From contig DATBTE010000389.1 of the NCBI GenBank assembly GCA_036559425.1, positions 1 to 50,952 on the forward strand: a DNA stretch of 50,952 nt, read 5' to 3'. The notes under the pieces are model-generated. The model was not told where the DNA came from, did not search any database, and saw only the letters and a program-made list of their open reading frames with translations. Source of the DNA: Pseudobdellovibrionaceae bacterium (lineage in GTDB: Bacteria > Bdellovibrionota > Bdellovibrionia > Bdellovibrionales > Bdellovibrionaceae). The translations under genes and the position numbers were made by a program. The stretch's first letter is position 1, and the number at the start of each line of letters is the position of its first letter. Positions 1 to 50,952 of the stretch are shown here, piece by piece.

Positions 1-45
1 TGCATTGATTTTCTCCTAGCGATCCTCTATAACTCAAAAGCTTTA

Positions 46-1422
46 ATGACACAATTGCTAACTTCAGGAAGTAGGTTCATCCCCATGGAGCAAAAAAACC
101 CAGATGCCGGTCACGGACGCGGCGTTTTTATTTCTACCTACGGTTGTCAAATGAACGTGAATGATACGGAACGTATGTACAGCCTTTTAGAAATGGCAAA
201 CTATACTCCCGTGGAAACCGCTGAAGAGGCGTCGGTTATCATTATCAACGCTTGTAGTATCCGCGAAAAGCCTGTCCATAAAGTTTATTCCGAGGTGGGC
301 ACTTATCGCAAAATGAAAGAAAAAAATCCTGAGTTGCGAATTGGCGTTGGTGGCTGCGTTGGTCAGCAAGAAAAAGAAAATCTGATCAAGCGAGAGCCCT
401 TGATTGATTTTGTTTTTGGCACGGATACGATTGATCTTTTGCCGAATCTGGTGGCGCAGACTTATGAAGGGTACAAAACGAAAGCGGTGAATGCCAAAGT
501 GGATCACCGAGCGCCTTATCATGTGGAGACTCTGGTCAGAAATCCGGGGGTCTCCACTTTCGTAAACATCGCCAAGGGCTGTGATAACTTCTGTACTTTC
601 TGCGTGGTTCCTTACACTCGAGGGCGCGAAAAGAGTCGCCCCTTGGCGCACGTCCTTAATGACGTGCGGAGTTTGATCAAGCGAGGGGCCAAAGAAGTCA
701 CTTTGCTAGGGCAAAATGTGAATTCTTATCATAGTGAATGCGGTGCGGATTTTGCGGATTTGCTCCAGAGAGTGGCTCGTGAAACCGATATCGAGAGAGT
801 CCGTTACACCACATCTCATCCGAAGGATTTCAACCAAAAGCTAGCGGATGTTATGTTTGCTAATCAACCGAAAGTTTGTGAATACGTTCATCTGCCTATG
901 CAGAGCGGGAATAGCCGAATTCTTAATAAAATGAATCGTGGATACACTCGCGAGGAATATCTAGGAAAAATCAAAATGATTAAGCAGGCGATTCCCAATG
1001 TCGTGTTATCAACTGACATTATCGTTGGATTTCCGGGAGAGACTGAAGAGGAGTTTCTTGATACGATGTCTTTAATGCAGGAGGTGGCGTTTGAGACTAT
1101 TTTCGCTTTTAGTTATTCTCCGCGTCCGTTCACCAAGGCCGCAAAATTTGAAGATCAAGTTCCGGAAGATGTTAAGAACGAACGATTGAACCGTCTTTTT
1201 GATGCGCATAAAAAAATGGCTTTTGAGCTTGTCAAACGTTACGAAGGACTCACATTGAATGTATTGGTCGAAAAAGCAGAATCGACGGAAGGAAAAGTTT
1301 CAGGACGCACGCCAGAAAACAAGCTCGTGCATTTCCTGGGCTCCAATGATCTTATTGGCAAGACAGTGCCGGTGAAAATCGCAAAAGCTTTCCCTGCGGT
1401 TCTTAGAGGAGAATTGGTATAA
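46..1422 (+). CDS. miaB: tRNA-2-methylthio-N6-dimethylallyladenosine synthase MiaB
   Basis: TYGCQMN UPF0004 motif, radical-SAM CDNFCTFC, C-terminal TRAM domain; start may be ATG 85. Confidence 0.95.
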   Translation: MTQLLTSGSRFIPMEQKNPDAGHGRGVFISTYGCQMNVNDTERMYSLLEMANYTPVETAEEASVIIINACSIREKPVHKVYSEVGTYRKMKEKNPELRIGVGGCVGQQEKENLIKREPLIDFVFGTDTIDLLPNLVAQTYEGYKTKAVNAKVDHRAPYHVETLVRNPGVSTFVNIAKGCDNFCTFCVVPYTRGREKSRPLAHVLNDVRSLIKRGAKEVTLLGQNVNSYHSECGADFADLLQRVARETDIERVRYTTSHPKDFNQKLADVMFANQPKVCEYVHLPMQSGNSRILNKMNRGYTREEYLGKIKMIKQAIPNVVLSTDIIVGFPGETEEEFLDTMSLMQEVAFETIFAFSYSPRPFTKAAKFEDQVPEDVKNERLNRLFDAHKKMAFELVKRYEGLTLNVLVEKAESTEGKVSGRTPENKLVHFLGSNDLIGKTVPVKIAKAFPAVLRGELV

Positions 1423-1446
1423 TGGATCTCATGAATCGGTATTATA

Positions 1447-2010
1447 ATGAAAAGCTCTGAAGTGAGTTCTGAAAAAGTGGATTCTCATATCGTTTTTTCT
1501 GCGGAGATGCCAGAGGGGGCTCCGTTTTTTGAGAAAGATCTGATTCGTTTAAAACCCTACGGCTTGTCAGTGACTACGGACTTCGCTCGTCCATTTTTGC
1601 TTTTAAAAGATGATAGCCATAATTACACTTTGCCGGTGGCGATCAATCCCCTAGAGGCGGGAGTGACCCTCACGCAGGCCAATAAATCAGTGGCTCCCAC
1701 CACCATGCATCGCTTTACCGAAACTTTATTGGAAAGCCTTGATATGAAAATTGAAAAATGCATTTTTGTGGAGATCAAAGGGCATTTTCAGTTTGTTCGT
1801 TTGTTCTTAAAAAATCATCCGACTCTTGAAACTTTGAAAATGCGTGCGGATGAAGTGATGTCTTTGTGTTTACATCTGGACACTCCGATTTATGCTTCAA
1901 AAGAATATATCGCAAAAAGTCGGGTCATGAATGCGGAAATGGACGGAATGAGTGCGGATATTAAAGCTCATCCTTCGATTATTCAAAAGAGCCATCCCTA
2001 TATCATGTAG
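1447..2010 (+). CDS. Bifunctional nuclease (DUF151) family protein
   Basis: PFLLLKD..LPVAINPLEA..TMHRF..LLESL pattern; commonly adjacent to miaB. Confidence 0.7.
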   Translation: MKSSEVSSEKVDSHIVFSAEMPEGAPFFEKDLIRLKPYGLSVTTDFARPFLLLKDDSHNYTLPVAINPLEAGVTLTQANKSVAPTTMHRFTETLLESLDMKIEKCIFVEIKGHFQFVRLFLKNHPTLETLKMRADEVMSLCLHLDTPIYASKEYIAKSRVMNAEMDGMSADIKAHPSIIQKSHPYIM

Positions 2011-2029
2011 TCCGTCTTGAGGGAGATTT

Positions 2030-2554
2030 ATGAAAACCACCATTTCCGTTCGTGGGTTTACGCCACAAATTGCCAGTGATGTTTTTGTTGCTGATAATGC
2101 GCGCATTATGGGGGATGTGAAAATCGGTTTGGAGTCTTCAGTTTGGTACAATGTGACAATTCGTGGGGATGTCATGCCGATTCGCATTGGAAATGAAGTG
2201 AATATACAGGATGGATCTGTTTTACATGGGACCTACGGTAAATTTGGCTGTACAGTCCATGATCGTGTCACCATCGGTCATTTAGTCATGCTTCATGGCT
2301 GCATCATCGGGCGAGAGTCCTTGATAGGGATGGGAAGCATCATTATGGATGGCGCCGTGATCGGCGAACAAAGCATTGTGGGGGCGGGCTCTCTGGTAAC
2401 GGAAAATTCGAATTTTCCACCGCGCAGCTTGATTATCGGCCGCCCAGCAAAGGCAAAACGGACGCTTACCGAGGAAGAAGTCAAGGCTTTAAGCTACTCG
2501 GCAGACAACTATCTTCTCTATAAGACGTGGTATGAATTAGAAGAAAAGCGTTGA
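2030..2554 (+). CDS. Gamma carbonic anhydrase family (PaaY/YrdA-like) protein
   Basis: Hexapeptide repeats, RGDV, NIQDGSVLH, IGHLVMLHGC metal ligands. Confidence 0.93.
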   Translation: MKTTISVRGFTPQIASDVFVADNARIMGDVKIGLESSVWYNVTIRGDVMPIRIGNEVNIQDGSVLHGTYGKFGCTVHDRVTIGHLVMLHGCIIGRESLIGMGSIIMDGAVIGEQSIVGAGSLVTENSNFPPRSLIIGRPAKAKRTLTEEEVKALSYSADNYLLYKTWYELEEKR

Positions 2555-2618
2555 TGTCTTTTTGGTCTCCATGACAGAATAGCCCCATTCAAATCAAAAA
2601 AATATGACGGGGGCTCTC

Positions 2619-4085
2619 ATGGATCAAAAAATTCCATATGCATTGACATACGATGATATCCTATTGGTTCCGCAGTATTCTGAAATTATCCCTTCAGAAA
2701 TCACTCCCAAATCAGAATTTGCACGGGGGAAGTTTCTCAATACACCGATTTTATCGGCGGCCATGGATACGGTGACTGAAAACCGCGTAGCCCGCATCAT
2801 GGCGCAAATGGGTGGCCTTGGTTTTATTCATAAAAATATGAGTGTAGAGGCTCAGGCTCTGGAAGTGGAAAAAGTTAAAAAGTACGAAAGCGGCATGATT
2901 CAAGACCCTATTACTTTAGGACCTGATCAAATGGTGCATGAAGCTCTGGAGATCATGGCTAAGTATTCCATTAGCGGGGTGCCAATCACTATCAATCATA
3001 TGCTGGTGGGCATTTTGACCAATCGCGATTTGCGTTTTGAAACCAATGTGAATCAACCGATTAAAAATTTAATGACTCATAAAGAAAAGTTGGTCACGGC
3101 GGAAGTGGGGACCACGCTTGAACAAGCTAAGCAAATCCTGCAAAAACATCGTATTGAAAAGCTTCCGGTGGTGGATAAAAACTTTACTCTGAAAGGTTTG
3201 ATCACTATCAAAGATATTGAAAAGGCCCAGGCCTTTCCTCAGGCAACCAAAGACGGCCATGGCCGCCTTTTTGTCGGTGCGGCCTTGGGGGTCGGTGCAG
3301 ATTCTCGCGATCGTGCGGATGCTCTGGTGGCGGCAAAGGTGGATGTGCTTTGTGTGGATACGGCCCATGGTCACTCTCGCAATGTTGTGGAGATGGTAAA
3401 GTATATTGCGAAAAAGCACAAAGAGGTCATCATCGTCTCTGGCAACGTGGTCACTGCCGATGGAACTTTGGCCTTGATGGAGGCGGGAGCGGATGTCGTG
3501 AAGGTCGGCGTCGGTCCTGGAAGTATTTGCACCACTCGCGTTGTGGCTGGTGTGGGAATGCCGCAGATTTCGGCCATTGTAGAGTGTGCAAAGGCGGCTG
3601 CACAAAAAGGGAAAACGATTATTGCTGATGGCGGTATTAAATATTCTGGCGATATCACCAAGGCTTTAGCCTTAGGTGCGAACTCCGTCATGATCGGTAA
3701 CCTTTTGGCGGGGGCTGAAGAGTCTCCGGGAGAAACGGTCTTGTATCAGGGGCGGACTTATAAAGTTTATCGTGGTATGGGCAGTCTTGGGGCGATGGCG
3801 AAAGGTTCTAAAGACCGCTATGGACAATATGACGTTACCGAGGACGACAAGTTGGTTCCTGAGGGAATTGAAGGGAAAGTTCCTTATAAAGGCTCCGCAA
3901 CAGGCATTATCCATCAACTGGTGGGGGGCATAAAATCCGGGATGGGTTACATAGGCGCCCGCAACGTTCAAGAGTTGCAATTAAAAGCGAAGTTTGTGCA
4001 AATCAGCGCTCAGGGCCTTCGGGAGTCTCATGTTCATGATGTCAGTATCACTAAAGAAGCTCCCAACTATAGAATGGAAAACTAA
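2619..4085 (+). CDS. guaB: IMP dehydrogenase
   Basis: SAAMDTVTE, CBS pair, GPGSICTTR catalytic loop, YRGMGS; SD-like GGGGG before ATG 2619. Confidence 0.98.
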   Translation: MDQKIPYALTYDDILLVPQYSEIIPSEITPKSEFARGKFLNTPILSAAMDTVTENRVARIMAQMGGLGFIHKNMSVEAQALEVEKVKKYESGMIQDPITLGPDQMVHEALEIMAKYSISGVPITINHMLVGILTNRDLRFETNVNQPIKNLMTHKEKLVTAEVGTTLEQAKQILQKHRIEKLPVVDKNFTLKGLITIKDIEKAQAFPQATKDGHGRLFVGAALGVGADSRDRADALVAAKVDVLCVDTAHGHSRNVVEMVKYIAKKHKEVIIVSGNVVTADGTLALMEAGADVVKVGVGPGSICTTRVVAGVGMPQISAIVECAKAAAQKGKTIIADGGIKYSGDITKALALGANSVMIGNLLAGAEESPGETVLYQGRTYKVYRGMGSLGAMAKGSKDRYGQYDVTEDDKLVPEGIEGKVPYKGSATGIIHQLVGGIKSGMGYIGARNVQELQLKAKFVQISAQGLRESHVHDVSITKEAPNYRMEN

Positions 4086-4086
4086 G

Positions 4087-5613
4087 ATGACCGAACGTGG
4101 TTTTGTAATTTTGGATTTTGGCTCACAATTCACTCAATTGATTGCCCGCCGTTTGCGTGAGTTGGGCTTTTTCTCTGAAATCCATGCTTTTAATTTTTCT
4201 ATTGATGAAATCAAAAAACGTAAACCTTTGGGGATTATCCTCAGCGGTGGTCCCAATTCAGTTTATGAACCCCTGTCGCCACGCCGGGAGGTTAGAGAAC
4301 TTCTTGAGGTGGCTCCAGTCCTGGGAATTTGTTATGGGATGCAATTGCTGGCTCATCAGCTGGGCGGTGAAGTGGAAAAAAGTGATCATCGTGAGTATGG
4401 CCTGAATCGTGTGGCCTGGCGAGAAACTTTCGGTGCCGTCCCTGCAGACCAGCAGGTCTGGATGAGCCATGGGGATGTGGTGAAAAAAGCTCCGCCGGGG
4501 TTTCAAATCGTGGGAGTTTCTGGGTCAGGTCATGCGGCCGCGATGAAGGGACCTCGCGCTTGGGCTATCCAATTTCATCCAGAAGTCAGTCATACTTTTA
4601 AAGGTATTGAAATTATCAAAGCTTTTGCGCATAGTTTCTGCGCAGGAACACCTACGTGGAATGCTCCTCATATTACTGAAGTTTTGATTAAAGATATTCA
4701 AAACAAAGTAGCGGCTCATGAGCATGTCCTGTGCGCCTTGAGTGGTGGGGTGGATTCTTCAGTGGTGGCGGCTTTGTTGACGAAAGCTCTGGGGCCCGAG
4801 CGCGTTCACTGTGTTTTTGTTGATAATGGCCTCTTGCGAAAAAATGAATTTGAAAATGTATTGGCGGCCTATAAAAACATCGGTTTGAATGTCAAGGGTG
4901 TGGATGCTTCAAAAGAATTCATGGCGGAACTAAAGGGAAAAGAAGATCCCGAACAGAAACGCAAAACGATTGGCCGACTTTTTATTGAAGTTTTTGATAA
5001 GGCCTATGATCACGGCACGAATATTCAATTTTTAGCGCAAGGGACTCTTTACCCTGATGTGATTGAAAGCGTGTCCTCCGTCGGCGGCAGTGTCACTATC
5101 AAATCCCACCACAATGTGGGTGGTTTGCCGGAAAAAATGAAATTGAAATTGATCGAGCCGGTGCGTGAACTCTTTAAAGATGAGGTGAGGAAGATCGGCG
5201 CCGAGCTAGGCCTGCCTCCTGAAATGTTGTCACGTCACCCCTTCCCGGGACCGGGGTTGGCGATTCGCTGCTTGGGAGAAGTCACCGAAGAAAAGCTCAA
5301 GATTCTTAAAGAGTGTGATGATTTATTTGTTTCGTTTTTACGGGAAAAAAATATTTACTCGGAAATTTGGCAAGCCTTCTGCGTGCTCTTGCCAGTGAAA
5401 TCCGTGGGGGTTCAGGGGGATTCCAGAACCTATGATCACGTCCTGGCTTTACGAGCCGTGACTTCTTCGGATGGTATGACGGCGGATTGGTATCCCTTTG
5501 ATTTTGCTTTTCTCAGAGAAATCTCCAATCGAATAACCAATAAAGTTCGCGGGGTGAACCGTGTGGTCTATGATGTCACGAGTAAACCTCCTGGCACTAT
5601 CGAGTGGGAATAA
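4087..5613 (+). CDS. guaA: GMP synthase (glutamine-hydrolysing)
   Basis: ILDFGSQ, GICYGMQ, QFHPE, SGGVDS, KPPGTIEWE; true start ATG 4087 just after the guaB stop. Confidence 0.98.
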   Translation: MTERGFVILDFGSQFTQLIARRLRELGFFSEIHAFNFSIDEIKKRKPLGIILSGGPNSVYEPLSPRREVRELLEVAPVLGICYGMQLLAHQLGGEVEKSDHREYGLNRVAWRETFGAVPADQQVWMSHGDVVKKAPPGFQIVGVSGSGHAAAMKGPRAWAIQFHPEVSHTFKGIEIIKAFAHSFCAGTPTWNAPHITEVLIKDIQNKVAAHEHVLCALSGGVDSSVVAALLTKALGPERVHCVFVDNGLLRKNEFENVLAAYKNIGLNVKGVDASKEFMAELKGKEDPEQKRKTIGRLFIEVFDKAYDHGTNIQFLAQGTLYPDVIESVSSVGGSVTIKSHHNVGGLPEKMKLKLIEPVRELFKDEVRKIGAELGLPPEMLSRHPFPGPGLAIRCLGEVTEEKLKILKECDDLFVSFLREKNIYSEIWQAFCVLLPVKSVGVQGDSRTYDHVLALRAVTSSDGMTADWYPFDFAFLREISNRITNKVRGVNRVVYDVTSKPPGTIEWE

Positions 5614-5632
5614 AAGAGCGCGAATGAGACAA

Positions 5633-5659
5633 GATAGTGTCTAATAAGTAGACACTATC
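5633..5659. terminator. Perfect 11-bp inverted repeat after guaA (terminator or protein-binding site)
   Basis: GATAGTGTCTA-ATAAG-TAGACACTATC; no clear U-tract. Confidence 0.4.
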
Positions 5660-5741
5660 GGCAGATATTTAAAACATTTATTTTTCTAAACCCATGTACT
5701 CCCTCGCTATAATTGTCGATAAGGACTTTAGCGGGGGTATT

Positions 5742-6386
5742 ATGAAGTTCAAGTTGCGAGCAGCTCTTTTTGTCATGTCTGTGCTCACGTTGGTGAGCAG
5801 GCCTATGATGGCTCATGCTGAATCAGCCCTTGAAACGGATGATAGTTTCTTTAAATCAGTAGCTCCGGTGGAAGATGATGACTTAGACCGTAGTTATAAA
5901 AAAAATGAACTGGTAAAATCCACTGAGACTCAGAAAAAAATCGAGTCCCATGTGAAGGATGAGTTTTCCTCAACACATCAAGGGATCATGCCGGCTTACG
6001 AAGCAAAGATGATGGATCAAAAAGTCGTCGCTGAAAATAAAAGACGTCAAGCCGCTATCATGAGTCGTTTGAATCTAAGTGCCGGAGCTGTTCTTACTTG
6101 TGTCTCGAAAACAGGCCAAAATTTTCAAGGAACCCATGCTACAGTCATGTGGATGATTCAACCGAACGGCACAGTCTCGGAAACCGCTATTAAATCCACT
6201 GATATCGAAAATATTGAGATTCAAAAATGTATTCAGGAAGTAGCCTCCCATTTGGATTTTAGTGCCGCGAAAACAGATTTATTAAATAAATCATTGGTTG
6301 AGTATACTTATAAGTTTAAGCTCAAGAAAAAGACGAGCCTTGGCTCCCACAAAAAGAAGATTCGCCGTTCAACGGCCAGTCAATAG
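5742..6386 (+). CDS. Exported protein with AgmX/PglI C-terminal (TonB_C-like) domain
   Basis: Signal peptide MKFKLRAALF..AHA; C..G.VMWMIQPNG.V...I..TDIEN.EIQKCI pattern. Confidence 0.6.
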   Translation: MKFKLRAALFVMSVLTLVSRPMMAHAESALETDDSFFKSVAPVEDDDLDRSYKKNELVKSTETQKKIESHVKDEFSSTHQGIMPAYEAKMMDQKVVAENKRRQAAIMSRLNLSAGAVLTCVSKTGQNFQGTHATVMWMIQPNGTVSETAIKSTDIENIEIQKCIQEVASHLDFSAAKTDLLNKSLVEYTYKFKLKKKTSLGSHKKKIRRSTASQ

Positions 6387-6470
6387 AATGAATTCGACGC
6401 ATAAGGTTAATTTGAGTTCTGTACTGCGGATAAAATTGAACCTCAAGGTAGTCTAAGTTATGAATTATTC

Positions 6471-9400
6471 ATGTCTTTTGTTCACCTTCATATTCACTCC
6501 GAATATTCTTTGCTTGAAGCAGCTTGCCGAATAAAAGCAATTTCTAAAAAAGCCGCCGAATACGGGATGCCAGCCGTGGCTCTAACCGACAATGGAAATA
6601 TGTTTGCGGCTGCGGAATTTTACTTTGCAGCTAAAGACAATAACATAAAACCGATTTTAGGTTTTGATGCCTATATTGCCCCCGGCTCGCGTTTAGAAAA
6701 GAAACAGGACCGTGATCAAATTGCTCAATTTCCCCGTCGACTGGTCTTTCTGGCGCAAAACATCGAGGGTTATCGTAATCTCAATAAGCTGTCTACCATT
6801 GGCTATCAAGAGGGTTTTTATTGGAAGCCGCGGATTGATTACGAAGTTATAGAAAAGTACAATGCCCATTTGCTTTGTCTCACTGGTGGCCTTCGTGGTG
6901 AGGTGGCCGACATTTTTTTAAACGAAGGTCCGGATCAGGCTCTGGAAAAAATTCGCAAGTTACATAATATTTTCGGGGATCGACTTTATTTAGAGATGTG
7001 CCGTACCGGTCTGCCTGAGTGGCAAAAACTCAATCCTTTCTTACTGGAAGCTTCAAAGATTACGGGCGTACCAGTTGTGGCCACGAATGACGTGCACTAT
7101 ATGTCTCCCGACGACCAATTGGCTCAAGAGGTTTTAATTTGTATCGGCACCAATAAAACGCTCGCCGATGAAGGGCGTTTCAAATTGGGTTCCAGTGAAT
7201 TTTACTTCAAGAAGCCTGAGCAGATGCAAAAGCTTTTTGAGGATGTTCCGGAAGCCGTGGCGCGCACTTTAGAAATCGCTGATCGCTGCGAGGTGAAATT
7301 TAAACTTAAAGATGATACTGGCAAGCCGATTTATTTCTTGCCAACCTTTCCAACTGAGAACGGAGTGTCACTGAAGGATGACATTGCTGCCAAGGCCTTG
7401 AAGGGGCTTAAAGAACGTTTTTCGGAAGCAGCTTTACGTAATGAACCCATCGCCGAAGAAAAAAAACCGGAGTATTTTAGTCGCCTTGATTTTGAATTGA
7501 ATGTCATCGATCGCATGGGTTTTAACGGTTATTTTCTGATCGTTCAAGACTTTATCAACTGGGCGAAGAATCAAGGGATCCCGGTGGGACCGGGACGGGG
7601 GTCCGGAGCGGGCTCTCTGGTCGCTTATAGTTTGCGGATCACGGATCTCGATCCCCTTCCTAACTTTTTGTTATTTGAGCGTTTCTTGAATCCTGAGCGG
7701 ATCTCCATGCCTGACTTCGATATCGACTTCTGTCAGGATCGCCGTCAGGAAGTGATTCAATATGTGACTCAAAAGTACGGTCAGGAGTCCGTTTCCCAGA
7801 TCATCACTTATGGAAAACTTCAGGCGCGGGCCGCCATCAAAGATGTGGGCCGGGTTTTGGGAATGACTTTTCCTGAAGTGGATGTGGTGACAAAATTAAT
7901 TCCTGATAAGTTAGGCGTGACTCTGAAAGAGGCTCTGGAAATGGAACCTCGCATGCGTGAACTGATGGATATGAATCCTACAGTGAACACCTTGGTGGAG
8001 TTAGCACAGCGGATTGAAGGCATGGTTCGTCATGCGGGAATTCATGCCGCCGGCGTTATCATCGCCGATGGTCAATTAGTGAGACACGCGCCTCTTTATC
8101 GCGGCGCTGACGGAGAGCAAGTTGTTCAGTATGATATGAAGCATGCTGAGAAAATGGGTCTCATCAAATTCGACTTTTTAGGTTTGAAAACGCTGACTCA
8201 TATTAATCATGCGATCCAACTGATCGAAAAAAATCGTGGTCTGAAAATAATAAGCAATTTGATTCCAATGAATGATCCCAAGGTTTTTGAGATGATGTCC
8301 CGTGGGGATACGGCAGGGATTTTTCAGTTTGAGGGTGAGGGCATCACCGATGCCACTCGTAAAATCCGTCCCTCTAGTTTTGGTGACATCACCGCGATCA
8401 CTTCACTTTACCGCCCGGGTCCTATGGCCAATATCCCAGAGTTTACAGACCGCAAGCATGGGAAGTCGCCCGTAGAGTATTTGATTGAGGACTCGAAAGA
8501 AGTTTTATCCGAGACCTATGGAATCATGGTTTATCAAGAGCAGGTGATGGGGATCGCTTCTCGCATTGCAGGATACTCCTTAGGGGAAGCGGATATGCTT
8601 CGCCGGGCGATGGGTAAGAAAATAAAAGAAGAAATGGATCGCCAGCGTATTCGTTTTATGGATGGAGCAAAAGCCAAGGGCTATGAAGAAAAAGCTTCCA
8701 ATGATCTTTTTGATTTGATGTACAAGTTTGCGGATTATGGTTTTAATAAGTCCCATGCCGCCGCTTATTCGGTTATCACCATGCAAACGGCATGGTTGAA
8801 ATGTTATTATCCTACGGAGTTCTTCGCGGCGCTCTTAAGCACCGAGTTGTCAGATACGGATAAGATCGTTAAGTACTCCAAAGATGCGGCAAAGCATGGG
8901 CTTTTGGTTAAACCTCCTCATGTGAACTTTTCAGAATATTTATTCGGAGCCCATGGCGATGAAGTTTATTTTGGTATTGGTGCTATTAAAGGCGTGGGCG
9001 AATCAGCGGTGACGGCCATCGTGGAGGCTCGGGAGAGTTTGCCGGAAAAGAAATTCGCGAATTTGGATGAGTTCTTTAATACGATAGACACCCGCCGTGT
9101 GAACAAAAAAGTTATTGAATGCTTGATCAGAGCCGGTGCCTTTGAGGGACTGGGAGCTCATCGGGCTCAATTGATTGCCGGTTATCAAAAATATTTGGAT
9201 CGTGCTGAAGGAAAGCGCAAAGACCGAGAACTTGGCCAGACCTCTTTATTTGATCTCGGGCCGAGCGATGAAATTGATGTAAAACTAGAAAACACGAAAC
9301 CTTGGACTCGGTCCGCTCTGTTGTCCTACGAGAAGGAAGTCTTGGGTTTCTATCTGAGTGATCATCCCTTAAAAGGTTATGAGAACCTGGCGGAAATTTG

Positions 9401-10010
9401 GATCACTTGTAAAGTCGCGGAGCTCCCGCAGTTTGCAAAGCAGGAGGCCGCTCAAGTTCAGACGGCCGTGCAAAAGACGAAAGAAAATCGTTGGGGTCGG
9501 GATGCGAATAAAAAGAAAGTCGTTGTGGCTGGACTGATCTCAGACCTTCGCGAGCTGATTACTAAAAAAGGCACGCGTATGGCCTTTGCTAAGATTGAAG
9601 ATCTTTCAGGAAGTTGCGAACTTGTGATCTTTCCCGATGCCTTTGCCCGCAACGAGATGATGTGTCGGGATGAAAAGCCAGTTCTCATCACTGGATCTTT
9701 AGAAGCCGATGAAGGATCTGCTAAAATCATGGTGGACTCGGTTTCGCCAATGGAAGATATCTTGAAAAAGACAAAGCATATGGTGTTGCATCTGGAACGG
9801 ATTCCAGCCAATGATTATGAACGTCTGCAGGGACTTTTGAAGGATCATCCAGGAAGCACTCATGTGAGTTTCGAAATAGATCTCAAAGAGGTCAATCGCC
9901 GAGTGCAGTTAGAAGTTGAGGAAACAATTGCCGTCAGCATTAGCAATGAATTCTTTGAAAGTATTCATTCTGTGTTCGGAAAAACGGACTTTATTGAGTT
10001 AAGAACGTAA
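6471..10010 (+). CDS. dnaE: DNA polymerase III alpha subunit
   Basis: PHP domain HLHIHSEYS, GRGSGAGS, PDFDIDF, FNKSH, C-terminal OB fold. Confidence 0.98.
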   Translation: MSFVHLHIHSEYSLLEAACRIKAISKKAAEYGMPAVALTDNGNMFAAAEFYFAAKDNNIKPILGFDAYIAPGSRLEKKQDRDQIAQFPRRLVFLAQNIEGYRNLNKLSTIGYQEGFYWKPRIDYEVIEKYNAHLLCLTGGLRGEVADIFLNEGPDQALEKIRKLHNIFGDRLYLEMCRTGLPEWQKLNPFLLEASKITGVPVVATNDVHYMSPDDQLAQEVLICIGTNKTLADEGRFKLGSSEFYFKKPEQMQKLFEDVPEAVARTLEIADRCEVKFKLKDDTGKPIYFLPTFPTENGVSLKDDIAAKALKGLKERFSEAALRNEPIAEEKKPEYFSRLDFELNVIDRMGFNGYFLIVQDFINWAKNQGIPVGPGRGSGAGSLVAYSLRITDLDPLPNFLLFERFLNPERISMPDFDIDFCQDRRQEVIQYVTQKYGQESVSQIITYGKLQARAAIKDVGRVLGMTFPEVDVVTKLIPDKLGVTLKEALEMEPRMRELMDMNPTVNTLVELAQRIEGMVRHAGIHAAGVIIADGQLVRHAPLYRGADGEQVVQYDMKHAEKMGLIKFDFLGLKTLTHINHAIQLIEKNRGLKIISNLIPMNDPKVFEMMSRGDTAGIFQFEGEGITDATRKIRPSSFGDITAITSLYRPGPMANIPEFTDRKHGKSPVEYLIEDSKEVLSETYGIMVYQEQVMGIASRIAGYSLGEADMLRRAMGKKIKEEMDRQRIRFMDGAKAKGYEEKASNDLFDLMYKFADYGFNKSHAAAYSVITMQTAWLKCYYPTEFFAALLSTELSDTDKIVKYSKDAAKHGLLVKPPHVNFSEYLFGAHGDEVYFGIGAIKGVGESAVTAIVEARESLPEKKFANLDEFFNTIDTRRVNKKVIECLIRAGAFEGLGAHRAQLIAGYQKYLDRAEGKRKDRELGQTSLFDLGPSDEIDVKLENTKPWTRSALLSYEKEVLGFYLSDHPLKGYENLAEIWITCKVAELPQFAKQEAAQVQTAVQKTKENRWGRDANKKKVVVAGLISDLRELITKKGTRMAFAKIEDLSGSCELVIFPDAFARNEMMCRDEKPVLITGSLEADEGSAKIMVDSVSPMEDILKKTKHMVLHLERIPANDYERLQGLLKDHPGSTHVSFEIDLKEVNRRVQLEVEETIAVSISNEFFESIHSVFGKTDFIELRT

Positions 10011-10052
10011 GCTGAAAACTTATAAGCTAAAAATTGAAAGAACAAGGATTGT

Positions 10053-11222
10053 ATGAAGAAAATATGGATGCTTTTTACGGGACTCATGGTGTACGCCCAG
10101 GTCGTATTTGCCCAATCAGGGGATCTGATTGAGAAAAGTTTCACCGGAACTTCCAATGAAAAAACACCTCAAGCGGCAAAAAGGGACATTCAAGAGCAGG
10201 CGGCGCAAAAAATATCCGAGGAGTTCATTAAGGAGCTGATTGGTGAAGAGCGCTACGCAAAGAATAAAACTTTGATTCAAAACAAGGTTGAAAAAATCTC
10301 AAATCGTTACATCCCGTTTTCTAAGCCCAGTGAGCTCATGCAAGAGGGGGCGGCTTATAAGATGACGGTGGTTCTGAAAGTGTCACTAAAAGAACTCAAA
10401 ACTATTCTCCAGGAGCACTCTTTACTTGCGGAGAATGACACGGTTCCTTTGGCTCTGCCTTTGATTAGCTTTGTGGATAAAGTGAGTCTTAAGACTTTTC
10501 GGTGGTGGAAACAGGATGAAGGCAGCAATAAGACTTTTTTGGTTTCTCAGAATCGTCAGTTTGAAAATGCGTTGCGTGGGGCATTTCAAAAGTATAATTT
10601 TTATTTAATTAAACCCCTGCCATTGGGATTGCAGATTCCGAGAACTTATCAAAATGAACGTCTCAATCTGGATGATATGCAGTTCTTGAGTCAGTATTTC
10701 GGTGCTCCTTTGATGGTCGAGGGACAAGTTCAATATTCAAAAAGTCCCGAATCTTCCAATCGCTATTGGATTGAAGTGAAGCTTGTGGCTTTACAAGTCA
10801 GTAATGGCCGACCGATTGCGGATGTTTCTCGCAAGTTTGAAACTGAGATGGGGGTTTTTGAATCTTCGGTGGATAAAAAAATCCGGGAAACAGTGGATGC
10901 CACAGCTCAGGAATTGGCCTTGCAGGTTTATGAAGCCTGGCAACGTGGGTCTTTAGGGACCACGGTTTTAAGAGTCACTTTTCGTGGAAAAATTCCTTTC
11001 AATCAACAAGAAGCTTTCAAAGAGAAGTTGAAAAACCAGGTGCATGAAATTCGCAATATCCGGGAACGCGTGATCACAGCGGACTCCATGGTCTACGAGG
11101 TGGATACGAATTTAAATCCCAAGGACTTCTCCTTAAAATTAAGTGGTTTGGAAATTGATGGACGCAAATGGAATCCAGCGAGCCTTTCTAACAATGAAGT
11201 GACCATGCAATTGCAACGATAG
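10053..11222 (+). CDS. Exported hypothetical protein
   Basis: 389-aa ORF with Sec signal peptide (..VVFA|QS). Confidence 0.8.
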   Translation: MKKIWMLFTGLMVYAQVVFAQSGDLIEKSFTGTSNEKTPQAAKRDIQEQAAQKISEEFIKELIGEERYAKNKTLIQNKVEKISNRYIPFSKPSELMQEGAAYKMTVVLKVSLKELKTILQEHSLLAENDTVPLALPLISFVDKVSLKTFRWWKQDEGSNKTFLVSQNRQFENALRGAFQKYNFYLIKPLPLGLQIPRTYQNERLNLDDMQFLSQYFGAPLMVEGQVQYSKSPESSNRYWIEVKLVALQVSNGRPIADVSRKFETEMGVFESSVDKKIRETVDATAQELALQVYEAWQRGSLGTTVLRVTFRGKIPFNQQEAFKEKLKNQVHEIRNIRERVITADSMVYEVDTNLNPKDFSLKLSGLEIDGRKWNPASLSNNEVTMQLQR

Positions 11223-11231
11223 GGAAAGTAC

Positions 11232-12170
11232 ATGAAAAATTTTTCTCTTATAGCCTTTTCTTTGATTCTAAATTTTGTATCTGTAGCTTGCCAAACCATT
11301 GATCGAACCACTCCGGTGATTCGACGTGAAGTGAAGGATCAATCTTTTGCCGGAAAGAGTGATAATGGTCAGCCCCGTAAGCGATTGATGGTATTGCCTT
11401 TCATTGATAGCTCCGCCCAGCATCCTGAGTATCTTCGTGACAAAGCTCGTGCGACTTTTCTTAAAGAACTCAATAAGTCTGGTGAAGTCGTAGCCGTGGA
11501 TAGTCGCGATATGAAATCAGAGGTCTTAAAGCCAGAGGAAAAAGGTGAGTATGACCTTAAAGAAATTGCCAAGCAAGCCCAGGGGCAAGGTTTCAATGCC
11601 GTGCTTGAGGGCAAAATAATTGATGTCCGCGTCGCACGGAAAGCGGATAAAGTCGGCTTGGTTCGGCAAATGAAGAGTGAGTTTGAAGCCGTGGTCCGCG
11701 TCCGTGTGGTGAGCACTCGTAACGGTCAAGAAGTTTTTAACACTGTAAAAACTGTGAATCTTGAAGAGCCTACGGTTCGCGTTGTTGAGCGCGTGGAGAC
11801 GGATAAATTTCTGCAAAATAATCCCGAGCTGATTGAATCCATTATCCGCGACGCCTTTTTGGATTTTGTGCCGCAGGTTCTCGCCTCTTTCGGCAAAGTC
11901 AGTTGGGAAGGACGGATTGCCGCTCTCAATGGCGATCGCATTTATTTGAACGTGGGACGCACTTCCGGCATTCAGGTCGGGGATCTGCTGAAGGTTTTAG
12001 AGCAAGGGGACGATGTCTATGACCCTGAAAGTGGAGGGCACATCGGAACAGTGCCTGGTCGATTGAAGGGCACCCTTGAGGTCATTAGCTACTTTGGAAA
12101 CGATGGCTCCATTGCCGTGATTCATTCAGGCTCTGGTTTCAAAGAAAATGATCGTGTAGAACTCTATTGA
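11232..12170 (+). CDS. Lipoprotein, CsgG/FlgT-like
   Basis: Lipobox SVAC; RKRLMVLPF alpha/beta domain; C-terminal IYLNVG..GIQVGD (FlgT_C-like). Confidence 0.65.
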   Translation: MKNFSLIAFSLILNFVSVACQTIDRTTPVIRREVKDQSFAGKSDNGQPRKRLMVLPFIDSSAQHPEYLRDKARATFLKELNKSGEVVAVDSRDMKSEVLKPEEKGEYDLKEIAKQAQGQGFNAVLEGKIIDVRVARKADKVGLVRQMKSEFEAVVRVRVVSTRNGQEVFNTVKTVNLEEPTVRVVERVETDKFLQNNPELIESIIRDAFLDFVPQVLASFGKVSWEGRIAALNGDRIYLNVGRTSGIQVGDLLKVLEQGDDVYDPESGGHIGTVPGRLKGTLEVISYFGNDGSIAVIHSGSGFKENDRVELY

Positions 12171-12262
12171 GAGCGGATTGATACGCAATGTTATCGACAC
12201 GCCTTCGTTGTCTATTCGGGGATTTTTGAGTTATAAAGAATTTTCTTTGTGAGTTTTCAATT

Positions 12263-12338
12263 GGTCTGTTAGCGCAGTTGGTAGCGCGTTCCCTTGACAT
12301 GGGAGAGGTCACAAGTTCGAGTCTTGTACAGACCACCA
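12263..12338 (+). tRNA. tRNA-Val(GAC), host; prophage integration target
   Basis: Cloverleaf GGTCTGT/ACAGACC, D-stem GCGC, anticodon loop TT-GAC-AT, TTCGAGT T-loop, encoded CCA. Confidence 0.97.
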
Positions 12339-12341
12339 ATT
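12319..12341 (+). repeat. attL core (23 bp)
   Basis: GAGTCTTGTACAGACCACCAATT, identical to 49781-49803. Confidence 0.97.
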
Positions 12342-12350
12342 ATATTCTAC

Positions 12351-12399
12351 AAGCCTAGTAATACACGCCTTAAATGGTTTGAAATTACTAGGCTTTTTT
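12351..12399 (+). terminator. Phage-borne intrinsic terminator just inside attL
   Basis: 12-bp stem AAGCCTAGTAAT/ATTACTAGGCTT with a 21-nt loop, followed by a T run. Confidence 0.65.
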
Positions 12400-12474
12400 C
12401 ATTTTTCAGAGCCAAAAATCAGACTTCGCATATTTCGCTTCAACGCGAATATACACGTAGAGCGACGTTTTGAA

Positions 12475-12495
12475 TGTTTCGGATTTGTTTCGGGA
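12475..12495 (+). promoter_or_regulatory. Probable integrase arm-type sites (left arm)
   Basis: Tandem TGTTTCGGATT-TGTTTCGGGA; 14 bp identical to 49703-49716. Confidence 0.65.
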
Positions 12496-12575
12496 GATTT
12501 TTCCCGATTCTTCATTAAACAAAAAAATACCAATTCCAATTTATCAATCTGCACTTCCGCTGGGGGGCGGGAAAT

Positions 12576-12821
12576 ATGGGATATAAAAAAAATAACCTGA
12601 ATCATAAGTACAAATTAAACTCTCGGCTGATCTATGACCGCCTAGAAATCATGCAAAAAGATCTGGCATGGCTCGGCTCGCAAGTCGGGGTGGGCTACCA
12701 GTGCATTTTAAATAATTGCCGTAATCAGCGCATTCTTTCGCCACAGAATTTTGAGCGAATGCCCGGGGCTCTTGGTGTTTCACGCGATGAGTTACTGCTG
12801 CCTTTGGGCGGGGGTAAGTGA
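12576..12821 (+). CDS. Phage HTH (XRE-like) protein
   Basis: LAWLGSQVGVGYQCI helix-turn-helix; ALGVSRDELL terminus; overlaps the initiator start. Confidence 0.7.
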   Translation: MGYKKNNLNHKYKLNSRLIYDRLEIMQKDLAWLGSQVGVGYQCILNNCRNQRILSPQNFERMPGALGVSRDELLLPLGGGK

Positions 12822-13384
12822 TGGCGAAACGATTCACCAATACTGATAAGTGGGATGACGACTGGTTCCTGGAGTTACCACCGCTCATGAAATGCGTCTG
12901 GGAGTACCTCCGCGACAAGTGTGATGGAGGCACTGGCTTTGCCAAGGTAAGCTTCACTCGGATGAGTAGAGACATTAAGGGGAAGGTTACACGCGAAGCC
13001 TTTGATAAACATTTCAGCGAAAGAGTCCATTGGATAAACGAGGATAGGCTTTGGGTAATAGGCTACCTGTTTGAGCAGTTCAAAAATCTTTCGTCAACCA
13101 ATAAAGCACATATCAACATGGCCAAGAAGGTTCTTGCAGAAGTTGAAAAAGATGCAGTGCAAATGAACACCAAGGCTCAAAGTGCAGTCGTCAAACTTTC
13201 GACCCTCCTTAGACCCTCGATAGAGGGTCCCCTGACCCTCGACGATTCTTTAGATAAAACAGGGGAGGGTCAACAGACCCTCATAGGATATAGGTTAAAG
13301 GATAAAGGATATAGGATAAATAAAAAGAAGAGAGATGAAAATTTTGAAGTTGGCGCGGAAGTGTTTGAAGGGACAGACGTATGA
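12818..13384 (+). CDS. Phage replication initiator
   Basis: MAKRFTNTDKWDDDWFLEL N-terminus typical of phage initiators; internal iterons followed by a K/D-rich tract. Confidence 0.75.
   Translation: MMAKRFTNTDKWDDDWFLELPPLMKCVWEYLRDKCDGGTGFAKVSFTRMSRDIKGKVTREAFDKHFSERVHWINEDRLWVIGYLFEQFKNLSSTNKAHINMAKKVLAEVEKDAVQMNTKAQSAVVKLSTLLRPSIEGPLTLDDSLDKTGEGQQTLIGYRLKDKGYRINKKKRDENFEVGAEVFEGTDV
13201..13329. promoter_or_regulatory. Putative phage replication origin (iterons plus purine-rich tract)
   Basis: GACCCTC at 13201, 13212, 13234, 13276; inverted GAGGGTC at 13223, 13265; then AGGATA-type repeats. Confidence 0.7.
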
Positions 13385-13740
13385 CTCCTGCCGAATTCAA
13401 TCCCATCTACAAACGCCTAGCAGACGCATATCCGACTCAATTCGCAAGCCAGACCAAAGCCATAGCTATTGCTCAAGAAGTCAAAGGGCTTGATTCTGTG
13501 TGGTTTGAGAGGCTTGTGAATAAGATCATCGCGGCAAATGACCCATTCGTGAAACTCGGTGATTTGATTAATGCTGAAAGGCGCAGGTTGACTCAAGAAT
13601 TTACCACGAGTGAGCAGTCGGCTGATTTCGAAAGATTGCGTAGAAACTCGACAGGTATGGGCTACGAATCGGAATTAAGAAAACTCGGCGCAAATTCCCT
13701 TTGGGATGCCGTGACTAAAGCGAAAACAAAACAGGCGTAA
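13381..13740 (+). CDS. Replication accessory protein (helicase loader/adaptor-like)
   Basis: MTPAEF...LADAYP N-terminus; ATGA-coupled to the initiator. Confidence 0.5.
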   Translation: MTPAEFNPIYKRLADAYPTQFASQTKAIAIAQEVKGLDSVWFERLVNKIIAANDPFVKLGDLINAERRRLTQEFTTSEQSADFERLRRNSTGMGYESELRKLGANSLWDAVTKAKTKQA

Positions 13741-13756
13741 AGCCAAAGGAGAGAAT

Positions 13757-14011
13757 GTGGATAATATTTTAAAAGCAAATGAAGGCGTAAGCAAAGCAGT
13801 CAAAGATTCAGAACAGGCGAAGGAGTGTATGAAGTTGATAAATAACTTTGGCTTACAATCACTCGTAATCCTTATAGCGCCACATCTGATGAAAGAAATC
13901 AAAGCGACTGATCCTGAAACTTATTACGGTTTAAAAATTGCACTTCAGAATTTCGAAAAAATGACCAAGGACATGTTGCTGAAACTCAGTAAAGAGTTAG
14001 AAACGCTTTAG
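13757..14011 (+). CDS. Phage hypothetical protein
   Basis: SD AAAGGAG, GTG start. Confidence 0.7.
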   Translation: MDNILKANEGVSKAVKDSEQAKECMKLINNFGLQSLVILIAPHLMKEIKATDPETYYGLKIALQNFEKMTKDMLLKLSKELETL

Positions 14012-14027
14012 CGAAAGGACAGGGGGC

Positions 14028-14306
14028 ATGAGCACTTCGATAATGACGACCACCAACAACGTCACTCAGGAATTACCGGAATTAAGCAGATTGGCATTTG
14101 ATGTAAATGTATCCAACAAAGTTATAGGCCAATACGCACGGCAAGGCTATTGGATCGTTTGTTGCTGTAATGAGGGCGAGACTGATGAATCTTTTTTAAG
14201 CAGAGCCTATTCAGCGGGAGCGACACATGTCTTTTCTCAAGACGCTGACATCGGAATAATCATTGAAAAAGAAGAATATGAAATGTTGTGGGTGAGATAT
14301 CTTTAA
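14028..14306 (+). CDS. Phage hypothetical protein
   Basis: ORF in the co-oriented array with a G-rich SD. Confidence 0.6.
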   Translation: MSTSIMTTTNNVTQELPELSRLAFDVNVSNKVIGQYARQGYWIVCCCNEGETDESFLSRAYSAGATHVFSQDADIGIIIEKEEYEMLWVRYL

Positions 14307-14336
14307 CCTGACAAAACATGACCAAGGAGCGAGAGA

Positions 14337-14585
14337 GTGAGTGAAGAAATAACAAAGCGCAAAGTCGAATCCGAAGAGGCAAAACTTTTAGTTCTTGAGA
14401 CCGCTAACAAGATTGATATGGTTTTGCGAGAAGCTTTCGGACCGATAAATGAACAACAAGCATGGCTCTTATGCGGTCGAGTTATAAACTTAATGTTTTC
14501 TCGATTTTATTTGCCTGCAATAGTTCAAACTGAAAAACGGCTAACCACATCCACCGCGAAAACGGAAGAGAATAGCGGCATATAA
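14337..14585 (+). CDS. Phage hypothetical protein
   Basis: SD AAGGAG; shares start and end linkers with neighbours. Confidence 0.7.
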   Translation: MSEEITKRKVESEEAKLLVLETANKIDMVLREAFGPINEQQAWLLCGRVINLMFSRFYLPAIVQTEKRLTTSTAKTEENSGI

Positions 14586-14705
14586 AGGATAAATATGAAA
14601 ATAAAAGATAACTTTCCAGATTTTGGCTTTGAATTAAAAACACAAATTGTTGAAAGCGAAACTGGTTTCAAATGGCATTGGTTATTTTTTTAAAGGAGCG
14701 AGAGA

Positions 14706-14954
14706 GTGAGAAATCAAGATGTATGGATTGAATCGAGAAAAGTATTTGAACGCCTCAGTAAAGACGCATGTATTGGTTTCTTGCATGGCGCTCTCGATGA
14801 CGAAGTGTTTGAGCCAAAGAATGATACTTGGATGCAATTATCTGAAAAAGAATTAAGAGACCTTTGTTGTGATTGCTACATACTTGCGGCGAAACAGATA
14901 CTTCAGGGCCGGGTTTTCAAAAGCGAAAATCAGCCAGCACATAAGATTCATTAA
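14706..14954 (+). CDS. Phage hypothetical protein
   Basis: Same 18-bp SD/start unit as 14337. Confidence 0.7.
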   Translation: MRNQDVWIESRKVFERLSKDACIGFLHGALDDEVFEPKNDTWMQLSEKELRDLCCDCYILAAKQILQGRVFKSENQPAHKIH

Positions 14955-14967
14955 AGGAGTGAGAGAT

Positions 14968-15117
14968 ATGGATTCAAATTCAGAAGAACGTCGCTGGCAG
15001 CAAGCTGTCATTGCTGATCTTAAGGGGTTTCAGGCTTTTAATAGGGCGCAAGGTGTTGCTAATTTAGCAATTTTGATTTTATTGGTCTGCTTAATTATTT
15101 TAGTGGTGTTTAAATGA
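14968..15117 (+). CDS. Small membrane protein
   Basis: SD AAGGAG; C-terminal TM helix. Confidence 0.6.
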   Translation: MDSNSEERRWQQAVIADLKGFQAFNRAQGVANLAILILLVCLIILVVFK

Positions 15118-15218
15118 GCGTAGTAAAATTGATTGATCCCCCAACCACATCCCCGGCAAAAACGGAAGAGAATAGCGACGCATAACGCAGCTAAGGTAGG
15201 AAAATTTAGAGGAGAATT

Positions 15219-15497
15219 ATGAAAACGAAAACAATCACACTCGAGAGATTCATTTCCATTAACGAAGTGACCGGAGAGACTTGGGATGTTTACAGGCACG
15301 ACAAGGACTATCGCTTAGATGCAGGTTGGAAATTGATTCCTTGTAAAGTCACCTTCGAAGTCCCACTGCCTGAGCCATCCGTGAGCATTACGCCGAGTAG
15401 ACTAGAAGAAATTCATGATGAGTGGATTGGAACCGTGACCAATATGAAATTTAGTACATATCTCAAACACAAGCTTTTCCCTGATTGGGAGGGGTAG
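15219..15497 (+). CDS. Phage hypothetical protein
   Basis: SD GAGGAG. Confidence 0.7.
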   Translation: MKTKTITLERFISINEVTGETWDVYRHDKDYRLDAGWKLIPCKVTFEVPLPEPSVSITPSRLEEIHDEWIGTVTNMKFSTYLKHKLFPDWEG

Positions 15498-16034
15498 GTG
15501 AGAATAATATCAGAACAAGAGTTAAAAGACATACTCGACAAACACGGCAAGTGGTTAAGAAATGAAGAGGGTGGCGAAAGAGCTAACCTAAGCTCTGCTA
15601 ACCTAAGCTCTGCTAACCTAAGCTCTGCTGACCTAAGCTCTGCTAACCTACGCTTTGTTGACCTAAGCTTTGCTAACCTAAGCTCTGCTAACCTACGCTT
15701 TGTTGACCTAAGCTCTGCTAACCTAAGCTCTGCTAACCTACGCTCTGCTGACCTAAGCTCTGCTAACCTACGCTTTGCTGACCTAAGCTCTGCTGATCTA
15801 CGCTCTGCTGACCTACGCTCTGCGGTTGGTTTTAAATTCACTCCATTGCAAGTCGTTAACACTAAATATTTTATCACTATCTTCGACGATCACGTTGTAT
15901 GGGGTTGTCGCAAGATGACTTTCGAGGAATTGAATAAGTTTGAGCTAAAAGATTGCACATCGCAATGGGATGAATCGGAGTTTAAACTTAACAAGAAAAT
16001 AATCACTGAAATGATTCGGTATTATCGGAAATAA
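15498..16034 (+). CDS. Pentapeptide repeat protein
   Basis: 16 A(N/D)Lxx repeats after ELKDILDKHGKWL..GERA N-cap. Confidence 0.92.
   Translation: MRIISEQELKDILDKHGKWLRNEEGGERANLSSANLSSANLSSADLSSANLRFVDLSFANLSSANLRFVDLSSANLSSANLRSADLSSANLRFADLSSADLRSADLRSAVGFKFTPLQVVNTKYFITIFDDHVVWGCRKMTFEELNKFELKDCTSQWDESEFKLNKKIITEMIRYYRK
15582..15821 (+). repeat. 15-bp coding tandem repeat, 16 copies
   Basis: GCTAACCTAAGCTCT consensus; encodes the pentapeptides. Confidence 0.95.
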
Positions 16035-16063
16035 CTAAAGCGCTAAGCGCGAAGGAGAGAAGT

Positions 16064-16345
16064 GTGAAGCTAAATTTAGATGCAAAAATAGAAGTAAGCG
16101 TTGGATGCGTTGAGTATTTAACCAAAGAAGTAGAGAATTTACGCCAAGAAAACAAAATGCTCAGAATTGAAAACACAGCGATCAATCGCTTTTTAACACT
16201 GATAGAATCAATTACGCCTAAAAACCAAAGCATTGGTTACGGTGAAGATAGACTTTGGCAAGCAAAGCGAGAAATTGAAAACGCTGTCGAATCAGTTGAA
16301 AAAGAGAGTATGGCAAAATCTGAGAGAGTTGCAGTAGCTGAGTAA
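16064..16345 (+). CDS. Phage coiled-coil hypothetical protein
   Basis: SD AAGGAG, GTG start. Confidence 0.7.
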   Translation: MKLNLDAKIEVSVGCVEYLTKEVENLRQENKMLRIENTAINRFLTLIESITPKNQSIGYGEDRLWQAKREIENAVESVEKESMAKSERVAVAE

Positions 16346-16374
16346 ATTAACCGCCGAGAGGCAAGGAGAGAAGT

Positions 16375-16596
16375 ATGACACAAGAACAATTGGACGAAGC
16401 ATTTGGACCTTTCAGAGAGACAACTCCTGTAACACTTCCAAAGTACATTGCTGTTAGAAATAAAGTGAAAGAGCTGGCTCAGCTAATCAATGATGAGTGT
16501 CCAGAGAGTCGAGAGAAAGCAACGGCATTGACGAATCTTCAAGCTGTGAAGATGTGGGCCAACGCTGCAATCGCAATTCATACGAAACCAGAGTAA
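16375..16596 (+). CDS. Acb2/Tad1-like helical-hairpin protein (candidate cyclic-nucleotide sponge)
   Basis: KY..VR...KELA.LIN..CPESREKA.ALT.LQ..KMWANAAIA motif; strong SD. Confidence 0.7.
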   Translation: MTQEQLDEAFGPFRETTPVTLPKYIAVRNKVKELAQLINDECPESREKATALTNLQAVKMWANAAIAIHTKPE

Positions 16597-16605
16597 TTAA
16601 TTCCT

Positions 16606-16713
16606 TCGGGGATGTAGATAGGTTCGGGGGCTAAGACTGAACTTGAACCCAAGTGCCCTCCTGGGCAGAAATGTACCGGGAAAGTGTTCAAGGTGCTGCA
16701 TTCCCGATTTTTT
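16606..16713 (+). ncRNA. Candidate structured RNA (multi-branched)
   Basis: 12-bp closing stem 16606-16617/16696-16707 plus U6; internal hairpins GGTTCGG/CTGAACT and TGCCC/GGGCA; TGAAC/GTTCA stem. Confidence 0.45.
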
Positions 16714-16724
16714 GAGGTGAGAGA

Positions 16725-16871
16725 ATGAGAAATATCATATTAAATATTTTGTATTACGGATTTATTTTATCTGTAATTTTTTTCTTCTCATACATAGGCT
16801 TTGAAGCTGATTTTTATTTAAAAAAACAAGCTGTGAAAGAAGCAATTAAAGAAATGAAGAGTGAAAAATGA
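16725..16871 (+). CDS. Small membrane protein (48 aa, below the ORF-track cutoff)
   Basis: SD GAGGTG; TM helix; ATGA overlap with the next gene. Confidence 0.65.
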   Translation: MRNIILNILYYGFILSVIFFFSYIGFEADFYLKKQAVKEAIKEMKSEK

Positions 16872-17101
16872 GCCTGCAAGCACTGATTGAGAAAATAAGA
16901 ACCGATGATTTTGATGGCACACTATCCGCAGCAAAAGCTTTAGAAGCCCTCTGCCAAGCTGCTGAAGTGATGAGAAGAGCGTTAGACTATTACCAAAATT
17001 CCGGAAATTACTCTGCCAAAGATTTGTTGGCATACAAAGACATGAAGGCCCGCGACGCTATAATTACAGTCGAAGAAATCTGCAAAGGAGTTGAGGGGTG
17101 A
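16868..17101 (+). CDS. Phage hypothetical protein
   Basis: Translationally coupled at both ends. Confidence 0.7.
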   Translation: MSLQALIEKIRTDDFDGTLSAAKALEALCQAAEVMRRALDYYQNSGNYSAKDLLAYKDMKARDAIITVEEICKGVEG

Positions 17102-17283
17102 GACGTAGCACGATGATTGAATATATTAATGATCTTGTCGGCTCTGGTTTATGCTCAAATGCTGAAACAATTCTTTCTTTCATAGAAGATCTTGGGATGT
17201 TGCCTCCAAAATCCACTAAGTATATCGATTGCAACGGTGAGGGACATCTTGTTAATGAGTGGGATGAGGAGGACTCCAAATGA
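17098..17283 (+). CDS. Phage hypothetical protein
   Basis: GTGA/ATGA overlaps; GMLPP..EWDEE pattern. Confidence 0.65.
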   Translation: MRRSTMIEYINDLVGSGLCSNAETILSFIEDLGMLPPKSTKYIDCNGEGHLVNEWDEEDSK

Positions 17284-17720
17284 GTGAGGTGAAGCCGGAA
17301 TTATCTCCCCTTGATAGCGATGGTCCAGAATTATCATGTCCGTACATTGACGGTGTAATTAAAAGATATCCTGAGTCTAAAAATACACTTGAGTACGTTC
17401 GATCAATTAACTCTCAGCTAAGATATGATGCCAACGGTTATAAAGAGATTTATCAAAGCCTGAAATCCGATTATGATCAGCTCAAAAAAGAGAATGAGGA
17501 ATTGAAAGAGATGAGTAAATTCGGATGGCAATGCTATCAGGACCGCTGTGAAGGAGCTTATATTGAGGTTTCAATTGTAAAGAAGCTTAATGAGAAACTC
17601 GATCTTGCGATTGAGGCATTGGATAAAATTTCAGTTGGTTCAATGCCTGGTGGTTCATATAGTCGCCGTATAATTGCCCAAGAAACTTTAGCAAAACTCC
17701 GAGGCGAAAATGCTGAGTGA
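17280..17720 (+). CDS. Phage coiled-coil hypothetical protein
   Basis: CPYIDGVI..LEYVRSINSQLR motif; coupled. Confidence 0.7.
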   Translation: MSEVKPELSPLDSDGPELSCPYIDGVIKRYPESKNTLEYVRSINSQLRYDANGYKEIYQSLKSDYDQLKKENEELKEMSKFGWQCYQDRCEGAYIEVSIVKKLNEKLDLAIEALDKISVGSMPGGSYSRRIIAQETLAKLRGENAE

Positions 17721-17955
17721 AGCTGATAAGGAATTATTAAAGAAATTTGAACATAGTTGCTCTGATGCCAGAATTGGAGATGTTGCTGATCTTCTATCTA
17801 TCATAGACCGCCAAAGCAAAGCTCTTGCAAAGTGTGTGGAGCAAAGGAATGATTTATTTGATCCAGGCGGTGAATGCCCACCAGATCAACACATACAAGC
17901 GTTGAAAGACTACAATAAAGAGCTAAAATCAATCATGCAAGGCGGTGGTGAGTGA
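17710..17955 (+). CDS. Phage hypothetical protein
   Basis: Overlaps neighbours; SD GAGG. Confidence 0.65.
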   Translation: MLSEADKELLKKFEHSCSDARIGDVADLLSIIDRQSKALAKCVEQRNDLFDPGGECPPDQHIQALKDYNKELKSIMQGGGE

Positions 17956-18167
17956 GAAATAAACATGCTGTAAGAAATGAAGATGAATCAATATGGGTAT
18001 ATTTCTCTGGTGAAGTTCCAAGAAATGGGGAAAGCGTTTGTTTTATCGGCGATAAGACTGAATATGAAGTATATAAAGTTCTTTGGTTCATTGAATCAAA
18101 TGATTTCGGATCACAAGCGAGAGTTTATATTCGTCCAAAGGAATCCAATGATGAAATCCAAAACTGA
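17952..18167 (+). CDS. Phage hypothetical protein (small beta-barrel)
   Basis: VPRNGESV..YEVYKVLW pattern; GTGA overlap. Confidence 0.65.
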   Translation: MRNKHAVRNEDESIWVYFSGEVPRNGESVCFIGDKTEYEVYKVLWFIESNDFGSQARVYIRPKESNDEIQN

Positions 18168-18182
18168 TGCAAGAGGTGGGGA

Positions 18183-18377
18183 GTGAAGAAGAATACAGTG
18201 CTTCTTTTTTCTGCTCTAGCGATGTCTGGCATTATGGCTGGTGATTATCCCAAGCGCAGATACAACTATAGAACTCCAAAAGACAACAATAAGTTTAAAC
18301 TGACACCTGAAGAAATTGAACTAATGGAAGAGATGACACCGAAAGAGAAAAAGAAGTTTTTGAAAGGTCGAGTATGA
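18183..18377 (+). CDS. Phage hypothetical protein
   Basis: SD GAGGTGG; ATGA overlap with the next gene. Confidence 0.6.
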   Translation: MKKNTVLLFSALAMSGIMAGDYPKRRYNYRTPKDNNKFKLTPEEIELMEEMTPKEKKKFLKGRV

Positions 18378-18934
18378 AATCCAAATTTGCGCTGGCTTCG
18401 GAATACATGAAAATTCAGCAAGGTTTAAATACAAGCGCGACACGATACGATGCCTTCCTCGCAGGCTTTGACTCACGTGATGCGGAGATTGCAATGCTGA
18501 AAATGAAGTGTGAATCGCTTCAGGCGAAATTCAAATCGCAAGACGACCACCTTAAAGCCATGGCGTGTGAAAGTTTTAACGATAACTTTAAGTTGATTGA
18601 ACTCGAACAAGAAAAACGTAACCTCCTCTCAACCGCAGAAACCGATCTTATGCGCATAGCTGAGTTAAGAGATGAAAATAAGTATTTGAAAGAGCGTCTG
18701 GCGCGGTATGAGGATAAGCTCCTTGGGGCGACCATGACACTCGATGAAAAGTGGGATGAGCTTAAGCCAATCGTGCTTGCGTATCTTGAGGACGGTTGGA
18801 GTAAAGAGTGCGCTTTTAAGAAAGCCGGTGTAAAGCCGTATGGGAAGATGTATCGGCTTTGCTATTTAGAGGATGAGGAATTTAAAGCGAAGGTCCGGGA
18901 AATTCTTGATTGTGGACCCGAGGGCAGGACTTGA
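18374..18934 (+). CDS. Phage coiled-coil protein with C-terminal HTH-like segment
   Basis: Heptads, then LEDGWSKECAFKKAGV. Confidence 0.65.
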   Translation: MKSKFALASEYMKIQQGLNTSATRYDAFLAGFDSRDAEIAMLKMKCESLQAKFKSQDDHLKAMACESFNDNFKLIELEQEKRNLLSTAETDLMRIAELRDENKYLKERLARYEDKLLGATMTLDEKWDELKPIVLAYLEDGWSKECAFKKAGVKPYGKMYRLCYLEDEEFKAKVREILDCGPEGRT

Positions 18935-18989
18935 ACCTGCGACCTTTAGCTTATTACACTAACGCTCTAACCAGCTGAGCTACCAAGGG
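18913..18989 (-). tRNA. Phage tRNA-like gene, anticodon AAT (Ile-type), non-canonical
   Basis: Minus strand CCCTTGG-TA-GCTC-AGCTGGTTA-GAGC-G-TTAGT-GTAATAA-GCTAA-AGGTC-GCAGG-TTCAAGT-CCTGC-CCTCGGG-T-CCA; two acceptor-stem mismatches. Confidence 0.85.
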
Positions 18990-19092
18990 ATGAAATGTAA
19001 TAAACCCTGTATTAACTGCGCCCAGGGACTGAGGGCTTCTCATCAACTTCTAAGCTTTCGCTCCATCGACAATCTCCTCGGCGGCTCAAATA

Positions 19093-19287
19093 TCAAACAC
19101 TATCTTCGTTTTCTTTCACAAGCATTTCAGCACACTCGCGAAGTATTTTATTACGCTCTGGCGGTAACTTATAAAGCTTTGCCTTTAATTCGGCAGTCAT
19201 TGGTATTGAATAATGCGAATTAATAGGAGCGGGTTTTTCTCTTGATTTTAGTTTAAAATCAACTTTTTTCATTCCGATAGCATCCAA
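19093..19287 (-). CDS. Ribbon-helix-helix-like small DNA-binding protein
   Basis: HYSIPMT strand plus two helices (AELKAKLYKL / NKILRECAEML); start may be 19272. Confidence 0.5.
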   Translation of the reverse strand: MDAIGMKKVDFKLKSREKPAPINSHYSIPMTAELKAKLYKLPPERNKILRECAEMLVKENEDSV

Positions 19288-19403
19288 TAAAGTTAGAAAA
19301 ATTCAAAGAAGAATTTTAGAAACATAACGCACGCTAATTCAGAATTAATTCGAATTCGATTAGAATAAAATGCCCTGTCACCATTGAGCTTCGAGGTGAC
19401 GAT

Positions 19404-19841
19404 ATGACTTTAACTTTCAATAAATTCGAAGTTCCATGGCTGATCACAGCACTCCAAGAGTATGGCGTGCAAGAAATTGCCGGAGTAAAGAACAACCCAC
19501 GTGTGATCGAATACGCGGCTGAAACTTCGCTTGCTGCCAAAGAGGACTCAGTAGCTTGGTGCGCATCTTTCGTCACCTGGTGCCTTGAAACGTGTGATTA
19601 CAAGTCTACAAAGAGCGCTCGAGCGCGGTCTTACTTGGATTATGGCATCAAATTAGAGAAACCGATTCCAGGATGCATTGTCGTTTATGATCGCGGTGGC
19701 GGCATGGGGCACGTTCATTTTTATTTGTATTCCAAAGACGGTAAAGAATATGGATGCGGCGGAAACCAACAGGACGGCGTGAATGTCTCGGGATATGATA
19801 AGGCCCGCGTACTCGGCTATCGCTGGCCGATGAAGGCATAG
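19404..19841 (+). CDS. TIGR02594-type CHAP/NlpC-P60 peptidoglycan hydrolase (probable endolysin)
   Basis: PW..A..E.GV.E..G..NNPR, AWCASF (Cys), GHV (His), GGNQ, LGYRWP. Confidence 0.88.
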   Translation: MTLTFNKFEVPWLITALQEYGVQEIAGVKNNPRVIEYAAETSLAAKEDSVAWCASFVTWCLETCDYKSTKSARARSYLDYGIKLEKPIPGCIVVYDRGGGMGHVHFYLYSKDGKEYGCGGNQQDGVNVSGYDKARVLGYRWPMKA

Positions 19842-20009
19842 ATGACCACACTCCTTTATCTCTACCTAACTGGCTGGCTCATCACTGGATCATATCACGC
19901 AGGTAAATGCGAAGTAGAGCCAGGTCACTCGATGACAAAGACTGAATGCAAGGTATTCATGAGCGCGGCAAGTGCTGGCTGGCCTTATTATTTGGTGGTG
20001 GGTGAGTGA
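19842..20009 (+). CDS. Small hydrophobic protein (55 aa, below the track cutoff)
   Basis: Abuts the endolysin stop; GTGA overlap with VRR-NUC gene. Confidence 0.55.
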   Translation: MTTLLYLYLTGWLITGSYHAGKCEVEPGHSMTKTECKVFMSAASAGWPYYLVVGE

Positions 20010-20368
20010 CTCCAGAAGGGCGCATTGAGCTTGAAATATTTAATTTTTTGCGTGGTATTGGCATATTTTGTTTCAAGCACGATTCTGTTGGGATATTTGA
20101 TCCGGTCAAAAAAATATACAGAAAATCATCCAATCCTAATCGTGTTGCAGGTGTTTCTGATGTTCTTGGCATTGCTCCTGGGGGCCGCTTTATTGCGATA
20201 GAAGTGAAGTCTGAGAAGGGCCGCCTGACTGATGAACAACGGAAATTTATACGCATGGTGCAGGATAATGGCGGCATCGCTTTTGTGGCCAGGTCGGCGC
20301 GTGGTGTGGCACTAGAGCTTTCGAAGTATTTTCCAAATGATGAGAAGATTAGGAGATATTATCAGTGA
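20006..20368 (+). CDS. VRR-NUC nuclease (Holliday junction resolvase-like)
   Basis: GVSDVLG..GRFIAIEVK..GRLTDEQ..F..GGIAFVARS. Confidence 0.9.
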   Translation: MTPEGRIELEIFNFLRGIGIFCFKHDSVGIFDPVKKIYRKSSNPNRVAGVSDVLGIAPGGRFIAIEVKSEKGRLTDEQRKFIRMVQDNGGIAFVARSARGVALELSKYFPNDEKIRRYYQ

Positions 20369-20616
20369 TCGAAGAAAAAGAAGTGAAAACCGAATTTGTA
20401 TTAAGAATAATTTCTTTTGATTTAAAAGGCGAAGTGACTGGGAACCATGCTCATAGGCTGCGTCCTGAACATTGGAAGACTGACATTGATGGCCTAGCTC
20501 CTATGCTTGTGGGCTTCACCAACGAAATGAAGCTTCAGCTTAAAGATGAGGGCTTCACTATGAGACAACATGATCATGGTACGGTTGAATATGTGTTGCA
20601 AGAGAGTGGATCTTGA
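20365..20616 (+). CDS. Phage hypothetical protein
   Basis: Coupled; SD AGGAG. Confidence 0.65.
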   Translation: MIEEKEVKTEFVLRIISFDLKGEVTGNHAHRLRPEHWKTDIDGLAPMLVGFTNEMKLQLKDEGFTMRQHDHGTVEYVLQESGS

Positions 20617-20816
20617 AATTCAGAGCATTCAGAACGCATGTTGATGCAAGTGGTTGGGGATTTCCAGAAGAAGTGATAGAAATGCGATGGGAGCGCAACG
20701 GAAAGTTCTGTAGGTGCTTTTGTGAGCCTGATTGTAATTGGCAAGGCCTTTTTTATCAGGCAAGGATTCTCAAAAAGAGCCTCAAAGAATATATTAAATC
20801 TACCGAAGTTTCTTAG
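20613..20816 (+). CDS. Cys-rich hypothetical protein
   Basis: TTGA overlap; CRCFCEPDC. Confidence 0.45.
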   Translation: MKFRAFRTHVDASGWGFPEEVIEMRWERNGKFCRCFCEPDCNWQGLFYQARILKKSLKEYIKSTEVS

Positions 20817-21111
20817 TTCTAGTCTTCTTTGGAGTGATTTCTTCGCTGATCTCATCCCAAAACAGAGCATGACCACAATCTGGGCAAGACTTGTATTGTT
20901 TGTCGGTAGTCTTTAAAACCCGAACGTCATTGTAAACCATATATTTGTAATTGGGATTGCTGCTTCGATCTCCGATGATTTTCTCGACACATGCAAAGCT
21001 GTTACAATAGCCACCGTAATTCTTTCTTCTAACGACAGGATTGTCAGTGTGGTGGCCGTAAGCAAAGAGAGCATCATCATCGGTTTGAATTCCAGAATCC
21101 CATTTACCCAT
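20800..21111 (-). CDS. Zinc-ribbon protein
   Basis: CNSFAC...CPDCGH; SD AGGGGA. Confidence 0.65.
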   Translation of the reverse strand: MGKWDSGIQTDDDALFAYGHHTDNPVVRRKNYGGYCNSFACVEKIIGDRSSNPNYKYMVYNDVRVLKTTDKQYKSCPDCGHALFWDEISEEITPKKTRTKKLR

Positions 21112-21195
21112 CAACTTCCCCTTTGATAATCACTATCGACAACGGCGCTCGCTCTTACAATGATAGTAATATAAAACACAAATTCAAGGATAACT

Positions 21196-21546
21196 ATGGC
21201 GCTTTATAATGATAAAGGGACCGATGAACTCACAGGAAAACTCGAGGGGTTCATTCAGTTTTTTCGCGAAAAAACGGGCAAAGACATAGATCGGGAATAT
21301 TTAAAGAAAGTATTATCCGAGATCTATGATCAGAAGAGGCGGCAACTCATCAATCAATCTTTTGGTACAGAAACTCCAGCTACTTTGAGACTTTTGATTG
21401 ATGCTTTCGATGATCTTTTGCCTGTGGTTCAAGAGCAGATCTTGGCAATTGCCGAAGAGCCATCAGAAGAGGTTCTTCAGCTTCCCGATCTTCTTCCTGA
21501 AGAAGAAGTAATCAAACCAAGGAAGCGCAAACCGAAGAATGGCTAG
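21196..21546 (+). CDS. Hypothetical protein, first gene of the packaging operon
   Basis: SD AAGGA; overlaps the small terminase. Confidence 0.75.
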   Translation: MALYNDKGTDELTGKLEGFIQFFREKTGKDIDREYLKKVLSEIYDQKRRQLINQSFGTETPATLRLLIDAFDDLLPVVQEQILAIAEEPSEEVLQLPDLLPEEEVIKPRKRKPKNG

Positions 21547-21961
21547 ACCAGTTGGTACGCGTGCAAAAATAACTCAAGCTGCTTTAAAGGATATGGAGCG
21601 ACTTGGAGTCAATCCAATCGAGATGCTGAAGGCAGTCTATGACCGCGCTATCACAGCTTTTGATGGGCATAGGGGTGACACTGATAAATCCGATGCGGGC
21701 CCTAGTTATTTGGCCGTGGCTCAACAAGCTGCTGCGAATCTTGCCAAGTACAAGCATCCGGCTCTGTCAGCAATCGCTTTTAAAGACATGGGCGAAAGCG
21801 AGGAAGACAGAAAACCGATCACGACAGAAGAAGCGATGAGAATTATTCGGTCTGATCCATTTGCGCCGGACGAGATCAAAGAAATACCAAATGAGCAGGT
21901 CATTGATGCCATGAAATCGGGCATTCAAGCGCCTTTGTTGCCTGGGGGGAAGAATGAGTGA
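21539..21961 (+). CDS. Terminase small subunit (probable)
   Basis: ARPVGT N-terminus, NPIEML, AANLAKYKHPALSAI; position before TerL. Confidence 0.75.
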   Translation: MARPVGTRAKITQAALKDMERLGVNPIEMLKAVYDRAITAFDGHRGDTDKSDAGPSYLAVAQQAAANLAKYKHPALSAIAFKDMGESEEDRKPITTEEAMRIIRSDPFAPDEIKEIPNEQVIDAMKSGIQAPLLPGGKNE

Positions 21962-23327
21962 TGGCCTCATTGACCTTGCGGAAGCAATCCAAGAGCTGAA
22001 TTCAAGGTGGAAGCCACATGAGGCGCAAATCCCTATTGGCCGGGCTTTGTTCTATCAAGGAGCAAAAGACATCTTTGTCTGCGCCGGCCGTAACTTCGGG
22101 AAGACTGAACTCGCCGGTTATTGCTCCTGGAGATATGCGGCTGAGCATCCGGGATCTGAGAATTACATCTTTGAGCCGTATTCAAAGCAAGCGCGTGAGA
22201 TCCTCTGGGCTTCTCAAAGGATTCAGAATTTTGGTCCTGAGCAGTGGGTGGAAGGTCTTAACACCACAGAAATGAGGATTACCTTCAAGAATGGCTCATT
22301 TATTAAGCTTGAAGGATCTGACAATAGCGCTGCAATGGCCGGAATTAAACCCAAGGGACTGATAATTTATGACGAATTTAAAGATCATCGTTTCACTTCT
22401 ATTGATAACTTCGAGCCTAACCGAGCGGCTTTTGATGTTCCTGCATTATTCATCGGAACACCTCCAATGGTTCATAACCACTATGTGGATTATATGGATC
22501 TTGCTAAGTCTGACTCAAATTGGCGCTTTTTTCATGCTCCTACTTCGTCTAATCCATTCATTAAGAAATCTTGGCTGGAAAGGAAGAAAGCCGAAAAGAT
22601 AAAGATGGGGGACCTTGAGGGGTGGCTCCGGGAATATGAAGCACTTTTTGTTAAAGGTGGCAAAGGATCAATCTTTCCGCAGTTCTTTAAGATGTCGCGT
22701 CCTAATTTCGATGAGGTTAGGCCAAAGGACCTCAACAAATGGCAGATATTGGTCTCTTTCGATCCAGCTTCCACTTCAGTCTTTGGCGTGGTTTTCCTGC
22801 TTTTCAACGAGTGGACCAAGCAAACAATCGTGTTTGATGAACTTTATGTCGATGACCAAGCTTTGATGACAGCCAGGGAGATCCATCGGCAAGTTGAAGA
22901 GAAGCTCCAATCTTACCTCAAAAAAGTGAAAGACATTCGCTTTGGTTATGACGAAGCGGCAGCCTGGTTTCGGAACGAAATAAACGAATTCTCAAATTGG
23001 TGGCTAGAGCCAAGTTCAAAGTCTGACTTTGGTGTGGATGGCTACATAAATTTAGTCCGGCAGCACATGAATAAAGGGCTCCTTACTGTTTGCGCCAATT
23101 GCCCAAAACTTATCTGGGAACTTGAAAGCTATCAAAAAGATGAGAATGGCCGAATCCCAAAAGAAAATGATCACAACATCAATGCGCTTCAATACGGATT
23201 ATCATGTCTTGGTTTAAGACTTGATGAAGATAAGCCGCCTATTGAAACCGATCCTGACATGCAAAAACGCTTCCATAGATGGGAAGAAGAACTCGAATTC
23301 TCTTCCACTCCGGCAGAGATTGATTAA
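21954..23327 (+). CDS. Terminase large subunit
   Basis: PHEAQ Q-motif, Walker A AGRNFGKT, Walker B IIYDE, GTP coupling motif, RNaseH SFDP..NDH..NA. Confidence 0.95.
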   Translation: MSDGLIDLAEAIQELNSRWKPHEAQIPIGRALFYQGAKDIFVCAGRNFGKTELAGYCSWRYAAEHPGSENYIFEPYSKQAREILWASQRIQNFGPEQWVEGLNTTEMRITFKNGSFIKLEGSDNSAAMAGIKPKGLIIYDEFKDHRFTSIDNFEPNRAAFDVPALFIGTPPMVHNHYVDYMDLAKSDSNWRFFHAPTSSNPFIKKSWLERKKAEKIKMGDLEGWLREYEALFVKGGKGSIFPQFFKMSRPNFDEVRPKDLNKWQILVSFDPASTSVFGVVFLLFNEWTKQTIVFDELYVDDQALMTAREIHRQVEEKLQSYLKKVKDIRFGYDEAAAWFRNEINEFSNWWLEPSSKSDFGVDGYINLVRQHMNKGLLTVCANCPKLIWELESYQKDENGRIPKENDHNINALQYGLSCLGLRLDEDKPPIETDPDMQKRFHRWEEELEFSSTPAEID

Positions 23328-23349
23328 CCATTACGATTGGAGGGCTTTA

Positions 23350-23667
23350 ATGGATTCCGAATTCAAAAAGCGTATGCAGTTACTTGATCCCAACTATGTT
23401 GCTCCAGACTCCGAAAGAGTCAAAAATAGAAAACCAATCGACATCAAAACAGAGGCTCCCAGAAAGAATGAAGCGGGCCTTGAGTATGTTCCTGATACTC
23501 CAGTCGATAGCCACCTTCAGCAACTTTATATCGACCGCATGATGGATAAAGACTCAGTCGATAAGCTTGATTTAATCCCTGAAGATCCAACGGAGATGAT
23601 GGAAGAAAATCCCAATACGAAACTTAAGCCAGATCTCGCAGCATTAAATAAGAAAAGGAAAAAGTAA
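23350..23667 (+). CDS. Phage hypothetical protein
   Basis: ATG 23350 after GGAGG. Confidence 0.7.
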   Translation: MDSEFKKRMQLLDPNYVAPDSERVKNRKPIDIKTEAPRKNEAGLEYVPDTPVDSHLQQLYIDRMMDKDSVDKLDLIPEDPTEMMEENPNTKLKPDLAALNKKRKK

Positions 23668-23915
23668 TGGAACTCGCAGCATTCATTATCGCAGTCATTG
23701 CGCTGATTGTGAGCTTAGCCTCACTGACTTGGCTGATCGCTAAGCAGCTCTCAACACACCAGGTGCAGCTTGTACCCGTCGATCCATTTGCACAATTTGA
23801 TCCTGGCAAAGTAGGCGCAAAGACAAGTCCAATGGGTGATGATTTTAAAGAGCTTGGTGAACCGCTAAGCCCTGAAGAGAAAGAGTATTTCGATAAGTTA
23901 AAAGCTAAAAAGTAA
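23667..23915 (+). CDS. Small membrane-anchored protein
   Basis: N-terminal TM helix; TAATG overlap. Confidence 0.7.
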   Translation: MELAAFIIAVIALIVSLASLTWLIAKQLSTHQVQLVPVDPFAQFDPGKVGAKTSPMGDDFKELGEPLSPEEKEYFDKLKAKK

Positions 23916-23971
23916 AAAAATATAAATAACACTTATTCAATTCTCCCATAACTAGGGAGCTTGGAGAAAAC

Positions 23972-26086
23972 GTGGCACAGCCTCAATTCTTTTCGGATTT
24001 AGACAATCCGTCGAGCTTTTCTAACAAAAAGCCTTTTTTCGCTATTGATTTAACCAAAGACGCTGAAGTCTTCACTTGGCTGAAAGATGAGTTAGCTCAT
24101 TTACAGCATGATGGGACCGAGCGCCTTGAGAAGATCAAGAACAATTACATGCGCTACAAGGGTATTCAGTACCTTCAGCAAGTGTATCTCCCAAGGGATA
24201 TGCCTGATACTCGTAAGCGCTACATGCCTCAAGTAACAGTTCCTTTAATCAGAAACGTGACTGATGAGATTGTGTCTCGATTGCTTGAATTTAAGCCCTC
24301 TGTGGCCGTGATGCCCATCAACGATGAAGAGGGTGATAAGGTTGATGCAAAAATCGCTAAGCGCTTTCTTTCGCATGTGGATTACAACGACAAATTGGAC
24401 CAAAAGATCCTCACTTGGTGTCGTGATTCTAAAATTGCTGGTGAAGCTTATATTTGGCCAAATTGGAATCCTGATATTGGTGACGTTTTAAACGAAGATC
24501 AAATCGGCGCGACTCCGGTTTGTATCGGCGACATTTCTAATAGAAATATGTCGGTATTTAATACCTTCTATCAAAAGGTCCGACGCTTTGAAGATGTCGA
24601 TTATGTCTTTTACGTGACCTATGAGTACACAGAAGGTCTAAAGCGCGACTACCCAGATAAAGAATCCATCATAAAATCTGACAACGTTCGGTATTACGAT
24701 ACTGAAAAGATGACCGATGAAACTCTGGAAGGGTTCTCTTATAAATTCCACTTCTATTATAGGCCTACAAAATACCTTCCTACCGGCTTTGAGGCTTGCT
24801 TCACAGAGCTTGGAATCCTCAAAAGCGGGCCATTCCCTTTTAGACACAAAAAATTACCAATGATTCGCCTGGTGGATCAGCAAAACCCTGAAGAACTCCA
24901 TGGTGAGTCTTCAATGGAATATACTCGCGGGATCGCAGCGCAGTTTAATAATATGACGAACTTAATTATTAAGCAGCAAATGCTCTGTGCTCATCCGAAG
25001 TGGTTCTATGAGGCGGCTTCTCTTGATGAGCAGCTTCTAGGCAATGACACCAATATCGTAAAGCTAAAGCCTGGTTCAAAGGCTCCAGTCCTTGCTCAAG
25101 GGGCTCCGGTATCGCAGCAGGTTTTTGATTTCAGAGAGAAGCTCAAAGAAGAGTTCTACTCCATGAGTAAATCTAACTCAGTAGTGCAAGGGGAGCCACC
25201 GCAAGGGGTGACTGCATTCGTTGCTTTACAATTCGTTTCTGAATCGGAAAGCAGAAGGATGTCCACTGACGTGCAGGTCCTGAACGCTGCTATTCGTGAC
25301 CTTTACGACATGGATTTAAAGCTTGCGGCGCAGTTCTATAAGCCTGAAGACGAACGCACTATGATGCTTCTCGGTCCTGATGGAAAATGGTTAACCAAAT
25401 CTTATAATCCTAAATCACTTCAAGGGCCTTTCGCGGTCATGGTGCAAAACCAAACTGCATTGCCGGAGTCTCGTGCAGTCCGTACGCAATTCGTGCTCGA
25501 TATGTCAGAGCGCTATCCAGGGCTTCTTCCGAAAGAACAAGTCATTGAAATGCTAGGTCTTGGCCAGTCTGAGAAATTCATGGATCTCGGATCTGCGGCT
25601 GCTCGTGCGGCTGAGGAAGAGCAAGAAATTATTTTAGATCAAGGTCAGCAAATTGAACCGGCTGAATGGGAAGATCACATTACGCATTGGAAGATTCACA
25701 CCATGAAGATTCAGGACATCGGCTTTAAGACAGCCACAAGTCCAGAGTCTCAGGAAATGATGAAGGATCATATTCTCGCCACAGAAATGCTCATGATTGA
25801 GCAGGCTAAACGCTCTCCTCAATTGACTCAACTGTTGTTGATGCTCCCGAACTTCCCAATTTTCTACGTCGATTCTCAAGCGCAAATGGCAGCCGGAATG
25901 CTGACAGGAACTATTCCAGCAGTCATGCAAGGGGCTCAAGGCGCTATGCAAGCAATGAGTCCACCGATGCCGGAAGAGCCACAACCTGGGGCTCAAGGAA
26001 AGCCGATGAACTCAAGCCCGAGTGATATTTCTCAAGGCGTAGGATCGGAACCAACACCAGCGGGCGCAAAACCAACAACAGCATAA
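23972..26086 (+). CDS. Portal protein (P22-like)
   Basis: 704 aa after TerL; D...AK.A..FL motif; low-complexity P/Q tail. Confidence 0.85.
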   Translation: MAQPQFFSDLDNPSSFSNKKPFFAIDLTKDAEVFTWLKDELAHLQHDGTERLEKIKNNYMRYKGIQYLQQVYLPRDMPDTRKRYMPQVTVPLIRNVTDEIVSRLLEFKPSVAVMPINDEEGDKVDAKIAKRFLSHVDYNDKLDQKILTWCRDSKIAGEAYIWPNWNPDIGDVLNEDQIGATPVCIGDISNRNMSVFNTFYQKVRRFEDVDYVFYVTYEYTEGLKRDYPDKESIIKSDNVRYYDTEKMTDETLEGFSYKFHFYYRPTKYLPTGFEACFTELGILKSGPFPFRHKKLPMIRLVDQQNPEELHGESSMEYTRGIAAQFNNMTNLIIKQQMLCAHPKWFYEAASLDEQLLGNDTNIVKLKPGSKAPVLAQGAPVSQQVFDFREKLKEEFYSMSKSNSVVQGEPPQGVTAFVALQFVSESESRRMSTDVQVLNAAIRDLYDMDLKLAAQFYKPEDERTMMLLGPDGKWLTKSYNPKSLQGPFAVMVQNQTALPESRAVRTQFVLDMSERYPGLLPKEQVIEMLGLGQSEKFMDLGSAAARAAEEEQEIILDQGQQIEPAEWEDHITHWKIHTMKIQDIGFKTATSPESQEMMKDHILATEMLMIEQAKRSPQLTQLLLMLPNFPIFYVDSQAQMAAGMLTGTIPAVMQGAQGAMQAMSPPMPEEPQPGAQGKPMNSSPSDISQGVGSEPTPAGAKPTTA

Positions 26087-26102
26087 AAGGAGACAATGAA
26101 AT

Positions 26103-27323
26103 ATGGCAGAGGCAGTAATTACACCAATGAATAATTCCCCAGCAGCAACGGCCACGGCAAAAGCGCCGGACATGGCAGGGGACGCACCAAAGACTTTTGA
26201 TGAACTTCAGGCAGCGATTGACGGCAAGAAAGCTGAAGATCGCAAAGCTAAAAAAGAAGCGCAGGAAGCAAGGGAGCCCAAAGGCGAGACGAAAGACAAA
26301 CCAACGGACATATCTCGCGCAGACTCCAAGGGCAAAGAAGCGAAGTCGAAAGACAAAGAGCCTAAAGAATCAAAAGACAAAGAAGAAGATGATTCAAAAA
26401 AAGAAGAACCAAAGCCTAAGAAAACCCTCAAGTACAAAAAAGGGGAAGATGAGGCTGAGATTGATGAAGATGCTATGTTCACGCATCTTATCAATGGCCA
26501 AGAGGTCCAGGTCAGTGCGCGTGATCTTTTAAATAATTATTCCGGCAAAACAGCATGGGATAAGAAGTTCTCTGAAGTCGATAGAAAAGCGAAAGACTTC
26601 GAAGGAAAATATTCTAAAGTCCAACAGCAATTAAAGGGACTCTTTGAAGAACAAGATCCTGAGATGCGTATTTGGAAAATGGCAGAAGTTGCCGGAATGA
26701 ATCCGATACAATTTAAAAAGTTTTATCTTGACGATAATATCTCACTCGTTGAAAAATATTATTCAATGACGGATGAGGAGAGAGATAGCTACTTTCTCCA
26801 AGAAGAAAATAAATATCTTCGTCATAAAAATGAGACTGTAGCCCAAGCAGAAAAAACTCGGCAAGCCCAAGCGGAACTGAGTAAAAAATTAGAGGGATTA
26901 CGGCAAGCTCACCAAGTATCTGAAGATGATTTTTGGAGTACCTATGAGTCTATCGCGGCGGTGGCCGATGATGGGAAGCTCGAACAAGACGGTATAAAAT
27001 CAGCCAAAGACATCACTCCCGAAAAAGTAATTGAAATTTATCAGAAGGAACATCTGTTCAGCGCAGGCATTGAGGCTATGAAAAGCACAAGTATTAAGCC
27101 TGAGCTGCAAGGTAATGCCTTAAAAGAGCTTGTCGATACGGCATTTGCTCAAGGCCTTAAACCTCAAGATATTCCCGATATGATTTCTGAAATTTGGGGC
27201 GTTAAACGCAGAGAAAACAAGGTGGCTGAAAAAGTGAAGGAGCGCGAAGAGTTTATCAGTGGCAAAAAGGAAGTTGCTACTCCGAAAACGAATCGTGAAC
27301 CAATGTTCTTTAGCGATTTATAA
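26103..27323 (+). CDS. Capsid scaffolding protein
   Basis: Charged disordered N-terminus, INGQEVQVS..DL..YS, coiled coil; between portal and capsid. Confidence 0.8.
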   Translation: MAEAVITPMNNSPAATATAKAPDMAGDAPKTFDELQAAIDGKKAEDRKAKKEAQEAREPKGETKDKPTDISRADSKGKEAKSKDKEPKESKDKEEDDSKKEEPKPKKTLKYKKGEDEAEIDEDAMFTHLINGQEVQVSARDLLNNYSGKTAWDKKFSEVDRKAKDFEGKYSKVQQQLKGLFEEQDPEMRIWKMAEVAGMNPIQFKKFYLDDNISLVEKYYSMTDEERDSYFLQEENKYLRHKNETVAQAEKTRQAQAELSKKLEGLRQAHQVSEDDFWSTYESIAAVADDGKLEQDGIKSAKDITPEKVIEIYQKEHLFSAGIEAMKSTSIKPELQGNALKELVDTAFAQGLKPQDIPDMISEIWGVKRRENKVAEKVKEREEFISGKKEVATPKTNREPMFFSDL

Positions 27324-27385
27324 GTTCTTTAAAAATTAAATATTAACAATTTCTTTGCTCCGTAACTGGGGCCGGAGGTTTCACC

Positions 27386-28603
27386 ATGGCTCAAATGAGT
27401 CTGACGGCGTCGTCTGCGCTGTTTAAAACAAAATTCGGCAAGATGTCCGAAAACGCTTACAATTCCTATAACCCAATGCTTGGTACTATCAAAAAACAGT
27501 ACGATTTTACCGGCGACGAAATGAAGGTAGCAGTACCGACTTTCTTCTCAGGTGGTGTCGGTTCAGGATCTCTTCCAACCGCAAACCCTGCGTCAGCAGT
27601 GAAAGCAACACTGACAGCGAAAAAAGTTTACGCGACTACTGAAATTGATCGTGAGTCTTTAAAAGCTTCTTCTAATGATGAAGGTTCTTTTGTAAATGGC
27701 ATGAAATGGGTTTCTGAGAAAACCGTTGAAGCCTACAATCGAAATGCTTCTCGTATTCTTTTCAGTGACGGAACTGGTGCTTTAGGTACTACTACAGCAG
27801 CCGATTTCGTTGATGTGACCGGAACAACTTTTGGAGTGGGTGACACAGCTTATGCTCTTTTCACTGCAGCTTCTTGGGTAGAAGGTTATTGGGAAGAAAA
27901 TGACTATGTAAACGTGGGCACAGCAGCAGACGTTCTAGAAGTCATCGCGGTTGATAACACTCTTCGCAAAGTCACTTTCGAGAAGATTTCAGGAACAACT
28001 GACTTCGGAACTGGTGGCGCTGGTACTTCAAAAATCATCTACATGCAGAACTCTAAGGACAATGATCCTATGGGCTTAAAAGGCGTGTGCGATGCTACTA
28101 CTTCCACTCTTTACGGAGTTGATGTGGCTCGTCGTTGGATGGCGACTCAGATCGCAGCGGCAAGCGCTGGTATCTCTGAAGACATCATGAATGAGCTTGT
28201 AATCACAATCCAAAAGAAATGCGGTAAGGCTCCTAAGAAGCTTGTTACCTCTTACACTCAGTATCGCAAGATTTCTAACTTCCTTGAAGACAAGAAAGTT
28301 TACCAAATCGAAGCGCGTGCTCCTGAGTTGAAAGGTATCGTTGGATGGAAGGCATTGTCTTATATGTCTGACGCTGGTGAGATCGCTATCATCCCAGATC
28401 GCATGTGCGCAGAAGATCGCGTTTATGGCGTGAATGATGACTACATCACTTCTTACCATAGACCAGACTTCGGTTGGTTTGATGATGATGGAACAGTGTT
28501 CTTGAGAACCTCAGGTGATGCTTATGCAGCTCGCTACGGTGGTTACTACCAGAACTACATCATCCCTAGCTTCCAAGGTGTCGTTACAGGTCTTGCAACA
28601 TAA
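27386..28603 (+). CDS. Major capsid protein
   Basis: 405 aa after the scaffold, strong SD, high-expression codon use, terminator follows. Confidence 0.85.
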   Translation: MAQMSLTASSALFKTKFGKMSENAYNSYNPMLGTIKKQYDFTGDEMKVAVPTFFSGGVGSGSLPTANPASAVKATLTAKKVYATTEIDRESLKASSNDEGSFVNGMKWVSEKTVEAYNRNASRILFSDGTGALGTTTAADFVDVTGTTFGVGDTAYALFTAASWVEGYWEENDYVNVGTAADVLEVIAVDNTLRKVTFEKISGTTDFGTGGAGTSKIIYMQNSKDNDPMGLKGVCDATTSTLYGVDVARRWMATQIAAASAGISEDIMNELVITIQKKCGKAPKKLVTSYTQYRKISNFLEDKKVYQIEARAPELKGIVGWKALSYMSDAGEIAIIPDRMCAEDRVYGVNDDYITSYHRPDFGWFDDDGTVFLRTSGDAYAARYGGYYQNYIIPSFQGVVTGLAT

Positions 28604-28614
28604 TTAAAAACATT

Positions 28615-28660
28615 GAGGCTGCGCGGGGTTTTTGTCTTTTTCCCCCTGCGTGGCCTTTTT
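28615..28660 (+). terminator. Intrinsic terminator after the capsid gene
   Basis: GAGGCTGCGCGGGG...CCCTGCGTGGCCTT plus T run. Confidence 0.75.
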
Positions 28661-28673
28661 ATTGGAGGCTTAA

Positions 28674-29006
28674 ATGTCTAGCAAACAAGTCCTGTGCCCT
28701 CAGAGGGAGATGCGACTGATGTCTGTCAAAGTTGATGGCACAGGTACGGCGGCTCTATCAGGGACATGTTCTAACAACATGACTCTGACTGACAACGGTA
28801 CGGGTGATTATACTTTGACTTACAATCTACCGTTTTTGCGTGCTCCTGAAATCGTAGCTACCGCAATCACGGATAATATTTACTGTAAAATCGGCGCTTC
28901 GGCTGTCGGATCTTGTCAGATTCTAACAGAGAATCTTTCAGGCGCTGCAACTGATGCAGATTTTCACGTCATCATCATTGGTAGTGATACTGCCGACGCA
29001 CAATAG
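28674..29006 (+). CDS. Virion decoration-like beta protein
   Basis: LTDNGTGDYTLTY..PF...P motif; paralogue of the next gene. Confidence 0.65.
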   Translation: MSSKQVLCPQREMRLMSVKVDGTGTAALSGTCSNNMTLTDNGTGDYTLTYNLPFLRAPEIVATAITDNIYCKIGASAVGSCQILTENLSGAATDADFHVIIIGSDTADAQ

Positions 29007-29014
29007 GGGGAATT

Positions 29015-29752
29015 ATGACAGCAGGATATTCTGTTAGAAAATTCCCTATTAAGTCGCCACAGTTCAAACCGCGCTTGATGACCTTTGGGGTAACAACAGG
29101 CCATGCGCAGGTTGAAACTCTGACTTTCCCAGCGGTGGCAGGAGCAACACAAGGTGACTTTGTTGTTCTTTACAACGAGGCAGGACAGTCGATTGCGGCC
29201 TACATTGATATTGATGCAGCAGGAACGGCTCCAACATCGCCGCTCTATACAGCAGCAACTTATAAAGTTGCTATTTCTGTCGCAACTGGTGACTTGGCGG
29301 CAGCCGTCGCAACAGCGTTTAGAACCGCAGTGAATGGCGTTTTGCCTGATGTGACTTTTACTCTTGCTTCAGCAACGTGCATTTGTACTCAAGACATCGT
29401 CGGAGATTGCTCCAATGCTGTTTTGAAAAACTCAGATGGAACAGGTGTTGGCTCAATCACGAATTCTGTCGGAACTGAAGGCCTTGCGGCTGTGATGACG
29501 ACAGGAGGGTACGATGGAACACTTACTCAAACTGCGACTGGGGTTTACACAATCACTTTTGAAAGGCCATTCCTCAGAATACCTGAGTATGGAATCACAA
29601 CTGTGACTGATAACCGTGTTCCGCGCATTTCTTCGGGTACTGTTAGCACGCTAGTGGTTGAAGTGAGCAATCTTTCTGGTGGCGCGACTATTGATGGAAG
29701 CTTCCATGTATTAGTCGTTGGCAGCGACGCCAAGGATGCAATTAGAGGTTAA
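29015..29752 (+). CDS. Virion decoration-like protein with inserted domain
   Basis: N- and C-terminal parts match 28674-29006. Confidence 0.65.
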   Translation: MTAGYSVRKFPIKSPQFKPRLMTFGVTTGHAQVETLTFPAVAGATQGDFVVLYNEAGQSIAAYIDIDAAGTAPTSPLYTAATYKVAISVATGDLAAAVATAFRTAVNGVLPDVTFTLASATCICTQDIVGDCSNAVLKNSDGTGVGSITNSVGTEGLAAVMTTGGYDGTLTQTATGVYTITFERPFLRIPEYGITTVTDNRVPRISSGTVSTLVVEVSNLSGGATIDGSFHVLVVGSDAKDAIRG

Positions 29753-29761
29753 ATAAAATTT

Positions 29762-29800
29762 AAGGGGCTTGTGCTTCTCCTGGGGCACTTGCTTCTTTTT
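29762..29800 (+). terminator. Intrinsic terminator
   Basis: AAGGGGC-TT-GTGCTTC/GGGGCAC-TT-GCTTCTT plus T run. Confidence 0.6.
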
Positions 29801-29835
29801 CACTGAGATGGCGCTTTAATGCAGCCGGAGGAAAT

Positions 29836-30921
29836 ATGTCAGTTAAGGGATATCCATCAAATCAAAAGCTTATTCAATCTGCTTCTGGAATCACGCATAA
29901 TTATGCAACAGTAGTTCCAACGGATGAATACAGAAATGCTTTGGACGCTCCTCGATTCGCATTTCGCGTAAACAGTGCGACAGTTCCGCGCACTTGTGGC
30001 GCATCAACTGGAAATGCTCTATCTGGCCCTACTGTAGTAGTGGACACATCAACGGTTGCTAAAGTCGGGGATATTTTCCGAGCTGAAACTGGGAATGCAG
30101 CCTTCGTTGAAGTCCCTATCGTTTCAGTCTCAACCAATGGATTTATTTTAGCTTCTAGACTTAGTACTCCTCCAGCTTCTGGAGATACTTTTTATATTTT
30201 AAGATCAGTCACTCAAAGGACTGATGAAAACGGTTCGCAGGTTGCGACTATAGATACGGCAGGCCTTGCGACATCGGCCAAGCAAGATGCTGAAGCGGTT
30301 CTGGTTGGCGCAGTCAATGAGACAGCTCCGGCGAGCGATACAGCCTCAAGCGGTTTGAATGGCCGATTACAACGTATTGCTCAAAGAATTACTTCTTTAA
30401 TCGCTTTGCTTCCGGCTTCAATTGGACAAAAGGCAATGACCGCTTCTTTTCCGGTTGTTTTGGCATCCGATCAAGCATCGGTTCCGGTGGCGGCGACGTT
30501 ATCGGCAGAGACAACAAAGGTCATTGGGACCGTGAATCTTTCCGCTGCTCAAACGCTTGCGACAGTAACTACAGTTTCAACCGTCACAGCGGTAACTACT
30601 CTCGGTACAATCACAAATGCAGTTCCAACGAAAGCTCCGGTCAATGCTAACGGTTCAGGTGGTGGACAAACCTCTTTGACAGCGACTACCGCTTCGAGCG
30701 AAGCAGCTCCCGCAAATGCCGTTGGGTTTATTTTGCAAGCAGATCCCGCGAATACAGATCCAATTCGATATAGAATCGGTGCAGCGGCTTCGACGGTAAA
30801 TGGAATTCAGCTCGCGCAATCTCAAGATACTGGCTTCATCCCATGCGCAGCGACGGTTTCAATCTGCGCAACTGTATCAGGGACTAATAAATACGCTATT
30901 CAATGGATTCTTTCTACATAA
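29836..30921 (+). CDS. Virion fibre/spike-like protein
   Basis: T/A/S-rich; GLATSAKQD and SFPVVLASDQ fibre motifs; beta-sandwich C-terminus. Confidence 0.65.
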   Translation: MSVKGYPSNQKLIQSASGITHNYATVVPTDEYRNALDAPRFAFRVNSATVPRTCGASTGNALSGPTVVVDTSTVAKVGDIFRAETGNAAFVEVPIVSVSTNGFILASRLSTPPASGDTFYILRSVTQRTDENGSQVATIDTAGLATSAKQDAEAVLVGAVNETAPASDTASSGLNGRLQRIAQRITSLIALLPASIGQKAMTASFPVVLASDQASVPVAATLSAETTKVIGTVNLSAAQTLATVTTVSTVTAVTTLGTITNAVPTKAPVNANGSGGGQTSLTATTASSEAAPANAVGFILQADPANTDPIRYRIGAAASTVNGIQLAQSQDTGFIPCAATVSICATVSGTNKYAIQWILST

Positions 30922-30931
30922 GGAGAATTTT

Positions 30932-32119
30932 ATGCGCATAATTTTACTTTCTCTCTTAATTTCTTTTCAAGCTTTGGCTGGACTTCCTCCGACTACATCA
31001 AAAGTTTCAGGAGATTCAACCGATCTTACGACATACAAATATCAGTTCCCTAATTTTACCGGAACGCATACTGGAACAACGGTTTCTCTTGGCGTTAATG
31101 CAATAGCAGGCGGTGGAACTAATAACGGTTCCTTGGCTGTAACCAATGGTGGCGTCGTTTATACTGATGGCACAAAGCTAATGAACTCAGGCGCTGGAAC
31201 TGCCAATCAGTATTTGGCTTCAATTGGTGCTGGCGCTCCAGCGTGGACAAGTTTTGTTGCTCCTACGATTCAAAAATTTACCTCAACGGGTACAACAACT
31301 GGTTATAATTTTACAATAACGGCAGGAAACGCAACGGTTGGCGCGACTTATACGAATAATGGTCAAACCTTTACTGTTCTTTCGACTATAGCGGCAGCAA
31401 CAACTCTCTATACAACTGCAACGGGTGCACCAGAGGCTTCTGGCACTCTCACAAAGGCGACGGGCACGGGTGATGCAACTTTAACTTTTTCAGCGGCAAC
31501 GGCGACGGCTACTTACACACTTCCAACAAGCCCGAGAAATCCAGTTTACATTCGCGTAAGAATGGTAGGCGGTGGCGGAGGTGGCGCAGGTTCTGCCGAT
31601 GCTACAAATGACGGCGGTAACGGGGGTGACGGTGCAGCCTCTAGGTTCGGAGCTGCGCTGATAATCGCTAATGGAGGCCTTGGAGGTATAAGTGCAGCAA
31701 GTTCAGGCATTGGTGGTACTGGTGGATCAGCCTCTTTAGGTACTGCAGTGGGCACGTCATTGACCGGAGGTAAGGGGCAAGGCTTCTCTGGAGGAGCTAC
31801 TTCTCAAAGACAGGCTGGCGGCGGCGGCGCACCTTCTCCATTTGGCGGCGCAGGTGGCGGTGGAGCGGCTGCTACCGCTGGGCAAAATGCCTCTGCTAAT
31901 ACTGGCTCAGGTGGCGCAGGTGGTGGTGCTCCTGTTGCTGGATTTAATGGTCCAGGTGGCGGCGCTGGCGGCTTCGCTGATGCTCTCATTACTAGTCCGA
32001 GTGCTACGTATCAATATGTTGTCGGGGCCAATGGAACCGCCGGGACTGCTGGGACTTCTGGTTTTGTAGGCGGCACGGGTGCAGCTGGTTACATCGAAGT
32101 CACTGAGTATTATCAATAA
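30932..32119 (+). CDS. Glycine-rich fibre protein with N-terminal signal peptide
   Basis: SD AAGGAG before ATG 30932; MRIILLSLLISFQALA; GTANQYLAS.GAGAPAW repeat; VRMVGGGGGG glycine-rich domain. Confidence 0.8.
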   Translation: MRIILLSLLISFQALAGLPPTTSKVSGDSTDLTTYKYQFPNFTGTHTGTTVSLGVNAIAGGGTNNGSLAVTNGGVVYTDGTKLMNSGAGTANQYLASIGAGAPAWTSFVAPTIQKFTSTGTTTGYNFTITAGNATVGATYTNNGQTFTVLSTIAAATTLYTTATGAPEASGTLTKATGTGDATLTFSAATATATYTLPTSPRNPVYIRVRMVGGGGGGAGSADATNDGGNGGDGAASRFGAALIIANGGLGGISAASSGIGGTGGSASLGTAVGTSLTGGKGQGFSGGATSQRQAGGGGAPSPFGGAGGGGAAATAGQNASANTGSGGAGGGAPVAGFNGPGGGAGGFADALITSPSATYQYVVGANGTAGTAGTSGFVGGTGAAGYIEVTEYYQ

Positions 32120-32128
32120 GGAAATGTG

Positions 32129-32218
32129 ATGAAACAAGAGCCCTTTAACCAAGCACTTTTTATCGGTGGCATCCTTGCTGTTATTTTACTAGCAGTAATT
32201 TTGAGTACAGGAGTTTAG
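32129..32218 (+). CDS. 29-aa single-TM peptide
   Basis: SD TAAGGA; MKQEPFNQALFIGGILAVILLAVILSTGV. Confidence 0.45.
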   Translation: MKQEPFNQALFIGGILAVILLAVILSTGV

Positions 32219-32221
32219 AAA

Positions 32222-32455
32222 ATGAAACAAATTACAGAGAATACTCTCATTCCGATCTCTTTAGTAATGACGCTTTTGGGAGGTGCGGCCTGGCTGACAG
32301 CGGTTTGGTACGACACAAAAGCGAATGCGGTTTCAATTACAGAAATAAAGTCAGAACAGAAAATTTTGGCCAAGGATTTAGTCGAGATGCAAAAGAAAAC
32401 TATCGAGGATCTAGCCACGATCAAAGTTAAATTAAACATTAAATCTCAGCAATAA
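32222..32455 (+). CDS. Holin-like membrane protein
   Basis: One TM helix plus coiled coil; beside the spanin-like pair. Confidence 0.5.
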   Translation: MKQITENTLIPISLVMTLLGGAAWLTAVWYDTKANAVSITEIKSEQKILAKDLVEMQKKTIEDLATIKVKLNIKSQQ

Positions 32456-32482
32456 AGCTAGAGATAATCTGCGAGGTATTAA

Positions 32483-32683
32483 ATGTTAGAAGGTAAAGAA
32501 GCTGAAGGTTCGTTTGGTGGATTTGGTGGTTACTCAGTAGACATCACTGATAAAGGACTATTGGAAATCGGCGTTTCAGTTCGCATTGATTTGGTTGCTG
32601 AAGCTAAAAAACTTGCTGAAAAAACAGCGACTCCAATTGATGACACTGCAATTGCGTGGCTTGAAAAATTAATGTCCAAATAA
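32483..32683 (+). CDS. Hypothetical protein of the lysis cluster
   Basis: KLAEKTATPIDD motif; SD GAGG. Confidence 0.65.
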   Translation: MLEGKEAEGSFGGFGGYSVDITDKGLLEIGVSVRIDLVAEAKKLAEKTATPIDDTAIAWLEKLMSK

Positions 32684-32692
32684 GGAGCACTC

Positions 32693-32926
32693 ATGACTTG
32701 GCTGATAAACTTACTGGTTCCAGTTATCGAATGGATTCTCAATTTAGGTATTAAGCAATTAATGGCCTGGTGGAAGGAGCGCAAAGATAAGGAAGATGTT
32801 CAGAAAAAGAAATCAGCCGAGTTAGAGCAGTCTAAAAAAGATTTACAAAAAGATTTGAAAGGAGCCGGAGATGATGAAAAAGCTCAAGAAGACGCTATTG
32901 ATAATTTCTTTAAGCGCACTCGCTAG
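32693..32926 (+). CDS. i-spanin-like protein
   Basis: Hydrophobic N-terminus plus coiled coil; overlaps the lipoprotein gene. Confidence 0.5.
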   Translation: MTWLINLLVPVIEWILNLGIKQLMAWWKERKDKEDVQKKKSAELEQSKKDLQKDLKGAGDDEKAQEDAIDNFFKRTR

Positions 32927-33176
32927 TTGCGGAAGCAGCAGCCTGCCGGATGCTCCAGAAATAGAGCAAGGCGCTCCCATTTATGGCACTGATGCCAATG
33001 GTGTGATGTTTGTAAAATACTTTCATCTTGTGAATTCAAAAAATCATGTTGAAACGAATCTTTCTGTTGCTCAAGGCAGGGAGAGAATTCTTTTTATTAC
33101 AGATCTTGAATCTTACAATCGATCTGAGTTGTATGTTGCCGAGCTTGAACGCTTGGCAAAAAAGAGGTGCGAATGA
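32871..33176 (+). CDS. o-spanin-like lipoprotein
   Basis: Lipobox LASC, Pro-rich linker; overlapped Rz/Rz1-like layout. Confidence 0.6.
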   Translation: MMKKLKKTLLIISLSALASCGSSSLPDAPEIEQGAPIYGTDANGVMFVKYFHLVNSKNHVETNLSVAQGRERILFITDLESYNRSELYVAELERLAKKRCE

Positions 33177-33490
33177 TTACGCAAAAACAAAAAATAACTG
33201 GCACTGTGGTAGATAGTGAAGCCGTAACTTTCGACATGGCAAATCTCACTGCTGTTGAATTCCAGGTTACGACTACCGGAACAGCGACAAGCGGAACTTA
33301 TAAAATTCAGAAATCTAATGATGGAACTCACTGGGTTGATATTGCTTCAGCTACAGGAGCTTTCACCACAGCTACAACTTTGATGACAACTTGTACAGGA
33401 GTCGTGGCAAGCCAAGTTCGTTTATTGTGGGGACTTGCAAGCGGAACCGTGACCTATGTAATGTACATTCAAGGTAAGGAGTTGGTCTAA
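33173..33490 (+). CDS. Small beta-sandwich virion protein
   Basis: IQKSNDGTHWVDI..VRL motif; ATGA overlap. Confidence 0.65.
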   Translation: MITQKQKITGTVVDSEAVTFDMANLTAVEFQVTTTGTATSGTYKIQKSNDGTHWVDIASATGAFTTATTLMTTCTGVVASQVRLLWGLASGTVTYVMYIQGKELV

Positions 33491-33864
33491 TGGGATACAT
33501 GAACTCTAGTTTTGGAATTGATACAAATAGAGACTATCTTTACGGAGACTCTCAAGATCCATTTGATATTAATAAACCTCAAGGCCAAGGTTCTTTGGGT
33601 AGCGAGGCAATGAATAAAGAAATAGCAACCAGATTTACTCCTGAGAATGCGGCCGTAACTGGTGGCGCTGGATTCTTAGCTGGCGGCCCTGCTGGCGCAG
33701 CAGTAAGCGTTGGTGGATCTCTCCTTACAAACTATCTTGCGCAAAAAGCCGCGACAGAGCGCCAAAAAAGACAGCAATCCGTTCAAATTGAAAATGAATA
33801 CACAAAAAACATGGGTGATGCCCTCACTCAACAACTTGCCGCTTATCGTGGCGCTTTAAGGTAG
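33490..33864 (+). CDS. Hypothetical, glycine-zipper (internal virion-like) protein
   Basis: GGAGFLAGGPAGAAV plus coiled coil. Confidence 0.65.
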   Translation: MGYMNSSFGIDTNRDYLYGDSQDPFDINKPQGQGSLGSEAMNKEIATRFTPENAAVTGGAGFLAGGPAGAAVSVGGSLLTNYLAQKAATERQKRQQSVQIENEYTKNMGDALTQQLAAYRGALR

Positions 33865-33870
33865 GTAAAA

Positions 33871-34110
33871 ATGAAGCAAGCAATTGATATGATGAAAAAA
33901 GCAATGGCTATGATGGAACAAGCGCAGAGACGAATGAACTCAGCAGAAGATGAAGAAAGCGAAGAAGTCGAAACTGATTATATGCCAACTGAAGACAGTT
34001 CAGATTCTTCCTTTGGAAATTCTAACTCAGGTGGTGAAGAAGATGATCTGGAAGAACGCAAACAGAAAAAAAATATGATTATTGCTTCGATGAAACGAAA
34101 ACAATACTAA
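33871..34110 (+). CDS. Acidic hypothetical protein
   Basis: SD AGGT; in operon. Confidence 0.65.
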   Translation: MKQAIDMMKKAMAMMEQAQRRMNSAEDEESEEVETDYMPTEDSSDSSFGNSNSGGEEDDLEERKQKKNMIIASMKRKQY

Positions 34111-34122
34111 AGAGGATTTGAA

Positions 34123-35028
34123 ATGAGACGTTTAGAAACTTTGATTGATAATTGTCGCGAAATAACCGGAAACAACCGCTATGATTCCGATTCGGGGCGC
34201 AGTCAAAAAGTATTCGTCGAATATTTCAATAACGCTGCGAACTCTTTAGCTAGAGAAATAATTAATGCAAAATCGAAGTTCTTTGTTAAAGAGAAAATAG
34301 TCACGGTTGTTTCAGGGCAAAGCCTTTACTCATGGCCTAATGACATTTTTCTTTTTAATGTGGACACAATGGAATGGTCAACAAATGGAAGAGATTATTT
34401 TCCCTTATCTAAAGGGATTATTAAGGATCGCTTTAATGTTACTTCTGGCACTGCTTTTAGTTATATCCCTAGAAACGACGGTTTTCTCTTAAATCCACCG
34501 CAAACTAGTGGATATGTGAGAATAAATTACATCAAGCAGCCTTCGCGTCTTGAAAAACGCTCTGGAAAGATCACAGCAAGAACTATGGCTGGACAAGTCC
34601 TTTCGGCTCTTACAATAGATTCAACGGAAGCAAGCTTTGATCCTACTTACATAAGCCGAGATAATTATATTTCTGTTGTTGATAAATTTGGGGCGCAGGT
34701 TGCAAAACGAATTGTTTTTACCTCTGTTAATTCGACAACAGGAGTGTTTACTCTTTCGCCGATTACTCTAGATACAGGTGAGACGGTTTCTGTTGGTGAC
34801 TATGTTTGCGTGGGACTAGATTCTTGCAATTTGCCTCCGTACCCTACAACATGTGAAGATTACTTGATGCTCTATGTAGAGTATCAATCAAAATATGGAG
34901 ATGCTTCTAAGTGGTCCGCTGAAATTAAGAACAATCTCGCAGCGGTGGCGGGCCAAATAATTACTTCGTTTGGACTGATGTCTGATGATATCACGCAAAT
35001 TCCAATTACTTGCACAGATTTTTTATAA
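34123..35028 (+). CDS. Head-tail adaptor (tail tubular protein A-like)
   Basis: N-terminal helices, VVSGQSLYSWPND, L.PP...G.VRINY; precedes the nozzle. Confidence 0.7.
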   Translation: MRRLETLIDNCREITGNNRYDSDSGRSQKVFVEYFNNAANSLAREIINAKSKFFVKEKIVTVVSGQSLYSWPNDIFLFNVDTMEWSTNGRDYFPLSKGIIKDRFNVTSGTAFSYIPRNDGFLLNPPQTSGYVRINYIKQPSRLEKRSGKITARTMAGQVLSALTIDSTEASFDPTYISRDNYISVVDKFGAQVAKRIVFTSVNSTTGVFTLSPITLDTGETVSVGDYVCVGLDSCNLPPYPTTCEDYLMLYVEYQSKYGDASKWSAEIKNNLAAVAGQIITSFGLMSDDITQIPITCTDFL

Positions 35029-35037
35029 GGGGATTTC

Positions 35038-38000
35038 ATGCCTCAATTTACCGATAAACATTATGCTGACTTTGGTGGTCTTGATACCACGACTAATCTT
35101 CTTAAGATGGACCCGAAGACTCAACGTCGAGGCTCAAAGAATTTTCGCTATAACAACGATGATCAACTTACTCAACGATACGGGTTTCAACACATTACCG
35201 AATTAAGCTCTGCGTTTAAATTTGGCTTGGCCGAATATAAATACAGAGATTTAAACACAGGCGAATCAAAAGTTGAAATTCTTGGAGTCGGATCAGATGG
35301 ATTTTTACATCGCCTCCGAAACACAAGACTAAAAATTGTGCGTTCGTCTGGTTCTGTCGTCTATTATTCAGTTTTTTATAACGGTGATGATTGGACCTTT
35401 GCTCTTTATGGTTCAGCGATGGATGTTATTTATAGCACTCATTATGACAATACCTATACCCTCAGTCAGCTTGTGACCTACGTAAATTTATCGGCAATTA
35501 CAGGAATAGCGCTTTCGATTGTAGATGAAAATGACAGCGTCGTGACTTGTGCAATCCCTGCGTATCTTATGAATACCGTCATTGTTAAAGAGTTTAGCAC
35601 TGCTGTCACGAATACTGAATACAATGCGCTTTATTACGATGAACTCGTGCAATGTCCAAGCTCTTCTGCTTTATTTCCTGAGGTCTTAGACTCAGCAATA
35701 ACAAGCCTTCCAGATTTTGAAGGTCTCACATCAACAAATCTCAATAACTGTATATATCTGACTTGCGGAGGATTCCCCATAAAGTACGACGGCAAGTCTG
35801 CTTATCGCGCTGGTGTTCCGGCAGTGCTTCCGCAAATAGGAAGTAATCCATTAAATGCTTCTGGAATAAGCGCAGCACAAGCGACGACTACTTTAGAAGT
35901 TGTTTTCACTATTTCCCCAGGGAGTGCGACATTTGGAGCAACTTACACAAACAATGGAGTAACTTTCATCGTATCAGCGACAGTTGTGGGTGCGACTAGC
36001 ATTCTGATGCTTGGAGCAGGGGGCCCTACAGCTTCTGGCACACTGACAAAAGCATCAGGGGCAGGTGACGCGACACTTACTTTTTCAGCAGTGGATCGGG
36101 GGCTCACAGCAGGATCTTATGCGTACAAATTCAAATTTGGCCATATTGATTCAAATGGAGCTGAAAATTTAGGTGATTACGGAGTCTCTAATTATTTTGG
36201 GACTAATGGATATATTCAAAGCCTTCCAAGCGGAGCCGGACATAATTCGATAACTCTTACTTATTATGGATTTGTAAATGACAGCAGGTTCCCAGTTTAT
36301 GCATGCAAAGTAAATGGTGCGCAGAACATTGCAACTGCTGGTGGCACAATTAACGTCGATTCAGGTCACAATATAAAGGTAGGAATGTTAGTTCAAATTC
36401 CTATTTCAAATGCTCCTACTGGATTTAATGGATATTCTTATATCATAAGCAAAGTAACAGCAGTCGCAGCGACAACTATTACTCTTGCAAGCGGTAGAAC
36501 TAGCGGAATTTATCCTTTTGTAACTGGGTCAACGACACTTATAGTTGATAATCAAATTCTTCAAGCTGGATACAGGGAAACATATTTTGACAATACAATT
36601 ACTGATATTCAAACATCAGCCAGACAATGGCAGCCACAGACTATTGTTGGTTCATTCTTAAGAGTTTATAGAACAAAAGTAGGACAAACGACCGGGCCAT
36701 TCTACAAGATGAGAGATCTCCCTTTGCCTCTTGGGGCAATGGGATCAACTTCATTCACTGATATTATTTCAGATGCAAATCTTATAGAAGAATTCGATGA
36801 CTCAGAAGGTGGGCCGCTTCCGCGTGCCTGCCGCTACATCGGTCAATGGCAAAAGCAGCTTGTGCAAGGGGGACGTCCTTACGATACCACCTTAAAAGAT
36901 GACTATTATCCTTCTTATTATGCTGCCGTAAATTTAGTCAATAACTGGTCAACAAATTCAACAGAAGACAGATTTTACATTAATGAAGAGACCGCTCTCT
37001 GCGATTTCCAGAGCGTCTATTGGGCCGATCCATTAAATGCGGAGGCTTTCCCCACATCAGGTCTTAATGAAGAAGATTTTCAAGGAAAACACGCCGATCA
37101 AATTAAAGGATTTGGCGAGAATAAAGAAGCGCTCTTTGTAATGAAAGATCGGACAGCAGGAATGCTTACCGGGACTCTTGCCACAAACGATATTCAAAAA
37201 GAGATTCTTGAGATTGATGCCGGGTGCTCATCCCATAATTCGATTCAGGAAGTAAATGGCTCGCTGGTATGGCTTGACGGTGTTGCAGGATTTTGGGCCT
37301 GCGTTGCTGGAAGATTGCCAGAGTATTTTGGCTGGAAAATCCAAGATGATTTTAGAAAAAACAATCAGAAAGCAAATTCTCAAAAATTATTACCAGGACG
37401 CGCAAAGTCGGTGGTTAACCGCATTGACTCGCAATACATTTGCTATATTCCAGCGGGATATGTCAGTGATGTTGCAACCGGAGATCCCAGCTCTTACTCA
37501 ATCATGTTTGTCTTTGATTTCTCTGCAACCGAGGACGGCAAGAGGAATTGTTGGTATCAATGGCAGGACGTTAGTCCAAATGCAGGATTATTATACACTT
37601 CGACCGATGAGCTTATTTTTTCAGAAAATAGAGCTGCCTCTTATAGACTGTGGAAGCAAAAAAGAACAGCCACTAAGTACGACATGGCCGATCATAATGC
37701 TGCTATTGAGTTTAATGCCAAAAACGCATGGCTCAACTATGGAACGCCTACCATTGATAAAGACTTCGTGAATAGTTGGATCAATTCAGTGGAAGGCGGC
37801 TTCACTCTGACAGTTCAGCAGTATTACAATTACATGGATACCGCGGCGTCTTCCTACAACGTGACGATGCCAACGGGTACTAGCAAGGTCTCAGTGAAGA
37901 AATCAGCTAATCTCAATGTTCCTAAACTTTCAGCACTTTCTCTCGGCTTTTATCACAATACCAAGAATGAACTAGTCACAATCGACGGCTGGGAAGTGGT

Positions 38001-38040
38001 GCTTGCGCAGGATTATGATCCTGGGGAGCCTAAAATTTAA
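35038..38040 (+). CDS. Tail nozzle (tail tubular protein B-like)
   Basis: FGGLDT N-terminus, beta-propeller signatures GCSSHNSI..NGSLVWL; 1000 aa. Confidence 0.75.
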   Translation: MPQFTDKHYADFGGLDTTTNLLKMDPKTQRRGSKNFRYNNDDQLTQRYGFQHITELSSAFKFGLAEYKYRDLNTGESKVEILGVGSDGFLHRLRNTRLKIVRSSGSVVYYSVFYNGDDWTFALYGSAMDVIYSTHYDNTYTLSQLVTYVNLSAITGIALSIVDENDSVVTCAIPAYLMNTVIVKEFSTAVTNTEYNALYYDELVQCPSSSALFPEVLDSAITSLPDFEGLTSTNLNNCIYLTCGGFPIKYDGKSAYRAGVPAVLPQIGSNPLNASGISAAQATTTLEVVFTISPGSATFGATYTNNGVTFIVSATVVGATSILMLGAGGPTASGTLTKASGAGDATLTFSAVDRGLTAGSYAYKFKFGHIDSNGAENLGDYGVSNYFGTNGYIQSLPSGAGHNSITLTYYGFVNDSRFPVYACKVNGAQNIATAGGTINVDSGHNIKVGMLVQIPISNAPTGFNGYSYIISKVTAVAATTITLASGRTSGIYPFVTGSTTLIVDNQILQAGYRETYFDNTITDIQTSARQWQPQTIVGSFLRVYRTKVGQTTGPFYKMRDLPLPLGAMGSTSFTDIISDANLIEEFDDSEGGPLPRACRYIGQWQKQLVQGGRPYDTTLKDDYYPSYYAAVNLVNNWSTNSTEDRFYINEETALCDFQSVYWADPLNAEAFPTSGLNEEDFQGKHADQIKGFGENKEALFVMKDRTAGMLTGTLATNDIQKEILEIDAGCSSHNSIQEVNGSLVWLDGVAGFWACVAGRLPEYFGWKIQDDFRKNNQKANSQKLLPGRAKSVVNRIDSQYICYIPAGYVSDVATGDPSSYSIMFVFDFSATEDGKRNCWYQWQDVSPNAGLLYTSTDELIFSENRAASYRLWKQKRTATKYDMADHNAAIEFNAKNAWLNYGTPTIDKDFVNSWINSVEGGFTLTVQQYYNYMDTAASSYNVTMPTGTSKVSVKKSANLNVPKLSALSLGFYHNTKNELVTIDGWEVVLAQDYDPGEPKI

Positions 38041-38624
38041 TGAGCAACACGAGAATTAAGTCGTTAGCAAAACTGAGAGAATACCGCGCTGGAATGGATA
38101 TGGAAGAATATCTCAGCACAGAATTCTTGCAAAATCTAAATTTTATTGATCAGAAATTAAGAAGTCTCGACCAGGCTGTTGTCGTTAATGACATTTGCGT
38201 GCGCTATACTTCAGCATCTGGCCAGTCCATACCGAGCAGCGTTCTCACTGTTTTAAATTTCGAAACCAAAGACTTTGATAGTGACTCACTCGTCACCGTG
38301 GGCACGTCATGGCGCTTTAAAGCGAAAGAAGATGCCATCTATGAAGCCTCTGGTTTTATCGTTTTCACTTCTGGAGGCGGCTGGGGAGTAGGCGAGGAAG
38401 TTGCCGTTAATATTCACATAAACGGCGTGTCCTATGCGAGAATTGGCGGCGTAATCATGCAAGCAGCGCATGGAACTTATGTCGAGATTCCACTGGTAGC
38501 TTGTCCGTTTAAGCTCAGAACCAATGAGTACATGGACTTGAGGGTTTACCAAAGCTCAGGCGCAAGTTTGTCCCTTCTTGGTGGAATTAATTGGATTTCA
38601 ATCAAGAAGATTGGTGCTTACTAA
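38040..38624 (+). CDS. Tail needle/receptor-binding protein with C1q/TNF-like head
   Basis: N-terminal helix; QSIPS..T.LNF...FD, F.A....YE, L..NEYMDLRVYQ. Confidence 0.65.
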   Translation: MSNTRIKSLAKLREYRAGMDMEEYLSTEFLQNLNFIDQKLRSLDQAVVVNDICVRYTSASGQSIPSSVLTVLNFETKDFDSDSLVTVGTSWRFKAKEDAIYEASGFIVFTSGGGWGVGEEVAVNIHINGVSYARIGGVIMQAAHGTYVEIPLVACPFKLRTNEYMDLRVYQSSGASLSLLGGINWISIKKIGAY

Positions 38625-38703
38625 TGACAAGGCACATGGTTACTATTTACAATTTATTTGATTTCACTTTCTTTGCTCTTTAGTCGGAGCCGGAGGTTTT
38701 AGA

Positions 38704-39603
38704 ATGGGCACAGCTTATAAATATGACCAAAATGGCAACCCAATACCGGTTGGCGAAGTCATTAATGGAACTTATCAAGGAGCTTGGTTCGATACTCCTG
38801 AGCAAGCAAAATCTCCAGCGGTTTCAAACCTAGATAATGATTACAGCAAAGGCTACACTCGCGGTAAAAAAGAATTCTACGATGATCCTGACATGCAGGA
38901 TCTGAAAAAACGCAATGAAGATCTCGCAAAGGGCTATGATGGCAATACTCTCGGAGCAATCAGAGGTGAAGCCAGAGACCAGATCCAAGGTCAGAGATCA
39001 AACTACATGCGGCAGCTTCAAAGTCGAGTCGGCAAAGCTGGTATCGGTGGTGCAAGGGGTGCAGCGATGGCCGGGGCTGCTGACAAAGGCTTCATGGACT
39101 CAACGGCAAGTTCTGAAAGAAAGATGGCTATTGATAACTCGAACCTTCAGCGTGAAGGAACCGGAAAGCTCCAGGATTTCATCTTTAGACAGAAATATGG
39201 AACTCTCGGCTCAGCAATCGGCGAGCAACAGGCCGGGCTTGCAGAGCGTGGTAAATACGCAGCAGCCCAGGCGAATCAAAGCGGCGGCGGTGGTATGTCT
39301 TGGCTTTGCACTGAAATTGCTAAGAATGAAAATTGGACTATGTCAGATTTAAAGGCACTGAAAAAGCTTCTACTTTTCACTGAAAAACACGACAAAGAGG
39401 CTTCTGAGAGATACCAAAAAGATGCACCGACTTTGATTGCTATCATGAAAGACAAGTCTTTTGATTTTATGCGCCTTCAGCCTACGATTAAATGCATTAT
39501 TTCTCTTGTGAAGATTGGCCTTATAGAAATGGCCTACGAGAATTACAAAAATATGACGATGGATCTTGTAAATACTTACTGGGGTGATTATGGCAGAGCG
39601 TGA
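38704..39603 (+). CDS. Internal virion (ejection) protein with CFI-box-like C-terminal domain
   Basis: G/A/Q-rich helical body, GGGG linker, SWLCTE domain. Confidence 0.65.
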   Translation: MGTAYKYDQNGNPIPVGEVINGTYQGAWFDTPEQAKSPAVSNLDNDYSKGYTRGKKEFYDDPDMQDLKKRNEDLAKGYDGNTLGAIRGEARDQIQGQRSNYMRQLQSRVGKAGIGGARGAAMAGAADKGFMDSTASSERKMAIDNSNLQREGTGKLQDFIFRQKYGTLGSAIGEQQAGLAERGKYAAAQANQSGGGGMSWLCTEIAKNENWTMSDLKALKKLLLFTEKHDKEASERYQKDAPTLIAIMKDKSFDFMRLQPTIKCIISLVKIGLIEMAYENYKNMTMDLVNTYWGDYGRA

Positions 39604-41509
39604 TTATTTAGCAGAACTTTTACTTAATCAAAGACTTCCAGAGATCAACCTGGCTGATGAAGCCGTACAAAAAGTAAGAAACATGAAGGCAGCGGCGGCT
39701 CCTCCTCCGGTTGTTGCTCCAAGACCACGTCCTGCTGCTCCTGTTGATGATGGCGGTATCGATCTAAAGAAGATCGAAAGCCAAGCGATTTATCAGGCCG
39801 CGCTTCAAGCAAAGCAAAAAGCAGCGGTGGATAAGATAAGAGCAATGACTGCTAAGCCTTCTCCGACTCCAGTGCCTACGCCTACGCCACAAGTGACGCC
39901 AACTCCAGAGCCTCAAAAGAGTATGGTAAAAATGCCAGACGGAAATATGGCCCAAAGGGAAAATGAAATTGAAATTAGCGCTGATCCTCTGAATGAGGAA
40001 GATTGGATACAGCCTAAATCTACAGATCCAAAGTCTCTTTCGGCTAATCGAGATTCTTATAATGTAATCGGTTACAACCTCGATAAGACTATCAAGCAAC
40101 AAGATGCTTTAGTCGGACGCGCTGAAATGGCGCGAAAGCCCTACGTTGATAGACTCGAGAAAATGGTTGATGCATACATGCAACCCGTACCAAAGTTTCA
40201 ATCTTCATACGATGAGTATGCAAAGAAAATGCTTGAGCAAGAAGCGACAGAGAAGAGAGTAGCGCGTCCTGATTTTCAACCTCCGCAAAGGCAAGAAGAA
40301 GAAGATATTTTAACTAAAGCAATTTACGCTTTCGGTCCAGGTCTGGGCGCTATGGCCCTGGGCGAAGACGCGGCGCTTGCGGCCCCTACAGCGCAGAAGC
40401 AAGCCTATGCGCTTCGTGCTTCTGACATCGCTCAGAAAAACAAAGAGTATGACCAAGAGCTTGCGGCTTATAGAGCAAATGCAGTCAGAGAAAAAGAAAA
40501 GGGAGTTAATAGCTCTCTTCGTGGAATTGCTCTTAAACTTCTCGCTGAAGGTGAAAGAGACGATTTCAATAAACAGCAAGACACTCAAGACAAGCGAATG
40601 GGTGAAGCTACGAAGATCTTGTCAGGGCTTTCTGCTGATGAATCCAAGCGCCTTGATGCTGCAATTCAGGATCGGCAGGAACTGCTAAAGGCGAATGTCG
40701 ATAAAGGTCTGATTTCTGTAAAAGACTATCAGGATCATGTTGAAAAATTAGCGGCATTTCAAAATCAAAAAGATATCGCTGATGCAAATCGCGATGCTCA
40801 AAATAAACGTCTTGATATTGAAGAGGCTGGAAGAAATCAGCGTGCCAAAGAGTCCAATGCTACAATGCTGAAAGCCACCGGAATGAGGGGTGATGCTCAG
40901 GCGAATGTTGCTGGAATTCGGGCAGCGGCGAAAGGTTCTAAAACAGGCGGAAAACCTTTAACCATAAGCGCTGCTGAAAGCATGTCTAATGCAAACACTG
41001 CATTGTCTTCGCTGGAAGATATCAATTCAATTGTAACCAAAAATCCTGAAATGTTCGGTAAAGGTCAGAATATCTTAAATCAGATCGCAATTGCGACAGG
41101 CATGGGTGATACTGGCACAAAGGCCGCATCCATTGATGCGGAACTAGGAGCCATAGCTCAGCGTATCGGTGTTTATCTTGAGGGTGGAAAGCTTGCTGAA
41201 GGAGACATCAAGCGGTATCGCAAAATGCTTCCAGAGCTTGGTGATAAGCCTGAAATTGTCCAAAATAAAATTGCATCTCTCAAAAGGTTGTTGGAACAGA
41301 AACATAACAACGATTTAGAGTCATATAGAGCTTCAGGATATGATGTTTCAAGATTTGAACGAAAGCAAATTAGCGCAGGAATCACCGAAGGCGTTGGAAA
41401 GAAAAACGAGCCTGGTAAGTTTCCGATGACAGTCAGAAAAGGCACTCAGTCTACAACGGTCGAAAATATCAAAGAACTCGTTGAAGCCAGAAAAGAAGGG
41501 TGGAAGTAA
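39590..41509 (+). CDS. Internal virion (ejection) protein
   Basis: Helical, PT-rich linker, GGKLAEGDIKRYRKMLP..D motif. Confidence 0.65.
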   Translation: MAERDYLAELLLNQRLPEINLADEAVQKVRNMKAAAAPPPVVAPRPRPAAPVDDGGIDLKKIESQAIYQAALQAKQKAAVDKIRAMTAKPSPTPVPTPTPQVTPTPEPQKSMVKMPDGNMAQRENEIEISADPLNEEDWIQPKSTDPKSLSANRDSYNVIGYNLDKTIKQQDALVGRAEMARKPYVDRLEKMVDAYMQPVPKFQSSYDEYAKKMLEQEATEKRVARPDFQPPQRQEEEDILTKAIYAFGPGLGAMALGEDAALAAPTAQKQAYALRASDIAQKNKEYDQELAAYRANAVREKEKGVNSSLRGIALKLLAEGERDDFNKQQDTQDKRMGEATKILSGLSADESKRLDAAIQDRQELLKANVDKGLISVKDYQDHVEKLAAFQNQKDIADANRDAQNKRLDIEEAGRNQRAKESNATMLKATGMRGDAQANVAGIRAAAKGSKTGGKPLTISAAESMSNANTALSSLEDINSIVTKNPEMFGKGQNILNQIAIATGMGDTGTKAASIDAELGAIAQRIGVYLEGGKLAEGDIKRYRKMLPELGDKPEIVQNKIASLKRLLEQKHNNDLESYRASGYDVSRFERKQISAGITEGVGKKNEPGKFPMTVRKGTQSTTVENIKELVEARKEGWK

Positions 41510-43107
41510 TGGGATGGAGAGACCGGATTCAAGATGAAGCTCCAGCGCCAACAAAGTCCACTTGGAAAGATCGGGTTCAAGACGAATATAAACCAGATCT
41601 TTCGGAGTTGATGAATTACGAAGATCCAAGCAAGAAAGATTATCCTGGCACAGTTCGCGGAGCTATAAAAGCTCTTCCGCTTGCAGGGACGGTAGCAGGT
41701 GGCGCTTTTGGAACAGTGGCAGGTGGTCCACTTGGTCCATTGTCTGGTCCGGTTGGAGCTGGGCTTGGCGGTGCAGCAGGTAAGTCGGTAGAGAATATTC
41801 TTGATCATTATCTTTATGGAGACGAAAAATCATATAACGATATTTTGGTAGATCCTGCGAAAGAGGCTCTGAACTCGAGTACAATGGAAATGCTAGGTCC
41901 AGTAACAGGAGAATTAGGCAACCTTGGAGTTAAAGGACTAAAAAACGTATCATCATCAATGTCTAAAATTCCAAAGCGTGCAATGGAAGTATATGCAGAG
42001 CGAGGGCCGGAAGTAGCAAAAATTTCTGCAAAGTCTGAGAATGATTTAGCTGAAGGCGCAGACCAAATTCGACAAGATATTCAGAAAAGTGTTGGATCTT
42101 TTAAATCTCAGCAGAATGCGAATATATCTAACTCACTTGACGCCAATGGCAGACAAGTTGTCGATATGTCTGGGACCATCAATGCGCTTGAAGAAAATAA
42201 GGCGAAACTAAATCCAATTATCAATGCTGATAAAATCGGAAAAATACAAAATCAGATCGATTTAATTAAACGCGTAGGGATGGACACGAAAGACGGGAAA
42301 TTCATTATGCTAGCGCGTGATGCTTACGACGTGCAAAAGCATCTTCAGGACCAAGCTGAATATTTGGCTCCTGGTCAGCTATTTAAGAAAAAAGATTTTG
42401 TCGATATTACTTTCCAGCGTGCAGCTTCTAGGGCAAGACAAGCTGTTGGTAGTGCAGCTCCTGAAATTTCAGCAGCAAACGCAGAACTAGGAAAAGTTCG
42501 CCGTATGGAAGGAAATATCAATAAAAACCTTATTGCTCCCGATAAGCCCTATGCTGGTTTAATTTCAGCAGGAACCGGCGAAAATCAAATAAATCGAAGA
42601 AATCTTCAGCGCATCGGTGACGCCGTCGGCGCTGATTTTGTTCCGGAAGCGGAAAATTTAGCGGCAGCTCATCACTTTAATGACGCTGGTTTCCTGCCAA
42701 AAGTACAAAATGGAGCTTCAATGGCGCCTTTGATTGCAGGAACTGGTGGAATTGGTGAGCTTGTTAGAGGTGATGTCAGGACTGGCCTTTCAAGTCTGGC
42801 CCTTGGTGCGATGGGCTCACCTATAGCTATCAAGTCAGCGATTGATACAGCAAGAGTTGCTAAGCAGGTGGCCCCTATAGGTGTAGGTAATGCAATGCAA
42901 AGCATTCCGCAATTCTTGCAACACTCACTAGGGCAAGAGCCAGAGATCGAAGGTTACAAGATGGGTGACACAATTAAATTGGATCTAGCCACCGATGCGC
43001 AGAATTTTGAGAATGAAATCAAAAATGATCCTAAATTGCCACCTACGCAAAAAGCAAAGAGACTCAACCTTTTGCGCAAGCATGGGCGAATTTATATTGG
43101 GAATTGA
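41509..43107 (+). CDS. Internal virion (ejection) protein with glycine zipper
   Basis: Duplicated W(R/K)DR.QDE N-terminus; GTVAGGAFG..GAGLGGAAG. Confidence 0.65.
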   Translation: MGWRDRIQDEAPAPTKSTWKDRVQDEYKPDLSELMNYEDPSKKDYPGTVRGAIKALPLAGTVAGGAFGTVAGGPLGPLSGPVGAGLGGAAGKSVENILDHYLYGDEKSYNDILVDPAKEALNSSTMEMLGPVTGELGNLGVKGLKNVSSSMSKIPKRAMEVYAERGPEVAKISAKSENDLAEGADQIRQDIQKSVGSFKSQQNANISNSLDANGRQVVDMSGTINALEENKAKLNPIINADKIGKIQNQIDLIKRVGMDTKDGKFIMLARDAYDVQKHLQDQAEYLAPGQLFKKKDFVDITFQRAASRARQAVGSAAPEISAANAELGKVRRMEGNINKNLIAPDKPYAGLISAGTGENQINRRNLQRIGDAVGADFVPEAENLAAAHHFNDAGFLPKVQNGASMAPLIAGTGGIGELVRGDVRTGLSSLALGAMGSPIAIKSAIDTARVAKQVAPIGVGNAMQSIPQFLQHSLGQEPEIEGYKMGDTIKLDLATDAQNFENEIKNDPKLPPTQKAKRLNLLRKHGRIYIGN

Positions 43108-43316
43108 TCATCGACTGGGGCCGGGGCCCCTTTGATCATCAGGAATAAGCGAGGAACAATTTTCACGGCGCTATATACGAAAAAAATAAATGCTGCTATG
43201 GCTGAAAGATAATACATGAATTTATCGAAAGCGGCGCTGTCGAACGGCTTTTCTTCGCTTTTCGATTTGCCGTAAGTGTCCATAAGGTCTTTGGTGGTTA
43301 AAAAGCGTTTGCTCAT
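43092..43316 (-). CDS. Small single-TM protein (superinfection-exclusion candidate)
   Basis: SD GGAGG before ATG 43316; TM YYLSAIAAFIFFVYSAV. Confidence 0.6.
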   Translation of the reverse strand: MSKRFLTTKDLMDTYGKSKSEEKPFDSAAFDKFMYYLSAIAAFIFFVYSAVKIVPRLFLMIKGAPAPVDDQFPI

Positions 43317-43373
43317 GATTCCTCCAGGGCGGAGGCATATCATAATTACATGGGCATTTATAGACTGTTGCAA

Positions 43374-43907
43374 TTATTTCACAACTCGATCAAGGAATGA
43401 CTTTGATTTCACGCTAGCAGGCACTCTCTTGCTAGCGGCTTCGATCTTGCTCAGGATATTGCAGTTTTTATCTTCAAGGTAAGATGCTGTTTTTATAGTT
43501 GAATTTCCCGATATTGGAGAGAGGGAAAACTTAACAGATTTGTCATAGTTTTGAATCAAAAGCTTTCCATTCATAGCTGAAATATAAAGATCCTCTTGCT
43601 TAATACGATCGCAGGTATCGTAACTATATTTAATATGGAAAACGTCCCCTTCTCTAGTGAAAGTACCGATGGATTTTCTCATTACCGCTTTCATTGAGTT
43701 TCCATCAGACTCCAGGTACCCGTCTTGAAATTCAATGTTTCCATTGCTTTGAATATTAACAATGAATCCTGTTGCACTGTATTGGGTTGATCCTACTTTT
43801 TCATAATACCATTCGCCATAAATAGGATCTGCCGTTGCCGCTGAATTATCACCGCCATTTTTACATGCTGAAAGAACAAAGATTAGCGCTAGGATTGTGT
43901 ATTTCAT
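43374..43907 (-). CDS. Lipoprotein with lipocalin-like beta fold
   Basis: Lipobox LSAC; IYGEW; SD AGGGG; AT-rich. Confidence 0.75.
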   Translation of the reverse strand: MKYTILALIFVLSACKNGGDNSAATADPIYGEWYYEKVGSTQYSATGFIVNIQSNGNIEFQDGYLESDGNSMKAVMRKSIGTFTREGDVFHIKYSYDTCDRIKQEDLYISAMNGKLLIQNYDKSVKFSLSPISGNSTIKTASYLEDKNCNILSKIEAASKRVPASVKSKSFLDRVVK

Positions 43908-43957
43908 TTAAACCCCTTTGTCTTATAAACATCGGGTGTTTAGATTGAAACTTTAGT

Positions 43958-44170
43958 TTATTTCACGCGGAAAAGATCGGTCTCTTTAACGCGCAGACAT
44001 TTAGAAAGCGCCTGTATCACTTTGAGCCGTGGCCAGGACTTTCCAGCCTCCAACATCTGAATATACCTGGGGGAGCAATCGACTGCCTCCGCTAGCTCTT
44101 CCTGAGTGAGTTTTCTCTTCTGCCTTAAACGCTTGAGATTGCTGCTAAAAACAAGTTGAATTGACTGCAT
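43958..44170 (-). CDS. XRE HTH regulator (C-protein-like)
   Basis: NLKRLR...LTQEELAE.VDCSPRYIQMLEAG..P. Confidence 0.9.
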   Translation of the reverse strand: MQSIQLVFSSNLKRLRQKRKLTQEELAEAVDCSPRYIQMLEAGKSWPRLKVIQALSKCLRVKETDLFRVK

Positions 44171-44185
44171 CCATTCATTCTGAGG

Positions 44186-44222
44186 CGAAAGCTAACTTCG
44201 TAACACGAAGGCTAATTTCGTG
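44186..44222. promoter_or_regulatory. Tandem palindromic operators upstream of the XRE gene
   Basis: CGAA-AGCTAAC-TTCG (44186) and CGAA-GGCTAAT-TTCG (44206), 20 bp apart. Confidence 0.65.
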
Positions 44223-44337
44223 TGAAATGATTACATAAATAGATATGATTTAGAAATAGTGTTCGATTTATAAGCAAAATCTGATAGACAGGGCCCAAGT
44301 CAAAACTAGATTGAATGCAGTACGTTACAGGAGTGGT

Positions 44338-44517
44338 ATGAGTGACTTGGAGCGGGCCAAAAGGCTGGCCTATGAGCTATTTTGTGAGCTTGACCGGATT
44401 GGCAAGATTATCCAAGACTCCAGAACTAGGCCTGAGGGCCGTTTCAGTGAAACCAAGGACAGACCTAAGTTGATCCTCATTAAGGGCGTTGAGGTTGACC
44501 ATAATCTGACCGAGTAG
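44338..44517 (+). CDS. Small protein antisense-overlapping cI (antirepressor candidate)
   Basis: SD AGGAG before ATG 44338; 141-bp convergent overlap with cI. Confidence 0.45.
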   Translation: MSDLERAKRLAYELFCELDRIGKIIQDSRTRPEGRFSETKDRPKLILIKGVEVDHNLTE

Positions 44518-44784
44518 CTCGGTTTTTGATTCTTGCGGTTTTTCTGTAGCAAACAGGTCCGTTTTGTCTGACATATTCACTGACTTCAAGAATTCTGTCG
44601 TCACGCCTAGAGCTTTAGCTAAATCTGGTAATATGTCGGATTTAACTATAGATCTATGTCCCTTTATTAGCCGATTTAGATTCTGATAGTTAATCTTAGC
44701 ATCTTTGGCTAATTGACGTTGAGAAATATTTTTCTCATCCATCAGCTTGAAAATTTTACTAATCACAATTTTATCAATATCCAC
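44377..44784 (-). CDS. CI-like repressor lacking an S24 peptidase domain
   Basis: N-terminal XRE HTH (ISQRQLAKDAKINYQNLNRL..LAKALGVT); divergent from cro. Confidence 0.85.
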   Translation of the reverse strand: MDIDKIVISKIFKLMDEKNISQRQLAKDAKINYQNLNRLIKGHRSIVKSDILPDLAKALGVTTEFLKSVNMSDKTDLFATEKPQESKTELLGQIMVNLNALNEDQLRSVLGFTETALRPSSGVLDNLANPVKLTK

Positions 44785-44792
44785 GCTTACTT

Positions 44793-44875
44793 ATCCTAAC
44801 ATTACTACGCGTCAAACGAGTATTTGGTGTTATGGCTAATATTTGTTGACAGTATTTCGAATTATGGCTAATACT
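44793..44875. promoter_or_regulatory. cI/cro divergent promoter-operator region
   Basis: AGTATTT-N4-TTATGGCTAATA at 44819 and 44851; TTGACA at 44846; minus-strand extended -10 TGTTAGGAT at 44801-44793. Confidence 0.75.
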
Positions 44876-44892
44876 CATTAGCAGAGGTAGCG

Positions 44893-45087
44893 ATGAATTT
44901 GAGTAGAATTAGAGACGAAATTGATAAAAGGGGCATAAAGCACCGATGGCTGGCAAAGCAAATAGGTGTGCACCCAACGACTTTAAGTCGCTTCCTTTGT
45001 GGAAAAATAGGGTTGGCAGAAGAAGCTCAAGAGAAGCTCTTCCGAATTCTAAAACTAAAACCAGAGGACGTAACTAAAGTCTCCTGA
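44893..45087 (+). CDS. Cro-like HTH protein
   Basis: GIKHRWLAKQIGVHPTTLSRFLCG; SD GAGGT. Confidence 0.85.
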   Translation: MNLSRIRDEIDKRGIKHRWLAKQIGVHPTTLSRFLCGKIGLAEEAQEKLFRILKLKPEDVTKVS

Positions 45088-45221
45088 TCCCTTAGAGGGC
45101 CCGTTGGCGCGGACCTTCTGTAGGAACCACGACGCTTACAATGGATTACGGAAATTTTGAATTGATTTAGCGAAACTTGAAAATTTTGCATAGGCATTGG
45201 TTTGCCTGGAGGAGTGAGAGA

Positions 45222-45410
45222 ATGAGTTACCCAATGGTTGGATGCGGAAAATTTGACGAGCGGGCAAGTCGAATTGCTAATCTGGCTTACGACTATTTGA
45301 ACTTAGCTCAGACCTTGAAAATCTCTCATGAGCGCAGAAAGCACTACTATTCTCGCTATCACAAGCTTTTAAACGCGCGTTTTGACCACATCAGAGGTGT
45401 TTATGCATAA
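45222..45410 (+). CDS. Phage hypothetical protein
   Basis: SD GGAGGAG before ATG 45222. Confidence 0.65.
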   Translation: MSYPMVGCGKFDERASRIANLAYDYLNLAQTLKISHERRKHYYSRYHKLLNARFDHIRGVYA

Positions 45411-45657
45411 AAACTACTACCGCTACACATTCGAGAAATTCGACAAGGACGGCAATCCAACGATCCAATGCAACTATGACATCACTGGAAAAATTGGCGA
45501 GATTTTTGTGTATTCCGGCGAAGTCGATGAAATGGTGAAAGTTGACCTCGAGGTTTTCGAGCGCCGTCATGTTTCTAAATTCGCGGAATTGCAGACTGAA
45601 GTTTATTTAATAGTTAAAGATCAGGATTTTATTTCATCCGTTAGATACGGGACATAG
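45403..45657 (+). CDS. Phage hypothetical protein
   Basis: SD GAGGTG before ATG 45403. Confidence 0.65.
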   Translation: MHKNYYRYTFEKFDKDGNPTIQCNYDITGKIGEIFVYSGEVDEMVKVDLEVFERRHVSKFAELQTEVYLIVKDQDFISSVRYGT

Positions 45658-45665
45658 GTGGCAAG

Positions 45666-46625
45666 ATGAGCAACATCACTCTTTTCGAAAAAACAAAGTC
45701 ACTCATTCATGCGCAGGCCAAGAAATTTCTTGAGCTTGCAAAATCCCATAAGGCCGTAAATTTTGAACAGGAAGCAAGCTTTGCACTTCAGGCTTTGCAG
45801 GCAAATAATTTTCTAGCATCCACGGCGGCAAATAATCCTAACTCTTTGATTGATGCTATTCACAATGTGGCAAGCATCGGTCTCTCTTTAAACCCAGCTT
45901 TGAAGCACGCTTACTTAGTCCCTCGAGACGGCAAAGTTTGTCTGGATTTTGATTATCGAGGTCTGGCTCACCTGTCCTATGAATCGGGTGCTGTGAAGTT
46001 TGTGCAGGCTGAAATCGTTTATGAAAACGACAGGTTTGTGCTACGCGGGCGCGGACAAGAACCAATTCACGAGCGTGACCCCTTTAGTCAAGATCGTGGA
46101 GGAGTTAGAGGTGCATATACTATTGCTAAGACAGTTGATGGTGATTTTTTGGTTGAGACAATGACTATTGCTGAGATCTACGCGATTCGCAACAATACGC
46201 AGGCCTACAAAGCTTTTCTAGATAAAAAAACGAAGTCTTGCCCTTGGGTTTCGCACGAAGGGGAAATGATCAAAAAAACCGTTATTCGCAGGGCCTCGAA
46301 AATGTGGCCTAAATCAAATGCCGGGCGGTTTGAAAAGGCCATGCAGGTTCAAGATGAAGTTGAAATGATTGACGTCACTCCGCAAAGCAAAGAACCAGAA
46401 AAGCCAGATGAATCACCAAAGAAACTTGAAGAAATCAGGCAGCTTTTGACTGCGATTGATCGCTCAGAGGAGAAGTATCTTGGACATCTTGAGCGCGTGC
46501 ATAAACGCGATTTAAAGACCTTGGAAGATCTTTCAATGGCTGAAATTGAACAAGCATTAATTGAACTTTATCAAATTTCATCAAAGGCAAATAAAAAACC
46601 GGAGAATAAAAATGAAGTCGCTTAA
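45666..46625 (+). CDS. recT: RecT-family single-strand annealing protein
   Basis: GLSLNP..AYLVP..DYRGL; VYEND.F; W...EM.KKTVIRR. Confidence 0.92.
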   Translation: MSNITLFEKTKSLIHAQAKKFLELAKSHKAVNFEQEASFALQALQANNFLASTAANNPNSLIDAIHNVASIGLSLNPALKHAYLVPRDGKVCLDFDYRGLAHLSYESGAVKFVQAEIVYENDRFVLRGRGQEPIHERDPFSQDRGGVRGAYTIAKTVDGDFLVETMTIAEIYAIRNNTQAYKAFLDKKTKSCPWVSHEGEMIKKTVIRRASKMWPKSNAGRFEKAMQVQDEVEMIDVTPQSKEPEKPDESPKKLEEIRQLLTAIDRSEEKYLGHLERVHKRDLKTLEDLSMAEIEQALIELYQISSKANKKPENKNEVA

Positions 46626-47328
46626 AGACGTTGAATCACAAATTAAAACTTTCCAGGATAAATTTGGCACTGACATTATGCGTGCTGAACAGGGCTCTAT
46701 GGCGTGGCTTCAAACTCGCCTGGGTGTTATCACTGCGAGTGAAGTGAGTGCTGCGGTGGCAAAAATAGGATCTGAAACCCGCAATACTTATATGTGTCAA
46801 TTGGTGGCTGAAGTAGCCACTGGCATGGTCGAGGAAATCAATTCAAAGTATATGGACTGGGGCAAGCTGAATGAAGATGCTGCCCGCTCAAGTTATGAGT
46901 TTGCAAATGACACTGTGATTGAGCAAGTAAATTTCATTTTCAAAGACGATACTTTTCGGGAAGGCGCATCTATTGACGGATTCGTAAGCGGGCAGAAAAA
47001 GCTAGTGGAAATCAAGTGCCCTTACAATCCTACAAATTATATCAAATTTATTGTGGCTGACAAAATCAAAGCCGAATACCAATGGCAATATCAGTTTCAA
47101 ATGCGAGTGACGGGTGCTGAGACCGCTGATTTCGTTCAATACGATCCACGCATGATTGTTCAACCGATTAAGGTTTTAAAAGTTGAGCGTGATGACGAAT
47201 ATCAAAAGAAGTTTGATGAATTGATTCCTGCATTTCTTCATGACATGGATTCGATGTTGAAACTAATTGGCATTGAATATGGTGATCAGTGGAAGCGCAT
47301 TGCCGAAATGACGCCTAAAATAGCATGA
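46612..47328 (+). CDS. YqaJ/lambda-exonuclease family
   Basis: EQGS..W...RLG.ITASE, WGK..E..AR, ASIDG, EIKCP, QYQFQM. Confidence 0.92.
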   Translation: MKSLKDVESQIKTFQDKFGTDIMRAEQGSMAWLQTRLGVITASEVSAAVAKIGSETRNTYMCQLVAEVATGMVEEINSKYMDWGKLNEDAARSSYEFANDTVIEQVNFIFKDDTFREGASIDGFVSGQKKLVEIKCPYNPTNYIKFIVADKIKAEYQWQYQFQMRVTGAETADFVQYDPRMIVQPIKVLKVERDDEYQKKFDELIPAFLHDMDSMLKLIGIEYGDQWKRIAEMTPKIA

Positions 47329-47510
47329 CCCTATTCACCATCTTCCGCAAACTCGACGCTCCCACGATCTGCAAAGATTGCTTTAAGCCCATAGAGCCAA
47401 GGCCAAAGAGTGAGCCACGTTTGTGTGATGACTGCGCGGAAGTGGATCGGAAATATGATGAGATTATGGGGAAAGAGAAACCTGAATTTTATAAGATGCG
47501 GAGGAATTGA
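47325..47510 (+). CDS. Small zinc-finger protein
   Basis: CKDC...CDDC; ATGA overlap. Confidence 0.7.
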   Translation: MTLFTIFRKLDAPTICKDCFKPIEPRPKSEPRLCDDCAEVDRKYDEIMGKEKPEFYKMRRN

Positions 47511-47713
47511 GCATGACTAAACTACAAACCGAAGTATTAAAATTCCACACTGATTTTGAGGCACGCTATGCGGAGTTAGAGGCGGCATACAAAGATAAGT
47601 CGTATGATCAGACTTCCTCGCTAGCGGCTGGCATTGTGGGCTTTACGAAAGCGAGAGCGGATTGGCTGAAGCGTGAAGTTGAGATTGATATTGCTTTTAG
47701 CGAGAAAGAATAG
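47507..47713 (+). CDS. Phage hypothetical protein
   Basis: SD GGAGGA; coupled. Confidence 0.65.
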   Translation: MSMTKLQTEVLKFHTDFEARYAELEAAYKDKSYDQTSSLAAGIVGFTKARADWLKREVEIDIAFSEKE

Positions 47714-47715
47714 GC

Positions 47716-47913
47716 GGTGCTCCCGATGCCAATTCGGGGGAATTTGAAGGAGTCACTCAAGCCACTGATACGCAGGTGGTCCGCGTATGGAACCCATAAT
47801 TAGCTTGGGAATTTGAGTGATTCCTTGAGATTAAAGCACCAGGAAGCCCGCTGAATTGCGGAATGGGTTCGTGAGTCGATCAAGATGATGAGACTTAGTT
47901 CAAGCGGGTTTTT
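47716..47913 (+). ncRNA. Candidate two-domain structured RNA
   Basis: 15-bp stem 47747-47761/47812-47826, outer GGTGCT/AGCACC, second junction closed by 47842-47855/47899-47913. Confidence 0.55.
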
Positions 47914-47955
47914 GGGTGTGAGCTTTATGGGATTGTAATTACAGAGGAGTGAAGT

Positions 47956-48237
47956 GTGAAAACAATCGAAGAACAGCAGAAAGAGTTTAAGCAGTGTGGT
48001 GATGACTTTGCAGATGCCGCCTTTCCTTGTACTTTGGAATTTACTTACGAAGCGAATCCTCACATGAAGTATGTCATTTCTTCTAAGGGATTAAGTAAGC
48101 GTGAATATTTCGCAGCTCAAATTATGACTGGCATGATGACAACACCTGACAATATAGGTCACAGAAAGATATCGGCGCATTTAGCAGTGGAGCTTGCGGA
48201 CGAACTCATTGAAGCACTAAACAAAGAAAAAGACTAA
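47956..48237 (+). CDS. Phage protein of the G(L/M)(S/T)xR(E/D)YFAA family
   Basis: AAFP...GLSKREYFAAQIM...AVELADELIEALN. Confidence 0.75.
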   Translation: MKTIEEQQKEFKQCGDDFADAAFPCTLEFTYEANPHMKYVISSKGLSKREYFAAQIMTGMMTTPDNIGHRKISAHLAVELADELIEALNKEKD

Positions 48238-48256
48238 GCACGTAAAGGGGGTATGA

Positions 48257-48412
48257 ATGGACATCATAGCAAATATATTCTGTTTCATAATCGGTCTTGC
48301 GGCGGCGGTTTGTTACTATCATCCGAGAATTCGGGTGTTTGAAGTTGTGGTTGAGGATTTGATAATTAGAAATAGCTTGAGAGAGATGAAAGGGAAGAAT
48401 GAAAAAAACTAA
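48257..48412 (+). CDS. Small membrane protein (51 aa)
   Basis: SD GGGGG; N-terminal TM; overlaps xis. Confidence 0.5.
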   Translation: MDIIANIFCFIIGLAAAVCYYHPRIRVFEVVVEDLIIRNSLREMKGKNEKN

Positions 48413-48581
48413 ATGGATCACAACGAAAGCAGCGGGTGAAGAAATCGGGCGTACTGCCAGGACTATCCAAGATTATTGCAAAGCCGGACGTGTTCAATGC
48501 GCTCGCTTTGGCCGATACTACATGATTGACAGTAAATCATGGGAGGAATTCAAGGCCCGGCATATAATTAAAGCATCGTAG
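48399..48581 (+). CDS. xis: Excisionase-like MerR/HTH_17 protein
   Basis: WITTKAAGEEIGRTARTIQDYCKAGRV..RFGRYYMI; immediately before int. Confidence 0.8.
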   Translation: MKKTKWITTKAAGEEIGRTARTIQDYCKAGRVQCARFGRYYMIDSKSWEEFKARHIIKAS

Positions 48582-48584
48582 GTT

Positions 48585-49685
48585 ATGGCAAATTCAAAGC
48601 TCAAAAAGTTCAAAGACAAAAAAGGGAATGAATATCCTTATCTTTTTATCGACGAAAAGACCGGGGAATTCTATGCCGTGAAACGAATTCACTTGGCCAT
48701 TAAAAAGAAACCTCTCGGCAAAGAATTCACAAAAGCGCGGTCTCAGGTTTTGACCGCAATCCAAGAAATGATGCATGAGAAACCTAAAAAAGTAGGCTCT
48801 GCGCTCATTAAAGATTTCTATGAAATAATGCTCGCTGAAAAAAAAGCCATGTCGATAAAAGAGTCAACGCTTCGGCGCATGGATACTGTTTGGCGAAATA
48901 ACATTGAACCTTATTGGCAATATTTGACTCCTGAGGAAGTCGATCAAGATCAAGTTACAAAATTCATGACCTGGCATCGACGAAATAAGCCCGGGGTTCA
49001 ATTCTCAAATACGTTTAAATATCTGGGCAATATCTTTCAAGTCATGGTCGATCGAGACCATTTAAGCCCGGGGAAGCGTCCGAAACTTATTATCCCAAAA
49101 GATGAGCAAGCCCATCACGACAAAGACAAAGGCCGCTACATTACCGACAAAGAGATTACGGCCGTACTTGAAAAGGCCGATGACGTCACTTACTTGATGA
49201 TTCGAATTGCTCATATTTGTGGCAATCGAAAAATGGAGATTGGATCACTCGAAAAAGAGCGGGTGATTTCGTCGGGCAAGCATTACGTGATCGTATTTGA
49301 TACCGATGACACAAAGACCGGCATGGCCCGGGAGGTTCCGCTTCCCAAGGATCTGACCGAGAAAATTGCCGCTCAAATTGCATCAAGCAAATCAAAGTTT
49401 CTATTTCCCATGCATTCTGATCCGGAGCGCCACGTTTACCCGAAGGTTATTGATGACGGTTGGGATGCTGCCAAGGCCGCCGCTAAAATAAAAGGCCGCA
49501 TGAGGTTCCACGACCTTCGTCATACCGCTGCCAGAAACTTCGCAAGTGCTAATGTGAATCCAATTATTGCCTGCACAATTTTAGGGATGAGCCTTGCGAC
49601 ATATCAAAAAGTTTATTGCAAACTGAAGGCTTCAGACTTGATAATAGCCGTAGAGCAAAGTGCTGCCCGATTGGGGGCAGAATGA
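48585..49685 (+). CDS. int: Tyrosine integrase
   Basis: GNRKMEI (R), TKTG (K), HDLRH, ILGM, VY; adjacent to attR. Confidence 0.93.
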   Translation: MANSKLKKFKDKKGNEYPYLFIDEKTGEFYAVKRIHLAIKKKPLGKEFTKARSQVLTAIQEMMHEKPKKVGSALIKDFYEIMLAEKKAMSIKESTLRRMDTVWRNNIEPYWQYLTPEEVDQDQVTKFMTWHRRNKPGVQFSNTFKYLGNIFQVMVDRDHLSPGKRPKLIIPKDEQAHHDKDKGRYITDKEITAVLEKADDVTYLMIRIAHICGNRKMEIGSLEKERVISSGKHYVIVFDTDDTKTGMAREVPLPKDLTEKIAAQIASSKSKFLFPMHSDPERHVYPKVIDDGWDAAKAAAKIKGRMRFHDLRHTAARNFASANVNPIIACTILGMSLATYQKVYCKLKASDLIIAVEQSAARLGAE

Positions 49686-49882
49686 GTCAAAAAGCTCTGT
49701 CTTGTTTCGGATTTGTACCGGATTTAATAGCCGGATTCTTGCAAATGCGCGTAATTACACGTCTAAATCAAATTTCAAAAGAGTCTTGTACAGACCACCA
49801 ATTTTCTTCGGTTCTCTTTACTGAGGGCTACAGAAATTTCAGTGTAGAGAGAAAAAATCGTTTTTTAATGAAAATAAAATAA
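49682..49882 (+). CDS. att-spanning ORF (66 aa in the lysogen; 126 aa predicted in the excised circle)
   Basis: ATGA overlap with the int stop, GGGGG SD; crosses the att core in frame with 12319-12600. Confidence 0.4.
   Translation: MSQKALSCFGFVPDLIAGFLQMRVITRLNQISKESCTDHQFSSVLFTEGYRNFSVERKNRFLMKIK
49703..49724 (+). promoter_or_regulatory. Probable integrase arm-type sites (right arm)
   Basis: TGTTTCGGATT-TGTACCGGATT; matches 12475-12495. Confidence 0.65.
49781..49803 (+). repeat. attR core (23 bp), duplicated tRNA-Val 3' end
   Basis: Identical to 12319-12341. Confidence 0.97.
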
Positions 49883-50233
49883 GTTCGTTTAGTAAGTTGA
49901 CTATGAATGAGTCAAAGCGATTCATAGACTCACAATATTTTTATCGTAATTACTAAAGCTTCAAATGAGCTTCCGATCAAAGTCATAAATTTTATGTCTA
50001 ATGGCGTATCGGGGGTCGTTCATGAGAATGCTATTGTTGGTAATGTTGCAAAGTTTTGTTTTAACCGTATTTTTCACCATGATTTCCCAAGCTGACGTGC
50101 GCACTTTTCCTACCAAGAATTGTCGCGATAACTTTTTTAATTTGAAAAAATATGAGCGCCGAAGCGAAGCGCCCAAAAGTTTTAAATAACTTAGTTCGTG
50201 TTGTAACATAAGATTTCTTTGTGAGAAGGCCAC

Positions 50234-50815
50234 ATGATTGATTTTTATAAAATGGAAACGCCAGATGGCTCTAAGGTTCATATTCTTCTTGAGGAGCTGG
50301 GGATGAAATACCAGCTCCGATCTCCAGAAGCTGATTATTTGAAAATCAGTCCCTATGGAGGGGTCTCGGCGATCATTGACCTGGAGGGCGAGTACAGTGG
50401 ACAGATTCCAATCTTTGAATCAGAGGCCATTCTTAATTATTTAGCAGAAAAATCTCATCACTTTCTGGGGGCCAATGAATTTGAAAAAGCCCAGGTGATG
50501 TCTTGGCTTATGTTTCAGGCTTCGGTGGTGGGACCTACTTTTGCTAATTATGAGTATGCTAAAGAGAATGCTATACCCTTGATGCTGAAGCATTTTGAGG
50601 AAGAATCAAAAAGACTTCTAGGGATGATGGATGCGCGTCTTGCTGAGAAACCCTACTTGGCCGGAGATTTCTATTCGATTGCGGATATCGCTACATATCC
50701 TTGGATTGCGGAAACTTTGAAATCTAGAGCGGAGTGGTATGAAGCCACTCCTTATCTTCTCCAGTGGGCCGAGCTTATGGGACGGCGTCCGGCTGTTCAG
50801 AAGGCTTTTCAATAG
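50234..50815 (+). CDS. Glutathione S-transferase (YfcG-like), host
   Basis: TPDG.KV.I.LEE, IFESEAILNYLAEK, YLAG..YSIADIA.YPW, RPAV. Confidence 0.92.
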   Translation: MIDFYKMETPDGSKVHILLEELGMKYQLRSPEADYLKISPYGGVSAIIDLEGEYSGQIPIFESEAILNYLAEKSHHFLGANEFEKAQVMSWLMFQASVVGPTFANYEYAKENAIPLMLKHFEEESKRLLGMMDARLAEKPYLAGDFYSIADIATYPWIAETLKSRAEWYEATPYLLQWAELMGRRPAVQKAFQ

Positions 50816-50952
50816 TGATTTTTTTGAAATCCCATAATTTTTGATCCAAAAGCTGGCTAGGATTTATATTGCTTAAAGATGTCATGATGGAAGCGCCGAT
50901 ATGAGGAATATCTTTTTCCAACTCTTGAATCAGTTTTTTCATCTTTTTACGT

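What the first reader, a model, noticed from the sequence alone, without database searches (positions are those of the whole stretch)
49682..49803. Excision-gated switch: an ORF created only at attP links int to the replication operon across a terminator
Seen: an ATG overlapping the int stop (ATGA at 49682, GGGGG SD) reads 33 codons to the att core, entering it at GAG (49781). Joining attR to attL continues this frame through 12319-12600 with no stop, giving 126 aa (MSQKALSCFGFVPD...ISK-ESCTDHQ-LYSTSLVIHALNG-LKLLGFF...WDIKKIT). It spans the whole att region, both arm-site clusters and the 12351-12399 terminator, and stops 25 nt inside the HTH gene that heads the coupled HTH-initiator-loader operon. 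att regions are normally non-coding, and this one is AT-rich, so 126 open codons is unexpected. Inference: in the lysogen the terminator follows untranslated tRNA-Val and silences replication genes. After excision, ribosomes from the cro-recT-xis-int transcript mask it and couple into rep, so replication would wait for excision. Known analogy: attP inside the repressor gene of mycobacteriophage BPs, which works by a different mechanism.
Basis: partly seen in the sequence, partly recalled or inferred. Interest (0 to 1): 0.85.

Follow-up and report, generated by a model that had tools for sequence, protein, structure and literature searches.

The report
Translated bridge across phage attachment site
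In this prophage and most related phages examined, a stop-free reading frame with no conserved protein runs from the end of the integrase gene across the integration site into the replication genes, which likely lets ribosomes carry expression over a termination signal only after the phage has cut itself out, so replication would have to wait for excision.

Summary
Confirmed and general. Joining attR to attL gives the 126-codon frame. Of 24 integrase-att-next-gene junctions found by integrase or initiator homology, 15 have a + frame without stops over the whole gap (0.6 expected; minus strand 0). Five more stop 34-102 nt short, one starts late, three have none. Integrases are mostly 24-43% identical to the window's, at least 7 tRNA types are targeted, and all six phases relative to the tRNA core occur. 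The peptide is not conserved (8 synonymous vs 44 non-synonymous codons), so translation itself seems selected. The strong hairpin next to the tRNA exists in only 3 junctions, but the 100 nt after the core are C>G in 21 of 22, a Rho-site-like signature; the host has rho. Likely mechanism: Rho (plus the hairpin here) insulates replication genes in the lysogen, and ribosomes leaving int mask the signal after excision. No expression data. Works like Tn916's T1/canT, with translation replacing an RNA antiterminator. The scan noted similar frames on other DNA (e1-5209591, e1-6379089).

The parts
12263..12338 (+). host tRNA-Val(GAC), integration target (attL)
   Evidence: ARAGORN; Rfam
12319..12341 (+). 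att core, attL copy (23 nt exact)
12342..12600 (+). 3' part of the bridge frame, stop at 12598-12600; in the lysogen it has only a TTG without Shine-Dalgarno
12351..12406 (+). intrinsic-terminator-like hairpin (12351-12395) and U tract; a hairpin of different sequence lies at the same place in L003
   Evidence: -20.5 kcal/mol, z -5.96; L003 -17.8, z -3.92
12339..12438 (+). C>G stretch after the core (20 C, 13 G), predicted Rho-loading region
   Evidence: function inferred
12475..12499 (+). distal arm-type repeat cluster (14-nt repeat shared with 49703)
   Evidence: Int binding inferred
12576..12821 (+). first gene after att, Xre/Cro-type HTH; overlapped 25 nt by the bridge frame
   Evidence: Atlas 0.95, HTH_3 clusters; no Pfam or PHROG hit
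12818..13384 (+). likely replication initiator, coupled to the HTH gene
   Evidence: N-terminal domain shared with L011 and L012 proteins and used to find L214, L273; L011, L214, L273 proteins hit replication-initiation PHROGs; Atlas
13381..13740 (+). gene coupled to the initiator; 'loader' label unverified
   Evidence: no hit
44377..44784 (-). CI-like repressor
44846..45087 (+). promoter-like site (44846-44875) and Cro-like gene (44893-45087) heading the rightward early genes
   Evidence: one transcript to int is inferred
45666..47328 (+). RecT and YqaJ exonuclease genes
48399..48581 (+). excisionase-like HTH gene
   Evidence: phrog_66 E 6e-4
48585..49685 (+). tyrosine integrase
   Evidence: PF00589, phrog_1
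49682..49803 (+). 5' part of the bridge frame: ATGA overlap with int stop, proximal arm repeats (49703-49716), 33 codons to the core
49781..49803 (+). att core, attR copy
   Evidence: unitig branch point at 49803 in run X1

Best explanation
A stop-free frame starts on the integrase stop, crosses the whole attP and ends in the first replication-arm gene; it likely acts as a translated bridge whose ribosomes mask a termination signal just past the att core, so the replication genes would be expressed only from the excised circle. SHOWN: attP lies inside one run of co-directional genes (cro-recT-exo-xis-int | HTH-initiator), and integration puts the two halves 37 kb apart. The frame is kept open far beyond chance while its peptide drifts. 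The RNA just after the core is C>G, and in this phage also carries a hairpin plus U tract. INFERRED: in the lysogen, host or tRNA read-through entering attL is untranslated and is stopped by Rho and, here, the hairpin. After induction, Int and Xis rebuild attP, ribosomes re-initiate at the int stop, shield the C-rich RNA and run into the ribosome-binding site of the first gene. Re-integration would cut replication-gene expression again.
For: 15 of 24 junctions fully open vs 0.62 expected by dinucleotide shuffles and 0.16 by 30-nt block shuffles; minus strand 0 of 24. 7 of 14 natural intact attPs and 8 of 10 joined in silico are open; 12 of 21 without the window and the two joins whose point I had to choose. 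17 of 24 have ATGA/GTGA on the int stop vs 44 of 175 generic integrases. Window vs L003: differences by codon position 23/39/27, 8 synonymous vs 44 non-synonymous codons; integrase control 81/57/196 and 133 vs 96. All six phases relative to the tRNA core are used. C/(C+G) steps from 0.49 to 0.68 at the core end, exceeds 0.5 in 21 of 22 (median 0.63; pre-core 0.48, int 0.45, generic loci 0.51). The host has rho. Rho needs about 60-80 nt of C-rich single-stranded RNA and is limited by ribosome shielding (PMC6144790, passages); the five short-falling frames leave only 34-102 nt bare. Five further called genes of 121-150 aa run from the same start through the core. A 37-nt unitig of the size expected for an attP junction, and phage depth 15.5 vs 5.3 on the host side, suggest the circle exists in run X1 (possible source run).
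Against: No RNA, ribosome or termination data. Three of 24 junctions (L243, L286, L288) have no such frame and L213's starts 51 nt late, so it is not obligatory. In the independent initiator-anchored set of 6 new phages only 2 are fully open and 4 cross the core from the int stop. C>G stretches are common and not sufficient for termination (PMC6144790). A 243-nt untranslated gap upstream of xis (47712-47955) is tolerated in the same gene run, though it is highly structured. A single transcript from cro to int is not shown, and a promoter-like site lies at 48339. Five joins use ends from different contigs of draft genomes, supported only by matching cores and arm repeats.
Confidence: 0.65

Rival explanations
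1. The frame works only by translational coupling: the first gene's ribosome-binding site is folded away and is opened by ribosomes arriving on the bridge, with no role for termination.
For: Eight of the 15 open frames stop 1-26 nt into the first gene and five fuse in frame with the first gene or the initiator. Several first genes fold their G-rich Shine-Dalgarno into a hairpin.
Against: Opening energy of first-gene starts (median 8.0 kcal/mol, n=24) is not clearly above other phage genes (6.9, n=176; p=0.07). The window and L003 start regions fold no better than shuffles (z -0.67, +0.70). It does not explain the C>G step at the core.
Confidence: 0.15
2. Masking of an intrinsic hairpin terminator after the tRNA is the general mechanism.
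For: Strong hairpin plus U tract right after the core in the window, L003 and L012.
Against: The scan finds no hairpin-U tract at all in 9 of 24 junctions and only weaker or distant ones in the rest. Ten of 22 are antisense to the tRNA. It may still hold for this phage's clade.
Confidence: 0.08
3. Read-through across att is provided by a processive antiterminator (RNA like Tn916 canT, or an N-like protein), and the open frame only protects the mRNA from decay.
For: A strongly folded 243-nt gap sits upstream of xis-int (-90.9 kcal/mol, z -4.95), where canT lies in Tn916 (PMC11658703).
Against: No Rfam match. An exact motif from it was found only in the window's own loci among 387. An antiterminator would remove the need for both a kept-open frame and its coupling to int.
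Confidence: 0.07
4. The frame encodes a real protein whose full-length form exists only on the circle, as with the BPs repressor or Mx8 integrase.
For: Gene callers call it in close relatives; about 50% identity within the window's clade.
Against: No purifying-selection pattern. Conserved residues coincide with arm, core and hairpin DNA motifs. Only 7 pairs among the 22 peptides align at E<=0.01, mostly over short shared DNA. Six phases relative to the core, lengths 67-201 aa or fused, no Pfam hit for 7 tested.
Confidence: 0.04

Closest known systems
Tn916 excision-coupled expression: Porf7, insulator terminator T1 and RNA antiterminator canT (PMC11658703; abstract, passages and Discussion read)
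   Same: Promoter and xis-int lie at one end, replication genes at the other; excision rejoins them; a terminator just inside the far end insulates replication genes from host read-through.
   Different: Tn916 is a conjugative element that uses a cis RNA antiterminator, and translation of its overlapping orf5 was shown to be unnecessary. Here a tailed phage keeps a translated frame across att itself, and the signal looks Rho-type in most members.
Mycobacteriophage BPs integration-dependent immunity (PMC4557955; abstract read)
   Same: attP lies inside a reading frame whose length changes on integration.
   Different: In BPs the product is a conserved repressor whose degradation tag is removed. 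Here the peptide is not conserved, and the repressor is a separate gene (44377-44784).
Myxophage Mx8/Mx9 integrase with attP inside int (PMC6070905; passages read)
   Same: Integration swaps the 3' end of a frame that crosses attP.
   Different: Here int is complete 95 nt before the core; the split frame is a separate one that starts on the int stop.
Rho polarity and transcription-translation coupling (PMC6144790; passages read)
   Same: C>G RNA exposed without ribosomes is the substrate; translation shields it.
   Different: Here the shield would be switched on and off by site-specific recombination.

Membership tests
Tn916-type excision-coupled operon | Promoter/xis-int and replication genes at opposite ends, co-directional after excision | tested here: met
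   same layout in 24 junctions
Tn916-type excision-coupled operon | Insulating terminator just inside the end that carries the replication genes | tested here: inconclusive
   strong hairpin in 3 of 24; C>G stretch in 21 of 22; termination not measured
Tn916-type excision-coupled operon | cis RNA antiterminator independent of translation | tested here: inconclusive
   structured gap at 47712-47955, no Rfam hit; canT itself was not compared
Tn916-type excision-coupled operon | Conjugative element with relaxase and transfer genes | tested here: not met
   terminase-like and major head genes found; it is a prophage
Tn916-type excision-coupled operon | Transcript across the circle junction needed for downstream expression | not testable with these tools
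   needs RT-PCR or RNA-seq after induction
BPs-type integration-dependent immunity | attP inside the repressor gene | tested here: not met
   CI-like gene lies 5 kb away; the att-crossing frame has no HTH or other family hit
Mx8/SSV-type attP inside integrase | attP inside the int reading frame | tested here: not met
   int stops at 49685, core starts at 49781
Protein-coding gene under purifying selection | Excess of third-position and synonymous changes | tested here: not met
   23/39/27 by position, 8 vs 44 codons; int control 81/57/196 (one pair only)
Rho-dependent terminator | C>G region of about 80 nt or more, untranslated, in a host with Rho | tested here: met
   necessary, not sufficient (PMC6144790)
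Rho-dependent terminator | Termination sensitive to Rho loss or bicyclomycin | not testable with these tools
   experiment needed

The most novel reading that the evidence does not exclude
A widespread class of temperate phages hard-wires 'excise, then replicate' with a peptide-free device: a sacrificial reading frame laid over the attachment site turns a Rho terminator off only when recombination places it behind the integrase stop. It has been re-tuned in every phase, both orientations and many tRNA targets, making recombination itself the delayed-early switch in place of lambda N-type antitermination.
Probability: 0.5. Interest if true: 0.88.

Novelty: new variant of a known kind. Interest (0 to 1): 0.77.

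Why it matters
Whether prophages excise before they replicate is an open question: the P22 paper's abstract start says the order was assumed without direct evidence (PMC8575938, search listing only), and replication in place drives lateral transduction. These phages appear to enforce the order physically, and the claim can be tested with one nonsense codon. It also shows that att regions can be under selection to stay stop-free without encoding a useful protein, so 'hypothetical proteins' called over attP may be regulatory devices. It offers a compact recombination-gated expression part for synthetic biology.

Tried and rejected
Arm-site DNA scan of viral contigs gave two chance matches (L005, L006). 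The metagenome and genome collection scans were swamped by a generic integrase motif; only L093 (same DNA as L008) was of use, and the rest served as controls. A phylum-wide sample found no match beyond the window's genome in 401 genomes. No cultured phage with this integrase and one distant initiator hit, not followed. Rows left out of the 24: duplicates (L093/L173 = L008, L205 = L206, G201 = G200); no att core or replication gene seen after int (L009, L010, L177, L289, L349, L350, L269); other end not found or not sought (G266, G196, G340, L285, L352-L356, L358). G060 has three core copies: joining at the first or third keeps the frame open, at the second it stops at 84 aa; I used the phage-proximal third. 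G137 stops at 43 aa if joined at the acceptor end and is open if joined at the anticodon loop; I used the loop, where the two copies stop matching. Occluded ribosome-binding site: not significant (p=0.07). Promoter depletion after the core: 3 observed vs 5.0 expected, uninformative. No RNA holder listed. Read evidence at attL was not obtained, so the attP junction rests on unitig length alone. Fold search of the initiator domain gave only weak winged-helix matches, including plasmid initiators, at E>=0.15; no PDB sequence match. Literature searches listed no paper describing such a frame (titles and abstract starts seen only; most subscription journals are not in the library; no supplements read).

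Full report
Observation. The window holds a 37.5-kb prophage in tRNA-Val(GAC) with a 23-nt exact core at 12319 and 49781. An ATG at 49682 overlaps the integrase stop, lies 33 codons before the core and, after joining attR to attL, reads 126 codons to a stop at 12600, 25 nt inside the first gene. Shuffles open that frame in 20 of 20000 trials. The frame is completed rather than created at attP: the same ATG gives 66 aa at attR, and the attL half is open but has only a TTG without a Shine-Dalgarno. Upstream lie a CI-like gene, a promoter-like site, Cro-like, RecT, YqaJ, Xis-like and Int genes. Downstream lie an Xre-type HTH gene and a protein whose N-terminal domain is shared with proteins that hit replication-initiation PHROGs. 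The 'loader' has no support. The host is likely of the Bdellovibrionales (inferred from the title of L093) and has rho. In run X1, possibly the source, the phage unitig (depth 15.5) ends at 49803 and branches to the host side (5.3) and to a 37-nt unitig (6.4) with 7 unlike letters; 37 nt is what an attP junction gives if the word length is 31 (letters not shown).

Conservation. Relatives were gathered by integrase homology and independently by initiator homology (80 loci, 10 with an integrase hit), never by the frame. Twenty-four distinct int-att-next-gene junctions could be read: 14 intact, 10 joined in scripts. Fifteen have a + frame with no stop over the whole 318-462 nt gap, against 0.62 expected by dinucleotide shuffles, 0.16 by block shuffles, and 0 of 24 on the minus strand. 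That is 7 of 14 intact and 8 of 10 joined, or 12 of 21 without the window and the two joins whose point I chose (G060, G137). Five more start at the int stop, cross the core and stop 34-102 nt before the first gene. L213 starts 51 nt late. L243, L286 and L288 have no such frame. Of the 15, eight stop 1-26 nt into the first gene, two 70-91 nt in, and five fuse in frame with the first gene or the initiator. ATGA or GTGA sits on the int stop in 17 of 24, against 44 of 175 generic integrases; of 42 generic loci with a tRNA-like core, 4 carry a coupled frame 150 nt past it (most of these controls are probably integrated forms, so the comparison is rough). Five more called genes of 121-150 aa follow the same path in close relatives; these are biased towards open frames and are not counted.

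Not a protein. Integrases that align to the window's are 24-43% identical, apart from L003 at 74%. Targets include tRNA-Val, Leu, Pro, Arg, Cys, Glu and Ala; cores in intact viral contigs were recognised by eye. Twelve junctions are sense and 10 antisense to the tRNA, and all six phases occur. Between the window and L003, 92 indel-free codons differ at positions 1/2/3 by 23/39/27, with 8 synonymous and 44 non-synonymous codons; their integrases give 81/57/196 and 133 vs 96. Conserved residues match arm, core and hairpin DNA. Selection therefore appears to act on the absence of stops, not on the peptide.

What translation would overcome. The hairpin at 12351-12395 is strong (-20.5 kcal/mol, z -5.96) and has a counterpart of different sequence in L003 and a weaker one in L012, but 9 of 24 junctions have none. 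What 21 of 22 share is C>G in the 100 nt after the core (median C/(C+G) 0.63, vs 0.48 before the core, 0.45 in int, 0.44 in the first gene, 0.51 in 172 generic loci), with a step from 0.49 to 0.68 at the core end. The skew is local, so stop avoidance does not explain it. L243, which lacks the frame, is nearly unskewed (23 C, 22 G), but so is G060, which has it. C>G regions are the accepted signature of Rho loading, need about 60-80 nt, are limited by ribosome shielding, and are common and not sufficient (PMC6144790, passages). Occlusion of the first gene's ribosome-binding site is suggestive but not significant (p=0.07).

Mechanism. Shown: layout, open frame, drifting peptide, C>G step, hairpin in this clade. 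Inferred: in the lysogen the replication genes are cut from their promoter, and untranslated read-through entering attL is stopped by Rho and here the hairpin. After induction Int and Xis restore attP, ribosomes re-initiate at the int stop, cover the signal and reach the first gene, so replication follows excision. I give this 0.65, coupling alone 0.15, hairpin masking as the general rule 0.08, a separate antiterminator 0.07, a functional protein 0.04. Against it: no expression data, three to four exceptions, only 2 of 6 fully open in the initiator-anchored new phages, and an untranslated but highly structured 243-nt gap in the same gene run.

Known systems. It works like Tn916, where excision rejoins Porf7-xis-int to replication genes across the insulator T1, but Tn916 uses the RNA antiterminator canT (PMC11658703; abstract, passages, Discussion). 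It is not a BPs-type (PMC4557955, abstract) or Mx8-type (PMC6070905, passages) system, since att splits neither repressor nor integrase. Searches listed no description of such a frame, within a library that lacks most subscription papers; no supplements were read. Two unchecked notes of this scan report att-spanning frames linking int to replication genes in other genomes, and a third an integrase tail coupled to a rolling-circle Rep; these are leads, not support.

Verdict. Real, conserved and probably regulatory: a new variant of excision-coupled gene expression, interest 0.77.

Noticed in passing
window 47712-47955 (+): 243-nt untranslated gap upstream of xis-int folds into long hairpins (-90.9 kcal/mol, z -4.95), no Rfam hit; candidate cis-acting RNA in the position canT has in Tn916.
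   Followed up: partly
P0079: A called gene in which the N-terminus of an Xis-like protein is fused in frame to the post-core frame: an integrase-less deletion variant that keeps translation into the replication arm, or an assembly artefact.
   Followed up: no
G137, L380 and L376: The phage-borne half of tRNA-Ala differs from the displaced host half in the T arm, exactly where the host version has an in-frame stop in the bridge frame.
   Followed up: partly
L008 7089-7437, L213 3204-3501: The bridge is in frame with the initiator and separated from it by a single stop codon; read-through or re-initiation possible.
   Followed up: no
L214 2384-2775: A 4-codon frame on the int stop hands over by an ATGA overlap to the 126-codon bridge, a relay.
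   Followed up: partly
G242:C7 199-238 kb (L181, L182): Two integrases on one contig; one sits beside an intact attP with its own bridge frame, the other at an attR in tRNA-Pro.
   Followed up: partly
G060:C25 139300-139750 (L370): Three copies of a core-bearing repeat spaced 215 and 214 nt at the prophage end; the frame stays open through all three.
   Followed up: partly
L288, about 490-837 nt after the int stop: No frame from the int stop, but a 115-codon frame crosses an antisense tRNA-like core and ends 16 nt before the next gene.
   Followed up: no
window 18913-18989 (-): tRNA-Ile(AAT)-like gene inside the prophage, antisense to the phage genes; unusual anticodon for bacteria (recalled).
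   Followed up: no
window 15541-15852: 15-nt tandem repeats inside ORF 15498-16034.
   Followed up: no
window 44819-44882: Two 32-nt direct repeats over the promoter-like site between the CI-like and Cro-like genes; likely operators.
   Followed up: no
L177 2654-3456 (G239): tRNA-adjacent island integrase followed by a gene pair that looks like a HigB/HigA toxin-antitoxin system (by eye).
   Followed up: no
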